IMG/VR virus record: IMGVR_UViG_3300005537_000002
Span: 113,638 to 177,637 of that record
Reading direction: 5' to 3' (one strand)
DNA from: a virus
Length of the DNA: 64,000 nucleotides
In this document: positions 1 to 64,000 of the stretch, one piece after another
How positions within the stretch are numbered: the first letter of the stretch is position 1
How the letters are laid out: each line of letters opens with the position of its first letter
Translations under genes and position numbers: made by a program
Notes under the pieces: generated by a model
Seen by the model: the letters and a program-made list of their open reading frames with translations, nothing else
What the model was told of the DNA's origin: nothing
Database searches by the model: none

Positions 1-26
1 ACGACGTAACACTCACGCAGGTAGAG

Positions 27-2720
27 TTGGAAAAAGCTAATGCATACATGTACTCACGGAAGACCATTATGCACGACGATGGAGAGTTCTACTTCTATCA
101 CGGACTAAAAGGTGCACTACATCATGCTTTGCGTGTGGCAATTAACGATTACCACGAAGAGCACAGGATGGACTACGAACGCTTTATGAGTATGCCAACA
201 GCTAAGGAAGGCCGGCGTAAGACTATTCTGTACGCCGAACTAGACTCGGAAGGGCTTATGCCTATCTGTGCTGACTGGCAGACGACTCACCAGGAGTTGG
301 AAGACGTAGTTAGACGATGTCTAGAGACAAAGCCTTTCACTGACGATGACTTAGCAGACGCTCTCGTTTGGGGACTTCGCGCTCGTATGGTACTAGCTGT
401 GCAGAGAGTGATAGCCGAATGGAGACCAAAGCTAGAGGCGTTGACGTATACTGTTTGGCTTGCTAACCAGATTGACCTAGCTTGCCAACACATACCGACA
501 GACAGCGAACGGACGTTGGACATCGAGATCGTTGTAGAATGGATGCTATCGCAAGACAAGGCCAAAGTAATGGACCACTGTCTGCGTGGAGTACAGCCAT
601 ACTACGACACAGACGTTTGCGATCTGTGGTTTGCCTATTACAACTAAGTACAGTTAGTTTACAGTGTAGAGTACGTAAAGTACTCTACACTGTGCTATGA
701 AGGGGGTATAAACATGCCTTTATGGAAAGTCTCTGATTTCAAGTTGTATCGTGGGACATTTACAGACTCTGAAGGGTTTCACGCGGTTGTGTTCCATGCG
801 CTTGACGAGCTCAACGAGGTATATGTTCTTGGGGATGAGTACACTGACGCCAAGGATATAGAGGTCGAGTTGCATAAACAGCCTTCACTCTACGCCGACC
901 TGGAAATCGGTATCATTATTAAGGAGAGGGAGTAATTATGCCGAATACAGCACTAGGCAATGAGTATTGGGATAAAGCTATCCCCTTTCCAGATGCAAGT
1001 CCGGAAGTGGACGTGTACACCAATATCCGAGGTATTGCGGACATGCACAACGGAGACGTAACCAAAGTTGTAGAGCACCTGAAAGTGCATATACTTGACC
1101 GGTGGCGAAAAGTGGCAAAGATTCCAGGCTTTGACCAGCAGTATTACGACAACTGGAACCGTCGAGTACAGTTGTTAGAGACTGAGATACAACATCTCGA
1201 ACAGCGACAGAAAGGGCACGCGAATGCCTAAAACCGTAGAGCAGTTAGCGTTGGAGTTGGATGACGAAGAAGTACTGGCTGCGTATGCGTACTTGCAGTT
1301 CAACTCAGCCGTAGACAACGACTGTTGGTTGAGAGTCATTCTATCATGCGGTAACGAAGAGGACCGTACTTCGATTGAAGCCTATCTAGCGAAGCTATGG
1401 CCTAGCATACGACTGCCTTCAACTGACGACATGAGAGAGTTCGTCAAGCAGCAGTGGACTAAGTACCCACCGAAGGTACGGGAGACTCCTAGGTTCGTGC
1501 AAGCACAGTTGTATGTGGAGCTTATCAAAGAGGCTCAACAAGGTATCAAGATAGAACGTAACCTCAAACCTAACCCAAATCTAGAGCGCACGACACAACA
1601 GTATACGGATGCCATTGATAGATACCTGTGGTGGTTACGAGTCAATGGCTATGAAGTGGCTGACAGAGCTCATACTTAGGACTCTGTCAGTAAGAAATGG
1701 AGGTCAACTATGGGAGCGCTATTTGAGCGCCGACCGGAAAACGCTATTCCGAGGCACGTGAGAACTATGCTGCAAATGTTGTTAGACAACCAGCCGGAGT
1801 TTGCTGGTCGAACGTATCCTGGTATGCCAGATGAGATGTTAGGACCTCACTCGGCAAGCTTCGTAATGGAGTACCATGGACAGGCACTAGTTGTTACTGT
1901 CACTGACGTGGACTCTGTCGCACTAGCGAGGGAGGACGAAAGTGACATGCCCGAGTTTGTGGAGGCTCAGTTGTATCGTATGTGGGAGAACGGACCAACC
2001 GACGAACCCGTCGTACAACCACCACTCTGGTATGAGGAGGACTAAACTATGTCTAAGATCTCTTGGTACACACTACTAAGCCGTCTGAACGAATCTTGGT
2101 TAGAAGAGAATGACATGTTAGGAGAAGTAACTGAGATATACTTGCAAGAACCCGAACACAAGGTAGGAGATATGGTAGCACTCTTCTACCACCTACTCGA
2201 CTGTGGTGATGACTTTTTCTGCCACTCGGATAGACATAACCCAGCTTATGCTGCTGAGAACGCTCTTACCAGCGACGGAGACGAAGTTATCCGATTCACA
2301 TTCCCCAACGGTAGCGAGTTTTACCTGACAGTAAGTAAAACTCCACCGGAAGGAGTCTCTACTGCATTCGAAAACACGTTCGACAGAGGTTCTAGCTACC
2401 GTACCGAGGAGTTGCTAGAACGACTCGGTTGGGAGGACTAAGCTATGTCTAGACGAAGTTGGAAACGTATACCACTCCGACAACGCTTGGAGGAAGCTTG
2501 GCAGTCGAACCCATGGTACGAACAATCGCTGTACACGTACAGGCTGTATACGAGTGAGGACGATACTTGGAGCTTCCAACAGCACCCGTTGCCGGAACGT
2601 TGCGGTCAGTGTCAGGAACTCTCCGGTTGGTGGGATCCGAGAATCGGTACATACCACTGTGCTAATTGCGGGTCGTACCGAACTCAACTTGCTATACAGG
2701 GCATCGTTTGGGTGCTATAG
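27..2720 (+). other. Early gene unit A: 7 hypothetical CDS (27-647, 714-935, 938-1231, 1224-1679, 1710-2045, 2049-2441, 2445-2720)
   Basis: Tiled co-directional ORFs with short gaps or overlaps and purine-rich RBS; the last has a CxxC..CxxC Zn ribbon. Confidence 0.8.
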
Positions 2721-2730
2721 TATAGGCCTC

Positions 2731-2760
2731 TTGTTTTCAGTGGGAGGTTTATATTATAAT
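2731..2760 (+). promoter_or_regulatory. sigma70-type promoter (cassette family)
   Basis: TTGTTT-18nt-TATAAT followed by a long AT tract. Confidence 0.8.
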
Positions 2761-5673
2761 ATAATATATAAATGAACTTACAATACACGAAGGAGGGATC
2801 ATGCTACTACTACGCATACACGTACCAAGTAAAGAGGAGGGGGATCGGTTTCACCATACGGGGCCTACTGACAAGATGGTGGAAGGTGTACGACTATATG
2901 GCACGTTTGGTGTCATTACTAGAGAAGACAAACCCACTTCAGTGGGGTATCGCGGTGGTGGGAGTTACGAGTCTGACGATAGTTATGTAGGATCTGCAGA
3001 CATCACTTGCGACGACGACCAGATAGAGGCTACCTTCCAGTGGTTGCACTCCAACGGCTTTTGGAACGTAACGATAGAAGATGCTGGCTTCTATGTCGAA
3101 CATGATCAACGAGAGGCCGACCGGAAAGCACAATTGCAATGGAAGAAGGACCACGCAACTGAACTGTTGGACCAGATCGTTACGATAGCCGTAGCAGAAG
3201 AACACCAAGCAGTATACAGACTTCCTTACCGGTGCATCTACGAAGTTATGTTGAGAGCATCAGTTAACTTCTCGATTCCAGACGATGAGGACGATCCGAA
3301 CAGTTCAACACACCCACTTACTCCCGCGGAGTTCTTTGAGATGCTCGACGAAGTCGGTTTGTGTAACCGGTGGTTCCGACTAAGTAACGCATTGTACGAA
3401 GCCGACTGGCAACAGTATAAAGTAGCTGACATTAACCACTGGGTTGTATAGATATGGAGTCTAGCCGTGATGAGTGAACGCGAAGATGCCCGATCAGAGG
3501 AGTACGTAGAGTTACCCCTACCGAAGCGTATCTACTATCAAATGTTGGATGCTGTTTCTCGTGTTTTGAAAAGAGATATGACTGACACCGAGTGGTATGC
3601 AGCCGGTAGACCTATGCTTGCAGCAGAAGTCCCACCCAGACGTACTCGCAAGGTGTATAACACATCGTACTGCAGACATTGCAACCGAAATAAAGTTGCA
3701 AGTTGGTCAAAGACCAAACTCTGTAGGTCTTGTAGGCAGCTACACTACACCCGGGGTTGGCCTACCGAAGCTCCGAATACTGTAGAGGAGTCCAACGATG
3801 TTCAGTAGTAGGGATAACCGGTTGCACGCACGTTATATCAACGGTATACCCGTGGGTGAGTGGTTGATGCAACAGCCAGAGTGGGTAGAGGTGTTTGAGC
3901 GTATTAAGCCGACCTACTTAGGTATGACAGTGACTTGCCGCTATAATGGGTACGACGAGTCGACAAGTACTTACTACACTCGTAGGTCTACTGTCGTGGA
4001 TGTGGATATGGGGGCTCACGGTAATGGAGTCTGGTTGGTCGTTGCAAGTAGGGAGTTTGGTAAGTTAGTACGATTGCCGGGATATGCAATCGTCGTAAGG
4101 AATAGACTTATTAAGACTTACCTCGACGATTTGGATCGAGAGCGTAGAGCTAGGTACTTACTACGTTCGCAATTACATGTAGCTGTCGATGTACCAATGG
4201 ACTAGTCACTGTGCTAGAGGAGGTCAACTATGACACTGGAAGAACTGAACGAACGGTTACCGGAAGAGTTGAGAAGCCGTACGTTAGAGGGAATCAACGA
4301 ACGCATCATCAACCATCCAGCGTTGGGGGTTACATATTGTATCTCGCAAGGGCAATTGGACCGTACAATTGCGGGAGATGAGTGGTCAGAGTACGCGAGT
4401 AACTTAGTCTTAGCCGACATTCAGCAGGAGGTTGTGGCAGCTCGAATGCGTCTGTTCTTAGGAGACATCTTCTCGAAGATGGTTGAGTTCGGTGCCGAAC
4501 TTATCGAACTGGAAGCTGATAGATGGCGTCGGCTACTAGACTACAACGGAGACTGGACGAGTTCTCTCAACTATGATAACGATTGGTTTGCTGTGAGACT
4601 TAGTAAAGAGCTTGAAAAGAAGGGGTTACTATGAGTGACAATCCGTATGAGTTGCGTAGTTTTGATCGAGAAGCACTGATAAAGGCAGTGCAACCCGAAC
4701 ATCCGGATGAGTTTAGCGCGTATTACTACTTGATGGAGCAGGCAGGCTTGTTCCGATGGCTGGCATTCGAGACAGATGAAATGTCTACCGCAGCTCAGGA
4801 GCAGGTCGCGGAGACATTTGAGAGCGTTGCCGCAGCAAAAATCTGCTGCTTTGACTTTGACTCTGTGTCAACAGACTGCAACCTGCTACTAGTTTATACT
4901 GACACCCAGTTACATAGCGTACTAACGCACGCGTGTCAGTACTACGAAGAGGAGGTCGAGTAGACTACTATGCAGACCGGCGGATATGAAGGGTACACGC
5001 TACGCAAGTTCGATTACGTCGACGTACGTGAGATCACTGGCAGATACGAGATGAGCCTTGAGGATTGCCAAGCATATGTACAAGGGCATATACAAGTAGA
5101 CGTCACCATACCTTTTAGTGCAGAAGTCGTAGGTAAGGTAGGGGTAGTAAGAAAGGTTGCAGAAGTAATAGAGTACCTAAGGCCGGACCTTATATGCTTT
5201 CAGTACGTCGTAGTAGGAGGTGCCTTGTTAGTAATCGCCCATCGCAACGGATCGTTCGCTAGACAACTGCTACAAAGGTGTACGTATGAGTGACAGGCTA
5301 GACGACGAGTATGCTAAGGCTGTAGAAGACCTAGCCCGATCGGAGTTGCGAGGAGAGGTTACTGCAGAGGAGTTGGTGTGGCTGTACTCTAACCTACAGT
5401 GGTGGCGAGATGCTCTCCAACGCATTTACGAAGACCAAATGAGGTTTATCGAGTCGATGGCTCGATCGATGGAGTCCATCGGCAAGATAAAGAAGGGAAG
5501 TGACACGCAACGGACGTCACAGGAAGCTAGAGAACGGAAGTCTGCTCTCTTCAACCGTATTAAAAGTCGTAAGCGTTACCTGGAGTGTATCAAAGCACGT
5601 AAGTTGACGGTAGACAACTACATCTACATACGAAACCGACAAGCACAGATCTCGGACGCAGAAGGGGACGACA

Positions 5674-5994
5674 ATGGGTAGAGAAGACCCTAGAACAGAT
5701 CCTTATGAATCATATTATGGAGAAGAACCGTTTGACAAGACTCCCTATACTCGATCAGAGGAGTTTCAGTCGGCTCTGGATAGCTCTGACTGTAAGGGGG
5801 TTGAAGAGGCACACGCTTTAGGTTTAGCACAGTTGTATGAGCTGCAGGACGAAGTTAACGACGCTATTAGGATAGCTATTGCAAAGAAGGTGATGAAAGT
5901 ACTCGGTCGTATGTTGACTGAGGACGAGCAGGAAGATCTTAGAGACTGGTACGTGTCCGAGACTAGATGGCTGATAGGAGTTATAGAAAGCTAG
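5674..5994 (+). CDS. Hypothetical protein, paralogue of 6009-6308
   Basis: Shared MGR(E/D)..DP start and L.R.L(T/S)..E...(L/V)..W motif. Confidence 0.7.
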   Translation: MGREDPRTDPYESYYGEEPFDKTPYTRSEEFQSALDSSDCKGVEEAHALGLAQLYELQDEVNDAIRIAIAKKVMKVLGRMLTEDEQEDLRDWYVSETRWLIGVIES

Positions 5995-6008
5995 GAGGGA
6001 AATCGACA

Positions 6009-6308
6009 ATGGGTAGAGACATTGATCCGGACGAGTATGAGTACGAGCGACCTACGGATTTGGATGAGGCGTTAAAGACCGTAGGAGATCTACCGACAGT
6101 TAAGGATGCTGAAGAAGTGGCATTCGGTCGCCTAGCGGAAGCAGCTGGAGTAGCAGATGAGTATATAAGGGACGTAATAGTACGCGAACTGTCCGCCATG
6201 TTGCAACGTACACTGAGTAGGGAGGAGGTTGACGACGTAATGGAGTGGGTGCAGTCTAGTCTCCCGTCAGTTGGTTGGAGCATAGTTAGCAGAAGAGACG
6301 GAGTATAG
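6009..6308 (+). CDS. Hypothetical protein, paralogue of 5674-5994
   Basis: ATG at 6009 after GGAGG; LQRTLSREEVDDVMEW. Confidence 0.7.
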   Translation: MGRDIDPDEYEYERPTDLDEALKTVGDLPTVKDAEEVAFGRLAEAAGVADEYIRDVIVRELSAMLQRTLSREEVDDVMEWVQSSLPSVGWSIVSRRDGV

Positions 6309-7274
6309 CCATGATGAGGGTGAGTGAGTTGTTACACTCACTACAAGCTCTAAAAGAGGACGAACAGTTCTCTACGCTATATCCACTTATGTTAGGTATT
6401 AGCGGACCGTATAGCTTCCAGACTAGAAGAGGGCGACGACAGTACTACACGACACTGCAGGGCATAGCTGACATAGCAGACGACGACACTGTGCTAGGCC
6501 ACAAAACTGGAGATTTCTTTAGCGAGGCAGATAGAGAGTCCGCCGGCGAGTACGAGATCGGCATCGAGCGGTTGGTGTATATTATAGGTAATATGGTACC
6601 CAACGCTGAAGATGCTATGACCGTGTCTGAAGCCGAGCGTAAGTTAGCACAGCTGTGTAAGTACGGTTTAGGGAACGCTGGCGTGGTATTGATACTGGAC
6701 TGTGACGAGGACGTACCTTGTACGGAGGTTGCGTCAGTGGCAGTAAGTAATGGTCGAGTAGAGCTAGTTTCGACTGGAGCTACCAGTTGGTGTCACATCG
6801 GCTTACAGAACTGGTCGAGGTTTCAGAGGAGGATGTAAGAGTATATGTCACACTACGATGATTAAGGAGAAGTATGTCGTATAATAACAGTCGAGGACCT
6901 AGGAGAATACCTCTGACATGGTTTGAGTTGAAATCAATCACTCCTCAACCTCTATTACATAAGGGTACAGTATATGCACAACAGTTAACTGGTACACACT
7001 TCGATCCTGAGAGATGCTCAACTCAAGCATGGCGTGAGTGGGCTTATGATGCCATGCTTGTCGGCATTCGAAGAGCCTTTTGCGAGGAGCTGATTGAACG
7101 CTTACAGAAAGTTGCACTAGAGTACACTACTCAAACACACCAGCACATTAGTGCTTTCCAAGTACTGTATAGTGTCGGGAACGACAACTTGTTCCCGGAT
7201 AACTTAGGAGTCGACCTAGATAGGGACATTGGCGACAACATCTGGCGTCGAGTATCCCGACCTGACTAGGTCCA

Positions 7275-7314
7275 CAAGAGGCCGAAAGCTATTATACTTT
7301 CGGCCTCTTGTTTT
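7275..7314 (+). terminator. Intrinsic terminator-like hairpin overlapping the next promoter -35
   Basis: CAAGAGGCCGAAAG / CTTTCGGCCTCTTG stem followed by TTTT. Confidence 0.6.
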
Positions 7315-7337
7315 CGATTGGGTGAATATTTTATAAT
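7308..7337 (+). promoter_or_regulatory. sigma70-type promoter (cassette family)
   Basis: TTGTTT-18-TATAAT. Confidence 0.8.
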
Positions 7338-7384
7338 ATATTATATAAATATAATTCTTTCACACCTAACGAAAGGGGTAGCTA

Positions 7385-10300
7385 ATGAATACACTAGTTG
7401 GTACAGTTACGGACATCTCTCCGCGGAGGCTTAGGCTTTCACTCATTCGCGGCGGTGGACCTATCGGTACGCCATTGGTTGTAGTCGAGATGTCCGTAGA
7501 GGACCCCTACCGATCTTACTTTGGAGTGAGTTCACGGCAGGAGTTCTGGGGTAGCCGATGGGATGAGATTGCAGCCCCACAAGATATTCAGGTCGGTACG
7601 CGAGTGCGTATCGGTCTCAACCCCATCGGTATCCCGATGGACATTCGAAAGGAGGCACTGAGTGAGACAAACACCATCGACCCCCGAGTTCTTTGATCAG
7701 TGGGTACAGAGCTTTGCTAGGCGTGGAGAGCGGCCACGACACTGGAACGTTCCACCGGAGCATCCGCGTCTAGTAGAGTTATGCACTCTGCTCGGAACAG
7801 AGGTGAGTGATATAGCGGTCATTCACAGTATACAGTCAGAACCACCGGAGGAGTGTCGCACATCAAAAAGTGGGCGGAGGTACTCAATGCAAATTGGGTC
7901 TCGTGTGACATGGAAGATGGGGTATGACTTCCGAACGGCTGCTCCATACGCCTTCGTATGGCTTGATGGAGAGCAGGTCGTCTACAGATGGCCACAACAA
8001 GGCCAGTCATCACACTGGCTAGATTAAATGCTAGTTTATGTTGTTTAGTAGGGAGAACCAACTTGAGAGAGGACGAGCTAAAAGCTCTATACGACGAACT
8101 GGTAGGCGTCGCTAAGTTCTCAGTCATGAGAGCGTTGCTAGACGTAGCGGATAACAACGGAAGTAGATGGAGTGAGGACCTAGCAGACACCTGCTACTCG
8201 ATGACGGAGCAAGAGGCTGAAGGATTAGCACAGGTGTTTGTCGAGGATCCGGTTGGTGACATGCTAGTCTACTTCACGGACGAGCTTAGACACCTGATAA
8301 GGAAATATACCCACAAACCAGTCGAGGTAGTTGAGCGTGAAGGCTTTACTATCGGAGACCACATGGCAGTGGACGGTAGCGTAGAGGTACGCTACTATAC
8401 CATTGCTGGACCAGGGGTGTACACGAAGTCTTCAGCTGGTTTACAGCACTGCCTCGACGTGTTACGAGCACAGCCAGACCTCACTGTGCTACCAAACCGA
8501 AATGGGATTTATCAGGCCTATGTCAGTTGCAGTCTGATACAACGACCCTCACTAGACGCCCTGCGGAGCTATATCGGAGGCATACTTGTTGAGGCGGGCA
8601 TCCAGCCACTACAGACAAGTATCGTCTTGCAGTTTGGAGGAGAGCCGTATGAATAAAGACCAGTTTACAGCATACGTTGAGTCGTTACCTGGGAAGTTTG
8701 TACTCGCAGTTGCAGAGCGTATTACAAACGGCGAGTGCGGTCTTTATGAGAGATTCGAGGTGCACAAGACGCTAACGTACGCCATCGTGTGTAATGACTT
8801 ACCTCATTGGGTGGATAAGTATATATTGGACTCCGAGCATCCCATCGAGTTTCCATACACTGGCGTCCACGAAGACTGGTGGTTGGTGCTCTACAACGCC
8901 TTTAACCGAGAGGCTCAAGTAGTTATAGCGGACAAAGCGATAGAGCACATGGGAGATGTGCTTAAGGAGTTCATGGAGGCTGTGCGTAACAATCTAGCGC
9001 CTCACTTCGAAGGGGAGTTCTACGAAGACCCGAACGATTTCTACAACATACTAGAGAAGTCGATGGATAGTAAAGCGTTCCAAGTGTACATGCCGAACAT
9101 CGCGGCTAAGAAGGAATTCACGATATGAGTACGTGGTCTGGACTAACGGTACTCGATGAGGAGACGCAATACCTCATCGAGTACGTAGAAGCGTTACTAG
9201 GGGAGCTGCGGTATACTCGTAGTCAGGTTGAGTACGTAACTGAAGCTGGTTTCTCAGTCCGTAGGGTACTATTAGAAGGGGAGCACTACCCTAGAGGCTC
9301 TTGGTGCTATGAGATACGGTACGAGATTCCTGAAGCGGACGTAGTAGCACACCCCAGCCGTATTGGATTCCGTCGAGGTACTAAGTTGTGGAAAGTCCAG
9401 TTGGATCATCACACCGACCAGCAAATGATCAAGCAGCATTATGTCAGTCGGTATGCGAGAACCATTAACCTATGGCTCTCTCACTATAAAGCGTATGAGT
9501 TCGTCGCCATAGACGACGTTAGTAGCTTACCAGAACCCGTATGTAGAGTTGAGTTCGTGGACGACTACCCAAAACTGGAGACGTATTGGGGGGTTACTAA
9601 CGAACGTCTGAAGTCTTACTGGCTGCGGTTCGCATTTAGTCATTGGAAGCTCATTAGAACACAGTTACATGAGTCCGAGGGGTTTACCATTTGCAAGACG
9701 CTAGTCGGTACTGTACCCGGATACGTTATTGGAGTAGATTATCCATCGTCCGCTAAGGATACTAGCATCTCTCTATACTATTATGATCCGAACGCGGACG
9801 TAGACGAGATTCAAGCGGAATCTGCTAAGTTAGCCAGAAGTTTACACGAGGTAGGAGAGGGTATCTACGTCCGTACGAACTTGATGGGCATATCTCCGTA
9901 TGCCCATATTCGAGTCTTCTTAACCGACTGACAAGGAGGATCTATGACAGTAGACCCAGATCGAGAGTGGGACGACGAGTTCGATCCACGCAACCTACAT
10001 CAAGTACGAGAGGTGATCTTAGACGCACTGTCGTTTAGAGTCACTCAGAACTCTGCCCGTAAGTTATACCCTAATGTATACAACTGGCTGTGTACGTATG
10101 CTTCGTCCATGAGTAACGTCCAGCACTCACCCGACGATAGGATTCAGTCCTTTGACTTGTACAACAGAGTCCGTTGGTACGGAGAGGAAGATTTGAGCTC
10201 TCCGACGCGGGCTGTCACTGACAACGGACTACAACCTGTGCTACCTGGATTCGAACCTCCACAGTCAAGCCCAAGACGTTATCATATTACTATCGAAGTA

Positions 10301-10556
10301 TTAGACAACTGGAAGGATTAGGTATATGTATAGAGCAGAGTGGGATAGGAGACTGCGAGAGAGCAAACGTCAGTTGGAGGAGATAGCTGAAGAGTTCTAT
10401 CCGACGTGGCTCACAGAACTCGCCTCACTAACTGGAGAGAGTGTAGAGACGATAGACCGTAAGGTGATGTACATTGCAGAGCACACGACGTTAGGAGACA
10501 AGTACATAGTCATCAATACCTTGCTTATGTACTACCGACTCCCGTGGAAAGGCTAA
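7385..10556 (+). other. Early gene unit C: 7 hypothetical CDS (7385-7696, 7662-8027, ~7988-8656, 8649-9128, 9125-9931, 9944-10321, 10326-10556)
   Basis: Tiled ORFs downstream of the promoter. Confidence 0.75.
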
Positions 10557-10598
10557 ACGAGCAACTACAAGTAGAGGTGCAAACGTAGTTTGCACCTC

Positions 10599-10628
10599 TT
10601 GTTTTCAACCGGTAGAATTATTTATAAT
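10599..10628 (+). promoter_or_regulatory. sigma70-type promoter (cassette family)
   Basis: TTGTTT-18-TATAAT, preceded by an AGAGGTGCAAAC/GTTTGCACCTCT hairpin. Confidence 0.8.
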
Positions 10629-10672
10629 ATATTATATAAATATAATCTTACACACCACATGGAGGACTAGTC

Positions 10673-13322
10673 ATGGATATGCGTACTTGGACCCGAACGA
10701 TGTCCTTACAGGAGTACATCGCGTATGAGTGGAATGAGGGTGATTTGAAACTGGTTACAGATTTCATGCGTAAGTATACAGAAAAGTCGTGGACTGAAGT
10801 GTGCAGGCTCCGATTCGTCACGTTCTTTGCAGACCCTACGATGGAACTCCCCATACAACCGAATGGGGAGTGCACTTTAATGGCGTACCAGTTCGGTATT
10901 TGGCATGAGGAAAGGCGGCCAACTCTAACCGTAGGCAACGATGTGTACATTTGTTGGGATATAGAAGAAGGTAAGGAGAACTAATATGACGCTAGAAGAG
11001 TTACGAGCAAGAGTCGGAGAACGAGACTGGGAAGCGTTCGAGTCAGTGTATGACGTAGCTAGCATGCTTGCAGACGACGAGTTCGAGCTAGATTGGATTG
11101 ACACCTGGGTCCGAGGTATGAACGACATGCACTGTGCTAGAGCTTTGCCTCGAGTACTAGCTATGTGGACTATCGACTATATTCGCCGTTGCGATGCGAA
11201 TATAGAAGTTGTACTCTCGGCAACTTCTTTTGCTAACCAAGCGTCGCCGAATTTCGGTGATGCCTTTATAGCGGCGGTACGACAGGAACTTCACAAAGAG
11301 GAGTCGTAAGCACATGTCAAACGTCATTGTGCTACGTCACCAAAAGACGTATATCGTGATAGGAACTCCGCTCGACGACTTAGACAAAATTCGAGCGGAG
11401 ATACCAAATCTAAAACAGGGTGAGTGGAAGCTGTCCAGTCTAGACGACCTCTATCGAGCGTATCAGGCACCGAGGGTGGGTCAAGTCTATGTAGGCGTAG
11501 AACTAGCGAAGGAGTTGCGTAGACTGACCGGCTGGATCGAACATGAGTACAGTGACGACACCGAGTACAAGCTCGTCACTAACGGTGAGGTCGGTAGAGT
11601 ACTCATGTTCTACGCCTGTCACTTACGTAAGTGGAAGCACAGGTACTGGCCCATCAACCGTAATACACTAGGTCAATGTGCTACGTGCTACAACTATGCA
11701 CAAGCTGTTGGTGTACGTCCAGTTAAACTTAAGAAGGAGACAAGCAAATGATGACACTCGAACGTGTACGTGAACTCGTCGGAGAGAAGCACTGGGAGGC
11801 TTTTCAGCAAGAGATGGATATGTCCGTGGTGCTCGAGTCTGAAGAGGAAGAACTCTCGTTTTTGGATGCGTGGAAGTACCAACGCGACACTGCTGCGTGC
11901 GCAAGTGACATCTACGAGCAACTCGCTAAGTATGCGGTAGACTACATACTAGGTTGTGGAGTCTCCGTAGAGGACTACCTCGACTTCACTGACATGATCT
12001 ATCGACCAGACTTCGCAGAACAAATGCTAGTAGCTATAGACAAAGAGGGCAGCTCTCGTAAACAGTAAGACTAAAGGAGGAACTATGCCAATCACACTCA
12101 TATTAAGACATTGGAAGCACGCTAAATATATCGTGCTTGGGGTAGCAGAGACAGCTAACGAGGATGGGCTAGCTGAATACGACTCGATAGATGCCATCAT
12201 GAACGAGTCTAAGTATCTAGACTCACATAGATGGATTCTATCAGGCTTAGACGAACTTGCCTACGAGTTCGGGGAACAAGCTGTAGCAAGTGTGTATGTA
12301 GGCTCCGTTGTAGCAGCTGAGTGTATAGAACGTGTCGGTTGGCCGTACTACCAACTGAGAATGGCTCTAGAACATGCCTTAGAAGATGAAGGAGATGGTA
12401 TAGCACGTCGGTCTCACACAAGTGGAATCTTCGGTAGGGATCTCATATACGCTGTGTTACACCTGAATAGCACAGGTCACTTGTACAACCCGGTCAATCC
12501 AGAGGAAGGTGTTCCTTCTGGTAACTGTTGCTTTTGTATAGCAGAAAACGTAAACAAAGAAGAGTCGTAAGTGGATGAGCGAGCGTATATGGAACGTATG
12601 ATGGAGTAGGAGTTAATGTTGCGTAGTAGAAGGATTATTACTAGTGTCGTTGCTCTCGCGGTCTGTGCAGTCGCTGGCACAGCAAGCGGAGCGTTAGTGG
12701 AGCTAACTTGGCCTACCGGTCAAGCACAGTGTGTTGTGTTGTTAGCAGGTATGGTCGGACTAGTACTTGGAGGTATGTCCGTACACTACTGGACCCTAAC
12801 CGAACCCAAGTACAAGCAGGTCGCAGTAGTGGAGGAAGATAACTTGCCAACGGCAAGTGCAACTGTGCTAGCGTTAGAGGACTATACGAACGACGAGTTA
12901 GTTCTAGAGGAGGATGCCGTATGAGCCTACTACACGATTACTTTGCGATTAGAGTGTTTGGTACTCATAAACAGGCTAGGTGGTTTCATAGTTGGGGTAT
13001 ACGAGAACCCCTTACGGTACACGTCGTGCACAGATGGACATACTCCTTAATGCTAGGTGAGAGAGGAGAAGTTGGATTTAGACCTACAGAACTGGACGAG
13101 CTACTGCCAGTGGTAGGCCTTCCAAGGCCGAAGATGTATCGGGCAGAGGGTGCAGCTGCTAAAGAGCTAGGGATACTAGTCTCATGCGTGGAGTGGAAGA
13201 GTATATCGCCTCAGACACCGCATGCTGATGAAGTTGGATATTGGAGGGTACTCAATGGAGTATGGACGTTTTACCTCCGACATGATTGGCTCTGGTTTAT
13301 GTACTCACCCGTAAAGGAATAA
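10673..13322 (+). other. Early gene unit D: 7 CDS (10673-10984, 10986-11309, 11314-11751, 11748-12068, 12085-12570, 12616-12924 membrane protein, 12921-13322)
   Basis: Tiled ORFs; 12616 has two hydrophobic helices; contains a duplicated gene pair. Confidence 0.8.
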
Positions 13323-13366
13323 CGCCAACCCGAGTCGAAAACAAGGTACATTTACTCTATGTCCTC

Positions 13367-13396
13367 TTGTTTTCGACCGGGGTAATTATTTATAAT
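13367..13396 (+). promoter_or_regulatory. sigma70-type promoter (cassette family)
   Basis: TTGTTT-18-TATAAT; the -35 lies inside a GTCGAAAACAAG/CTTGTTTTCGAC inverted repeat. Confidence 0.8.
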
Positions 13397-13441
13397 ATAA
13401 TTAATAAATAATATTAACTACACCCAAAGGAGGTTGGCATC

Positions 13442-16400
13442 ATGCGTACAGACAGCGGAGAAGAGTTAGTCGAGTTGGATATAGCTACACTAGAGCGTCA
13501 TATCCAACAGTCGAAAGAATATAGACTTTGGTACAGTATATGGGAACTGACTGAGTGGCTCTTTAGCGAAGACGCAAACCATGTGTGGGTGAGGTACTCT
13601 AGAACTGCCGGTAGGTATAGCGTCCAAGTGAAGACAGTAGATGGAGTAGAGATACTCGCCCTAGATAGTCGTGTGAGAGAACTGATGGCTAAGGAAGAGA
13701 ATGTGCGACTCTTCCCTACCGTAGACAACATCTACGAGTATGCACAGTTGTGCATAGAGATGTCGTACACGGACATCATCAAGGAGAAGGCTTGCGGAAT
13801 CTCTCTCCCGAACGGATTCTGGAGGGATAAGCCCCCAATCGTAGAGTATGCCGTATACGGCTGGCGTATACCACAACTAGAAGAGGACCAAGAAGTATGA
13901 GAGCAGAAGAACTGCTGTACAGGCTATTGAAGTTACGGTCGGGGTCAATCATCAACTTCGTAGGAGACCCTAACGACATGACGTTCCCGACCGTATATGC
14001 GATCCGGTCATTGCAACCGGGTCTCTTTACGGATACTAGCACAGCTACGCTGCCAGCTGTGCCAATGGGTTTCGTATTCGGAGACCCAACAGACTACAAG
14101 CCGAATACGAACAGCGGAGGCTACCCCGTAGGCAACGGCTGGACCGTATGGGATCCGTACGCGGGTAGACCAAACTTGGCGAGAACTGCAGAAGAGTCCC
14201 TGATAACACAGACCTCATATGGTTGGAGTACGTTTCTGCAAGGTCTGCTACAACACCCAAAACCACCGAAGTACGAGACCTACTACACGTACTTCGACTT
14301 TACAGCTCACTTACCTCAGGATGCAAGTCCAGACTCGAGCGTAGTCATACTGGCTGCGTTTGTCGACGATGAGCACAGTGCCATTACGTTCGCGAACGTA
14401 GTGTTTATGCGAGAAGAGTCCTTACAATTTGGAGATTGGAGCTAGATATGCCTCAGTACGACTATCCAGTTAAGGCAGTACCGGTATACAGACTACGTAA
14501 GAGGTTAGGGGAGCTACCGTCGTGGGATGATGACAACTGGGTTGACGTCGAACCATTAGCACAGGTGATTGTTGGCCCATACGATGAAGAGACAGCCGAC
14601 TGTGATATCACAGTCACTATTCAGATAGCCATGAACGGTGACACACTTACGACTGTCGGTAGACTAGAGGGCCACAAAGCTATACTCCTTCGACTGTCAG
14701 GTATGTTAACCAACGACGGTCGCATGCAGATACTACCGCTAGTCCACATCGACTGGCAGTCAGCTGGCGAGTGGGATACTTGCCAGTATGATCTAACCGT
14801 CGTCACGACGTACGAAGACTGCGGTCGAACTGAACAACTACTCACTCACGCTAGAGTGGCAGACGACGTATTCTATACTCTGTCGTTTAACAGGATGCTT
14901 GAAGACGAGGCAGAACGTCTACGACAGAGGGACCTTAAACAAATTGAGGTACACAAAGGTCTACTGGAAGAGTTCATACGAGCGCTCGAAGAAGACCTCC
15001 CGAGTAAAAAGAGTTCGTACGTCAACCGAGCTGAAGTGCAGGAGATGTTCTCTAACGCTATTGCTAGAGAACGGGAGGAGTTAGCTAAGTATTGTGAGTA
15101 CACAGTAGACGGCGGGGTAGTTACTATCACGAAGTCATTCGTATAGGAGTTTCGTATGCGTAAGTTGTGGCCTATCTATGTAAGGTATTACCCATATTCC
15201 GTCTATAGGTGGCTAAGTATTCACTACCAATACTATAAGTACGAAGACACCTACGCTGGGATAGGCGACTTCGAGCACGAACTCTGGTTAGGCAAGTTAT
15301 GCTTTACATTCGGAAAGTTCATATAAGGAGGGTCACTCATGAAAACGATTACGCTAAACAAGTTAGAGCAGATCCTACACCATAAACCACCGACGGAGAC
15401 TTGTTGGTCGCTGCAGAACTCCGTAAGAGAGTTGGAGGGAGTACTCACGACGTTAGGCATTCGAGTGGATAGGGATGAGTACTTCGTCTTCAGCGACATC
15501 GCTAACACTCTCAACGATATCCACAACACTCAATGGCAGGGTTCGGTAGCCATTATACTCATCAATACTCCAAACGCTATGGACTGGTACGTACTAGCGT
15601 TTGTGATACGAGGCTCGTCACTAGACAAGGAGGGAGTGTAAACATGACAAAGCAAGCTGAGTATGGCACACGTATTACGTCGGAGGAAGTACGGCTGTTA
15701 GCTGTGCTATTGACCGAAAAGTTTGTGACAGCTTACGTAGCGGCAGCAGACCCTACGCAAGGAGTCGGACAACCGAGTGGCTGGGAGCATCTTTGGACTA
15801 ACAGCCTACCGACTGAGGTGGTACAGGTGTTAGAGTTGGTATCGTTGGTGGATATATGGAGAGTGGTGGTAGTACAACTCGCTCGTACGGGACTCGAGGG
15901 GTATGACCTTGTAGTAGGTGAGGTGATTGCGTACTTACGACATATTATACTAGGCTCGGGTAAGTTCACGATTGTAACGCGTACGGAGGATACGTATCTT
16001 GAGGAGAAGGAGTAGGCATTGGTATACAAAAGGACGTCGGCAGTGCATATGAGTATGGAACGTCAGTTAGAGATAGCATGTCAACAGGCAACTTCTAAAC
16101 AGGCGATGATAGAGGTGTTGGAGGAGTTGAACTCACAACTCCCGTTAGGGGACCCGACTATTGAAGACGGACGTTCGACAGCTAAGGCTTTGCAGTATGC
16201 CGGGAGTGTAATCTCAGACCTAATCGAGCGGGCGTGTGCATTGCATCAAGTGCCGTTGAAGACCGCTACGATCCAGTCAGACACAGCTACATTCGTCTGG
16301 ATACAAACTGACAGTAACGGTGCCGCCGTAGACGTAACCTGGACTATTAAAAAGCATTGGAGCTCCCGCCTAATGCTCGCACTTAAAGTGCACCTCGTAG

Positions 16401-16474
16401 CGAATCCGGAGTATCTCTTCCGACTAACCGCGGGCAGAACGTACGAGGCACTACAAGACTACTTGGAGGACTAG
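13442..16474 (+). other. Early gene unit E (part): hypothetical CDS 13442-13900, 13897-14445, 14436-15146, 15339-15641, 15644-16015, 16019-16474
   Basis: Tiled ORFs with RBS. Confidence 0.75.
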
Positions 16475-16479
16475 TAGTA

Positions 16480-16800
16480 ATGGTACCGAGCGTAATATAC
16501 ATCATATCGGTGTGCTCAATAGCAGTGGTGCTATTCGTTGCACTGTGGAGCTTAATGCCAGTTGAAATGTCATCTGACAGTAAGTTCAAACGGGTGTCAG
16601 TTCTTGTAGTTATTATTGGGTGGTTGTTCCACGTACTCGTTCCGACAGGTCCGCTAGAAGAGCTAGTAACTGATATAGTCGCGCTACTAGCTGTAGTCGC
16701 CGTCGTAGCGTGTATGATAAGCTTAACTATCACTCACAAAATGGAGCCGTTCTTACACTGGTGGCGTACAGGTGAAGACCTTACTGAACCAAAGGAGTAA
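16480..16800 (+). CDS. 3-TM membrane protein, tandem paralogue 1
   Basis: Three hydrophobic segments; S.S..F(K/R)RV and F..WW motifs shared with its neighbours. Confidence 0.8.
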   Translation: MVPSVIYIISVCSIAVVLFVALWSLMPVEMSSDSKFKRVSVLVVIIGWLFHVLVPTGPLEELVTDIVALLAVVAVVACMISLTITHKMEPFLHWWRTGEDLTEPKE

Positions 16801-16804
16801 GCTT

Positions 16805-17098
16805 ATGTTGACTGGTCTCGAGTACTGGTTGTTACTAGGAGCGTTAGACGTTATTATCGGTACCGTCATGTTTCTCGCGCTAGTAGGTCGTATGTCTCGA
16901 TCAGCCGCGTTCCGTAGGGTAGGTATCGTCGTACTAGTTATCGCTGCAGGTATCGTCGTTTGGGGTATAGGCATAGAGTCGGTACGTGAAGCCCTCGTCG
17001 GTACAGCTGTTACAGTCTTGTTCGTAGGTACATTCGCAATCCTAGCCACTGACAATTGGGGGGACTTCTGGAGTTGGTGGATAGAGGACGAAGACTAG
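16805..17098 (+). CDS. 3-TM membrane protein, tandem paralogue 2
   Basis: ATG at 16805 after GGAG; SRSAAFRRVGIVVLV..FWSWW. Confidence 0.8.
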   Translation: MLTGLEYWLLLGALDVIIGTVMFLALVGRMSRSAAFRRVGIVVLVIAAGIVVWGIGIESVREALVGTAVTVLFVGTFAILATDNWGDFWSWWIEDED

Positions 17099-17115
17099 AA
17101 AGGACTAGCCGTAAG

Positions 17116-17424
17116 ATGATATACGATGCTTCATATTGGGCTGTTGCCCTAGCGTTAGTAGGTCTTGTAAGTATCACGATGTTCCTTGCACTCCCTTGGC
17201 GTATGTCACTGACGTCTAAAGCTCGCCGGGTGGGTATAGTAGTGTTGGTAGCACTATCATACGTACTAGTGATAGGAAGTGGTATCACAAACCTCCAAAA
17301 CTCAGTAGTTGCGTTTACTATACTGGCTATCATTGGAGGAATAGTCGCTTTGATCATAGTCGGCGACTCATCTCGCTTCTTCCGTTGGTGGGTCTCCGAC
17401 GATGACAACAGTAGACCTGACTAG
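17116..17424 (+). CDS. 3-TM membrane protein, tandem paralogue 3
   Basis: ATG at 17116; SLTSKARRVGIVVLV..FFRWW. Confidence 0.8.
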   Translation: MIYDASYWAVALALVGLVSITMFLALPWRMSLTSKARRVGIVVLVALSYVLVIGSGITNLQNSVVAFTILAIIGGIVALIIVGDSSRFFRWWVSDDDNSRPD

Positions 17425-17494
17425 CACAGGGTCTTACGCATATGAGGTGAGCGAGAGCTCACCTTGTAGCATGTTTAACTGACGTAATTACCTC

Positions 17495-17524
17495 TTGTTT
17501 TCAACCGGGGTAATTCTTTATAAT
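17495..17524 (+). promoter_or_regulatory. sigma70-type promoter (cassette family)
   Basis: TTGTTT-18-TATAAT; downstream leader AAATTTATTACCCC shared with the 35.0-kb promoter. Confidence 0.8.
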
Positions 17525-17606
17525 ATAATTAATAAATATAAAATTTATTACCCCATGGAATGGTCCAAAGGGGTTACACACTACATACACACAAGGGAGT
17601 ACAACA

Positions 17607-20012
17607 ATGGAGTCTAACTTAGAGAGCATCCTACAATCTCTAACATCTACTACACATTACGGTACTGTACACTCTCAGGCAAGTCAGGCGTACCAAGTAC
17701 TCATAGCTAACTACACCAATAGTACAGTACGTCTAGTACTACAGTTGGTTAACAGGGAACTCTCACCGGAAGAGGTCAACACTATCCGTAGATGGGCAGA
17801 AGAGGGTATACGTACATCTCTAGCGGACATCTAAGTTTATAAGGGTTACTATTACGGTATAATAGTAACCCTTATACAAAGGGAGAACCAATCATGACAA
17901 CCAACCAATCCCCATTGGAGCTAGCTAAGTTCTACTACACATACAACAGTACGTTACGTAGGGAGCAAGTGGAGTATTCAAGCTCAGACTACCAGAGTTA
18001 CCTATTAGCCGTGCGGGAACTGCTATACTATACGGAGATAGCGTCTACACTACTCACTCTGGAGGACAGGTTTGGTGCAGTAGAGGACGCTATTGAGTAC
18101 TACCGCTTACCAGAAAGTGCTACAGAAGACGTTGAGATGGGTGGAGGTGAAGTGGCTGGATTCTATGGACTCTGGCGAAGAAAGTACATCCTGTCTGTAC
18201 TCAAAAGTCTGTCCAACAGCGCGGTAGTACAAGCTCTGCAAGAGTACTACGACCGCATGTATAAAGTGGCATAGAAAGGGGAACCAATCATGATACCAGA
18301 CACAAACGTTGTCATGCGTTTGACTAACACTGATAGTGATTCGATCACGCCTGAAGATGTTCGGGACATTATACTGAAGCTAAGGGAGGCAAGAGCTGAG
18401 CTTGCAAAGCACCCGAAGGATAACTCAACTCCCGTAGAGAAGATGTACTTTGAGTTGTTCTGGCTTGCAGGACCTTTCTTGCAAAAGGTAGTCAATGTCT
18501 GGAACGAGTTGCACGCAGAAGAACTCCAACGGATGTTGTTCAAAGCACCGGACGGTACTATAGGAGAGGGAGAGAGCTACTTGTTCGATGCACTCAGTAA
18601 GTTCTGCTTGTGCCCGGTAGGATTACCTAATAAGGCGTGCTACGAAGTTGTACGTGAGATGACTGAAGAGCAGTAGATAACTACTTGCAACTGTGCTATA
18701 TTATTAGCACAGTTGCAAAACAGCTAGTAGAGGGAGCAGACTATGTCACGGAAGAAAGATTCACGAACGCTGACTACTATTATAAGTAGGTTGCCCTCGG
18801 TAGATGAACTGTTTAAGGGTATCTACCCACGCTACGACATTCCAGAGGGTGTAGACGTTACTCAGGGTAGGTACCTCGTATCACTTGACGACATACCATC
18901 CGCACCAGGTAAGGAAGTCGTAGTAGTGTATGTGCTGTATTATCAGTTTAAGGACTACGCGGCTACACTTACGTACTTCAATATGCAGGAGGCACTACAA
19001 ATAGTAGAACTTGCACTCAAACAGTACGTACCCGGTCTAACTATCCACCGAGATAACGACACTATGCAAGTTCCCGGTGTCGAGCACGAGATTAAGGCAC
19101 CCGTGTTGGTAGTGCACTTCGGCAACTGCGACAATCGTAGTATACATACACAAGAAGGACACTTACACTAGCAAAGAAGGAGAACTAAGCTATGACACAA
19201 CTATATAGCACACACTTACATGACCTATTCAATTCGGCAGCAGTCGGTAGAGTGATAGAGCTTTGCGAAGGGGACGAAGCAGTTCGGTTCTTTGTGGTGA
19301 ACTCAGACGACATGCAACTGCAGTATGTCTTTCGAGGGGATACGGAATGCCCTCCAGACGAGGATAAAACGTTCTGGCACCCGATCGAGGCTCTGCGCAA
19401 AGCTCTGAACTCTGTCATTGACGATATACTGACACTCTGTCGGGAGTTTGATATAGACGCCGATCGAGACACGATGTGGGATGAGTTTCTAGCACAAGAC
19501 TATGTCGGTGTGCACTTGTTCACAACCCGTATAGTGCACAGCATCTAAGTCGTAGTAAAGGGAGGTCAATAGCAATGTCAGAAGAGCGTAGGAAGTCACC
19601 TAGACGCACGTGGGACGAGAAGGTGAATGCGTTGCTATATACGAGGACGTTGACTGAGCCACAGCGCGAGCGTGCTAGAAACTGGTTAGGGGCGACTCTG
19701 ACGTCGCACTCGTATGATAAGGAGTTGCGTACCTTTCCTACGGGTATTGCCATTGACTTCTTAGAGTCCGAAAGTGGAGACGCAGTATGGCTCTTACTAG
19801 ACGTAGAGGGAGACAATGGTGAACGTGGATATCACGCCTACCGCAAGATTCCACGCGAACCAAAACGGTCGTGGAAGAGATTCGGTCCAAGGAGACCTTA
19901 TAGGAAGCGTGAAGCTCCGAAGCACAACGACACGTCACTAGTCGTACCGCACGACTTTGACGATGAACAAGAAGAACGAACCGACCTGTTTGACGACGAA
20001 CCTAGCGAATAA
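17607..20012 (+). other. Early gene unit F: 6 hypothetical CDS (17607-17834, 17894-18274, 18290-18676, 18743-19171, 19192-19548, 19575-20012)
   Basis: ORFs with RBS, several separated by palindromic spacers. Confidence 0.75.
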
Positions 20013-20028
20013 GACTTTGTGTACCAAC

Positions 20029-20058
20029 TTGTAAAACAATGGGGGTTTATATTATAAT
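20029..20058 (+). promoter_or_regulatory. sigma70-type promoter (cassette family)
   Basis: TTGTAA-18-TATAAT. Confidence 0.8.
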
Positions 20059-20787
20059 ATATTATATAAATATAAATTCTTACCACCACTACATACACAC
20101 AAGGGGGTACACAATGGTACACACTACCAACATTACATTCTCACACACAAGTATTACAGTGGCTTACCATAACTTACCGGAAGGTTATGTATCGGGCATG
20201 CAAAGGAAGTCTCTAGTAAGTCTACTAGGCCAAAACTTACTAGCACTGTGTGACTGGTACGGAGAGGTAAAGGACTCTGAGTGGGAGATAGTAGTACGTA
20301 ACCACGAAAGCGACTTAGCGTATTACGAAAGCGGTATGGCGGACGGGATACAGTGGCCTATGAGGTACTTAGCACAGGAGAGTCGTGATGAGGAACGTGA
20401 GAACCGTAGGCGTAACCCACACCAGTACGACAACAGCTGGCTGTACGCTAGCTGAACTAGTAAGCAAAGGAGAACGGACATGACAAACAATACTAATCCA
20501 ACCTACAACTCCAGGTTGAATGGGATAGTGCAAGAGCTAGTGCGCCATTTCGTACAAAGTGCAGCGCTGTCGATGGACACGGAAGAGGCTGACGCACTTA
20601 CAGAAGGAGACCCACAAGCAGAAGCTATCCGTAGAGCTTTTGCAGAACAAGGCAGTTCCAGTCCAGTAGTAGACGCTCTTTGGGAGGTTATACGTAAGGT
20701 AGCACCCGAAGCTGAATCACCCAGCTAATACTTCACGGTAGGGGTAGAACTTCTACCCCTACACCCAACAAACAAAGGAGAACTAAC

Positions 20788-21267
20788 ATGCCAGATCAGA
20801 CTTACGTACAGCAGTTGCAAGCAATGTCACCTATCGAGTTGGTACGAGAGTACCACGAGCAATGGTTGAGAGCCTGCCTAGAGCGCATTAGAGATGGTGA
20901 CGCGGAGAATCTAGCTCGTACATGCGCTAATATCATAACACACACGAACGCCAATGCAGTACTAGATAGCATTGCGACTTGGAGGGAGGGTGGAGAATAC
21001 GAGTGGCTGCTAGAACAGCACCCTGAAGTGAGCCGTATGACTACGGTTGACGCTATGCTACTATTCTACAGGACAAAGGTAGAGTCAACCGAAGAGCGTA
21101 TAGAAAACGGTGAGTACACTAGACTCTATGAGGTGCTAGAAGTAGCGGACTTCCTCAAAGAGTACAACTACGCTATAATTGTACTAGAGTCGATATCGGA
21201 CGAGAGTGAACTAGCTCCTATGCGTCATTGGCTGTGGCGCAACTTAGGCGAAACAGATCCAGAATAG
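20788..21267 (+). CDS. Helical repeat family protein (two internal repeats)
   Basis: MSPIELVREYH..; clear paralogue of 21716-22189 and 27544-28056. Confidence 0.8.
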   Translation: MPDQTYVQQLQAMSPIELVREYHEQWLRACLERIRDGDAENLARTCANIITHTNANAVLDSIATWREGGEYEWLLEQHPEVSRMTTVDAMLLFYRTKVESTEERIENGEYTRLYEVLEVADFLKEYNYAIIVLESISDESELAPMRHWLWRNLGETDPE

Positions 21268-21288
21268 GTACACGCAAGGAGAACAGAC

Positions 21289-21714
21289 ATGACTAAAGGC
21301 CAATCGCAACTCACAACACTGCAGCTTGAGTACATTCAAGCGTGCAAAGCTAATATACAGCGTCTCTGTGAGGAGAAGCCGGAAGTAGCCGAATACATGA
21401 AGACACTCACACCGGACACGTTGCATGAGAGAGTAGTCCAATTCGACAGCATGTACGGTGAGGATAACTACCTAAAGCCGGAGTATCAAGACTACTACAT
21501 GTCGAGGGAACACGCTGAAGAGTGGGGAGTTTTAGTTGAGTTACACGTAAGTATGCACCAAAACGTGCTGTCTAAAGGTACGTTCAGTGACAAGTTAGGG
21601 CCTTACGGAAGCGAGGAACGTCACCGTAACCTGCAAGAGTGCTATGCGGTAGCACTGCTAGACGTCCGAGTAGCCGAACTTATGTGGGATTGGAACCCAC
21701 GAGAGGCTGACTGA
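21289..21714 (+). CDS. Hypothetical protein, paralogue of 22217-22630
   Basis: LQ(L/I)EYIQAC..PEVA.YM.TLTP..AELMWDWN shared. Confidence 0.85.
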   Translation: MTKGQSQLTTLQLEYIQACKANIQRLCEEKPEVAEYMKTLTPDTLHERVVQFDSMYGEDNYLKPEYQDYYMSREHAEEWGVLVELHVSMHQNVLSKGTFSDKLGPYGSEERHRNLQECYAVALLDVRVAELMWDWNPREAD

Positions 21715-21715
21715 T

Positions 21716-22189
21716 ATGACTTACAGCCAGAGGTTGAAGCAGATGTCACCTACCGAGCTAGCGGTAGAGTACCATACTAAGCAGTTGGAGGAACGGGAGT
21801 CGAAATTACACGACCCGGATGAGGACCGACAAGTGCTGCTAGGTGACATGATGGACCACGAACAAGCGCTAGAACTACTACATAGTCTAGACGATTGGAA
21901 GTCTAGTGGAGACTATGAGTGGCTATTAGAGACGTATGACGAGCGTGACGGAGTGACGGCTGACATGCCAGTGCATAGAGCTATGCTAATCTACTACCAG
22001 AAAAAGACTGAGTCAGTAGAGGATCGCATAGAGAGTGGTGAGTACACAAGGGTTCACGACGTACTCATGATTACAGACTACCTCACGGACAACTACAAAG
22101 CTATGGCAGTGCTGCAATCACTAGCGAACCCTCAAGAGCTACTTAATATGCGTCTGTGGCTGATGAGAGACTTACTCAGCAAGATGTAG
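21716..22189 (+). CDS. Helical repeat family protein
   Basis: MSPTELAVEYH..IESGEYTR..MRLWL. Confidence 0.8.
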   Translation: MTYSQRLKQMSPTELAVEYHTKQLEERESKLHDPDEDRQVLLGDMMDHEQALELLHSLDDWKSSGDYEWLLETYDERDGVTADMPVHRAMLIYYQKKTESVEDRIESGEYTRVHDVLMITDYLTDNYKAMAVLQSLANPQELLNMRLWLMRDLLSKM

Positions 22190-22216
22190 TACAAGCACAC
22201 CTAAAGGAGAACAGAC

Positions 22217-22630
22217 ATGACAAGCAACCTCACGAGGCTGCAGATAGAGTACATTCAAGCGTGTGAGGCTAGTATACGACAGCTCCTTACAGATAGACCG
22301 GAAGTAGCTGCGTATATGCAGACACTCACACCAGAAACCTTCTACCAGAAGGTTATACGCTTTGGTGACTACTTCGCCTCGGACGACCGACTGAAGCAGG
22401 AATATCACTTCTACATGACGAGAGAGTACGCGCAGGAGTGGAAAGCGTTAGTCAATCTAGCAGCCGCTGTAGATGTGGTACTGATGGGCGGAGAGTTCAG
22501 TGACAGCTTGGGCGAGCACGGTACTGTAGAAAGAATTGAGGGCTTAGTAGAGTGCCACAAGGTGGCGGACTTAGGACCAACTATAGCTGAACTCATGTGG
22601 GACTGGAACTCGCAGAAGGAGGAGTACTAG
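22217..22630 (+). CDS. Hypothetical protein, paralogue of 21289-21714
   Basis: Protein similarity plus a shared AAGGAGAACAGACATGAC translation-start region. Confidence 0.85.
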   Translation: MTSNLTRLQIEYIQACEASIRQLLTDRPEVAAYMQTLTPETFYQKVIRFGDYFASDDRLKQEYHFYMTREYAQEWKALVNLAAAVDVVLMGGEFSDSLGEHGTVERIEGLVECHKVADLGPTIAELMWDWNSQKEEY

Positions 22631-22957
22631 CATGGAGTATCCAGAACTAACACCACCGACGGGTAAAGAGTGCTTTGACTGGGCTCGTAAGTACGGACTG
22701 GCTGAAGAGTTTCTAGCACGAATGTACGAGGAGTTCGGTAGCGACGTGAGGACTTGGTTCCCGATGGCAGCATTGGGGTTGGTATTGAGATACCACTATC
22801 AAGCTAAGTTGCAAGAGGCAACTAAGGAGTACTTCAGTCAGTACAAAGGCTTGCACCCCGCTGTGCTGGAATGGATAGGATACCATCTAGACAAGGACTT
22901 CATGGAAGAAGTCTTTATTCCAAGTAGTATCGCAGAGCAGAAGGAGGAACACGACTA

Positions 22958-23329
22958 ATGAGAGCACATTATTGGTACGAAGGCGAGAACACGTCCGGTG
23001 TAGAACGACAGCAGAGCATCGAAAACGGGAGTTGGCTTCCGACAGAGACGGAACTGGGGACTATCAGAGTGTTGAAGACGATAGTACGTAGTCGAGTGCG
23101 TAGAGTGATAGCAGAAATGAGGCAAGAGTTTCCTGACTTAATAGACCAAGTCCGTTGGGCAGCGTATACCCAGTTTGAGGAGGCTGACGCTCATTGTTCA
23201 GACACGGACATGCATAAAGATCCTGGTGAGATCATCGAGGGTGACACGAGAGACGTCTTTCAGGCGCTAGACTTTGATCCTTTGTACAACGATTGGCCAT
23301 CACTCTTCCGAGAAGACACCACACTGTGA
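22958..23329 (+). CDS. Hypothetical protein, paralogue of 37322-37648
   Basis: R(V/I)..VIA.MR......VRW.AY.Q..WPSLF shared. Confidence 0.8.
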   Translation: MRAHYWYEGENTSGVERQQSIENGSWLPTETELGTIRVLKTIVRSRVRRVIAEMRQEFPDLIDQVRWAAYTQFEEADAHCSDTDMHKDPGEIIEGDTRDVFQALDFDPLYNDWPSLFREDTTL

Positions 23330-24797
23330 AGGAGGTCTCCCAATGCCTACCCCAAACGACATACTAGCATTCTTATACGTACTGGCAGCTATATTCGCGG
23401 TCATCGTGACAATAGGTAGTGGCTTTGCAGCCATATACGTCATAACCACATTGGCAATGCGTTGGATGGACCGACTTGACGAAAGGGAGAAGTAGCTCAT
23501 GTGTGACGTTATAGAACAGGTACACGGAGCTGTAGAAGAGGTGCTAGACTATACCTTGACATCGCCGTATGCAGACGGTATGTTTGCTGGTAGTCCAGTA
23601 GAGCTGCTCTACTACGACGGAGTCTATGTTGGGTACGAACTCACCATTAAGCAGTCTCCTCAATGCGTCAACGGACCGAACTGTCAAGAGTGTAAGAGCG
23701 CTATTGGTACGAGAGTGAGAGTCTACATTGACTTCCCGGACATTGACACGTTCGGCGATAGTCCGAACCCGTTCGCAGAGTTGAGAAAGGGGTAGTACTG
23801 TGAGTAGTAGTTCAGAGAGGTTGTCCCGGGAGGAACTTGATACGTATTGGGACACTGATCAAGAGGACTGCCGAGAGGCTATCGACCTCATGTACGGTAA
23901 GGAGACTTGGACATCCGGTTCGATACTCAACGTACTGGAAGGTTGGCAACACTTCGTACTCGGGTACGGTAACCCGATGGTAGAAGACGGAGAGGTCAAT
24001 GGAAACCTAGGTATGCAACTAGAGGGTGTAGGTGACCCGACGCTGAAGAAGGTGATCTGCATCACTGGCCAAGTGTTTTGGCTGAAGGTGTCTTATGAAA
24101 GGCCTGAAGGATAGAACTACATGTACTCATTTCAAGTAGATGCTGTACGAGAGGCTGTACTCCCGAGTAAGGTCACGAGTATCGGTTCATATCACGTATG
24201 GGTTGACAGAATAGACGAGTCGCTAGATGAGGTTCTAAGCAGAGTAGTATCCAGTCTCCACTTGGGGGATGGTAGTGGAGGAGATTACAGCCCGAACTAC
24301 AGTGGGTGGTGCTGGAGATGTTGGCGTAGAACCAACTGGGAGTACTACACTTCCGAGGTCTACGGAAGGTCTTGGTGGACTGCTAGCAGATGCCAAAGAT
24401 GTCTTCGCACTAAAATCGAGTACCTATATGGTATCTGAAAGGAGAAGTAATGACCAAGCACCTGCTGTCATTAACGGAGTTGGAGGCTGCCGTAGAAGAG
24501 TGGCAGTATCTCAATGCGTGGTATGCCATACAAAAGGTAGTTGAAGGAAGGAGCATAGACTTAGTAAAGTTCGACTTCTCCTACTGTACCGATCAGTACG
24601 ATCCGGAGTACGTACAAGTTAGCTATTCCGGAAGTCGACTTGAAGTAAGCGAAGAACTGCGGGAGAGTCTACACAAGACAGTATCGGATCATATGACACT
24701 AGAAGGTTACTTTGATGTGTCTTTCGACATGACTACACAACCGAAACTGGGATATGACGAGATTTGGGGGAGTAACTCTTGATAGAGAGGAGCAGTA

Positions 24798-25322
24798 ATG
24801 TACAACGGTGGCGAAGAAGTCAAAGTCGTAGGATATGCTGACGAGCCTAGCGGGTACATTCCGCTGTATGTACCTGAACGACTGTATGATAAGATGTGTA
24901 GGTTCTTAGCGAGGTTGTTAGCTAGGGAAGCTGGTGAAGACGATGGTGTGTTCGATCCGGAACGGTTGGGGAATCCGTCTAGACTCTGGAGAGAACCGGA
25001 CTTAATGAGACTAGCTAGAGACTACGATCAACTTGCGGTAGGTGTACAGATGCTGCTGACACTTACATCGGAGAGCCCTGGCGAGTGGGTAAGCTTTGCA
25101 GAGTTGATGGAAGCTTCCGGACGAACGAAACGTCAGTTAATGGGGGAGTTAGGAGGTTTCACTCAATACTTGAAGAAGCTCTTTAACCTGCAGTCGGAGT
25201 ACGGGACTAAGGCAGAGTTGTTTCCCGTAAGACTTAGTTATAGAGATGGTCAACGCTATTACACCATGCCACAAGACATTGCGAACTTGTGGATCATCGC
25301 AAGGAGAGAAGTCGATGGCTAA
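24798..25322 (+). CDS. Putative winged-helix protein, DUF6416-like
   Basis: PGEWVSFAELMEASGRTKRQLMGELGGFT..YYTMPQDIANLW resembles that family (from memory, not searched). Confidence 0.45.
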   Translation: MYNGGEEVKVVGYADEPSGYIPLYVPERLYDKMCRFLARLLAREAGEDDGVFDPERLGNPSRLWREPDLMRLARDYDQLAVGVQMLLTLTSESPGEWVSFAELMEASGRTKRQLMGELGGFTQYLKKLFNLQSEYGTKAELFPVRLSYRDGQRYYTMPQDIANLWIIARREVDG

Positions 25323-25564
25323 CGTCAAGCACAACGGAGCATACAGACGTAGGGTAAGACCTCTGTGGAGAGACAACTTTTGGCTGAAGAATGCGGACCT
25401 GACACAACTCAATGACGCTGTGCTAACCGAGTTTGAACAGCACCCAACGTCGATGGAGTGTCCGAGGTGCGATGGCATCGTATGGTGGAACGCATTCATT
25501 AGCATGCACCAGTGTGCTAAGTGTAAAGTGGCGAAGTATGCACTAGGATGGATGGTACCTATCC

Positions 25565-25792
25565 ATGGCTAAGCACAAGTTTACTTCCGAAAACGCGGCC
25601 ACCTATGGTGCGAAAGGTGGCCGTAAAGCCGTCGAGAACGGTACGCTACATAAGCTGACGAAAGAAGAGAGTAGTCGTGGAGGCAAAGCTTGCTTCGAGC
25701 GGCTTATGCAAACCAAGCCGCAAACGTTACTGTCACTGAAGCCAAAGATTCGAGGCTTCTACAACAAGAAAGGTCAACCTACAGATGAGTAA
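25565..25792 (+). CDS. KGG-repeat (GsiB/YciG-like stress) protein
   Basis: HKFTSENAATYGAKGG and HKLTKEESSRGGK repeats. Confidence 0.7.
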   Translation: MAKHKFTSENAATYGAKGGRKAVENGTLHKLTKEESSRGGKACFERLMQTKPQTLLSLKPKIRGFYNKKGQPTDE

Positions 25793-26546
25793 TGGTAGTT
25801 TCTTTACTAATATGCGGGGTGTGCTCAGTACAACGAACGGTGATGTCACTGTACTAGTTGTGCTTGCAGTTGGAGACCGTATACTGGATAGCACAGACGA
25901 CTTAACTCGCTTACACGAGATACCCGACGAGAAGGTGCGGGATGTAGTAGAGGGAGTAGAGACTGGACAGCAGCAGTATAAGGTGCGAGTGACTAACCTT
26001 GCACTCACAGTTATGTTCCGCTTACTCGAGCGCGGCGATCTGGAGTCGGAAGTCTCTAGTATACCCGCACATATCGTAGAAGCGTTGAGGACCGAGTACA
26101 CTAGGGATCCAGGAGCAGCATACTACACGTTAGTACCAGTAGAGTAGGAGTGAAGTACATGCAAGAGTTACTACAAGCGAAAGCGATTCGTAAGTCTCCT
26201 ACCGGGGACAAGGTTGTACTAGTGCATCATCTAGCGAGTGAGGACTTATCAGATGTATTAGACGGTCTTACGGATATTACTTACGTAAGCGTCCGAGAGA
26301 TGAGTACACTGTCCCACGCGCTAGGGGATGCTGGTACTGCATACTACATTCGAATAACTCGAGGAGCTTACTACGATATACGCGCAAAGTTTCGCGTAGT
26401 AGAAGAGTTAGACACTAGTAGTACACCCGCACTAGCAGCCCAAGGTATATATGCTATGGGTAGAGAGTTCGAGGAGCACCCAGACCTAACTTTCGTCGAA
26501 CTCTCGGTAGTGTAGTAGACTATTCCTTCTCTCCTTTGTGTGTGTG

Positions 26547-26579
26547 GAGGCCTAGCTACAATTGTAGCTAGGCCTTTTT
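26547..26579 (+). terminator. Intrinsic terminator
   Basis: AGGCCTAGCTACA / TGTAGCTAGGCCT stem followed by a T-run. Confidence 0.7.
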
Positions 26580-26603
26580 GCATGTCTTTATGGCTGTGTC
26601 ATC

Positions 26604-26633
26604 TTGTAAACAATAGGGGGTTTATATTATAAT
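26604..26633 (+). promoter_or_regulatory. sigma70-type promoter (cassette family)
   Basis: TTGTAA-18-TATAAT. Confidence 0.8.
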
Positions 26634-26692
26634 ATTATTAATAAATATACATTCTTACTACCAACCCACATACACACAAGGAGGTACCAACT

Positions 26693-29304
26693 ATGGCAAC
26701 CAACAGTACTATCACTAACATCTTACACGTACAGATACAAGAAGGGGGAAAGGCAGACTATCCACCGGAGGTGGTAGTAGAGATAGCTAGGGAGTTGCAT
26801 CAACACGAACAGCGGTTAGTACGACACGGTAAGAACCCTACGGAAGCAAGGTTCGGTGCGTACTTACGAGTACTGCATAGCTTTGCGGAGATGGTGGAGA
26901 GCATATGGTTTAGCGCGTATGAAGGTGACTTAAGAGCACTATCAGAAGAAGACTACAGGAGTCAGAGAGCGAAAGTCTACCAAATGATGGTAGAGACTGT
27001 GCATCCTATATGGATATCCGGTGAGTGTGAAGCAGCTATACAGTCGGCCTACAACCAAGAGGAGAACTAGTATGTCAACCAACCAATCACTTACACCACT
27101 TGAGAAGGCATTACGCTACTATGAAGTTTGTTTCCAACTGGAGGTAGATGAAACCAAGGCGGAGGAGTTCCTCAACGACAATGACATGCTGCGTAGTCTA
27201 GGCTTCCATACGGACATTATACCTATGCTACGTAGTCTGGTTGAGTTGGGTCGTGAGGGTATGCTGACAGCACTACTAAAGATGCAGGGCACGTTTACGG
27301 AGTCACCAGCTGAGTGGTCGGACTTACGATTGGCAAATGTGTACGCAATGTCTTCGTACACATACCTGATGGGGATGGTACGTCAGGGATACGACCACGA
27401 TGACCTACCGCTAGCGCTGGAAGACATACTCCGCACCATACATGCGATGTACTTCGTGACCAGAGACGAACACCTTTGGAACATCTAGTTAGCACCGTAG
27501 TGGGTATACCTATACCCACTACGCACAAAGAAGGAGAACAGACATGTTAGACTATGATAGCAGGTATGAAGAAGGTTACGACAGTATTGAGGAGATAGTG
27601 TGGGAGTACTATACACGACGGGCTTCCGCATTGAACAAGGAGTTAGCAGAAGCTACTCCCAACAGAGATCTAAGGCACGTTGTAGAGGAACTAGCACAAG
27701 TGATGACTGCTGTAGACGTACTAGAAGAAGGTAACTGTATACCGAGGTTGGTAGAGATGCAAGAGTGGCTGAATACGACGTACGGGTACAAGTATGACGT
27801 GCTAGCAGATATAGAGCGCCTAGCGGAAGTGGATCCGAATGAAGATGTGCAACTAGTATACTACCAAAAGAAAGTACAGGCGGTAGCGGAGAACTTTACG
27901 TATGGAGCGTATACAACGCCAGACGAAATAGCAGCCGCCGGCAAGAGACTAGCGGAGTATCAAGCGGCTGTAGCTGTGCTAGAGGAACTGAACGATCCAG
28001 AACGCATACTAGGTATGGAACGTTGGTTGTGTGATTGCACAGATTGGAGGTCGTAGACATGACAATAGAAGAGTTTGTACGTGCTATGCCATTGGACTTT
28101 CTGTTGGAAGCGGCTGCTCAAGAGTATATTGGTAGTCCAGTACCTACTACGGTGGATGAACTGTTGAGCACGTGGGAGGGAGCTGTAGAGGGTATAGCGC
28201 CACCGTATAGCCACTTAACGCAGTTGGTAGCTACAGACTGGGTGTACGGCGCATTAGGTGCGATAGAAGAGGCAGATCGTACGTGGATTCCACGACACAA
28301 GTTAGTATTCGACTTGCTAAAGCAAGCAAAGGAGGAGTACCTACAAGCGAACGTAGCAGATGATATTGAATCGGACGCACCTTGGGATGTACAAGGGCGT
28401 ATTGAGTTTGACACTGACAACAATAGCAGTTGGGGTGAGTACTGGCCGAGTGTAGTACTATGGAAGTGGCTTGAAGCTGCAGGTTGTGAGTATAGGGAAG
28501 AGACTGCGCTAGAGTAGAGGAGATAGACATGAGATTAGACCCAATGGAACTGCTACAACCTTTACATGATGAGTGGAGGGAAGCTATTCAAGCCTATGTA
28601 GACGAGCACAAAACAGAACTGGCCCGATTGAAGTTATTGGACTGGAACGTGTTGACTGATGGTACCATTGGTGGGCTAGACTTTCTAGAGGATCACGTCT
28701 TTGATGGTACAGGAGCTATAGAGAAACTAAAGACTGTAGAGGATTCAGTCGTGGAGAGCTATTACGACGAAGACCCGAGTAGGTGCTATACAGGAGTTGG
28801 CAAGGACTTCGTTAGCTTCTGGGATGGGGTATACGACATTCGTGAGGTTTGTAGGTTAGCGTATGACAAGTTCACTACAGAACACCCGGATGCCGTAGCT
28901 GAGATGCTTTCGCAAGAGCTGTCAGATAGACGTTACCTGTATGAGTACTACGACGAGAGTTGGGGTACACTAGCAGATATATTAATAGAGGTGCACGCAA
29001 CTATATAGAAGGAGTAGAGAGCATGAAACTGACGGAACTAGGGTTGGTATCAGAGTTTAAGCAGCCTTGTGGTTGTTGCGAGACTTCAGCTGTTTGCGAG
29101 GACGGACAGCAGCTGAAGGAGGCTGCAAATAAAGCGTTAGCTGCGTACTTCGATGTGCTAGACCTAATCGACGTTGCAGAAGAAGGTGTACGTGGTGATC
29201 CGATGGACGCGGAAGTGTTAGCAGACCTTAGGGAGCTGAAGGCGAAGTATTCAGCGCTTGAGAGTGCAACGGCAACAGCTTGGCAGGAGCATTTGGGTGC
29301 GTGA
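26693..29304 (+). other. Early gene unit H: 6 hypothetical CDS (26693-27070, 27072-27488, 27544-28056, ~28035-28517, 28529-29008, 29023-29304)
   Basis: Tiled ORFs; 27072 is paralogous to 36612; 27544 belongs to the helical repeat family. Confidence 0.78.
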
Positions 29305-29322
29305 GTTTGATAGTAGTACCTC

Positions 29323-29352
29323 TTGTTTTTGGCAGGAGGTACTAGTTATAAT
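29323..29352 (+). promoter_or_regulatory. sigma70-type promoter (cassette family)
   Basis: TTGTTT-18-TATAAT. Confidence 0.75.
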
Positions 29353-29395
29353 AATAGTATATAAAGTAGTTACTAGTTCAAAGAAGGAGTAGGGC

Positions 29396-32300
29396 ATGTT
29401 TCCAGTAGACTATAGAGAGCAAAGGTTGTTAGCTTGTCGGAATAGCACAGCTGACTCAGCTCCGTTCGAGGTTGACGGGTCGTTATTGGTTGGTACTTGT
29501 TATGTGCTGAAGTACCATGATAACTTTTCTCAGTATGGGAACGATGTAGTGTACTTGTATCCAGCGTTCCATAAGGGGGAGAGGTGTTGGCTACGTAGGT
29601 TTGTGTGGAGTGCGGACTCGCCGTATACAGCATACGGTACGATGGAAGAGATCATCTCGTTCGAGGACGGTGTACAACTGTTTCTGGAGCAAGGTGTGTT
29701 CGAATTCCCCGTTCCGGTTGAGTCCGATCGTTAGTGAGAAAGAAGGTTACTTATGTCGACTGGTCGTCCGTATGCAAGAGTCGAGGTAGTAGAGATAATG
29801 ACACTATTACCTATCGAGGAGGCACTGTCTACACTTATAGGGAAGGTTGGTGAGTGGGAACCCGAGTTCGACTACGAATTGATGCAGCAAATCTACGAAG
29901 ACGGAGAGAGGAAGTTTCAAATCGTGCGTGCGTGGGTTGACCTCACTTATGATGAAGAACAGTTTCCGCGAGGATATGTCCTCGTAGATACTGTACCAGT
30001 AGTTGACGAGCAGCGAGAACCAGTACAGAAGCTTGTGGACTACGCAACTTCTTTAGGGCTAGACTCGATAGACTTATCGTGGCTAGAGGACTACATTAAG
30101 GAGTTGCAAGCAGTTACTGACGAACAGCGAGAACTCGAAAGGGAAGTTGAGTCAGTTACGGATACTCAGCAAGAGTCTTTTGGGGCCCTTGAGGACTACA
30201 TTAGGGAGTTGCAGGCTGGTGCAGTAGATTTACCACCAGTTAAGCACACGTCACTGCCTTGCTCTCACTGTCAGAGTAGACATCCTGGATACGCGTGCTC
30301 TCCAAGCGTATTGTACAGTCCACATACGCTGTATCCGACTGCTAACAAAGGAGAGTGGTTATATCAGTGTGAGGGTTGCGGCCACTTAGGCCGTTGTTAC
30401 GATCGCTAGTTGGTAAGAAAGGTAAGATATGTCTGATTTGCATGAGATTGTACAGAATAGTACGGTGACTAGTTCCGCTGCTACCGAGCTTGCCAGTGAG
30501 TTGTTACTGGCTGTATCCCGTATACGTAACAGAGGCTATGATCCACTTCCCGAGGATCAGGTACTGTTTGCTGCACTTGCCGAGGTGTCAGCTAAGATGA
30601 CTTCGGCGGTGTATAGTGTGTGGTTTGAGTTGTTAGGGGAACAAGTTATGCAGTTAGCGACCTCCGAGGAGCGTCGAGAACTGTTTGCGTACTATATGAG
30701 GACCCGTATGGTAAGCTCCCTGCAGGTATGGCGTTTAGACTGGGAAGCACAGGACTCAGTCAAACAGTCCGCTCGTATTATTGGTGGAGTTACGCCAACC
30801 CTAGAGGAGGGAGAAACGGATGCTTGACTTACAGGAATTAGTGAGAATACAAGGCATCCGACGTGATGCCGTAGGTAATCTCTTTCATGAAAGCGGAAGG
30901 GACCTTACTCAAGAAGACTGGGAAGCACTGTACAGTACATTCCTAGCAAACCATCCGGATTGGACGCGAGACGAGCTAGAGGAAGTAGATATTGCCTCAC
31001 TTACGGAACTTGGAGAAGGCGTATGAAGAGTATGACGATGTTAGAAGCAGCTAGTATATGTGAACTTAGCGAGAAGTTCGAGCATTGTCTGTGGCAGGCG
31101 CAGTTTACGTTGTTGTGGGAGGCGCTTAGTAAGGATGACGATGTACTACAAGTGGTAATCATTCCGACACGTTGTGAGATCTATGAGGTCGCATCGCTTA
31201 TAAGCGATGCGATAAGTAGCTTGGAGGAGTGGGTACCCTTTCATATTGTAGAAGTGCGTACAAAGGGTGAGCAACCGTACATGTACTTGTTGGTACGAGC
31301 CAATAGTAGATTCGATGCAGGAGTGGAAGCATGAAACGTATGCCTATGAGAACCGCTATTCGTATATGTGAACTAGATTCAGAAGTCTCGATTTGGCCAG
31401 CGAGAGAGCAGTTTGAGGCGTTGAGGGATGCATTACGGCGTCGTTCTGATGTGTTTCAGGTGTTAGTTATGCCTGAGGAGTACACTGTCTCGCAGACAGT
31501 GTCTGTTATCAATGACGCTTTAGAGGAGGTGCAAACGACTCGATTGTGGTTCAGTATAGTGGAGATTGACACGAGTAACGACTTACCGTACTTGTTTATT
31601 GTAGTGGGTACGACTAGCGACTTTATGTGATAGGGGTACAGTGATATGAGGCGTGTTACGATGTTGACGGCCGCTCGTATATGCGAACTAGAGTCTGAGC
31701 TAGATGAGCTTACGCTTGAGGACGTGATTGAGTTGTTCAACTTGTTGTTAGCACAGTTGAGTACGCACAAGGTTGTGATAAGCGTAGTAACGGTACCGGT
31801 AGGTGCCACTCCGGATGAGGTCATGGACGCTTTGGACGCTAAGTTGCGGTTTACGACCAAAGGCGATTTAGTACCCTTCCATATTGTGGAAGTGGTAACT
31901 CCCATACAGTTACCTTACGTCTTTGTGTTAGTTCGTCAGGATAGTGAGTTTGAGTGACAGGAGGCTAACTATGTCCGTAGGTACATCACGTAGTTGGACT
32001 GAGGCGTACTTTCAAAGCGAGCACGGTACCCGTAGGTATACGATGGTTACGCTGCCTTTGGAGGGTAAGGCTATCATTGGTAGGTTAGGTCATCCAGGAG
32101 GGCAGGCGGTAGCTGTAGTAGGTCTACAGTTCTCTAGGGAGGCGTTTGACATTCTATCAGGTGGAGAAAAGGTGTTTGTCATGCGGGGGCAAGCCATACT
32201 TTTCAACTCATCTGGTTGGATGAGTCCGGAAGAGTGTATGCTGTTTGCGTCACGATGCGGTGAGAAGAACGACCTAGTAGGCACAGTTGACTTTTACGGT

Positions 32301-34017
32301 GACTGTGCCGAAAGCAACTTAGCTGCGTTTTGGGAGTCGTAACGAATAAAGGAGGAGTACAGTATGGCGACGACGTATCCACCCAAGGTGCTTGATTTGA
32401 GTTTTAGGGCCGAGATTGAGGGTAGGCATTATAACCGCCCTACGCAGTATGTAGCTGTTGATCCACCGGTTGGGTTTCGTATGAGTATGCAAGAGTTGAG
32501 GGACGTAGTCTGGTACTACACGCATGGTGGCGTTGAGTCGATGCACGTGGATGACGTAGCTGCGTCACTACAGTGTGAGTGGGTAGCGGTTCAGCGTAAC
32601 TACCAGTCGTATCCGTCAGGAGGGGAGAGTCACTACGCTTCGTATGCGTACTGGGATGGTGAAAAGTTGCACAGCGCGCAGGGAAATGGTCAGATTAAGT
32701 GGATGGAGGTCGATGTCTATCGTGTGGAACGTTCCTACGAGGAACTCGAGATGCCCTCGAAAGCACAGCAGCAACTGGCACTCGACAACATCGACTGGAG
32801 TATAGAGGCATTTAACTCGCCAGACTATGAGAGACGGTATACAGAGTTGCGTAGTTTGCGAGAGTCAATGCAGCAACAGACTGCTACGAAAGCTCAGTGG
32901 TGGCATTGGGTATATCATCTCGCATAGCATTGGAGGTTAGGCAGATATGGAATTACATGTAGTAGACGTTACGATGACAGACCCTATTACGAAAGGGGCG
33001 CTTAGAGCGGCTCACGTTACGAGTAAGGTGGAGTTTGCAAGCCTAGTCGGCCGACTAGTAGCACGGGACACTCGTAGACCGGTAACAGGTGTGTTGATCG
33101 ATGGGTATGTACACTTATTGATAGAGGAGCAACACCTTCGGCATGTCTCGGACTACCTTAAGGCTTGTACACTGCCGCATTGTTGGGAGAGTGAGGAGTG
33201 AAGACGATCACGGTTAAGATGCGTCGGACTTCGTCTGGTAGGAAGGTAGTGACAGCTTACATTGGTGGGCCGGAGTATATACTACTCACGGTTAAGCGTG
33301 GGCCTAGGGTAGCAGAGGTATTAGCTGTACTGTCAGAGCAGTTTGGAGTACACGGAGTATGCGGATGGCCAATAGATTGGCTTGCCTCTGACAACTTCGA
33401 AGAGTTAAGACTTAATGAGGCTGTCGGTGCTGTAGGTATCTACGTGCCAGCCCACATGTATGAGAGCCTATTACAGTCCGGTTATAACTGGGGTTAGGGC
33501 TGATTAGGGGGAGGACTTAAACGCTTACCGAAGATCCGGGTTGAGGTCGGTGTTAGCGTGTGAATTTTAGGGGACAGTGGTACTATTATGTGCCGCCGTC
33601 TTTGTATGTTTGGCTAGAACGAAAGGAGTTCCGGAAAGTATGGAGGATATCACGAGTTTAGTCGAGAGCGTAGTCCTTTTGCTCGGTACGAAGGCTGTGT
33701 CTCAACCGTTGATGCATGAAGTACCCCCAGACCTTAGCACAGGTTTTGCTGTCGTGCGGGATCCCTCAGGAGGGTGTAGGATTTTCTGGAAGGTAGCCCG
33801 TACGCAGGAGGACAGTGATGAGGTTCGGATAGCACAGTTGGATTGGTGCCTAGCCTTTTTCAAAGAGCTGAAATGCGGGGTAAAACGGGAGATTTGGAGG
33901 CATCAAGATTGCGTCATGGTGACCATGACCCCCAGTGTTAGGTCGGCAATTAGGGGGAGAGTACAGTCGGTCACCATGTCGAGTAAACAAGCAAAACCTG
34001 TAGATTTCCCCAGCTAA
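29396..34017 (+). other. Early gene unit I: about 12 hypothetical CDS (29396-29734 through 33577-34017)
   Basis: Tiled ORFs; 29753-30409 has an internal LEDYI(K/R)ELQA repeat and a C-terminal Zn ribbon. Confidence 0.75.
31023..31957 (+). CDS. Three tandem paralogous genes (31023-31334, 31331-31630, 31646-31957)
   Basis: M(L/R).AA.ICEL..E start and (P/W)F(H/S)IVE(V/I)..PY motif in all three. Confidence 0.8.
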
Positions 34018-34030
34018 CCACGTCTACTAG

Positions 34031-34132
34031 AAATCCAGTTCTAGTTAGTTTTTACACGGACTGATTCGATACGCAGCATAAATCATACACACTCAAGTTA
34101 AGTCCGTGTAAAAACTAACTATAGCTGGATTT
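34031..34132. repeat. 32-bp inverted repeat, element copy 1
   Basis: AAATCCAG..TAGTTAGTTTTTACACGGACT and its reverse complement, 2 mismatches, 38-nt spacer. Confidence 0.9.
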
Positions 34133-34302
34133 AACATGTATTACGCGTGTATCTAGTTCAGTACTATATACTCTCCCAAGTAATGTACACCCACACAGAG
34201 TTCGTCTACAGTCCTAAAAGACTTCCCCCTGGAGGACAGTCAACGATAAGGTGTGTATTGGTACTTTGCTCCTATGGAAAGGTTCTTCGAGCGAGGAGAG
34301 CA

Positions 34303-34542
34303 CGGACTTTTTTTTAGATCCCCCCCATATATATTGATAAAGGCGGTCGGCTTGAAAATATATCCGTGCTATCGAAGATCTGGTAAACGCTAAACCTAAG
34401 CTATAAGTACGTTTGCCCGGGATTTGAATAAAAACGCAAGCTCATCTATATCCCAGCAGGCAGGCAGGAGGATTTTTGGGCACTGGTTTTTTTACCCGTG
34501 CTATCGAAGCTCTAAATTTGGCCCAGCAGGTAGGCAGGAGGA
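34303..34542 (+). repeat. CCCCCCATATATAT element plus local direct repeats
   Basis: Homologous to 46743-46818; CCGTGCTATCGAAG x2 (34364, 34496); CCCAGCAGGYAGGCAGGAGGA x2 (34452, 34522). Confidence 0.8.
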
Positions 34543-34546
34543 CCAA

Positions 34547-34927
34547 ATGCTACTCGCTTGCTTACTACGTATTATGCGAGTCAGCACGCTCTTGTATTCA
34601 CCGACAGGATACACTATAATTGACGTAACTACTACATATAAGGAGTTCACGACATTGGGAGAACGGACTAGAGAAGACATCGAAACTGCCGTTGAGTATT
34701 ATCGCATGAAACATGCATATTTGTGGGGATTAGTCGTCGGAAACCAAATAAAGCCCACGCATATTGAAGCAACCATCCGGAATCTTCAAAAGTACGCTGC
34801 AGCGAGGGCAGCACTTGACGCTGTGCTAGACGACGTCCTACTTAACCGTATGCGTAGGTTTGTACTGAAGACCACTCAAGTCGACCCCGACGTAGAGTTT
34901 GAGGGAGAGACCGTAGAAGAAGGCTAG
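34547..34927 (+). CDS. Hypothetical protein, probable helical repeat family member
   Basis: GGAGGA RBS before ATG 34547; AVEYYRMK..LQKYAAARAALDAV..LNRMRRFV resembles the C-terminal repeat of 27544. Confidence 0.55.
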   Translation: MLLACLLRIMRVSTLLYSPTGYTIIDVTTTYKEFTTLGERTREDIETAVEYYRMKHAYLWGLVVGNQIKPTHIEATIRNLQKYAAARAALDAVLDDVLLNRMRRFVLKTTQVDPDVEFEGETVEEG

Positions 34928-34972
34928 TCACCTGTGCTAACCTAGACCGCTTGGCCCGGTTGTTTGTACATC

Positions 34973-35002
34973 TTGTAAACAACCGGGCGTTTATATTATA
35001 AT
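34973..35002 (+). promoter_or_regulatory. sigma70-type promoter (cassette family)
   Basis: TTGTAA-18-TATAAT; the -35 lies within a GCCCGGTTGTTT/AAACAACCGGGC hairpin. Confidence 0.8.
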
Positions 35003-35076
35003 ATTATTAATAAATATAAAATTTATTACCCCCACGGACGTTCCGGAAGGGTACTAGCACACGAGGAGATACCACA

Positions 35077-38000
35077 ATGGCTAAGGCAACCAAGACTACC
35101 ACATACCACTACTACGCCGTTAGGGACTATGTTGAGTCCGATGACGTGACTGTGGACAATGAACTTATGGAGACGTTCGTGCAGAGAGTTCTTAATGGAG
35201 AGGATAAGGACTACCAACTGTATGAGTGGCAGACTGATCCGGAGGAGCGTCGAGAGCAAGCCATCCAGTACTACGTAGCTGACCAGTTCCGGAAAGGTCA
35301 TCCGTTGCAGGACTGGCAGTACTGCGAGAACTGCTTCGACATAGGAGCTAAGCCGGTAGAGACTCCAGCACAGTACGCGGAAGAGGCTAAGTTGGATACG
35401 GATGAGCAAGGTACGCTCTACGGTAGGGAGTTGCGAGAACGCTTGCTGGATACGATTGCGGTTTGGTTCGAGGAGAACTACGGACGTATGGTGGCTGCAG
35501 ACGCGCACGTAGAAGGGACAGAGATCTTCAACTGGATGGATGCGGTGATAAAGGAAGGTGTAAGTATCCAAGCTATGCTGGAACGGGAACACGCTCGTAT
35601 ACAGAGCCGCAAGTCGGAGTAGTTGATTAGCCGGTAGGTAGTAGCGCTACTACCTACCGGGCACAAAGGAGATACCAATTATGGCAAGCAAGCGACGGAT
35701 GGTTGCCACTATTGACCAAGTATACAAGTGGTATATACTAGAGGGCTTGACTCTAGAAGAGATGGCTAGTAAGTTTGGAATAAAACTGCCTTCTATGTAT
35801 GAATGGGTCGTTCGTTGGGGTCTTGATAAGTCTCATTGGAGTCTCCTTCCTAGGCTGGAGCAAGACACACTTGCGTCTATGCCTACTAGACAACTAGTAC
35901 TGGAGTACTACAAGGTCTTGCGAGTGGAGGAGCTCTTCGCTAGTAAGAATCCGAATAGCAAGCATGTATTAGAGTTGAATAGTGCCCTAGAGTTGATATT
36001 CACGACTGTGGCAACGAAAGGTCTCTCGAGTCTGTCTCAAGTCGAGATGGATAACGGGGGTTACTTGGTAGGAGACCTAAACAGTTACGAACTGGCGTGG
36101 CTGAGGCACAAGACGAGATGCTTCTACAGTGAACATGCCGGTTGGTCAATCACGACTGATGCAGCTGTGCAAGACTCGGGTGACGCATTCGAGTACTACT
36201 TACGGAACCAATAGTACACAACCAGGAGATACCACTATGACAATGACGATGGAGGAACTGAAGCTGATAGTCACCAATGACTACGATGCTGAGATACTTG
36301 TACAGGCGTTTGTACCTAGCGCTCACGGTACTTCGCTAGAGGAAGATGTATGGCCGTTGCTGTACGAGGGCGTTAAGGACTTCTATCCACAGGTGTTAGT
36401 GCAGTACCTTGCAGGTCACCACCACACTACCGCACGACTAGAACTGCAGGACGAACTGACTGTAGCCGTTGGTGAGACCGTAGACAAGTTCGTACAGGAG
36501 CACTTTCCGGGAGAGGACTCTGAAGCGATTGCAGAACGTTGGGGGCCTCGATTGAGAGGTCTGATTGAAGACTGGATGTTGGAGCTTATGCCAGACCGAT
36601 AGGAGGTAGACATGCTAGAGAAGGCGGTTGGGTATTACCAAGACAAGTTGCTAGGACGCTTAATGGATATACCCCTACAGATGTGGTTGACTGACGAGGA
36701 TCTGCTTAACGAGTTGTCTGATGTGACAGACGTTATACGCACGTTGAAGAAACTGTCGGATAGGGACGGCTTGCTAGCGACTATAGCTGAGATACCCGGA
36801 GACTACGTAACGGATCCGACTGAATGGTCAGATTTGGACGTAGCGATTACGTTCGCGACCGTGAGTTACCAAATTATACTAACCAGTATACAAGTTGGTG
36901 AAGACCCTTCCGACACTCACGAACTGATGCTAGAGGTACTACGTAGTATGTATGCGCTGTGTATTGTCGAACATGACAGACTCGAATGGGACGTATAGGA
37001 GGGTACCCATGCCACCACTTGACGTTGCCCAAACGTTCCCCGTAGAAGGCAGCAAGGTCTGTAGACCTTATGGAGCACCTAGACGCCTGCTATACCGACG
37101 TACAGATCTTGGACCTGAGTACGTGATAGCGGGAGTGCAGTTTAGCACAGTTGACATTGTGCTCATGCTATCCCGGTATAGCGGACGTTGTCACTGTTGT
37201 GGAACCGAGTTTAGTGTAGGCGACCCTATCGCTTACGTCCCGAAGGAGGATGGAGTTCGTGATAGAGGCAGAGCGTATTGTGTAGACATGCATTGCTGTA
37301 CAAGGCAGAAAGGGTACGAACATGAGTGCTAGTTACAACATCGAGAATAACAGTGGGCAAGCACGAAAACAGCTCGACAACGGTACGTATGAAGCTACTC
37401 CGTACGAGCTTGCTGTGATACAGACGTTGCAAGCTGAGGCGAGAGCTCGTATACATGGGGTGATAGCACAGATGCGTAAGGACTATGCGGACTCTATCGC
37501 AAGGGTACGTTGGGTTGCGTACGACCAGTACAGGCAGTCGGGTAACGAAGATGTCGATCCGTATGAGGATGAGGCTGACGTTTGGGGTGCGTTCTACTAC
37601 GGAGGAGAATGGCCGTCACTCTTCCACGAACCGGAGGATAAGTCGTGATGGAAGGTGTACCGGAACCGTTAGGGTTCACTGTCTATGACGACTTCGAGAT
37701 GTACGCATACCAATTGGGTGTGTCTCAGTTGTTCTTCGAAGCGTTAGCGATAGAGTTAGATGCCGCTCGACTAGTCGGGCATATACCAGACGGGTGTACA
37801 GTGTCGGACTTAGTTGCCGGTTCGGATTGGTCCACCGAGAACGGGGTGGTAGTTTGCTGTGAACGTGCGATGTCGACTGCCCGTAGACGGTCTCGGGGCG
37901 ATTGGTCGGCCGAAATAGTATCCGGGGATGCTTGACGGGGGGAGATAGTCCCCGGCGTTAGTTCCCCCGAAACGTGATAGCGGTAGACATACAACGACTG

Positions 38001-38436
38001 TAGAAGGAGATATGCAATGCCAGAACGGACTGATGAGCACTTAGGTAACTACGTGTGGAGAAGGGCGAACGGTACGTACTATCGTAAACCAGGCGGCAGT
38101 CAAGAATCTAGAGAACTCAACTCAAGCCAAGCACTTTTCCTAGCGAGCGATGACTACGAAGCAAGACTAGAGATGTGGAAGCGAGTTGGCGGACAGAAGT
38201 TGTTGCTCTACTACCTGATGAGACTTGTAGAGGTACACGAAGAGTTCCGTATACAGTATAAGTACTCTGTTAAGAAACTAGAAGATGCTACTGGATACTC
38301 GTTTGACTCTCCACTCGTACTAGTACTGCGAAACGGTGATCGAGAAGTCTGGCTCGGAGATCTCTCAGACTTCACCGAAGAAGGTTGGCAGTCTGAACTC
38401 AAGGGGTACGTCGATGAGACCTTCCCGATCGAGTAA
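35077..38436 (+). other. Early gene unit J: 8 CDS (35077-35622, 35681-36214, 36237-36602, 36612-36998, 37009-37332, 37322-37648, 37645-37935, 38017-38436)
   Basis: Tiled ORFs with RBS. Confidence 0.78.
35681..36214 (+). CDS. N-terminal HTH DNA-binding protein
   Basis: VYKWYILEGLTLEEMASKFGIKLPSMYEWVVRWGL has HTH spacing. Confidence 0.6.
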   Translation: MASKRRMVATIDQVYKWYILEGLTLEEMASKFGIKLPSMYEWVVRWGLDKSHWSLLPRLEQDTLASMPTRQLVLEYYKVLRVEELFASKNPNSKHVLELNSALELIFTTVATKGLSSLSQVEMDNGGYLVGDLNSYELAWLRHKTRCFYSEHAGWSITTDAAVQDSGDAFEYYLRNQ

Positions 38437-38610
38437 CCGACAGTAGACATGAGTATGTATACTGTCGAAGCTAGTTAGGTAGAACGCAGACTCTAGCAAG
38501 TTCGTGATAGCATAGTAGAGTGCATACCTCTCTATACTTGCGTAGAACGGTCGAGTACGACATGTACTCGACCGTTTGTGTTGGTCAGATCGCACGGTAG
38601 AACGTGATAG

Positions 38611-38785
38611 CCGTAGACTGTTGGAGGTTGCATGGCCGTAGTCCCGTAGACCGAACGGATGCGTGTTGCCCGTAGTCCGTTCCCGGTTGGGGGTGGCCGG
38701 TCGTACGTACGTGACGGTCAGGTCGGTAAGGGGGTCACCGGGGACGCCCGTAGGCAGTAACGGCCGTAGACGAACTGGCCCGTAG
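38611..38785 (+). repeat. Seven CCGTAG direct repeats
   Basis: Copies at 38611, 38636, 38644, 38670, 38748, 38764 and 38780 in non-coding DNA. Confidence 0.85.
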
Positions 38786-38795
38786 GACTTTCCAA

Positions 38796-38839
38796 GGGGG
38801 CCTTGTCCATGGGGGTAAGGGGGTGTTTAGCCCAGGGGG
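38796..38839 (+). other. Four G5 tracts, potential G-quadruplex
   Basis: GGGGG-N10-GGGGG-N3-GGGGG-N11-GGGGG. Confidence 0.6.
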
Positions 38840-38841
38840 TC

Positions 38842-39000
38842 AAATTTCACCCTTCACAAACTAAAAATTCACACCGCCGCCCCCACTAAATCCCACCTTC
38901 ACAAAAATAAACTTCAGGTTTCACAACCCTAAAACTTTACCTTCGCCAACCACAAATTTACACTCAGTCAACTCAAATTTTACCAACCTAAAACTTTTAT
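38842..39000 (+). repeat. Phased A-tract array (AAA(C/T)TT-like units, ~22-bp period)
   Basis: A-runs end at 38844, 38867, 38890, 38911, 38934, 38956, 38977 and 38993; the strand is nearly G-free. Confidence 0.8.
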
Positions 39001-39228
39001 CGCTTGTTGCCTGGTTAGGTCGCTGTTTTGTGGCTTATAAGGAACTGCTTCCAGTGAACACGTTCACTAGTGGCTGTACTGCGGGCCAGCTTCCTGGCAG
39101 AAGGCCAGCTTACGCTAGCATTCAGGCGTCGTAGCTCGTTACGGAGAGGGTAGTAACGAAACGTTAGCGCTAGCCCACGAACTTCTACGAAGTGTTAGCA
39201 AATTGGGCAAAACTGTAACGTATTTTCC

Positions 39229-39257
39229 TTGACATCCGTGTATTGGCATGGTATACT
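39229..39257 (+). promoter_or_regulatory. Near-consensus sigma70/sigmaA promoter with extended -10
   Basis: TTGACA-17-(TGn)TATACT. Confidence 0.85.
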
Positions 39258-39855
39258 CCTTGTGTAGGGTGAGGGAGTGAGGAAACGGGTTACACAGTGT
39301 AACCCTCCTACAATCCAGGTACACCCACAAAGGAGATTTCATGGCTAGCTTAAACATCACTGCACAAAATGTTGACTCACAAGCACGCGACAAAGCGTTA
39401 AAGCTCGCGCAACAGTTGAACGTCACACTACACGGCTTTCCAACAGGGAAGGCACCTATGCTGGCAGTCATTGAGCGTGCTGGAGAAAAGCAGTGTGATG
39501 TGTACTACTCTGAGAGCCAATCACCACAAGGCATGTGTCACATCGCCGCAAGGTCAACGGGCAAGGGACCGTCAAGCAGCAACGCAAACGCAAACGGCCC
39601 ATTCAACGCCCGTGAAGTGTCGGAGCAAGTAGCTTTCCTGTTCACACGACACTATATGAACTTGCGCGTCGGAACGCCAGGACACATTACTAACCCACAA
39701 GAGACGGTAGCCAATGCCGATGGTACGGTTACGTTGAGACTGCACAACGGTCAAGCCTTTACGATCTCTGTCACTGCTGTTAAGCCTGTTACTGTCACTG
39801 AGGTTAGCCCGCTTCTTGCCAAGACTGCCAACGCTAAGTAACTCACCTGAGACAG

Positions 39856-39871
39856 TGTTTCACATGAAACA
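39856..39871. promoter_or_regulatory. parS: parS-like site 1
   Basis: TGTTTCACATGAAACA, 15/16 match to consensus TGTTTCACGTGAAACA; the palindrome extends to TGAGACAG/CTGTCTCA. Confidence 0.65.
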
Positions 39872-40281
39872 CTGTCTCATACTTCAAAGAAGGAGATTTC
39901 ACCATGTCAAGGCTGTCTAAGCTCATGGCGCAAGAGGCATTGCTCTCTGACGACGTACTGTTGACTTCGCTCGTTGCGCTTGCCGACCTATGTATGCCTA
40001 TGCCTATCGCAAAGCTTACCGACGTGCAGCAGAAAAGACTGCTCAAGATTGGCTGTACCTTTGACTTGACCGTACAGTTGACACCGTACAAGGTACACGC
40101 TCGTCTAGCGTTCGATAACTCTGAGTGCGCGTACACGCTGTATCGTTGCTCTCATCGTCAAGAGTGCAAGTTTGAACAGGTTGAACTAGCTTCAACGAGC
40201 TACCACTTGGCTGAACTGATACAGGACAACATCGATCTAGTACGACTCATGCACTTGACTGTACTCACTATCCGCTAGTTA

Positions 40282-40297
40282 TGTTTCACATGAAACA
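40282..40297. promoter_or_regulatory. parS: parS-like site 2
   Basis: Identical 16-mer, intergenic, 426 bp from site 1. Confidence 0.65.
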
Positions 40298-41662
40298 CCC
40301 AATACTTAGAAAGAAGGATCTACCATCGTGACTACTACAACCAACCAACCTGCTACCCGTTCACTGATGTCAATCTTGCGCTCGTACGGCTACACGCGTG
40401 AGACAGCGTGTGACATCCCTACTGAGACGTTACGCGGTATAGTCGATGTACACATGTACCCATGTGAGTACCTTGTAGAAATGGCTGATACGCCGTTTCC
40501 AGTTGTCGAGTCCCTTCTGTATATGGGCTATGCCTTACAGTGTACGATTGAGCGCTACATCGACACGGTACACTGTGAGCGTATAGTCGCGCTTGACGGT
40601 CAGGTACACGTATTGGGAGTCGAACAGTCTCGACACTCCTTTACAGAGATAGTAGACCTTGCGTACAGCTTCCCTACACTGTCAGACCTTGCACTAGAGT
40701 ACAGTACCGACCCCATAGTATGCGGTATCCTGATCGACTCAACCACTTATCCGTACAGTGAGGTGCAACCATGCGCATAGTTGCCCAACGACCAACTGAC
40801 ACGCCTTCTAAGTTGAGACAGGCGCACATCACACTACGACGCCTGTACCTGACATCGCTCGTCGTGTGTCGTGTGTCTGGCGCTATCGTAGAGGTACTAC
40901 GACTAGCACGCTACCGTATTGTTACAGCGTGGATCGACTCAGCAGAATAAGGAGTTACCTCAATGGAGAGACGATTTTCACTATGGCCCGTTGGCGTAGA
41001 CATGCATACCCTTGTACCTATGATTGCGCTATTCTTTGTACTACTGGCATACGCCCTACACCCACGTACAGACGAGCGTTACAGTTTTGATGCGTTCTAC
41101 AATCGGTTGACCCCTACAACTCAGGATCAAGTAGGCTATTGCCCACCTGAGAATGTGCCTACTGGTATGGTTGTACACTGTGCCAACACTGGCGCTAACC
41201 CTACTGTACAACAAAGTGACTTGTGGTCTATGTGGGATGAGTGGAAACTGTGTACACACTATCAGGACAGTTTCGCGTGTGCATCGTTGCAGCAATAGTA
41301 GAATGGCCCTCCCTATGGCTGAGGTGGTGGTATGGTAGAGGTCTGAGTCGATCAGTAGTGCAATGGCTGATCGACTCAGCGTACAGGAGCCACTAGCAGA
41401 GTGTTTCGTATAGCCAAGCCAAGATGAACTGGTGCGACCCTGGATAGTTTCTAGCCCTAGTGCAATCGCTTAAACAGCGTTGCACTAGGGCTACAGGCGT
41501 TTTAAGTTTTAGTTGAGTAAGGGAGCGGCGATGAAATGGTCCCGAAGCGCCCCCTGGGCAAAACGCAGCATGACTCTCACTCCACTCCGCCTTTTGTAGC
41601 TAGCGATTTCCCCTGCCAATGTGTAAGCCAACGTTGCTGACGTAAGGGTCACCAGCCGCCTC

Positions 41663-41691
41663 TTGATTTCTGAGACGACATCATGTATAAT
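41663..41691 (+). promoter_or_regulatory. sigma70-type promoter (TTGATT class)
   Basis: TTGATT-17-TATAAT. Confidence 0.7.
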
Positions 41692-41827
41692 ATAATTACT
41701 TAATCACATGCGGATACTGGTACCGCAGACTCCCGCCGTCAGGAAATTGCACCCGTACGGATCGCGATGGAGTCAGCTCTACACCGGCCACGGTATTTCC
41801 GCACCATACAATAAGAAGGAGAACGCG

Positions 41828-42175
41828 ATGTCAGACTCTACATTCCTCACGGGGAACGAACCAAGCGGCAACGATGGTGGTACTAGGCTCGACTTCACCG
41901 GCAGTAACCGCATGTCCACACATTCAGGCAACGGTCTCGATCAAGTCGCCCTCAATCGTCTACTGCCTGTGCTCGTAGAGGCACGTACTAGAGGACGAAT
42001 GATGCCCGCGGACCTATCACGAACAGCGCAGGAATGGTTGGCCGAGTACGCCAACGAGAACTATGCCACTGTGCTAACCGGAACGGCAAGGGTGGAATGG
42101 CGTATTCATCACCTAGCAGTCGTGATGGAGCAAATGAAAGCACAGGAAGACACGCTCAAAGCGATGTCGAAGTAA
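41828..42175 (+). CDS. Hypothetical protein
   Basis: AAGGAG RBS before ATG 41828. Confidence 0.7.
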   Translation: MSDSTFLTGNEPSGNDGGTRLDFTGSNRMSTHSGNGLDQVALNRLLPVLVEARTRGRMMPADLSRTAQEWLAEYANENYATVLTGTARVEWRIHHLAVVMEQMKAQEDTLKAMSK

Positions 42176-42190
42176 AGGAGGAAGACTCGG

Positions 42191-42940
42191 ATGCGTTTGT
42201 TTATGCTACCTTCGAGTGGCGACTTTTGCTCTAAGCACCTAGTTATCGAACACGCTAGTACGCACTTGTGTAGCAGACTGTTTCAACGCGGTAAGAGGTT
42301 TGACACCTACCGTGGTCGCAACTTACTACAACTACACGGTTTGGAGGACTACCACGACACGCTAGTAGCAGAAATGGAACGTCGTGGTATGCGACATCGC
42401 AGTCCTTTCCCTGAAGGGCTGCAGTACCCAAACGTTGGAACTGTCGATACTAAGCAGTCTAGTATCGAACTAGGTGTGATGTGCGATGAGTGTCGTGTAC
42501 GACTGGAACTGAACATGAACACAGGTGAGTTATTAACTGCGTTTCGACGCCTGCTAGAGGAACGTAACTCACTGGCTGATGAGCACACGTTAGTATTGTG
42601 GCAGTTGGATCAAGCGTTACAAAGCGTTGAACCGATTGTCCGTCAGTACGACCCAACTGAACTTGAGACTATGGTCCGTTGGGCCGAACACATTCACCTG
42701 AAAGAGACCACAGAGCGAATTCAGCTAACTAACAAGTCTGAAGAGGTTCGGTGGCTCGCTGCTAACATCGCTGCCATTTACGGTATGCTGTCAACTCGAG
42801 CGACTCAAGGCTTGAAACTCGCTGAAAGTACAGGTAGAGACTACGTAGACACCGTAGTTGAAGACCTGCAGGTTATGTTCGGGCCAGAAGAAGACGACAG
42901 TGACGGCGACGGTAACACAGGCAACCCCAAGACGAACTAA
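42191..42940 (+). CDS. Pyrimidine-dimer glycosylase/endonuclease V-like domain fused to a helical C-terminal domain
   Basis: MRLF..C.KHLVIEH..H...HDTLVAEMERRGMRHRSP..CDECR matches the short DenV-like family pattern. Confidence 0.7.
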   Translation: MRLFMLPSSGDFCSKHLVIEHASTHLCSRLFQRGKRFDTYRGRNLLQLHGLEDYHDTLVAEMERRGMRHRSPFPEGLQYPNVGTVDTKQSSIELGVMCDECRVRLELNMNTGELLTAFRRLLEERNSLADEHTLVLWQLDQALQSVEPIVRQYDPTELETMVRWAEHIHLKETTERIQLTNKSEEVRWLAANIAAIYGMLSTRATQGLKLAESTGRDYVDTVVEDLQVMFGPEEDDSDGDGNTGNPKTN

Positions 42941-43026
42941 TCATAGTATCAGTGGCTGTCCTACTCCATAGCCACTGATACTATAGTTTGAGAGTGTCCC
43001 TACTACTAAACGTCAAACGGTTACTC

Positions 43027-43056
43027 TTGATTTGGGTTTCGGTTTACGATTATAAT
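43027..43056 (+). promoter_or_regulatory. sigma70-type promoter (TTGATT class)
   Basis: TTGATT-18-TATAAT. Confidence 0.75.
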
Positions 43057-43153
43057 ATAAACATATAGGTACTCTTCGCTACAGTGGTGCCTATTTTACT
43101 TAGTAGAAGGCCAACATTTCTCAACAAAGGAATGTGGGAGGAAGGAAGAAGTT

Positions 43154-44185
43154 ATGAAGAATACTTGCGCCCGTGAAGGTTGCAACAACGATGCAGTTAA
43201 TAAGTACTGCAGCATGAGGTGCTTCGGCTTGGATAGGTCAGCTAAACAAGCACTTGCACCAGTTCCTGTAAACACCTGTGCTTTACCGACATGCAACGCA
43301 CCCCTGCCAAAGGGTCATACCGGTAAGTACTGCCCTAAGACGGATCACTTCCCGCAGCATATGGCACTGAAGCGAGCAGTCTCTGCTGAAGAGCGTGAAG
43401 AGCAGTCTGTGTCGATCGCTTCACGCACAACCACTACGGAGACTGTGTTCGCTGCACAGTACAAAGTGGAACGGTCGAGAGCGTTTTTTGAGAAGACACA
43501 GGAAGAGTTGCGACAGACTCGAGAGGATAGCGAAAGGGAGGATAAGTGGTCCGCTTTTGAACACAGGTTTTCAGAGGTTGGAGCAGCTCTTATCCCAGTC
43601 ATCATGGCTATCGCCATTGGTGCTGACATCGCCGTGTTTCTGTGGAAACACAGTGGTGAGACCAATCCGTTTCTCAACCTACCCCTGCTGTTCCTGTCGA
43701 TTGGTTTTGAGATTGCACTCGCGGCTCTCACGTATCATATTAGGGGCTTACTGAAGGACAAGACTCTAGCACCTGAGTCGATGAAGGAGTCGGTAGAGCA
43801 GCGTTTTCGATCAGCTAGGACCGGTTGGTTCTTCCTAGCTATAGTATCATCACTAGCACAGTTTGCTGCTATCACCGGTGCAGACCTTACTGGACTAAAC
43901 TTACTAGTTGGGACTGTCATCGCAGTACGTGTATTGGGAACAACTGGCGTAGATGGAGTCATTGCGCTGTGCTTTGCACCGCGAGTCAAGACTCCTGCGA
44001 TGAGGGTCGCAGAACTGCGACAGGAAGCTGATGACTTACTCCAGTTGGCTGGAGCAATGAGGGAACGGCTTATCGCTGAGGGTGCTGTACGGTTGCAGTT
44101 CTTAGAGCTAGATCGACCTGCAGTGGGGTCTGTTAACGGGATCACGGAAGTACCTGACGCTAACGATTCCCAAGCTTCCGCGTGA
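43154..44185 (+). CDS. Membrane protein with two N-terminal Cys-rich Zn-finger repeats and a coiled coil
   Basis: TCAREGC..KYCSMRC / TCALPTC..KYCP repeats, a charged helix, then about 4 hydrophobic segments. Confidence 0.7.
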   Translation: MKNTCAREGCNNDAVNKYCSMRCFGLDRSAKQALAPVPVNTCALPTCNAPLPKGHTGKYCPKTDHFPQHMALKRAVSAEEREEQSVSIASRTTTTETVFAAQYKVERSRAFFEKTQEELRQTREDSEREDKWSAFEHRFSEVGAALIPVIMAIAIGADIAVFLWKHSGETNPFLNLPLLFLSIGFEIALAALTYHIRGLLKDKTLAPESMKESVEQRFRSARTGWFFLAIVSSLAQFAAITGADLTGLNLLVGTVIAVRVLGTTGVDGVIALCFAPRVKTPAMRVAELRQEADDLLQLAGAMRERLIAEGAVRLQFLELDRPAVGSVNGITEVPDANDSQASA

Positions 44186-44573
44186 TACGATCGAAGATGC
44201 TAGTAACGTTCGATGGTGGAGCTGCTGTTTGCTGTCGAACGTTCAGTTCCAATACTGTGGAGTGGTAGTAGCAGTGGATGAAATAACGTCCTTCATCGTG
44301 GAGTTTGAGGTCACAGGCAATGCCTCCACGATGAAGGACGTCTAAACAATCAACTAGTTGTTCGTATTCCGCTTGGTAACCGTCCTCAGTGGTTTCGTCG
44401 TCTTCCATGAAACGAGTCCATACTACGCAGACTGCACCGGTTTGAGGATCAATGTACAGTTCGTAGCCCGAACTTAGTAACGGACGGTTATCATCAACTT
44501 CTGGACCGTATTTGCATCTTACTACACTACGCAAAGCTAAGTGTGCTTGTAGCGCAGTACGAGATGCATACAT
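44160..44573 (-). CDS. Hypothetical protein
   Basis: Last gene of the minus-strand run; converges on 43154-44185. Confidence 0.65.
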   Translation of the reverse strand: MYASRTALQAHLALRSVVRCKYGPEVDDNRPLLSSGYELYIDPQTGAVCVVWTRFMEDDETTEDGYQAEYEQLVDCLDVLHRGGIACDLKLHDEGRYFIHCYYHSTVLELNVRQQTAAPPSNVTSIFDRITRKLGNR

Positions 44574-44579
44574 AACAGA

Positions 44580-44903
44580 TTACACCTTTCCAGCTTTGAC
44601 GGCTACGCAATACAGACGTCGTGCTTGGTTGTAGCTGAATAACGTGTCAGTGTTTAAACCTCTCCAGAAGTTGATGAACGCAACATCCGCCTCTATACGA
44701 CGTGCTAGTTCCTCACGTGTACAGACAGTTGCGTTACCGCAGTTCGCACACTTAGTACGTGTACGTTCGTTACGCTCAAACCCACACTCCAGACAGACTC
44801 GATGAGGTTCCTCAGTCCCGTACTCGATCATATATTCGACCTGACTTACTATAACGCTATAGTTAGTTTTTACTGGGTGTATATACATAGATATATAAAT
44901 CAT
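44580..44903 (-). CDS. Zn-ribbon protein (true start probably downstream of 44903)
   Basis: CLECG..CANCG. Confidence 0.6.
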   Translation of the reverse strand: MIYISMYIHPVKTNYSVIVSQVEYMIEYGTEEPHRVCLECGFERNERTRTKCANCGNATVCTREELARRIEADVAFINFWRGLNTDTLFSYNQARRLYCVAVKAGKV

Positions 44904-44938
44904 ACGTATACGTTTGCAGCCCGAGTAAAAACTAACTA
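44860..44938. repeat. Inverted repeat, element copy 2
   Basis: TAGTTAGTTTTTACT / AGTAAAAACTAACTA arms; spacer shares TAAATCATAC with copy 1. Confidence 0.85.
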
Positions 44939-44951
44939 CAACCGTTTCTAA

Positions 44952-45536
44952 TTATGGTTGCTTGTAAATGGGTCTTCCAGTTTCAGTGCTTTTCCCAACA
45001 GGCTGTTGTGCTCGCCTTGCAGCAGCGATGTTATCCTTTACTGTTTGGCTAAGCGTCTTTCCCTTCATGGGATGGTCATTATGTTTGTAGTACTCTGTCA
45101 CAGCCACTCGCAGCTTCTCCTTCTGTTCCGGGGGCATAGGTGGACGTTTACCCGCAGTCGTTGGTGTAGTAGTTGGCTGCACTATCTGCGTTTGAGTCAC
45201 GACTACAACCGGTGTCTCTTCCGTGACGGGTTCAGCAATCTCGGATGGCTCAGCTACTACTGTAGTTGCATCGTCTAGCACAGACGGGTGTTCTTGCACC
45301 TCAACAACTGGCAGTTCAGTCTCAGTGTCAGGACCTTCTTCTACGTCAGGTTTAGGACTAGCGTCAACTACTTCCTCGACGGGTTTGACTACGACAGCAT
45401 CTAGCTGTGCTTCTGTAGTTGGCTCGACAGAGCCTAATTCTGGTTCGCCCAACTCAAGCTCGAGTGTGGCGGTCTCAACGTTAGCGACTGCCTTACGACG
45501 ACGTGATGTTCCTTCGGATGTCTTCTTACGTGGCAT
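44952..45536 (-). CDS. Basic N-terminus, acidic low-complexity core, C-terminal NUMOD3-like motifs
   Basis: PMPPEQKEKLR and HPMKGKTLSQTVKDNIAAAR. Confidence 0.6.
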   Translation of the reverse strand: MPRKKTSEGTSRRRKAVANVETATLELELGEPELGSVEPTTEAQLDAVVVKPVEEVVDASPKPDVEEGPDTETELPVVEVQEHPSVLDDATTVVAEPSEIAEPVTEETPVVVVTQTQIVQPTTTPTTAGKRPPMPPEQKEKLRVAVTEYYKHNDHPMKGKTLSQTVKDNIAAARRAQQPVGKSTETGRPIYKQP

Positions 45537-45597
45537 GGGGATCCAACTCCTTTTCGGTACAATGGAGCGTTTGCTCCTTGTTTTATTATATATGTAT

Positions 45598-45627
45598 ATT
45601 ATAAACGAAGTACCGACAGAAAATCAA
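45598..45627 (-). promoter_or_regulatory. sigma70-type promoter (TTGATT class)
   Basis: Minus-strand TTGATT-18-TATAAT. Confidence 0.75.
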
Positions 45628-45667
45628 GAGTGTCCCCTACAGTTATGACTGCAATTTTTCTCAGGCG

Positions 45668-46102
45668 TTACCTGCTTAGGTTGTGGAGGCCCACTAAAAC
45701 CTCTAGCGATAGATGCTGATAACTACCTACTGTGGAGTGCAAGTACCGCAATAAGTGAGCACAGGCGTCAATGTGATGTGCGAGCACCTTATGAGGTTTC
45801 AACAGTAAGGTTGCGTCATCTAAGAACGCTGTCCGAGACGAGGGTGTTTGCTGCACCAACAGTAGGTGGTGCAATTCTGAGAAGGCTTCGATGGCACCGA
45901 TGACTTTGACTGTACGTAGCATCGGTCCATGAGACACATTACCTGAGTTGAACGACTCGCACACGATAACCCCAGAGGGTCCGATGTGCTGCAGATACAG
46001 ATGTAAGTCTGTATACGTCTTTAGCACATCGGTGTAGAGCGTTAGCTCCCTTAGGTACGCGATCCCGATACTGACTCCAGGATCGACACAGAAAACTTCC
46101 AA
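45668..46102 (-). CDS. RuvC-like Holliday junction resolvase
   Basis: VFCVDPG, VCESF, VIGAIE and HHIDACAH acidic motifs of the RNase H/RuvC fold. Confidence 0.75.
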   Translation of the reverse strand: MEVFCVDPGVSIGIAYLRELTLYTDVLKTYTDLHLYLQHIGPSGVIVCESFNSGNVSHGPMLRTVKVIGAIEAFSELHHLLLVQQTPSSRTAFLDDATLLLKPHKVLAHHIDACAHLLRYLHSTVGSYQHLSLEVLVGLHNLSR

Positions 46103-46121
46103 CTGACTACCACTCCAACTG

Positions 46122-46589
46122 TTACGCTACCGCTTCCTCCTCAGCAACGTAGTACGTCTTCACGGACCGTTCTCCGTGAAGGAACTTAGGTCTGCTGTAG
46201 ATGCGGCCTTCTTGTTCCAATCGTGCAAGAGCCTCTTCCACAATACTTCTCTTGAATGAGGTCATCAGACAATTCGATCCTGGTTGCCCTGGATTGGTTC
46301 TGATCCATCGATAGACTTTGTCCGCGACTTCATCCTCCTTTGTACGTAAGAGCTCGGATTCAGGTGCCTGTCCTTTTGGGTAGTATTTTGTGATTGGTCT
46401 GTGGTCCGTCCTTACTAGACGGACTTCGATGAGACCTGCTTCCTCCAACTCACGTAATGCTTCGTGTACTTGCACACGTGCAGTACCTGCCATTAGATTC
46501 GTGAGCGGCACTCCGGGCCATAGTTCGATTTGTGCCAACGCTCTCTCGGCGTGTTTCGAGAGCTCAATCGTTGAGACCATGTTCTGCAT
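46122..46589 (-). CDS. Tandem winged-HTH protein
   Basis: Two repeats: VHEALRELEEAGLIEVR and VEEALARLEQEGRIYSR. Confidence 0.65.
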   Translation of the reverse strand: MQNMVSTIELSKHAERALAQIELWPGVPLTNLMAGTARVQVHEALRELEEAGLIEVRLVRTDHRPITKYYPKGQAPESELLRTKEDEVADKVYRWIRTNPGQPGSNCLMTSFKRSIVEEALARLEQEGRIYSRPKFLHGERSVKTYYVAEEEAVA

Positions 46590-46645
46590 TCTCCTTGCTT
46601 ATTGAAACTACTTGGCACTGCGAGGCACTCCGACTGATGTTTATA

Positions 46646-46674
46646 ATTATATAATATAGCATAATGAAAATCAA
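46646..46674 (-). promoter_or_regulatory. sigma70-type promoter (TTGATT class)
   Basis: Minus-strand TTGATT-17-TATAAT. Confidence 0.7.
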
Positions 46675-46742
46675 GGTGGTTCGGGTCTCCTACGCAAAGC
46701 ACAGTCGCGTTGTAGGGACTTTATACAAGAACTTCGATAACT

Positions 46743-46818
46743 CGGATAATTTTTTAAGCTCCCCCCATATATATAATATTTTATCGCGGGGGTATTAAAA
46801 ATATAACGTTGCTATCGA
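46743..46818 (+). repeat. CCCCCCATATATAT element copy 2
   Basis: CGGA..TTTTTTA..CCCCCCATATATAT..GCGG..AAAATATA..TGCTATCGA, colinear with 34303-34375. Confidence 0.8.
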
Positions 46819-47008
46819 TCTCTACTTTACTTATCAATGGTGTACCATGTATATCACACATGATTTCTAAAGTGAAAGTACTTGTTTGCCTTAATTTCGA
46901 AATGGCGCCATATAGCATAGCTGAGCCGTGTTTTTACAATACATGAGCTTATCTGGAAACGTAGCTAGGTTGCTTACGTACATCCTAGGGGTGGACCTAC
47001 AACTGCCC

Positions 47009-47038
47009 TTGATTTTTCATATGTACGTCATGTATAAT
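47009..47038 (+). promoter_or_regulatory. sigma70-type promoter (TTGATT class)
   Basis: TTGATT-18-TATAAT. Confidence 0.75.
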
Positions 47039-47058
47039 TAAATTAATGACGTACATAT

Positions 47059-47920
47059 GTGACAAAGGTGGTGTATATGCCTCAGCCGATCTGGCAAGTG
47101 TTTCTTATCTGTGTTGTAGCTGAGCTGCTAGCGTACGTACTGTGCACGTATGGGAGTAGGAAGTCTATTCCTCCAATGCATTGGACTACTCTAGGGGATG
47201 CTCCCACATTAAAGTTGAAGTCGACGAAGCATAGAGAGTTGCATGTCTGAGTTGGTGTTAACGATGACAGGAACACCTCATATGCTCAAGCGCGTGAGTG
47301 AGTACGTACTCGTACACTTTCCGTATGAGGTTGGTGACCTCCCGCTAGGTATGAAGCCTTCTGTAGAGGGTTTGGTGCTGATCCTACACGTAAGTGAGTT
47401 TGCAGAACGTTCGATGTCGTACCCAACCTTTATAACGCAAACAGTGGAGTATTTTCGTAACGATAGAGTGCCGATAGTGTACGAGTTGGTGTCGGACTAC
47501 TACCCATTGCAGCTGTGCTTTACGAGTGGGGTAGTAGCAGAACGTGTAGTGGAGCAGATACGTGCTATCGCGAACGAACCTTGGGTAGTGAGTTTGGATC
47601 GGCGGTGCGTGTATGTGATGCTCAAGAGGGCGTTCCTGTCGCCGTTACAGTGCAGTAGTTTAGTCGAACATAGAGATATTGAGTGGTGGGACTTCCTAGG
47701 CGGAGAAGATGACTGGTCCTACGAAAAGTTGTGTGGACTGTTGTGTAGGTTATACAGTCCAGGGTATATAATAGTAGTGGATAAGCACGGTAGGTTTCAA
47801 CCAAGACCGGCTATACAGATGGCGTCTTGGACAGATGTTACCTTCACGAGATTAGAGTCTGCTCTTAACTACTTGCGAAAGCGGAAAGGGGTGAGTGATG
47901 CCACCACAGTGGAGAGCTAA
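47059..47920 (+). CDS. Small membrane protein (47059-47250) and hypothetical protein (47243-47920)
   Basis: Overlapping ORFs downstream of the promoter. Confidence 0.65.
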
Positions 47921-48719
47921 AGAGACCTCCTACAAAGGCGTGCAGTTCCGTAGTAGGATTGAGGCTCGCTGGGCAACAGTATTGGACGGGTTAGGAGTAG
48001 TTTGGCAGTACGAACGGCAAGGGTTTGTACTAGGTACGCTGTCGTATCTACCTGACCTGTACCTGCCACAGATCGGAGCTTCTGGCGTCTGGCTGGAGAT
48101 TAAGGGAGAGAAACCCTCCGATCAGGAGTTAGAGAAAGCTGACCTACTAGCGTTGTATACACGTAAACCAGTATACGTGCAGTGGGGTGACATTGAGTTA
48201 CCGGTTGAGAGCCAGACCGAGAGTGCGATCGTATACTGGCCAAGTCGTATCTACCACTACGAACCAAGGAAGTTTAAGATGACTCGCATGCCGATGGATG
48301 TCGAACCGTCTATTGCATCTGTGCTAACCCGCCTTCAGCAACAAGACTTGTACGTGTACGTGAGAGACCACCGGTTATATACGAAGGATCCGTATAGCCA
48401 CTGTACGGATATGTGGACCGCTCTTATCGACAAGTATAGAGCGGAACTAACAGCGACTCTACAGCAGATGCCAGAAGGTAGGAAATGGCGAGTCGAAGGT
48501 GGTTGGGATACGAATCAGTGGTGGTGTGAGTGTCCGAAGTGTGGGCTGATAGGACTTGCATGGCGGGGTAGAGTCGACAAGTTGCTGTGCAGATGCGTGA
48601 AGACTGTTGCACAGTCTTACCTAACTCCTAAGATTGTGAAGGCATTTGAGGATGGTCGTAGCGCTAGATTTGAGTTCCCCTCGCCTATCCCAATAGTTGC
48701 GACCTCGGCAGCTAGCTAG
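47895..48719 (+). CDS. PD-(D/E)XK nuclease with a C-terminal Cys cluster
   Basis: YKGVQFRSRIEARWA..YLPDLYLP..WLEIKG; CECPKCG..CRC. Confidence 0.8.
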   Translation: MMPPQWRAKETSYKGVQFRSRIEARWATVLDGLGVVWQYERQGFVLGTLSYLPDLYLPQIGASGVWLEIKGEKPSDQELEKADLLALYTRKPVYVQWGDIELPVESQTESAIVYWPSRIYHYEPRKFKMTRMPMDVEPSIASVLTRLQQQDLYVYVRDHRLYTKDPYSHCTDMWTALIDKYRAELTATLQQMPEGRKWRVEGGWDTNQWWCECPKCGLIGLAWRGRVDKLLCRCVKTVAQSYLTPKIVKAFEDGRSARFEFPSPIPIVATSAAS

Positions 48720-48728
48720 AAAGCCCTC

Positions 48729-48757
48729 TTGTAACTTCCACGTTTATATATTATAAT
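48729..48757 (+). promoter_or_regulatory. sigma70-type promoter
   Basis: TTGTAA-17-TATAAT. Confidence 0.7.
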
Positions 48758-48842
48758 ATAAACAAGAGATGTTGTTGCTTCTGAAGTCCTTCCACGTTCG
48801 TACTCTCCAGAAGCAACAACTGGCTTTAGTGTAGGAGGTTAC

Positions 48843-49301
48843 ATGTATACGATGGTGCTGGTGAGTGGAGACGTCGACGACGATACGAGACTGCTACTAG
48901 AAAGGCATTTACCGAGGGAAGTTTGTAGGACCGCCGTAACCGATAGTGGAGTTACGTGTTGGTTCTTTCCTGTAGGTACTAGAGTGGACCTTATTGAGGA
49001 GTTCGAGAAAGCTCGACCAGTTCTAGGCGATAGGTTCGGGATGCTGCGAGAGATAGGCATGCAACTAGCGTATGTAAGGATGCCGAATCTGGTGGCACAG
49101 ATACACTTGATATACGCCTATGGACCGGATGCTCGCTACAACACGTTTGTAGTTGGGCGACGGTGTGGAAAATGTCACTACTACTATGGAGTAGTAGAGT
49201 TCAATAAGCACGCTACAAGTGCTGAAGGGTTTCAAAGTTGGTGTCGACGGTGTTCGTCCCAACTCGGGCACAAGCCGAAAAGAGAGGATGTAGATGGTTA
49301 G
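48843..49301 (+). CDS. Hypothetical protein with a C-terminal Zn-binding domain
   Basis: RRCGKC..EFNKH....GFQSWCRRC, the Zn module often attached to phage HNH/EndoVII proteins. Confidence 0.55.
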   Translation: MYTMVLVSGDVDDDTRLLLERHLPREVCRTAVTDSGVTCWFFPVGTRVDLIEEFEKARPVLGDRFGMLREIGMQLAYVRMPNLVAQIHLIYAYGPDARYNTFVVGRRCGKCHYYYGVVEFNKHATSAEGFQSWCRRCSSQLGHKPKREDVDG

Positions 49302-50025
49302 TTTAATAGATACGTGTGTGTCTACAATACCTAAGTCCTATCGAGAGGTATTGTGGAGTATGTTGTTGGGTGAGTTGCTGTCTGCGTTGCGGTCCAGTGA
49401 AGGTTCCTCAACCTTGTATGAGTATGCGGAACAGCACTTGCAGTTGGAGCCTCCGTATGTACGTTCCTATATGAGGTTATCCCGACGCTTCGCAGAACGT
49501 GCTGACGAAGTGAAGTCGATTCCAATTGCTGGACTTAGAGCTCTAGCTGGGGAACAGCTAACAGATGAAGAGGCCGAAAGACTACTTGCCGATGTGCTAG
49601 ATGGGAAGATAGAACGACGTAGTTTGAGCATCACCGAGGTAGCCTTTAGACTGTCGCCTACCGCGATGCCGGAGTCCGAAGCGGCTCTTGTAGAGTTAGC
49701 CGTAGCGGTGGAAGCGACCAGTGTCGAGGTTGAAACTACGCCAGAAGGGGTGAGAGAGGTTGACCTTACTGGGATAGACGTGGATACAACTCTTTGGGGT
49801 GAGTCTGAACGCGGTTTGGAGTACGTAGAACCTCCAGTAGATGAAGAGATTCCTCTGCTTCCTTCGATGAGGGAACTCTCATACAGGGTCGTAACTTCGA
49901 GGGAGAGTGTAGAGCAAGAAATGGAGATTGCTCTACAGACAGTTGCGGGTCGTCTACGCCGATGGTCTGAGTTATTGGCTAAAGAAGCCTCTTATGTAGA
50001 ACGTGTACTCAAGAGGGTCCACTAA
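49294..50025 (+). CDS. DUF3102-like protein
   Basis: LYEYAEQHLQLEPPYVRSYMRLSRRF..IPIAGLRALA pattern (from memory). Confidence 0.4.
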   Translation: MVSLIDTCVSTIPKSYREVLWSMLLGELLSALRSSEGSSTLYEYAEQHLQLEPPYVRSYMRLSRRFAERADEVKSIPIAGLRALAGEQLTDEEAERLLADVLDGKIERRSLSITEVAFRLSPTAMPESEAALVELAVAVEATSVEVETTPEGVREVDLTGIDVDTTLWGESERGLEYVEPPVDEEIPLLPSMRELSYRVVTSRESVEQEMEIALQTVAGRLRRWSELLAKEASYVERVLKRVH

Positions 50026-50034
50026 GAGACTAAC

Positions 50035-50063
50035 TTGATTTTGTATATATTGTATACTATAAT
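50035..50063 (+). promoter_or_regulatory. Promoter of Ubl-like gene 1
   Basis: TTGATT-17-TATAAT. Confidence 0.7.
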
Positions 50064-50103
50064 TATATACAAGGACGTTGTTAGTTAGAAAGGTGTCCAC
50101 TGT

Positions 50104-50337
50104 ATGCATTCTTTAAGGGTTATGTCCTCTAGGGGAGACGACGCAGTTGTATGGAGCGATGATCTAGCGGAAGCTCAAACAGCCGCTGTAAGGGAAGCGG
50201 AAAGCATCTTCCAGAGCGCTATGCTGAGGAGAGACTCCGCCTTTGTGATCGTCGAGGGAGAGAAACCTCGACGTGTTACTACATTTGATCGTACAGCACC
50301 CCTAATTCTTATACTTCCTCGGGTAGTAGGTGGCTAG
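50104..50337 (+). CDS. Small di-glycine-ending ubiquitin-like (beta-grasp candidate) protein 1
   Basis: 77 aa, ends FDRTAPLILILPRVVGG-stop; paralogue of 57782-58030. Confidence 0.65.
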   Translation: MHSLRVMSSRGDDAVVWSDDLAEAQTAAVREAESIFQSAMLRRDSAFVIVEGEKPRRVTTFDRTAPLILILPRVVGG

Positions 50338-50438
50338 AGACAGATAGGTTCATCTGCTCTCCCTTCTAAAACAACACGGTGAGTACTAAGTACTCACCGT
50401 GTTGTTTGGTTGGTAACTACGTTTTCAGACGCCACCTC

Positions 50439-50468
50439 TTGATTTCTGGGTTCAATGTCAGTTATAAT
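50439..50468 (+). promoter_or_regulatory. sigma70-type promoter
   Basis: TTGATT-18-TATAAT. Confidence 0.7.
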
Positions 50469-50515
50469 ATCTTCATCCGGACATTGCGAGCCCATAGCAA
50501 GAATGTAGGTGGACA

Positions 50516-50926
50516 TTGGACCAAAGTCTTCATCATCTGCACGAAGAGATCCGTTTATTTCCTGCTTGGTTGAGAGAACTTCACGATATTGAGAGTGACG
50601 CTTATAGCTCACAATATACACGTCCTCCGTCAGACACGCCATTCGTAAGTGGCGGCTGGAGAGTCAACTCCCCAGTTGAACGTATAGTCATCAATGTATT
50701 GTGTAAAGATCACGTAGTACAGTTAGCTACGATTGTGAGAGCGTGCTTAGCACTGTACTTAGCGTGTCAGAATAAGGACAAGGTAGTACTCGTACAACTA
50801 TGGCGAGGTAAGCACCACGATATGCTGCCTGAAGACGTATTGCTACGGTACGAGGTATTGAAATCCCAAACGATACCCAATGACACTGTGCTAGAAGAGA
50901 TGGAGGCTACATGGCTAGAGTCCTAA
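50516..50926 (+). CDS. RinA/ArpU-like transcriptional activator
   Basis: SGG..NSPVERIVI..L..IVRACL.LY..KVVLVQLW pattern; lies immediately upstream of terS. Confidence 0.45.
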   Translation: MDQSLHHLHEEIRLFPAWLRELHDIESDAYSSQYTRPPSDTPFVSGGWRVNSPVERIVINVLCKDHVVQLATIVRACLALYLACQNKDKVVLVQLWRGKHHDMLPEDVLLRYEVLKSQTIPNDTVLEEMEATWLES

Positions 50927-51381
50927 CGCCAAAGTTTAACTCAGAGGTTACTAACACTATTATTGCGTACCTCGAGGAAGGTGCGTTCTTACATGTAGCC
51001 GCAGAAGCTGCCGGTGTAGGAGACAGCACCCTAGAAGGTTGGATAGCACGTGGCAAGAACTCGCCAGAAGGAGACCCCTACCACGACTTCTACATGGAAG
51101 TGATGAGTGCCCGAGCAGGCGCACGTGCTAAAGCGGAAGCGCGAGTGTATAAGGAGAACGCTCTTGCGTGGCTGATGTACGGACCGGGTAAATCTAAACC
51201 TAATAGTGAAGGTTGGTCAAGGTCTATGGAGGTCACAGGGACCCAAACGGTTGAAGTAAGGATACAGACTCAGTGGGGAGGCGGTCAACTAGAGCAACCT
51301 AGCGGCGAAACCAAGCAAGCGACTGTAGTAGACTCACAACCACCTGTGCTAGCGATTGATGAACGTAGCTCGCTTACTTGA
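50911..51381 (+). CDS. terS: Terminase small subunit
   Basis: PKFNSEV..IIAYLEEG..AAEAAGVGDSTLEGWIARG HTH, then EVMSARA..ALAWLM; located in the packaging region. Confidence 0.7.
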   Translation: MARVLTPKFNSEVTNTIIAYLEEGAFLHVAAEAAGVGDSTLEGWIARGKNSPEGDPYHDFYMEVMSARAGARAKAEARVYKENALAWLMYGPGKSKPNSEGWSRSMEVTGTQTVEVRIQTQWGGGQLEQPSGETKQATVVDSQPPVLAIDERSSLT

Positions 51382-51406
51382 TTTCGTGGGGAGTATATTA
51401 TATAAT
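51378..51406 (+). promoter_or_regulatory. Promoter of the RNA array
   Basis: TTGATT-17-TATAAT. Confidence 0.7.
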
Positions 51407-51474
51407 AATATCGAGAGCATTCTCTCGTTAGTTCAGGTGGTACTACATCTCCCTTGTTACCACCCGGAATCTAT

Positions 51475-51543
51475 TCACGCGGTGGTGTTGTGGTAACACA
51501 CTCAGGCTAACTAGGTGTTTCCCGTTCGAGTCGGGACGCGTGA
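51475..51543 (+). ncRNA. Degenerate tRNA-like element
   Basis: TCACGCG/CGCGTGA acceptor, D-stem and TCCCG-TTCGAGT-CGGGA T-arm; anticodon arm 2-3 nt short and malformed. Confidence 0.45.
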
Positions 51544-51712
51544 TCCGTAGTGGGGTAGCGACCTGCTACGATTCAGTAGATGCCAGTCGCAGTGGTCTTG
51601 TGGAATCTCCGTCTGCGGCGAAGCATTTGTTGACCTTCTACTAAGTACACGTGCTCCACAACCTTTTACTGTATGGCAGTGTATGAGAGCAGGTATTACT
51701 TAGCGGAAGCGT

Positions 51713-51782
51713 AGCGAGGAGAGCCGGTGCTCCGGGAGGTCTCATAAGCCTCCCTTGGCTAGTTCAACCCTAGCCCTCGCCA
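51713..51782 (+). tRNA. tRNA-Met(CAU), possibly initiator-like
   Basis: Loop CT-CAT-AA; T-arm GCTAG-TTCAACC-CTAGC; 1:72 mismatch; very short D-loop; no CCA. Confidence 0.7.
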
Positions 51783-51794
51783 TTATGGAGACCC

Positions 51795-51823
51795 TTGATT
51801 TTAAGAGTTTAGTATTATATAAT
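51795..51823 (+). promoter_or_regulatory. Promoter within the tRNA array
   Basis: TTGATT-17-TATAAT. Confidence 0.7.
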
Positions 51824-51904
51824 TAATACAAGGAGTTATGTAAATGAGTGTATGTGTCCATACCTTTCTTTGTGGAGAAAGCCTCAATTATTTACATAAC
51901 GCTT

Positions 51905-51976
51905 CCGAATGAAGTGCAGGGGTTGCACACTCGCCCTGGGAGCGAGAAGTCGTTGGTTCGAATCCAACCATTCGGA
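51905..51976 (+). tRNA. tRNA-Pro(UGG), non-canonical C33 and A8
   Basis: CTCGC-CCTGGGA-GCGAG anticodon arm; full cloverleaf. Confidence 0.8.
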
Positions 51977-52080
51977 CCGAGAAGGCTCTAGTGATTGCAC
52001 ATCACTTAAACTCAAATTTACCTGTGAGGGGGTAACTTAGAGGATAGAGCACTTCTCTATTTCATTCAGTCACGAAGTTG

Positions 52081-52156
52081 GCTAGTATAACTCAATTGGT
52101 AGAGTAGCGCTCCTGTAAAGCGCCTGTTGAGAGTTCGAGTCTCTCTGCTAGCTCCA
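52081..52156 (+). tRNA. tRNA-Thr(UGU), non-canonical C33
   Basis: GCGCT-CCTGTAA-AGCGC; encoded CCA. Confidence 0.85.
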
Positions 52157-52560
52157 AGACCTCTCGGGAAGGTCTTGCGATACTCTATGGAAGAGGAGTT
52201 GCTTCCATAGAGTACTTGATACACTTTGCCCTGTGAAGCCCTACTAATAAGCGTTGCTTCTCGCCGGACGCAACGGTATTGGTAGTACCTACTGAGCGAG
52301 TTGTATCAAGTCTTATGTGAGTCGACTGGCGTCTCCCTGGTATCGACAAGTACTCAGCTGGACCTCTGAACAGTCGACTCACATAAGTATTCGGTCCCGT
52401 CACGTCTAGGCTTTGTAGAACCCGTTGCATCAGTGCTACAAAGTTGTGCGGGTTGCAGAAGTCAGCAGTAGCGTTCTTTACTTTGCTTCGACCTCAAGTA
52501 AAGGTCGCCATCCACTGCTGACTCCCGAGACTATTTCGTTGTACCCTAACCGTACGAGCG
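52157..52560 (+). ncRNA. Candidate large structured RNA
   Basis: Perfect stems of 13, 10, 17, 9 and 8 bp, some nested; no RBS-supported plus-strand ORF. Confidence 0.45.
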
Positions 52561-52561
52561 T

Positions 52562-52633
52562 ACAAACTTAGCTCACTGGTAGAGCAATTGCTTTCGGTGC
52601 AATGGGTTACTGGTTCAAGTCCAGTAGTTTACC
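52562..52633 (+). tRNA. tRNA-Arg(UCG), acceptor stem degenerate
   Basis: ATTGC-TTTCGGT-GCAAT; good D and T arms; only 5 acceptor pairs. Confidence 0.6.
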
Positions 52634-52663
52634 TTAGCTCTTACAACTCGTACAGCGAAATAC

Positions 52664-52739
52664 GCTAGAGTAACTCAATTGGTAGAGTGCTTGTTTTCCA
52701 AACAAGCGGTTGAGGGTTCAAGTCCCTTCTCTAGCTCCA
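52664..52739 (+). tRNA. tRNA-Gly(UCC)
   Basis: CTTGT-TTTCCAA-ACAAG; U73; CCA. Confidence 0.9.
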
Positions 52740-52815
52740 CGGTACTTAGGAGATGAGGTACCGTGACAGTGTCGCGAAAGTGCGTGAGAGTATACGGAGC
52801 TCTCACGCACTTTGC

Positions 52816-52896
52816 AGAGTCTTTAGCTTAAAAGGTAAAGCACTACTCGAACGGGGGTGTCTGAGTAAGGATGTGGTTCGATTCCACAAGGCTCTA
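52816..52896 (+). tRNA. tRNA-like cloverleaf with a 14-nt anticodon loop
   Basis: Acceptor, D and T arms intact; TACTC/GAGTA stem encloses GAACGGGGGTGTCT. Confidence 0.5.
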
Positions 52897-53069
52897 TCGT
52901 AGATCGCGTCGGCACTAGGCACGCCGACGAGTCCGTTCCAGGATAATGACGCGATCTACGACTTTGATTAGTGTGAGAAGCTAATCAAAGTCGGGACTAG
53001 TTTACACTTGGTCATACTGAACTGGATGAGTCTCTCTTAAGCATGATGGAGCTATAACTAGTCCCACTA

Positions 53070-53154
53070 GGGAGTGAGGGTAGCACTATGATAACGTTTG
53101 TTTCCAGGTTGCAAGCGCTCGTAGGGTGCAGTTCGAATCTGCACGCTTCCACCA
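53070..53154 (+). ncRNA. tRNA-like element with an Ala-type acceptor (G3-U70, A73, CCA)
   Basis: GGGAGTG/CGCTTCC-A-CCA and canonical T-arm; no canonical D or anticodon arm. Confidence 0.5.
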
Positions 53155-53234
53155 GGAGTAGCGGAGTCCATCTCTTGCGACTTTCTGACTTGGGGAATAT
53201 GGGGATCAACGCGCAAGCATAGATCCTCTCGCTT

Positions 53235-53307
53235 GCCAGTGTGGTGCAACGGCAGACACCTATGGTTTAGGCCCATAGCATTAAGGGTTCGATTCCCTTC
53301 ACTGGCA
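53235..53307 (+). tRNA. tRNA-Leu(UAG) with a short variable loop
   Basis: TATGG-TTTAGGC-CCATA; 5-nt variable region; A73. Confidence 0.85.
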
Positions 53308-53374
53308 TTCCTTTGAGGAACTCCGCGCCTTCAAAGGAAATCTTCCGCTTCAGTGCTTTACAACTGAATAAGGT

Positions 53375-53444
53375 CTGTGAAGTCGTACAACCGGTAGTAC
53401 CAGCTTAGGACAGGTTGATGTAGGTTCGAATCCTACTTTCGCAA
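53375..53444 (+). pseudogene. Degenerate tRNA-like element
   Basis: D-arm GTAC/GTAC and T-arm GTAGG-TTCGAAT-CCTAC; anticodon/variable region 3-4 nt short. Confidence 0.4.
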
Positions 53445-53847
53445 TGAGAGGCTGACTACATTCAATTTCGGGAGTGTAGTGTGTCGGAATGAATTGTGGT
53501 TGGTCTTTCTCACGGGAGTTGCGGTCCGTAGGGAGAGGACACCGTTCTGAGTACCGGGAATGAGCAAGAACATTCTGTCGGCTCCAGGAGAGGACACTGT
53601 AGTTCGTAGGTGACTCCTGACGCCACCAAAGCAAGTTGGTCCATTGGGTTGTTGCTTGCTTGCGGAAAGGATGTACCGAAAGACTATAGCAGACTCAACG
53701 GAGACTGCGTAGTAGGGTATGCGGTCACGCGGAGAAGTGAGTTCGAATCTCACCAACTTCCATCACTAAGGGATGAGTTGCCTGTCGACCTTAGTGACGA
53801 CTTTCTAGGGGTAGTGTCGTATCCGGTCTCAATAACGACACTACTTC

Positions 53848-53921
53848 GTCCGACTAGCTTAACAAGGAAGAGCGCTTCACTCCAAATGAAGCAGATGAGG
53901 GTTCGAGTCCTTCGTCGGGCG
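53848..53921 (+). tRNA. tRNA-Trp(CCA)
   Basis: CTTCA-CTCCAAA-TGAAG; full cloverleaf. Confidence 0.9.
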
Positions 53922-54036
53922 TTAGTGTAGGGTTAGCTTCTTTCCTTCTAACCTACACTATAAAGGTCATCGATCCTTTCGCGGTGACTTACTAGCTACA
54001 CGAGGACGTAAAGATGTTTTACGTCCTTCACTTTTC

Positions 54037-54112
54037 GGTCTTGTAGCTCAACGGTAGAGAGCACCGACCTTATAAGTCGAAGATAGTGGTTCAACTCCAC
54101 TCGAGACTACCA
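54037..54112 (+). tRNA. tRNA-Ile(UAU)
   Basis: Loop CT-TAT-AA; A73; encoded CCA. Confidence 0.85.
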
Positions 54113-54136
54113 AAAACAAACAGAGGAGAGTTAGTA

Positions 54137-54442
54137 GTGCGTATCTATTGTGAAGACGGTAAGTTGTTTCTCGCTATCAACGACAGTACATTCTTCCACA
54201 CTATTGAGGAGTGGAGTCAATTCTTTATTAAGTGTAATTGGTTCGACTTCCATCTATGGCAGGCATACCTAATGTGGGATATCTGCGTTCCAGGTGTAGA
54301 AGCGGAATTTATTCTATTAGGGTTGGGAGTTCGCTTTCGAATGAACTTCGATTGGGAAGGAAGCGAGATTGGAGACCGACTAGAAGAACTTCGTAGGTCT
54401 CGGGAGCCCGATCCGTGTGAGGATGAATATGAGTTGTCTTAG
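54137..54442 (+). CDS. Hypothetical protein between tRNAs
   Basis: GAGGAG RBS, GTG start; stop overlaps the 5' end of tRNA-Phe. Confidence 0.6.
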   Translation: MRIYCEDGKLFLAINDSTFFHTIEEWSQFFIKCNWFDFHLWQAYLMWDICVPGVEAEFILLGLGVRFRMNFDWEGSEIGDRLEELRRSREPDPCEDEYELS

Positions 54443-54505
54443 CTCAGTAGGTAGAGCGCCACACTGAAAATGTGGGTGTCACTGGTTCGAGTCCAGTAGG
54501 CAACA
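54433..54505 (+). tRNA. tRNA-Phe(GAA)
   Basis: CCACA-CTGAAAA-TGTGG; full cloverleaf. Confidence 0.92.
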
Positions 54506-54591
54506 TTGACTGTAGGCATTAGCAGCTGTGCTAAACCGGTCTAGCTAACCGGAAGAGACCTACAGAAAAGTACTTAGCAGAAGGAGACCCC

Positions 54592-55101
54592 ATGAAATCG
54601 TTGTCACCGTCACTGTTGATGAAGGCCGCAGTTATTGTCGTCGTAGCATGGTTGTTGCTGATCGGTATACCTAACCTTTTGAAGCCGACTGAAGCAGCAA
54701 CGCAATCGAACTTGCGACCTACTGCACAGTCAGGTAGTAGTCTTTTTCCATCCGACGTGAGACCTAGTCCTCAAAGTGCCTGTATCTCAGCGAAGCATAG
54801 TAACGACCCAACTATGACTTCCGATTTACAATATTGTGGTAGCAACCAGTACGTACTAGTGATTACTCCCGGTGGAGGATTCAATACGGGGAACGTTGTT
54901 AGTTGTACTGAGACAACTGCAGCGAATCCAGGAGGCGTAGCGTTACAAGCGTACCCATTCCTTGGTGGACATGAGTACAACTGCTTCCCTATAGGAGATT
55001 GGCTTTCAGTAAGCGCCATTTGGTACTCTAGTGATGATGCTAATCCTAGTTTGGGTAATCGAATGTCAGTGACATATCAACGACCTGTAGCAAATCCCTA
55101 G
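54592..55101 (+). CDS. Membrane-anchored or secreted protein
   Basis: N-terminal hydrophobic helix, then a Ser/Pro linker and a 4-Cys domain. Confidence 0.7.
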   Translation: MKSLSPSLLMKAAVIVVVAWLLLIGIPNLLKPTEAATQSNLRPTAQSGSSLFPSDVRPSPQSACISAKHSNDPTMTSDLQYCGSNQYVLVITPGGGFNTGNVVSCTETTAANPGGVALQAYPFLGGHEYNCFPIGDWLSVSAIWYSSDDANPSLGNRMSVTYQRPVANP

Positions 55102-55177
55102 TAGATCGTTTTCATAACCGGCCTTAACCGTAGAGTTCGAACTCTACGGTTAAGTATTTCCCTCGAAAGGTCTCCCA

Positions 55178-55420
55178 ATGCTAAGACTCTCAGAGACATT
55201 CTCTCCTATCGGCAGTTGTAGTATCTGTAAAGCTCCAGTGTACATGCAGAAGAAGTATCGAGAAGGTGCAAACTACCGACGTAAGACTTGCGAACACACA
55301 CAAGCCCGTATTATGGTACAAGATCTCGAATACCTCAACAGCTTACCTAAACTTACATACCTAACGTTTTGTCTAGGTATGTACATGAAACGGATCTACC
55401 TCGAGTCTTTGGTAGCCTAA
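55178..55420 (+). CDS. Small Cys-containing hypothetical protein
   Basis: CSIC..CEH. Confidence 0.55.
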   Translation: MLRLSETFSPIGSCSICKAPVYMQKKYREGANYRRKTCEHTQARIMVQDLEYLNSLPKLTYLTFCLGMYMKRIYLESLVA

Positions 55421-55470
55421 ACAGCAAAAACGCCTGAGTTCAGTTAAGAACTCAGGCGTTTTTGCTGTTA
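55419..55470. terminator. Bidirectional intrinsic terminator
   Basis: AACAGCAAAAACGCCTGAGTT / AACTCAGGCGTTTTTGCTGTT between convergent genes. Confidence 0.85.
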
Positions 55471-55472
55471 AT

Positions 55473-56183
55473 TTAGTCTTCCCAAACGTGTTTAGCGTAG
55501 CGAAGACCCTCTTTCATAAAGAGGATAGCTTCCTGCAAGTCGTATTCAGCAGCGTTGTGGTCTTTTTGGAATATGGTGATGTCTGTTCGATATGGCGTCG
55601 GATGCCCAACAGGCATTCCTGGCCATCGGCCGTGTTTATTTGGGTAGTGTACTGGACTTTCGTCCCAAATGGCGTAGCTACCGTTGCTGTATTGCATGAT
55701 GTAAGCTTTCGAGACGTACTCTCCGTACCTCTGTATAGCAAGTACATTGTTGTATGTACTTCTTACGGTCGCTTCGTTCGCAAGTGGAGGAAGTTGTATA
55801 AGACGACGCACACTTAACGGAGTAACTAGTTCAATAGGTACGAGGTCTATGAGTTTCATGCACCTATACATGAGTCTCATAAGAGAGCCTTCTACAGGCG
55901 TGTCTGGAAAGCTACTGCTGAACGAGTATTCGTAGCCCCCTGGAAAGTCACTTTCTGTGTGAGGGTCGTGAGCACTCGGTACAAGAATATGGATAGATCC
56001 ATAGTCATCGAAGAGTGCTGTACGAAACGTACCCGATAGGAAGTTACAGAACGTCTGCTTGTGAGTAGCGTACGTGTCACTCACACTATCTGAGTTGTCT
56101 GACCAATCACGCATAGTTGCTGGGTAACTTGGGTAGTTTGGGTGGACTGGTGCCCGGAAGTCTTCAACAAATTGTTCTGTCAA
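55473..56183 (-). CDS. Hypothetical protein
   Basis: 236-aa ORF with its own promoter and a GAAGGAG RBS. Confidence 0.75.
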   Translation of the reverse strand: MTEQFVEDFRAPVHPNYPSYPATMRDWSDNSDSVSDTYATHKQTFCNFLSGTFRTALFDDYGSIHILVPSAHDPHTESDFPGGYEYSFSSSFPDTPVEGSLMRLMYRCMKLIDLVPIELVTPLSVRRLIQLPPLANEATVRSTYNNVLAIQRYGEYVSKAYIMQYSNGSYAIWDESPVHYPNKHGRWPGMPVGHPTPYRTDITIFQKDHNAAEYDLQEAILFMKEGLRYAKHVWED

Positions 56184-56229
56184 GGTTTTCTCCTTCGGCT
56201 GGTGAGACTATACTAACTTTATATAATAT

Positions 56230-56259
56230 ATTATAATATAAACGTGCGGTTGAAATCAA
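56230..56259 (-). promoter_or_regulatory. sigma70-type promoter
   Basis: Minus-strand TTGATT-18-TATAAT. Confidence 0.75.
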
Positions 56260-56282
56260 GAGGACTGTACGCATTCCCCCAC

Positions 56283-56311
56283 TTGATTTTTCTGTCGATG
56301 TCCATTATACT
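56283..56311 (+). promoter_or_regulatory. Promoter upstream of terL
   Basis: TTGATT-17-TATACT. Confidence 0.65.
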
Positions 56312-56395
56312 TATTAACAGACAGATGAGTATGTTCGCCCACTGATAGCGACGACTTAGGGACACGTTAGTGTCCATTTTACATGTTTAGGGTGT

Positions 56396-57757
56396 TTGAT
56401 GGCTCCGACTAAGTCACTGACAGTAGAACTGTATACCCCTCACGAAGGTCAAAAGCTCCTACACAACTGTGCTTCACGTTTCCGGGTTATGAGTTGTGGT
56501 AGACGTTTCGGTAAGACGATGGCGTGTACGAATGAGGTTGCTAAGTTTGCGTTAGAGCACAGTGACACGCTGTCTATGTGGGTTGCTCCCGTGTATAGAC
56601 AGACTCAAATCGCCTTTCGCTTGATGTCGAAGGCGCTCAAGCAAGTATTAGCTGCAGACCCGAACAAGACTGAGTTGAGACTGGAGCTTATTAACGGTAG
56701 CACAGTTGAGTTTAGGTCTACCGAGCGGTTTGACCATTTACGCGGTGAGGGTATACACTTTCTGGTGATTGACGAAGCTGCTAGAGTAGCACAGGAAGCT
56801 TGGGAAGCCGCCTTACGTCCAGCCCTTTCTGACACTAACGGGAGGGCTATCTTTATTAGCACCCCGTTAGGTCGGAATTGGTTCTATCGAATGTTCTTAC
56901 GAGGGCAAGACTCGAGTCAGGATCAGTATAGGTCGTTTACATTCCCAACCTCTGCTAACCCCTATGTACGGAAGGACGACATTGAAGAGGCTAGACTTGC
57001 GCTTCCACAGGATGTATTCCGGCAAGAGTACTTAGCGGAGTTCCTAGAAGAGTCTGCGGGTGTCTTCCGTAACGTCGATGACTGTGTGCAAGGTGAGTTG
57101 GAGGAACCCAAGTTCGGTCACTCGTATATACTCGGTTGGGATCCAGCGAAGTATGCAGACTTCTCTGTTATGACAGTAGTCGACGTCGAGGAGCAGAAGG
57201 TCGTAGCGTTTGATCGTTCGAATGGTGTGGAATACAGAGCACAGCTAGACCGACTGGTTGATCTAGCGTATCGATATAACGGTGCGTTCGTCGTAATGGA
57301 CTGTACCGGAGTAGGTGATCCTCTACTAGAACAGGTTCGAGAACGTAATCTGCAGGTTGAGGGCTTTCTGTTTACGTCGACTAGTAAGTCACAGTTGGTG
57401 GAGAACCTGATTGTGAAGCTCGAGAAGGCGCAAATAACGTTCCCGGACATTCCTATACTCATTAACGAACTAAAGTCGTTTGAACACCGCTATACGCCCT
57501 CTCGATATTTGCAATACAGTGCTCCTGAAGGTATGACAGACGACTGTGTGATGTCACTGGCATTAGCCGCTTGGAGATTAGTGACGAGCGTGCAGACCAT
57601 ACCTCTCGCCGTGTCGTATAGTGTGCCTGTACCAGTTGTAGTGAGAAGTATTCCGAGTGTGGTAGAGACTGACGACGAGGAAGTAAACCGGAGACAGTTG
57701 CAGGCGAGTAGATTTCTGAGAGAAGTGTTTACGAATGTACAGCGTCAGTTGATGTAG
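56396..57757 (+). CDS. terL: Terminase large subunit
   Basis: Walker A CGRRFGKT, Walker B LVIDEAA, motif III ISTPLG, nuclease LGWDPAK..DDCVMSLALA. Confidence 0.97.
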   Translation: MMAPTKSLTVELYTPHEGQKLLHNCASRFRVMSCGRRFGKTMACTNEVAKFALEHSDTLSMWVAPVYRQTQIAFRLMSKALKQVLAADPNKTELRLELINGSTVEFRSTERFDHLRGEGIHFLVIDEAARVAQEAWEAALRPALSDTNGRAIFISTPLGRNWFYRMFLRGQDSSQDQYRSFTFPTSANPYVRKDDIEEARLALPQDVFRQEYLAEFLEESAGVFRNVDDCVQGELEEPKFGHSYILGWDPAKYADFSVMTVVDVEEQKVVAFDRSNGVEYRAQLDRLVDLAYRYNGAFVVMDCTGVGDPLLEQVRERNLQVEGFLFTSTSKSQLVENLIVKLEKAQITFPDIPILINELKSFEHRYTPSRYLQYSAPEGMTDDCVMSLALAAWRLVTSVQTIPLAVSYSVPVPVVVRSIPSVVETDDEEVNRRQLQASRFLREVFTNVQRQLM

Positions 57758-57781
57758 ACCAACTGACGCTGTACTTGAGTG

Positions 57782-58030
57782 CTAACCCCCTACGATACGT
57801 GGGATCATTGTGATGTGGTCAGCAGTCCGATCGAAGTGCTTGATGACTTTACGCTGGTCGCCGTAAGTGGCGATAGCTAAGTACTGTGTCGTCTGCTGCT
57901 TCTCAGCGAAGATGCGTACTGCTTCCTGGACTGCTGCGATTTGATCTTCGACAAGCGTAGCAGCCTCCGAGACTGTCGGGTAGTCGTAGGTTGTATCGCC
58001 TGTACGGTCAAGGATTCTGAGTTTACCCAC
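57782..58030 (-). CDS. Small di-glycine-ending ubiquitin-like (beta-grasp candidate) protein 2
   Basis: 82 aa, GTG start after GGAAGG; ends FDRTADHITMIPRIVGG-stop. Confidence 0.65.
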   Translation of the reverse strand: MGKLRILDRTGDTTYDYPTVSEAATLVEDQIAAVQEAVRIFAEKQQTTQYLAIATYGDQRKVIKHFDRTADHITMIPRIVGG

Positions 58031-58079
58031 TTGGGTACCTTCCTTTCGTTGTAGAGAAAGTATTTCTTCCTCTATTTAT

Positions 58080-58109
58080 ATTATAAAGTATTTACATATC
58101 GTTTTACAA
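58080..58109 (-). promoter_or_regulatory. Promoter of Ubl-like gene 2
   Basis: Minus-strand TTGTAA-18-TATAAT. Confidence 0.75.
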
Positions 58110-58114
58110 GAGGG

Positions 58115-59008
58115 CTATTCCTCTCTAAGTAGTTGCAGGGCTCTACGCTGTAAGTAGTCCGTATGGTAGTATCTATTGCCTGTACTTAAGAATGTAGCTT
58201 CGTCAGCCCATAGTAGTAGTATCAGTGAGAGAATCTGGTCAGCGATAGGGAGTTCAGTTACCTTGCCCGACGTTTGGATACAGACTTGGTCTACCTGTAT
58301 GTCACGTTCGTAAATGTACGTGTTGATGTGGTGGTCCTTGCGGGATCTCACTGCGTTTACTGCGACTTGTAGTGCAGTTGTGTTCATAGCAAACTCTCTA
58401 TCCGCCGTGAGTGGGTCCGATTCTGGGCCTCTCCAGGTAGGGTAGTAGTATTGACTAGTTACTCCAGTGAAGACGTAGACTCTACTAGGTACATTAACGC
58501 TACGGACGGGAACACAACCTAGTTGTACGTAGCACTGCCACTGTGCTTCCGTAAGGTGTGAACGTAGCGTGTTTTCAGCTCGCTCGACGACTTCAGCTTC
58601 AGCTTTGTAACGTCGTTCGTATGCGTCTCGACGCTCTTCGGCTTCTCTCGCCATAGCGTCTCGGCGCGCTTGTGAGTATCGTTCTAGTTCGTTCTCAAGC
58701 GCTTCCTCATCGTCCTGGATCTGAGTAACCCACCAAAGAGCGACTTCTTTAGGTACCAGCGTTCGAAAGTGGTCGTAGTCTCCGTGTAGAGACTCTATTC
58801 TTCTACCGCCGTGTCTAGCGATATTAAGTGCAGCTGTCTCAAGCTTAATACGGTAGTGTTCTCCCTGATGTACTTGAGAATCTAGCTCGATGTACTTGTT
58901 AGCACATGCTTGAGCCCATGGAACGTTGCCAAGGCGGAGCTTTAAGGCCTTAGAGGCAGCAAATCCTCTACGTACTCTGTCTGCTAATGAGGTTGAGGTA
59001 TCCGGCAC
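58115..59008 (-). CDS. Ubl-associated protein: coiled coil plus a C-terminal Cys-containing domain (putative E2-like)
   Basis: The ORF itself is clear; QVCIQ...PIADQILSLILLL loosely resembles the E2 active-site Cys and following helix (functional call is inference). Confidence 0.4.
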   Translation of the reverse strand: MPDTSTSLADRVRRGFAASKALKLRLGNVPWAQACANKYIELDSQVHQGEHYRIKLETAALNIARHGGRRIESLHGDYDHFRTLVPKEVALWWVTQIQDDEEALENELERYSQARRDAMAREAEERRDAYERRYKAEAEVVERAENTLRSHLTEAQWQCYVQLGCVPVRSVNVPSRVYVFTGVTSQYYYPTWRGPESDPLTADREFAMNTTALQVAVNAVRSRKDHHINTYIYERDIQVDQVCIQTSGKVTELPIADQILSLILLLWADEATFLSTGNRYYHTDYLQRRALQLLREE

Positions 59009-59046
59009 GAGCGTATCCTTTCCTGGTAAAAGTATTTACTAATTAT

Positions 59047-59076
59047 ATTATAATATAAACTCTCGGTTGAAATCAA
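59047..59076 (-). promoter_or_regulatory. Promoter of the antisense cassette
   Basis: Minus-strand TTGATT-18-TATAAT, overlapping the portal 5' region. Confidence 0.75.
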
Positions 59077-59084
59077 GAGGGTGT

Positions 59085-60797
59085 ATGACGAAGAAACGTC
59101 GCAAACAGCTTACTCCCGTTCCTAGAGGGTCCGAGAAAGCTTATAGACAGCTAGTTCAACTAGTAGAGGCTCCCGAACTCGATGTGCAACGAGTGCAGCA
59201 ACTGTTAGTATCGAACCCGGTGCTGCTAAAGGTACTGGACGGTGTAAGGAATCGAGAGTTAGCAAGACAGGAAGCGTTGACTAGACCAGATATAGCGTTA
59301 GCATCCCCGACTCAGGACTTTCCGAGAGGTGGTGAGTCAGGATTTCCAGCTGCTTGGACTGGTGCTAGGAACTATCCTATCGGAGTTAGTAACGCTAGGG
59401 TACTACGTCAGTTAGCAGATACCGACCCATGGGTTAGAGCAGCTATTACCGTACGTAGACAGCAGATTGGTCGAGCGGATATAGCCGTAGTACCACTGAA
59501 CGAGCGTAAACCCTATAGTCGTACTGTTATGAAGAAGGTACAGCACCTCTTAGATCAGCCGAATGAGTATAGGGACAGTTACCGGTCACTCATTGAGCCT
59601 GTGCTAGAAGACGTGCTCGTGTTGGACCGTGGTGTTATTACCAAGAACATGACGATTATGCGCCAGCCAGTCGGTTTGTACTACGAGGACGGAGCTACGA
59701 TTAAGATCTACCCACAATGGTCAGGAGACCCGAACGAACCTAGATATTTGTATGAAGACGACGTTGGTAGAGTGAAGAAACCCCTCCGTAATGACGAGTG
59801 CATCGTCATAATGGCCAACCCCGCGTCGTACCGATACGGATTGTCGCCGGTGCAAGTGTTGTATGAGACCATTCAAGCGGACTTGAAAGCGTCTACAGCG
59901 GCTATGCACATGGTAGATATGAAACCACCACCTCACGCTGTGCAAGTACCCGGTGCTACGGAAGCACAGATCACTCGCTTGCGGATGATGTACGACACTG
60001 AGATTGCTGGCCGTAAGGAAGTGTTCTGGTTCGGTGGTAATAACCCTGCGAATCACTTTCCGCTGATATTCTCCGCTAAAGACAATCAGTGGCTCGAGTG
60101 GCAGGTGTATATTGTCCGTAAAATGTCCGCAGTCTTTCAACTCTCACCTCAGCAGTTAGGAGTGACATTCGATATTAACAAGGCAAACGCTGAGGTTCAG
60201 CAGGAGATTTTTGAGGATACCGGTTTAATTCCCCTATTATTACTGCTCGAAGAGTTCCTCAATCGAGAGTTACTAGCAGACTATGCACAGCAACTGCCGA
60301 ACGACCGTTCTAATTTAGCAGCTCTTAACCTTCGTATCGTGTATCCAGAAGTAAGTGAAGCCGCTCGACAGTTACACGCTGAACGTGCTGTAAACCTAGC
60401 TGCGAAGGGTATGGCGGGTCTGCCTTCTATGACCCTGAATCAGGTACTGGCGATGCGTGGTGAGGAACCCGTAGCTGGAGGAGACGCATTCTACGTCAAT
60501 ACGACTGCTGGACCACTAAAGTGGCTGTCATACGGAACGGGTTATCTAGGTGGAGACTATGGTCCACGTTCAGGCTCTGGTGTTATCGGTGCTCAAGATC
60601 CTGCTAGTGGAACTAGTGAGGACGCTGACTCACCTTCTACTACACCTGCCGACGATGATCCGACTTCTTCTGGACCCCCACCAGTGTTAGGCGAGTTAGG
60701 TCAACCGGTTGAGTCGGTACAAGTCGGCAGTAAGTCATTTGCTTATACACGTAGTCGGCCGCCAGGTAAGCGCTGGACTAGTAGATATACAGATTAA
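59085..60797 (+). CDS. Portal protein (HK97-like)
   Basis: WVRAAITVRRQQI, LLDQPN, YRYGLSPV, SAVFQLSPQQLG..NKANAE motifs; position between terL and the protease. Confidence 0.92.
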   Translation: MTKKRRKQLTPVPRGSEKAYRQLVQLVEAPELDVQRVQQLLVSNPVLLKVLDGVRNRELARQEALTRPDIALASPTQDFPRGGESGFPAAWTGARNYPIGVSNARVLRQLADTDPWVRAAITVRRQQIGRADIAVVPLNERKPYSRTVMKKVQHLLDQPNEYRDSYRSLIEPVLEDVLVLDRGVITKNMTIMRQPVGLYYEDGATIKIYPQWSGDPNEPRYLYEDDVGRVKKPLRNDECIVIMANPASYRYGLSPVQVLYETIQADLKASTAAMHMVDMKPPPHAVQVPGATEAQITRLRMMYDTEIAGRKEVFWFGGNNPANHFPLIFSAKDNQWLEWQVYIVRKMSAVFQLSPQQLGVTFDINKANAEVQQEIFEDTGLIPLLLLLEEFLNRELLADYAQQLPNDRSNLAALNLRIVYPEVSEAARQLHAERAVNLAAKGMAGLPSMTLNQVLAMRGEEPVAGGDAFYVNTTAGPLKWLSYGTGYLGGDYGPRSGSGVIGAQDPASGTSEDADSPSTTPADDDPTSSGPPPVLGELGQPVESVQVGSKSFAYTRSRPPGKRWTSRYTD

Positions 60798-60812
60798 AAG
60801 GAGTAATACAAT

Positions 60813-61082
60813 ATGTATCACAACGGAGACCATTCGGTTCTCGAGCTGGGTAATGACATTTACGAAGTGAAAGCTGTCGAGTTACAGACAGCAGAAGATG
60901 GGACAGTTACAGCACAGATTACAGCGACTCTAGTCCCGGGTAAGGACTATTCGCAAATGACACGTGTGCATAATACTGATGGCGTCACCCATCAGTATCA
61001 TCATGTGACTGCGACGACTGCAGTTAAACCGACTGTGCCAAAGCCAACTATCGTTCAGAAGCCCGCGAGTAGCACTAAGTAG
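60813..61082 (+). CDS. Hypothetical head-region protein
   Basis: AAAGGAG RBS; lies between portal and protease. Confidence 0.7.
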   Translation: MYHNGDHSVLELGNDIYEVKAVELQTAEDGTVTAQITATLVPGKDYSQMTRVHNTDGVTHQYHHVTATTAVKPTVPKPTIVQKPASSTK

Positions 61083-61090
61083 AGGAATGT

Positions 61091-64000
61091 ATGACAACGA
61101 TCGAGCCTGCACAAATGGACAGCAAGGTCGGTGGTCTGTCTCCAGACTTCGTCATCTATACTGCTTCGATGGAACCCCTGCTTACGCAGGATGCTGTCCA
61201 TGGAGGTATAGAGCCTATAGTACATATGGTAGGCTCGAGTACAGTACGAGACCTAGAAGAGGACTCTATGCAGATGTCAGCACTAGCTGACATGATGCAA
61301 GTGCGTCCTAAGTTGTCGATTTGGCTGAATCACGACTACGCTCTTCCGGATTCGCTGTTTGGTAGTTTAGTAGATAGACCGGAGCTGTTTACAGCGAATG
61401 GTATAGCTGACCTACATCTCAATGTTGGTGTAGAGATGGACAACCCAAACGCTGCTAGGACCTACAAGTACATTCGAAACGGGAGACAGTTCGGTTGTAG
61501 CGTAGGTTGTATGGTAAAGGATTGGGAAGCTGCCGACGACGACGATTACGGCGGACCGATTAATATCTTACACGTGGAGGTCGTCGAGTTCTCAGTCGTC
61601 GGTATCCCTGCTAACCAGCGGTGTTGGGTTGAGAACGCGATTAAGGGTATATTCTCTCGCTCATTAAGAGAAGGCGTACTTAGTGACGCTGAGAAACTAG
61701 CTCCTGTTATGCGGGGCTTGTTTCCTAGAGACTACGAGAGTGCAATTGGACGTACCTTTACAGACGGTGACTTAAGGAAGCACTTTAACAGTATTAAAGC
61801 TCGCCCTTCTAATAAGCGCGTGTTATGGTCTCCAACTAAAAAGATGTTTGTACTGTCTCACAACGGTAAATTGGAGGAGATTACTCCCGCTCAAGTACCT
61901 ACTGTGCTTGCGACTGAGACTAAGAAGTACTCACCAGATGTTAAAGTGGTGTTGGACGGTGAGTCAATCGCTGCTATGGTGTCTAAGGAGCTTGCAGGTG
62001 ATGTAATTATTACACCGACGACTAGGTTCGAGGTTACGGAAAAGGGTAGAGCGTTCTTTAAGACACTAGAACTAGTACAGTCTGAAGAGGAAGTCGATGC
62101 CCTTATCGAGTCCGAACTGTTTCCGGATGAGGCTAAGGCTGCTAGTGGCAAGACGAGTTGGCCTCTAGCAGATAGAGGGGCAGGTTGGGATGGAAGTGGC
62201 GCTAGACATAGACTAGTCGAGTGGGCCGGTGGTAAAGACAGCATGTCGTCAGCTAAGATGAAACAGTGCTTCTTCTGGTACGATGCTTCTACTCCCGATA
62301 ACATTGGTTCGTATAAGCTACCTTTCTGTGACGTGGTAGGTGGCAGCGTGAAGGCGATACCGAAGGGTATCTTTGCTGCAGCCGCCGCAGTACAGGGAGC
62401 ACGTGGTGGTGTGAGTATACCTAGTGGGGATGTAGGTGCTGTCAGATCTAGGATTGCTGCCTACTACCACCGAATGTCTTCAGCATTCAATGACCCTGAT
62501 ATTACACCACCATGGGAAGGTGGTAAGGAGGTACAACCCGACGTGCTACAGACAACGCACATCGATCCTGACCTTATCAAGACTGATAACCGCGGTATGT
62601 CGATTGACTCAGATGGCTCGCACGAACCATTTAAGGGTTCTCATACGCACGCTCATCCGTCTTTCGGTCAGAAGAGTATAGATTCAGACCTACACGCTCA
62701 CGAGCATGAGCACGACAACGACTTCAATCACGCTCATCCGCACGTAGACTTTCCTACCAATCCGGAGGATGGTAAAGCCCCCTCGCCGCAGATAGCTCCG
62801 ACTGGAGGAGCTCAAACAGGACCTGCCGGTCCAGCTACGCCAGCAGTTACGCCAGGTTACTCTCCTACACCAGCAAAGACTCCTTCTGACAGTGGACAGA
62901 CTGGACCTACTTATAATCCTCCGGGTCCAACAGACGTTGGTGCCGATCCAGACGGTGCTTCAGCTATGCAAAGTCAACCAGTAAGTGCAAGTACGCAGGC
63001 AGAAGTGACCAAGGGTAAGGTGGAGGTTTCGAGAGACGGTACTCACGCGGTAATGAGTGGGACTCATACTCATATACATAAGGCGTTTGGGTCTCAAGGT
63101 GAAGATGAGACGCATACACACACTCACTCACACGATGACGATGCCGGACATAAGCACAGCCATAGCGGAGATAAGAGTCTACAAGTAGCGCACGATGCTA
63201 TGCTTGCAACCTATAACCAACTCGGTGCCGCTCTTGGCTTTAGTGCCGTTGATGCTACTAAAGCTATTGCTACGAAGGATATGGATTGGTCAGCACTTGC
63301 GACTGCTATTACCACGATCGACGCCCACATCGATGCAGCTGATGGTGCTATAGACTCGTTAATGGCCGTACTAGGTATTCCAGACTATGATAACGGTGAC
63401 GATGATGACGGAGATAGCGGGGAACTAATTCGATCTGTTGCTAGACGTCGGTTACAGAGAGAGTTGGCTTCTTCTACAGACGGTGCTATTACTAGGTCGT
63501 TGCCAGAACTGCCGGATGCGTCACATATGGCAATGGCACACGTTATGCACAAGTGCCTGTCGTTTATGTCGGGTGGTAAGACATGTGCAGTTGGCGGTAT
63601 TCCAGGTTCGGACGCGAATCCAATACCAGAGACTCATATGCCTCTAGCTCACGTCATACATCATGCGTTACAGCATATGACTGGTGGCAAAGTGTGCAGT
63701 GTAGGTAGCCCTACTGTATCCAATATGGAGCCTACTCAACCGGATATGGGTTCTGGCGTAAGTGGAGGCACTTACAATAGTACAGAACCCGTTGGTGGTT
63801 ATCCCAACGCTTCGGCGAGTGCTCCAGTGGATACAAAGTCACTAGCAGCTGTGCTAGGCCTTAGTAACGTGAGTCTATCGCCTTCTATCGATAAACTGAC
63901 GAGAGCTTTAGATGGTATCAACGTAAAAGGGTTGCAGAGTAGCGTGCAAGAAGCTCAACAGACTCTAGCGAGTATACAGTTAGAGGTCGCTGAACTTCAG
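61091..64000 (+). CDS. Prohead protease (HK97/S78-type) fusion, >=970 aa, truncated by the window
   Basis: Translated by hand and open to the window end; WLNHD (His), GCSVG (Ser), EFSVVGIPAN; then WPLAD..YKLPF..QGARGG domain, His-rich repeats and a Pro/Gly linker. Confidence 0.9.
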   Translation, partial: MTTIEPAQMDSKVGGLSPDFVIYTASMEPLLTQDAVHGGIEPIVHMVGSSTVRDLEEDSMQMSALADMMQVRPKLSIWLNHDYALPDSLFGSLVDRPELFTANGIADLHLNVGVEMDNPNAARTYKYIRNGRQFGCSVGCMVKDWEAADDDDYGGPINILHVEVVEFSVVGIPANQRCWVENAIKGIFSRSLREGVLSDAEKLAPVMRGLFPRDYESAIGRTFTDGDLRKHFNSIKARPSNKRVLWSPTKKMFVLSHNGKLEEITPAQVPTVLATETKKYSPDVKVVLDGESIAAMVSKELAGDVIITPTTRFEVTEKGRAFFKTLELVQSEEEVDALIESELFPDEAKAASGKTSWPLADRGAGWDGSGARHRLVEWAGGKDSMSSAKMKQCFFWYDASTPDNIGSYKLPFCDVVGGSVKAIPKGIFAAAAAVQGARGGVSIPSGDVGAVRSRIAAYYHRMSSAFNDPDITPPWEGGKEVQPDVLQTTHIDPDLIKTDNRGMSIDSDGSHEPFKGSHTHAHPSFGQKSIDSDLHAHEHEHDNDFNHAHPHVDFPTNPEDGKAPSPQIAPTGGAQTGPAGPATPAVTPGYSPTPAKTPSDSGQTGPTYNPPGPTDVGADPDGASAMQSQPVSASTQAEVTKGKVEVSRDGTHAVMSGTHTHIHKAFGSQGEDETHTHTHSHDDDAGHKHSHSGDKSLQVAHDAMLATYNQLGAALGFSAVDATKAIATKDMDWSALATAITTIDAHIDAADGAIDSLMAVLGIPDYDNGDDDDGDSGELIRSVARRRLQRELASSTDGAITRSLPELPDASHMAMAHVMHKCLSFMSGGKTCAVGGIPGSDANPIPETHMPLAHVIHHALQHMTGGKVCSVGSPTVSNMEPTQPDMGSGVSGGTYNSTEPVGGYPNASASAPVDTKSLAAVLGLSNVSLSPSIDKLTRALDGINVKGLQSSVQEAQQTLASIQLEVAELQ

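Follow-up and report, generated by a model that had tools for sequence, protein, structure and literature searches.

Whether a phage that encodes no partition system of its own can carry sites addressed by the chromosome segregation machinery of its host is the question raised by two short, nearly palindromic elements in a viral genome. The DNA analyzed here, referred to as the window, is a stretch of 64,000 nucleotides that forms the last 64 kb of a 177,637-bp IMG/VR phage record. Two copies of the 16-mer TGTTTCACATGAAACA are found in it, closely resembling parS, the bacterial centromere site at which ParB is loaded. Based on an examination of the complete record, of a related phage, and of bacterial chromosomes carrying the same sequence, the reading favored with moderate confidence is that the two elements are working host-type parS sites, on which the ParB protein of the host would nucleate and from which it would spread as in phage phi29, with an additional role at the RNA level for site 1. 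The evidence for this reading, together with the alternatives that have to be weighed against it, is discussed below.

The Phage and Its Genome

The phage is large, uncultured, derived from soil, and lytic-looking. Its genome has a GC content of 48%, with almost all large open reading frames (ORFs) carried by the + strand. Among its products are a family-A DNA polymerase, helicases, a QueC-like enzyme, and a tail protein; a search of the window and of the remaining genome for a tyrosine integrase gave no match. The two ends of the record share a 110-bp repeat that looks like an assembly overlap. No relative at the DNA level was found among isolate phages, and the DNA polymerase shows at most 36% identity to any isolate record. 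The terL product is 47-65% identical to those of four IMG/VR fragments of 10-20 kb, which are too short to reach the parS-like region.

Several other features of the genome were recorded. Ten tRNA genes (Met, Pro, Thr, Arg, Gly, Phe x2, Leu, Trp, and Ile) are clustered at window positions 51712-54505, and a 249-aa ORF at 42191-42940 contains an N-terminal pyrimidine-dimer DNA glycosylase domain (Pyr_excise, T4 endonuclease V type; E = 1e-5). At least ten strong promoter cassettes belonging to one family are distributed over window positions 2716-59080 (e.g., 2728-2764, 7305-7341, and 34970-35006), each composed of CTCTTGTTTTC or CTTGTAAAC, a spacer of about 18 nt, TATAAT, and an AT-rich tail; at 34954-34988, the -35 box lies within a 15-bp hairpin, forming a terminator-promoter cassette. 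Among 4-bp palindromes, CATG is the most under-represented across the whole genome (458 observed vs 611 expected, z = -6.2), followed by GCGC and CGCG, a scarcity that may reflect restriction-site avoidance.

Organization of the Two parS-like Sites

A sequence-only reading of the window had described two identical intergenic copies of the 16-mer, 426 bp apart and one base removed from the parS consensus, each just upstream of a ribosome-binding site. This description was confirmed: the sites share the same orientation, their start-to-start distance is 426 bp, and site 1 separates genes 1 and 2 while site 2 separates genes 2 and 3 (Table 1). Each site ends about 30 nt 5' of a start codon and 13-15 nt 5' of the Shine-Dalgarno sequence AAGAAGGA.

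Table 1. Coordinates of the features at the locus, given as window positions except for the window itself
Feature	Position	Strand	Description
Window	113638-177637 of the record		Last 64 kb of the 177,637-bp IMG/VR phage record
Non-coding repeat block	38440..39340		~900 bp; CCGTAG repeats, G5 tracts, A/C-rich block
Sigma-70-type promoter (consensus match only)	39229..39257	+	TTGACA-17-TATACT with upstream TG; 11/12 consensus positions
Gene 1	39341..39841	+	166 aa; no known family; conserved in the relative L257
Palindrome around site 1	39848..39879	+	32 nt; as RNA, 14-bp stem and 4-nt loop
parS-like site 1	39856..39871	+	TGTTTCACATGAAACA; 15/16 to consensus, central G>A
Cassette 1 downstream half	39872..39906	+	ATACTT, AAGAAGGA (Shine-Dalgarno), ATG
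Gene 2	39904..40278	+	124 aa; no known family; between sites 1 and 2
parS-like site 2	40282..40297	+	Same 16-mer as site 1; no extended stem
Cassette 2 downstream half	40298..40330	+	ATACTT, AAGAAGGA (Shine-Dalgarno), GTG
Gene 3	40328..40780	+	150 aa; no known family

The 16-mer consists of 7-bp arms around a central CA and is thus an imperfect palindrome. Relative to the chromosomal parS consensus TGTTNCACGTGAAACA, the central CG reads CA in both phage sites, a change that keeps one half-site perfect (GTGAAACA, minus strand). A chance origin is ruled out by mismatch counts across the genome: only these two copies of TGTTTCACATGAAACA occur at 0-1 mismatch within 177,637 bp, the chance expectation for a genome of this length being about 0.004 sites within one mismatch of parS (our own arithmetic). 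When up to four mismatches from the consensus are allowed, the genome count equals the level of shuffled genomes, save for sites 1 and 2 and a third element at genome position 5958. The latter, TGTTTCTCGAGAAACA, is a symmetric two-mismatch palindrome lying inside an ORF (5618-6355); it is embedded in a 20-bp perfect palindrome, GTTGTTTCTCGAGAAACAAC, at genome positions 5955-5976, with outer arms as in parS and TCGA at its center, and is probably coincidental. Half-sites are not in excess genome-wide, GTTTCAC being present in 9 forward and 2 reverse copies vs about 11 expected per strand.

The gaps holding the two sites share a common build consisting of TGTTTCACATGAAACAC, 3-6 nt, ATACTT, 2-3 nt, AAGAAGGA, and the start codon, and the combination ATACTT-N(1-4)-AAGAAGGA occurs genome-wide only in these two gaps. 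Tandem gene duplication was rejected as the source of the two cassettes, the proteins encoded downstream not being paralogues.

Absence of Partition Genes

The claim that the window holds neither parA nor parB was borne out and can be extended to the entire genome: ParB_N and ParA-type ATPase models (PF02195, PF13614, and PF01656) had no match anywhere in the 177,637-bp record, although control models did. The whole-genome scan thus gave no phage ParB, and it gave no further copies of the site. The HTH_ParB model gave a 14-bit sub-threshold, generic helix-turn-helix match only, in a distant ORF with multiple such motifs. The parS-like sites are thus orphans, the phage having no parA and parB of its own.

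Among other IMG/VR contigs, orphan or own-system parS clusters seem to be common. One unrelated phage contig of 177,819 bp (L268, IMGVR_UViG_3300021387_000299) carries two perfect parS sites at 6728 and 6763, 35 bp apart, and two others (L270 and L265) carry four parS-like sites each.

Conservation in a Related Phage

In a collection of 1.84 billion representative proteins, gene 3 has one distant homologue, P0003, besides the cluster of the window itself. The contigs encoding it, L257 and L256, overlap, come from two metagenome samples, and are syntenic with positions 39341-40780 of the window. All three genes are matched there at 44-61% identity in tblastx segments, with 50% identity of gene 1 to L257:119-244 (tblastx), 44% identity of gene 2 to L257:426-797 (full-length alignment), and 34% identity of gene 3 to P0003 (full-length alignment). 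Every intergenic gap of L257 contains the perfect consensus TGTTTCACGTGAAACA, at positions 385, 806, and 1257, one of them beside an extra gene. The orthologue of site 1 is L257:385 and that of site 2 is L257:806, both matching the consensus at 16/16 positions; the latter shows 84% blastn identity over 38 nt including the Shine-Dalgarno cassette, and TACTT(T)AGAAAGAAGGA is kept in the gap orthologous to cassette 2. All five cassettes, two in the phage and three in L257, follow the order of parS, 10-15 nt, AAGAAGG, 7-9 nt, and start codon, whereas the intergenic DNA outside the cassettes has diverged between the two phages.

The retention of a 16-bp element at orthologous positions despite this divergence argues that the sites are under selection and of true parS type. 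For a conserved palindrome of arbitrary sequence, agreement with parS at each of the 8 independent positions has a probability of about 1.5e-5 (our own arithmetic), so that coincidence is not a reasonable explanation for the perfect identity in L257. On this comparison, the sites appear to be kept by selection in the related phages, with the evidence covering two phage lineages, the present phage and the one relative recovered. Since the cassettes within each phage look homogenized, the two copies within a genome do not count as independent evidence.

The extra gene in L257, encoding 130 aa and absent from the phage, lies between two parS cassettes (L257:806-1260), and L257 sites 2 and 3 are followed by 21 identical nucleotides (GAAAGAAGGAAAACCGCTATG), as would be expected if repeated cassettes mediate gene insertion and loss. 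Other searches for relatives gave no addition to this comparison: queries of IMG/VR with gene 1, gene 2, the alignment of gene 2, and P0003 found no match; the 14 contigs matched by a DNA pattern of parS plus Shine-Dalgarno sequence were all unrelated, as were the viral and bacterial contigs with the exact 16-mer among the matches listed; and a weak homologue (L258) was neither syntenic nor provided with a site.

Hairpin at Site 1 and Its Possible Role in the RNA

The sequence-only reading had overlooked a long conserved hairpin, of which site 1 forms the tip. The surrounding palindrome lies directly 3' of the stop codon of gene 1, with a folding energy of -24.6 kcal/mol (z = -4.2). The orthologue of site 1 also possesses a long palindrome, forming a 13-bp stem of -24.2 kcal/mol, in which the outer arms differ, being TGAGACAG/CTGTCTCA in the phage vs TGCGCAG/CTGCGCA in L257, and the third L257 site forms a stem of 12-13 bp (-21.3 kcal/mol) including a G-U pair. 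Site 2 and its orthologue have their own short stem only and fold no better than shuffled sequence. When the five cassettes are aligned, the six inner pairs are invariant, and three of the five copies form the eight outer pairs, seven of which show changes on both sides; stem and covariation are thus present at site 1 and at L257 sites 1 and 3 and absent at site 2 and its orthologue. Because the outer pairs change on both sides, the outer stem behaves as a base-paired nucleic-acid structure, and because the inner pairs do not vary, the core resembles a sequence recognized by a protein. This pattern suggests that the site 1 hairpin is kept by compensatory changes and has an added RNA-level role.

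The same observations can be read as indicating that the sites act on mRNA only, as intercistronic stem-loops that stabilize, pause, or process the early transcript, with the parS sequence representing captured host-origin ancestry or the target of an RNA-binding protein and with ParB uninvolved, an explanation that is considered unlikely. Strong stems with paired changes at site 1 and its orthologue fit it well, as do the G-U pair of the third L257 stem, workable only in the + strand RNA, the position of the G/A difference within the 4-nt loop, and the occupation of every gap of a co-directional operon by a cassette. However, site 2 and its orthologue keep the 16-mer while having no extended stem, and a pairing constraint alone should let the inner pairs covary, which they do not in any of the five copies. 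A 16/16 match to parS in three L257 copies would also be very unlikely for an arbitrary stem, no U-tract is present at any phage or L257 site, and Rfam returned nothing relevant. Under the favored reading of host-type parS sites with an RNA-level role added at site 1, the hairpin on the mRNA would serve as a 3' stabilizer, a pause, or a processing signal for gene 1.

Operon Context and the Question of a Phage Regulator

Genes 1-3 form a co-directional run of small genes to which no Pfam or PHROG family could be assigned. Their ESM Atlas and AlphaFold2 models are poor and uninformative, revealing no DNA-binding family or fold; that of gene 3 has a pLDDT of 66 and no fold match. The promoter preceding gene 1 is the best sigma-70-type match across 33.5-46 kb and is likely, from its sequence, to start the operon holding both sites. 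Just upstream of the operon lies a real non-coding repeat region (38440-39340), which could represent a genome end, a pac site, or an origin. Nowhere else in the genome is TTCAC clustered as densely as in this region (5 copies in 120 bp), which also contains GGTTTCACAA at 38917. The block further holds, at about 38548-38580, a hairpin resembling an intrinsic terminator, along with seven CCGTAG-type repeats and six G5 tracts, the G5 tracts being followed by a nearly G-free part with the TTCAC cluster and repeated CCTAAAACTTT.

The location of both sites just upstream of a ribosome-binding site had led to the proposal that they are operators for a phage regulator. This proposal is weakened by the results at hand: no sigma-70-like promoter stands beside the sites, none of any promoter-like kind having been found between 39257 and 40560, the proximity to the ribosome-binding site is a property of the conserved cassette, and no DNA-binding protein is recognizable among the neighbors. 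An internal promoter with the palindrome as operator was also considered and rejected. The ATACT element might serve as a weak -10, yet its distance from the palindrome is not constant, differing by 4 bp from one site to the other; no -35/-10 pair is present, and the element is absent at two of the three L257 sites.

A broader version of this idea, judged rather improbable, is that an early phage protein other than ParB binds the palindrome, autoregulating or roadblocking the operon and perhaps occupying the parS sites of the host to block the loading of ParB and SMC. It would be in keeping with the joint conservation of sites and neighboring genes in both phages, with the placement of each site just upstream of a gene, with the three neighbors of unassigned function, and with the generic helix-turn-helix proteins encoded elsewhere in the phage genome. 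Yet neither palindrome has a promoter-like site nearby, the three conserved neighbors show no DNA-binding family or fold as far as their poor models allow, and identity to the universal parS would require a convergent specificity. One of the helix-turn-helix proteins, a 271-aa product of genome positions 8712-9527, carries two generic motifs (HTH_28, HTH_20, Sigma70_r4-like).

The Central-A Form as a Natural parS Variant

The sequence-only reading had also proposed a host-type identity for the sites, which is now strongly supported by the perfect consensus at the orthologous gaps of L257 and by the occurrence of the A form in chromosomal clusters. Among the matches listed, 51 of 120 bacterial contigs with the exact A form contain another parS-like site within about 8 kb, 23 of these 51 holding the perfect consensus and 20 holding further A copies; among viral contigs, the corresponding number is 15 of the 119 listed. 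In Lentilactobacillus otakiensis, six A-type sites are located 10-45 kb from dnaA (C1:11730-46281), with a seventh on another contig, and no perfect consensus parS is present in the genome. In Chloroflexi bacterium OLB14, A sites at 4963 and 5687 are separated by 724 bp and lie 1-2 kb from dnaN, each just upstream of the Shine-Dalgarno sequence of a gene; a duplicate of the pair is found on a second contig, and no canonical copy was found in this genome. A Caldilineaceae chromosome carries one A site 11.6 kb from its sole canonical site. These clusters identify the central-A form as a parS variant that occurs naturally and appears to be used in real chromosomes. In the literature searched, neither a mention of the exact A-form 16-mer nor a description of a lineage-specific A-type parS variant was found. 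Several further contigs of Lactobacillaceae and Bifidobacterium bear the A form.

The effect of the central change on binding can be considered in light of published data. For ParBc1 of Burkholderia cenocepacia, positions 1/16 and 5/12 were the only ones at which symmetric changes were tolerated, and neither position 8 nor position 9 figures among the one-arm changes listed as tolerated (PMC5450999). A half-parS retained intermediate ParB binding (PMC5450999), and in Caulobacter parS sites one half (GTGAAA) is conserved and the other half variable (PMC5815017). The central CG being the most conserved feature of this centromere family, the sites of the phage may be weak. A further caveat on site recognition arises because the phage has a QueC-like gene: if its DNA contains 7-deazaguanine, the readout of G through the major groove could be compromised. 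A search of the phage for TGT/DpdA-type proteins gave no match.

The presence of the G>A change in both cassettes is most simply explained by homogenization, probably through gene conversion; L257 sites 2 and 3 likewise share 21 identical downstream nucleotides. The change could be neutral, mildly weakening, or an adaptation to a host with A-type parS. Restriction avoidance was rejected as its cause, CACGTG (25 observed, 32 expected) and ACGT not being avoided and the change itself creating CATG, the most avoided 4-bp palindrome of the genome. That the sites are decaying relics, ancestral parS inactivated by the G>A change and copied as a by-product of cassette duplication or gene conversion, is very improbable: the same change in both copies, flanking motifs shared within each genome (ATACTT ... 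AAGAAGGA in the phage and the 21 nt of L257) that suggest homogenization, and the poor tolerance of central changes by one tested ParB (PMC5450999) are in line with decay, but the other 15 positions are intact in both copies while neighboring intergenic DNA has diverged freely, and the A variant is the main chromosomal parS of some bacteria.

Candidate Host

The phage encodes an 82-aa ubiquitin-like protein whose homologues (33-43% identity) were found in 23 of 151 Chloroflexota genomes and in none of 151 Actinomycetota or 151 Bacillota genomes, which offers Chloroflexota as a lead for the host phylum. The G or A form of parS was present in 122 of 301 sampled Chloroflexota genomes vs 0 for the reversed control, nearly all with the G form and about six with an A copy; this tally includes one unpublished genome (G158) with one canonical site, and the conclusion stands without it. 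ParB_N was present in both of the two Chloroflexota genomes tested. A 297-aa cassette protein that was also searched for host identification had no homologues. Since the consensus parS is common to most bacterial phyla, the main conclusion is independent of the host phylum.

Proposed Mechanism

Each gap separating the first genes of the operon is filled by a cassette of about 45 bp with a parS core. According to the favored reading, a dimer of host ParB would nucleate on the sites, load as a CTP-dependent clamp, and spread over the surrounding phage DNA, with the result that the cell would handle the phage genome like origin-proximal host DNA. The phage DNA could then be tethered to, or partitioned with, the host origin, as phi29 DNA is with Spo0J; alternatively, ParB and SMC could be diverted from the host chromosome. 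The candidate effects of such loading are thus tethering or partition of a paused genome, entrapment in the spore or a daughter cell, titration of ParB and SMC, and a dampened early operon. The sites, their uniqueness in the genome, their conservation in L257, the natural use of the A variant, the lack of phage partition proteins, and the covariation of the hairpin were observed; binding of ParB, its loading as a clamp, and the effects listed here are inferred.

A more elaborate scheme, put forward with little confidence, assigns a dual use to the sites, namely ParB loading on the DNA and a hairpin on the mRNA. ParB clamps on the DNA that enters first would act as a sensor of the host state, silencing or roadblocking the early operon and tethering the genome near the host origin; a ParB-dependent deferred or carrier state, possibly with entrapment in a spore or daughter cell, would follow, and the G or A at the center would track the parS preference of different host lineages.

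Comparison with Known Systems

Hairpins processed by RNase III lie between the early genes of phage T7 and typically contain internal loops. The hairpin at site 1 resembles them as a strong intercistronic structure devoid of a U-tract, located after the first early gene and near the non-coding region that is a candidate genome end, but it differs in that its stem is a perfect 14-bp helix lacking such loops and in that only some of the gaps have one. In T4-type phages, small early genes are reportedly flanked by promoter/stem-loop cassettes (PeSL), described by Arbiol et al. in 2010. The likeness lies in short, repeated regulatory cassettes between small early genes of uncharacterized function; here, in contrast, the core of the cassette is a host centromere sequence, and no promoter is evident beside it.

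The parS of the chromosomal ParABS system is said to be TGTTNCACGTGAAACA, following Lin and Grossman in 1998 and Livny et al. in 2007. The phage sites agree with it at 15/16 positions with one half-site perfect, those of L257 agree at 16/16, and the variant itself is found in origin-proximal clusters; however, the phage sites are carried by a virus rather than lying near oriC, the replicon provides no cognate ParB, and the central CG is broken. The recognition of the central-A form as a probable chromosomal parS has a bearing on rules of ParB specificity that treat the central CG as fixed.

The closest parallel to the proposed mechanism is offered by the virulent Bacillus phages phi29 and Nf. 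Five parS sites of phi29 are used through the host protein Spo0J (PMC2731898), and in the work of Meijer et al. (2005), as summarized there, the host-type parS of phi29/Nf is bound by Spo0J/ParB and linked to entrapment of the phage genome in the spore (PMC2731898). In the literature searched, no experimental case after phi29/Nf was found in which a phage lacking partition genes uses host ParB. The present phage shares with them a lytic character, the absence of parA and parB, and the possession of more than one chromosomal-type parS site, the host ParB being exploited in the case of phi29/Nf. It differs in being an unrelated, uncultured soil phage of 177 kb with two sites only, both bearing the central G>A change, and in placing them within parS-plus-Shine-Dalgarno cassettes between its first early genes, one at the tip of a conserved hairpin. 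The device of phi29/Nf may thus also exist in an unrelated and very large soil phage, with comparative support for selection, and in an unusual build in which a centromere site is fused to the ribosome-binding cassette of early genes and, at one gap, to a conserved hairpin.

Follow-up and report, generated by a model that had tools for sequence, protein, structure and literature searches.

A mobile gene pair of Chloroflexota origin in a soil phage: a predicted Gly-Gly-ended beta-grasp protein and a putative E2-like cysteine partner

How little is needed for ubiquitin-like (Ubl) conjugation? To our knowledge, every characterised prokaryotic system of this kind (Bil, Bub/6E, CBASS Cap2 and the archaeal SAMP and Ub operons) carries its own E1. 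The Bil (BilABCD) and Bub/6E operons always come with an E1 adenylase as well as a JAB or other peptidase (PMC10557695, PMC11601596, bioRxiv 10.1101/2023.09.04.556158). Also described are the tail assembly proteins I (a Ubl) and K (JAB-NlpC/P60) of lambda-type phages (PMC1779556) and bacterial RWD-like domains, which have the E2 fold and lack its Cys (Iyer et al. 2006, PMC1779556). The locus that we describe here, from the complete 177.6-kb genome of a soil phage, belongs to a two-gene family made up of a predicted beta-grasp protein ending in Gly-Gly (GG), a partner of putative E2 topology with an invariant Cys, and nothing else; searches of the literature turned up no description of the family or the pair.

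The window that we analysed is a stretch of 64,000 nucleotides of this genome, and in it two minus-strand genes lie between terL and portal, as the initial annotation had proposed; both ORFs are present, and both flanks are identified by Pfam and PHROGs. The features are as follows.

50104..50337, plus strand: second small-protein copy, 77 aa, ending ILPRVVGG (profile E 1.9e-10; family HMM 89 bits)
56396..57757, plus strand: terL, the left flank (Pfam Terminase_6N/6C; phrog_2, E 2e-44)
57737..57774, no strand assigned: perfect 17-bp hairpin (-30.9 kcal/mol, z -7.5; 0 of 200 shuffles as stable)
57782..58030, minus strand: small gene, an ORF of 82 aa ending MIPRIVGG and a stop; predicted beta-grasp protein (ubiquitin/ThiS-like) with a free Gly-Gly end
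58080..58109, minus strand: sigma-70-like match for the small gene, TTGTAA-18-TATAAT, 10/12, in the 84-nt upstream gap
58115..59008, minus strand: partner gene, an ORF of 297 aa; Cys-less domain copy, coiled coil and canonical Cys domain
58118..58597, minus strand: C-terminal Cys domain, residues 138-297; predicted helix-helix-4 strands-helix-helix
58280..58282, minus strand: TGT codon of the invariant Cys243, which closes strand 4; the conserved helix follows 11 residues later
58697..58957, minus strand: residues 18-104, the N-terminal domain; a degenerate duplicate that lacks the Cys and is predicted to fold like RWD/E2/UEV
59047..59076, minus strand: sigma-70-like match for the partner gene, TTGATT-18-TATAAT, 10/12, in the divergent gap to portal
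59067..60797, plus strand: portal, the right flank (PF04860, E 1e-24; phrog_2662)

To judge from their sequences, the two cassette ORFs are real genes and not chance reading frames, since both proteins have conserved homologues and their adjacency is itself conserved. Purine-rich Shine-Dalgarno-like sequences stand 5' of the GTG starts of both. That each gene has its own promoter, as had also been claimed, is plausible: a sigma-70-like site with a 10/12 match does lie 5' of each, but such sites are not in excess over shuffled sequence (2 found against a shuffle mean of 1.8). The motif TAAATACTTT, repeated 5' of both genes, was considered as a phage promoter element and rejected, with 5 matches in the window against 4 expected. 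The portal gene more likely starts at ATG 59085 than at the listed TTG 59067. On the other side, terL and the small gene converge on the 17-bp hairpin, which lies 3' of the small gene, overlaps the terL stop codon and is likely to be a two-way terminator, one without a T-run.

Where did the pair come from? The initial annotation had pointed to something like it in Ktedonobacteria, and this was correct: we found 119 genome loci in Ktedonobacteria and other Chloroflexota and examined 80 of them. The Cys-domain gene sits directly 3' of the GG gene on the same strand in 77 of the 80, mostly with a 4-bp overlap, and any other neighbor is conserved in at most 39; the commonest are Asp23, FakA, DegV, DUF3090, a dehydrogenase, a histidine kinase and RlmN. 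Nearly all of the bacterial partners (76 of 77) have an N-terminal transmembrane (TM) helix. The host pair is syntenic across genera, with Asp23-FakA-DegV on one side and DUF3090 and the dehydrogenase on the other, and such shared housekeeping positions indicate vertical inheritance rather than a mobile toxin-antitoxin locus. The pair is at home in a chromosomal operon of housekeeping type, whose partner protein is anchored in the membrane, and not in a defence island, which points to a phage that hijacks a host pathway rather than one that is the sole inventor of the pair.

The phage cassette is a self-contained, host-derived (Chloroflexota), mobile two-gene module; the pair is nearly universal in Ktedonobacteria and has been captured repeatedly by their phages. 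It recurs in L018, L023, L024, L026, L029, L001/L002 and L111, and in three related phages its place in the genome differs each time. The idea of an insertion tied to the terL-portal junction was rejected, the nearest relative having three unrelated plus-strand ORFs there and the pair elsewhere.

For the small protein, an AlphaFold2 model (pLDDT 84.6, pTM 0.71) gives the same strand-strand-helix-strand-strand-strand order that had been read from the letters, with a free tail, and fold searches match it to beta-grasp proteins only. Its PRIVGG end has also stood up, GG being kept in about 99% of copies: in an alignment of 86 distinct sequences, G81 and G82 are conserved at 0.99, P77 at 1.00 and R78 at 0.97. 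The protein stops exactly at GG in 79 of 80 Chloroflexota copies and in 6 of 8 copies from five phage or phage-like genomes (two in the window, two in L029 and one each in L001, L111, L024 and L027). The GG-less members are a second L029 paralogue, which ends GESEA, and the L027 form, which ends KG. These models and alignments support a beta-grasp fold with a conserved free GG. The second copy in the window lies beside a terS-like block of the same phage and has no adjoining partner gene; the genome as a whole holds two GG proteins, two Cys-bearing partners and several Cys-less copies of the partner's domain.

The C-terminal domain of the partner, of about 100 aa, is by its sequence a new family. 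An exhaustive profile search with the partner gathered a family of 20 at E <= 1e-3, and a full-length homologue, P0006/L111, is 44-49% identical. Over 92 sequences of the Cys domain, Y178, P254, E270 and N278 are conserved at 1.00 and C243 and D257 at 0.99. The conserved Cys and the gene pairing that had been expected of homologues are both found. The AlphaFold2 model of this domain has a pLDDT of about 90, except in a low-confidence insert of some 45 residues at 182-227.

How E2-like is it? The initial annotation had likened QVCIQ and PIADQILSLILLL in the partner to the E2 Cys and the helix that follows. The family is real, and nothing in it is better conserved than the Cys of QVCIQ and the helix after it, but the domain has no match to UQ_con and no HPN. 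UQ_con (PF00179) found nothing at E <= 1 when the phage genome was read in six frames, nor did Pfam scans of 20 members, and RWD (PF05773) was likewise not matched at E <= 1; we found no HPN motif or equivalent upstream of Cys243 and no conserved catalytic His, and the sole invariant Asn of the domain, N278, is 35 residues downstream of the Cys. The claimed match of the C-terminal domain itself to E2 is not supported; the E2, RWD and UEV rows of the fold search, with RWD and UEV at the top of the list, fell on the N-terminal domain instead. His75 stands in for the Cys in that domain, which hhalign relates to the Cys domain by homology (probability 90.4, E 1.4e-6), and the putative E2-likeness of the Cys domain has two sources: this homology to its duplicate and a shared predicted topology. 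A cysteine protease reading was rejected, since no His is conserved among the phage copies (H262 occurs only in the bacterial ones). In P0009 the Cys domain is fused to REC-ANTAR, an arrangement as compatible with a module for binding or regulation as with an enzyme.

Databases had little to say about either protein. Pfam and PHROGs scans gave both no match below E 0.08, and PDB sequence profiles gave no meaningful match; ribosomal S4 met the start of the Cys domain at E 0.09, and a de novo TIM barrel match at 7e-6 was dismissed as an artefact of helix composition. A word-indexed search of 5.8 billion proteins returned only the cassette proteins themselves and the L001/L002 small-protein copies, Foldseek with the model of all 297 aa gave nothing above noise (E at least 0.23), feature and shape searches of the ESM Atlas returned only the family's own unnamed clusters, and scans of viral contigs with the small-protein and partner alignments confirmed no relatives.

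Do the two proteins bind? Prediction supports it. The complex of small protein and partner scored an ipSAE of 0.64, against 0.23 for the best of three controls; ipSAE is the model's own confidence, and the mark, which 58 of 80 solved complexes attained, as did 2 of 110 mismatched pairs, is only a rough guide here, where custom alignments were used. At least 95% of the contacts agree among the runs, with a partner pLDDT of at least 82. The predicted interface takes in residues 243-248, 250-254, 257 and 260-278 of the partner and 5, 7-12, 49-53, 60-62, 74 and 76-82 of the small protein. In the model the small protein packs by its sheet face on the conserved partner helix, and its C-terminal strand and GG tail run toward Cys243/Asn278; the GG tail and the Cys243 region are both in the predicted interface, the placement that the initial annotation had looked for.

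The explanation that we favor, at about an even chance, is a mobile module in which a GG-ended beta-grasp protein and an E2-like Cys carrier are charged by an E1-type enzyme of the host. The first gene would encode a beta-grasp protein with a free Gly-Gly as its mature C-terminus, and the second would encode two domains of about 100 residues, each helix/4-strand/helix with a UBC/RWD-like look, joined by a coiled coil; the N-terminal copy would have lost its Cys, and the C-terminal copy would have kept it, invariant, in the segment that links strand 4 to the next helix, which appears to be where the active-site Cys sits in the E2 topology. The module began as a two-gene operon of Ktedonobacteria and other Chloroflexota, its partner anchored by a single N-terminal helix, and phages of these bacteria have captured it, have swapped the anchor for other N-terminal modules and move the pair as a unit. 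The initial annotation had likewise supposed a conjugation or decoy system that would borrow a host E1, perhaps acting against Bil or CBASS. As to any covalent chemistry, which enzyme activates the small protein, what is targeted and how the phage gains, we infer the following: the Cys domain is most likely an E2-like carrier or acceptor, the C-terminus of the small protein would be adenylated by an unlinked host E1-type enzyme (ThiF/MoeB class) and then form a thioester on the Cys, and the soluble phage version would redirect or titrate the host modifier during infection.

The E1 and JAB reported missing from the window are in fact missing from the complete phage genome, which has no Pfam match to ThiF, Prok-JAB, JAB, ThiS, UQ_con or RWD, and neither E1, JAB nor E2 is among the common neighbors of the 80 host loci. 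One distant variant of the family, L020 (a 1.3-kb contig), has a Prok-JAB gene in an operon with tandem Cys-domain genes, which we count in favor of the explanation. We have counted against it the want of any E1, JAB or E2 Pfam match, the absence of sequence matches to ThiS, UQ_con, RWD or any PDB chain, the lack of HPN and of a conserved catalytic His, the two GG-less members, the REC-ANTAR fusion, and a complex score that is the model's own confidence from custom alignments.

Tentatively, we also raise a wider reading, possible and still on the unlikely side, in which the Chloroflexota pair is a native minimal Ubl system: a GG beta-grasp protein and a membrane-anchored E2-like carrier, charged by a moonlighting ThiF/MoeB or by E1-free chemistry, would tag proteins or envelope/lipid components at the membrane, and phages would have captured, de-anchored and multiplied the module to tag or disarm targets in the host or the virion.

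Must there be covalent chemistry at all? The Cys domain could be a UEV/RWD-like binder of the beta-grasp protein, the two forming a regulatory or scaffolding complex (membrane-bound in the host, soluble in the phage) in which the Cys is structural or redox-sensing and the GG is a docking peg. RWD and UEV domains are E2-fold binders without catalysis, and it is these folds that lead the fold list; the Cys-less copies retained in the phage, the GG-less paralogues, the absence of E1 from the phage and from beside the host loci, a predicted interface that is large and mainly helix-to-sheet, and the REC-ANTAR fusion, which suggests a binding or output module, all speak for such a complex. Docking alone, however, hardly explains why one Cys and the exact free GG end should each be 99% conserved in some 90 sequences; the Cys and Asn278 share their part of the interface with the tail, and one small-protein copy has a GGVS extension like that of a Ubl precursor (an extension past GG is a feature of such precursors). 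We regard a purely non-covalent pair as unlikely.

A sulfur-carrier pair of the MoaD/ThiS/CysO type, with the GG thiocarboxylated by host MoeB/ThiF and the partner Cys in a sulfur relay, strikes us as improbable. It would suit an ESM Atlas neighbor cluster that is auto-named "putative ThiS," the housekeeping setting of the host locus, and a small carrier whose gene overlaps that of a partner of about 150 aa, which recalls MoaD-MoaE. Against it, PF02597 (ThiS/MoaD) is not matched even at E 0.1-1 (seven small-protein members at E <= 1, the phage genome in six frames at E <= 0.1), none of the consistent neighbors in the 80 host loci is a sulfur-transfer, PLP, radical-SAM cofactor or MoaE-like gene, the anchored partner resembles no known sulfur enzyme, and carriage by phages with expansion into Cys-less copies is hard to explain. 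A toxin-antitoxin or abortive-infection pair, with a small soluble antidote, a membrane-anchored effector and phage copies as antidote mimics or decoys, is very improbable: the 4-bp overlap with the small gene first and the TM protein second, the L029 phage copies near anti-defence-type genes (Acb2/Tad1 hairpin) and a GG-less paralogue that could be a decoy would suit it, but host synteny indicates vertical inheritance, the phage carries both genes and not the antidote alone, and there is neither a PHROGs match nor a toxin-like domain.

What would follow if the chemistry is covalent? The pair would be the simplest known Ubl/E2 arrangement, a tractable model for the origin of E2-type carriers and a case of viral takeover of a bacterial host's modifier pathway. 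If the pair is non-covalent, it still defines two protein families that are new, as well as a conserved membrane complex, in a phylum that has had little study but has cultivable hosts (Ktedonobacter, Dictyobacter and Thermosporothrix).

Set beside known systems, the cassette differs from Bil, Bub and CBASS Cap2-Cap3 in lacking both E1 and JAB, whether in the phage or beside the 80 host operons, and from Bil and Bub also in that its proteins do not match their Ubl or E2 families by sequence and its native Chloroflexota version is membrane-anchored among housekeeping genes. With Bil and Bub it shares a predicted prokaryotic beta-grasp protein with a Gly C-terminus beside a protein of putative E2 topology with one essential-looking Cys, and a link to phage-host conflict. 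Like lambda I, the small protein is a predicted phage-encoded beta-grasp protein in or near morphogenesis genes; I and K are co-directional in the tail cluster and I is paired with a JAB peptidase, whereas the cassette is antisense, varies in position, and has a Cys-domain partner and a chromosomal counterpart in hosts. MoaD-MoaE, ThiS, CysO, SAMP, Urm1 and TtuB offer a beta-grasp protein of about 80 aa with a free hydrophobic-Pro-x-x-Gly-Gly end, and translational coupling to a partner of about 140 aa predicted to take the tail; the cassette differs from these sulfur carriers in lacking a PF02597 match and an adjoining adenylase or sulfur enzyme, and in a partner that is unrelated to MoaE, ThiG or CysM and bears a membrane anchor in its host form. 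The membrane tagging proposed for the Chloroflexota pair would have a formal likeness to Atg8/Atg3. As in Ubc13-Mms2 (E2 and UEV), active and Cys-less copies would coexist, here in one protein, and as in canonical E2s (UBC, UQ_con), a predicted helix, 4-strand meander and further helices would place the Cys in the linker between strand 4 and helix 2, about 11 residues before a conserved hydrophobic helix, with the Ubl tail predicted to lie at the Cys.

The window is the final 64 kb of a complete phage genome of 177,637 bp with direct terminal repeats, and the claim that two minus-strand genes lie in it between terL and the portal gene is borne out by the open reading frames. The cassette and its surroundings, in window coordinates, are as follows.

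Features of the terL–portal region
56396-57757, plus strand: terL (Terminase_6N/6C; phrog_2, E 2e-44)
57737-57774, between the convergent terL and small gene: perfect hairpin, 17 bp (-30.9 kcal/mol, z -7.5)
57782-58030, minus strand: small GG gene, ORF between terL and portal, 82 aa, ending MIPRIVGG-stop
58115-59008, minus strand: partner gene, ORF between terL and portal, 297 aa
59067-60797, plus strand: portal gene (PF04860, E 1e-24)

A Shine-Dalgarno-like purine run is present at the small gene and at the partner gene. The initial annotation had also given each gene its own promoter, and a sigma-70-like hexamer pair (10/12 matches) does lie 5' of each, but the number of such sites is no higher than in shuffled sequence. 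Upstream of the packaging genes there is also an island of ten tRNA genes (51712-54505, plus strand; Met, Pro, Thr, Arg, Gly, Phe, Leu, Trp, Ile(tat) and Phe), and just upstream of terL an antisense ORF of 236 aa (55473-56183, minus strand), for which no family match was found; the strongest hit was to a terS PHROG, and weak (E 0.03).

What, then, are these two proteins, and do they belong together? Sequence searches of Pfam, PHROGs and the PDB returned nothing for either one, and homologues of the small protein were obtained through gene context rather than by direct search: copies occur in related phages (L001, L111), in metagenomic contigs (L018, L023, L024, L026, L029) and, by genome scan, at 119 loci, 80 of which were examined. 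Nearly all of these genomic loci belong to Ktedonobacteria (Ktedonobacter, Dictyobacter, Thermosporothrix, Ktedonospora), for which the initial annotation had proposed a similar pair, or to other Chloroflexota, and some genomes have two copies. In 77 of the 80 loci the next gene downstream of the GG gene, on the same strand and mostly overlapping it by 4 bp, encodes the partner's Cys domain; any other neighbour is common to at most 39, and the common ones are housekeeping genes (Asp23, FakA, DegV, DUF3090, 2-hydroxyacid dehydrogenase, GAF-PAS histidine kinase, CheB, RlmN, Ser/Thr kinase). The two genes are a unit, cognate and co-inherited.

That unit occupies three positions in three related phages: antisense between terL and portal here; co-directional and upstream of terL in L001/L002, where three unrelated ORFs fill the terL–portal gap; and antisense beside a terS-like block in L111, where the entire cassette adjoins a block homologous to the terS-like block of our window. 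(L001 and L002 represent one phage, sampled in two metagenomes; a 2-bp deletion at L002:5150-5160 relative to L001 shifts the frame of the small GG gene, so that either the assembly is wrong here or the copy is broken.) With promoter-like sites and a hairpin of its own, the cassette has the behaviour of a moron. In 76 of 77 bacterial copies the Cys domain comes after one N-terminal transmembrane helix; the pair is of host origin, and its phage copies have lost this membrane anchor.

For the small protein, AlphaFold2 (7-sequence alignment; pLDDT 84.6, pTM 0.71) gave the proposed strand-strand-helix-strand-strand-strand order with a loose tail. Foldseek listed beta-grasp proteins only (UBX, RA, SUMO, a Bacteroides ubiquitin, MoaD), weakly (E >= 0.03, TM ~0.4), and an exhaustive structural aligner agreed, so in the model the beta-grasp fold class is clear and no subfamily is close. 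Across 86 distinct sequences G11, A37, F66 and P77 are invariant, R5 (0.99), D12 (0.98) and R78 (0.97) nearly so, and both terminal glycines are conserved at 0.99, which upholds the Gly-Gly end; the stop follows GG exactly in 79 of 80 genomic copies. The sole genomic copy with further residues (L107:7001-7252, ending PRIAGGVS) resembles in this respect the Ubl precursors that need trimming. GG is absent from a second paralogue in the phage-like contig L029 (ending GESEA) and from a form in L027 (4285-4698, 137 aa, ending VPPTMKG) that looks like a tandem of two beta-grasp units; the latter is one gene upstream of two consecutive Cys-domain genes, beside PspA, YqiJ and flotillin genes. In L029 (1039-1290 and 2248-2472) the pair precedes the paralogue, whose full ending is IPRFLGESEA, and beyond lie Endonuclease VII and an Acb2/Tad1-hairpin protein (anti-CBASS/Thoeris sponge family), neighbours that hint at an anti-defence neighbourhood. 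Our phage itself has a second GG beta-grasp copy (window 50104-50337, plus strand, 77 aa, ending ILPRVVGG), flanked by a 243-aa ORF and by the terS-like block, without a partner gene beside it.

A profile from the C-terminal halves of the window partner and its L002 relative, scored against 1.84 billion representative proteins, found 20 at E <= 1e-3; P0006 is a full-length homologue (297 aa), and the others have a domain of ~100 residues in common. That domain can follow other N-terminal modules, as in P0009 (JGI 3300047160 contig), where it forms the C-terminal part of a fusion with a REC-ANTAR response regulator and no small GG gene is adjacent. The start of the domain (helix-helix-strand; family profile positions 50-94) weakly resembles the S4 RNA-binding domain of ribosomal protein S4 (E 0.09, not significant), which is curious beside the ANTAR fusion. 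With genomic copies added (92 sequences), Y178, P254, E270 and N278 are invariant and C243 and D257 reach 0.99. Outside the window, the phage has Cys-less copies of the domain at genome 95769-96566 (plus strand), and the adjacent ORF 96500-97585 (plus strand) holds one degenerate copy and one that keeps the Cys (FLCIQP...LPPIDMVVLHYVSLATDE); the two ORFs score E 4e-4 and 9e-7 among 1,936, and the family of this domain is expanded in this phage. We rate the small protein and its partner, by sequence, as two new protein families.

Is the partner E2-like? Its AlphaFold2 model (pLDDT 72.5 overall, ~90 in the domain core) orders the Cys domain as helix-helix, four strands and two helices, with a low-confidence insert at 182-227, and puts Cys243 where strand 4 ends, 11 residues ahead of a conserved helix (255-268). 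Of the E2 motif first proposed, the conserved Cys and the conserved hydrophobic helix after it stand, but the motif alignment itself finds no sequence confirmation: the partner lacks an HPN motif, and it matched no HMM. In an exhaustive fold search the RWD/E2/UEV matches all fell on residues ~3-125, the N-terminal domain (one alignment was kept per chain, and a lower-Z E2 match to the Cys domain could be hidden). This domain aligns with the Cys domain (hhalign probability 90.4, E 1.4e-6, 83 columns), reaches 21.1 bits with a family HMM from which the window and P0006 rows had been left out, and has His75 in the Cys column; it is a diverged, Cys-less duplicate. Because the fold matches fall on a domain that duplicates the Cys domain, the family probably has a UBC/RWD-type fold, in which its Cys would sit where the E2 topology places the active site; the argument is indirect and its Z values are middling.

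Partner residues 138-297, folded with the small protein from row-matched 36-sequence alignments, gave a complex score of 0.64, against 0.23 for the best of three controls; that mark is reached in 58 of 80 solved complexes, as against 2 of 110 mismatched pairs, counts that are rough since the alignments were custom-made. At least 95% of contacts recur between runs (partner pLDDT >= 82), and the model supports binding. The predicted interface (partner 243-248, 250-254, 257 and 260-278; small protein 5, 7-12, 49-53, 60-62, 74 and 76-82, GG tail included) contains conserved residues of both proteins and would carry the GG tail to the Cys region.

We give an even chance to a reading in which the Cys domain serves the C-terminus of the small protein as an E2-like carrier or acceptor, a ThiF/MoeB-class enzyme from an unlinked host gene would do the charging, and the soluble phage version would redirect or soak up the host modifier. 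Its main weakness is the missing E1: none was found in the phage genome or adjoining the 80 host operons. The statement that the window lacks E1 and JAB holds for all six frames of the complete genome, which gave no ThiF, ThiS, Prok-JAB, JAB, UQ_con or RWD match. The single link of the family to Ubl processing is a distant variant on short contigs (L020:3-1289; also L021, L022), in which two tandem Cys-domain genes and then a Prok-JAB (PF14464) gene form one operon and a gene that looks SLOG/DUF2493-like comes next. A non-covalent pair, with the partner a UEV/RWD-like binder, is distinctly less probable, its main weakness being that the Cys and the exact GG end are conserved at 99%. A sulfur-carrier system seems improbable, and a toxin-antitoxin or abortive-infection pair very improbable indeed.

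Among published systems the closest are the Bil and Bub/6E operons, together with E2-like and RWD-like domains (Iyer et al. 2006; PMC1779556, PMC10557695, PMC11601596); all of them have an E1 and usually a JAB. Literature searches turned up no account of the present two-gene family, with its missing E1, from Chloroflexota or from phages that infect them. As a Ubl with a probable E2-fold partner, the pair is of a known kind; the two protein families and the minimal architecture are new, and the pair is a clear case of phage capture.
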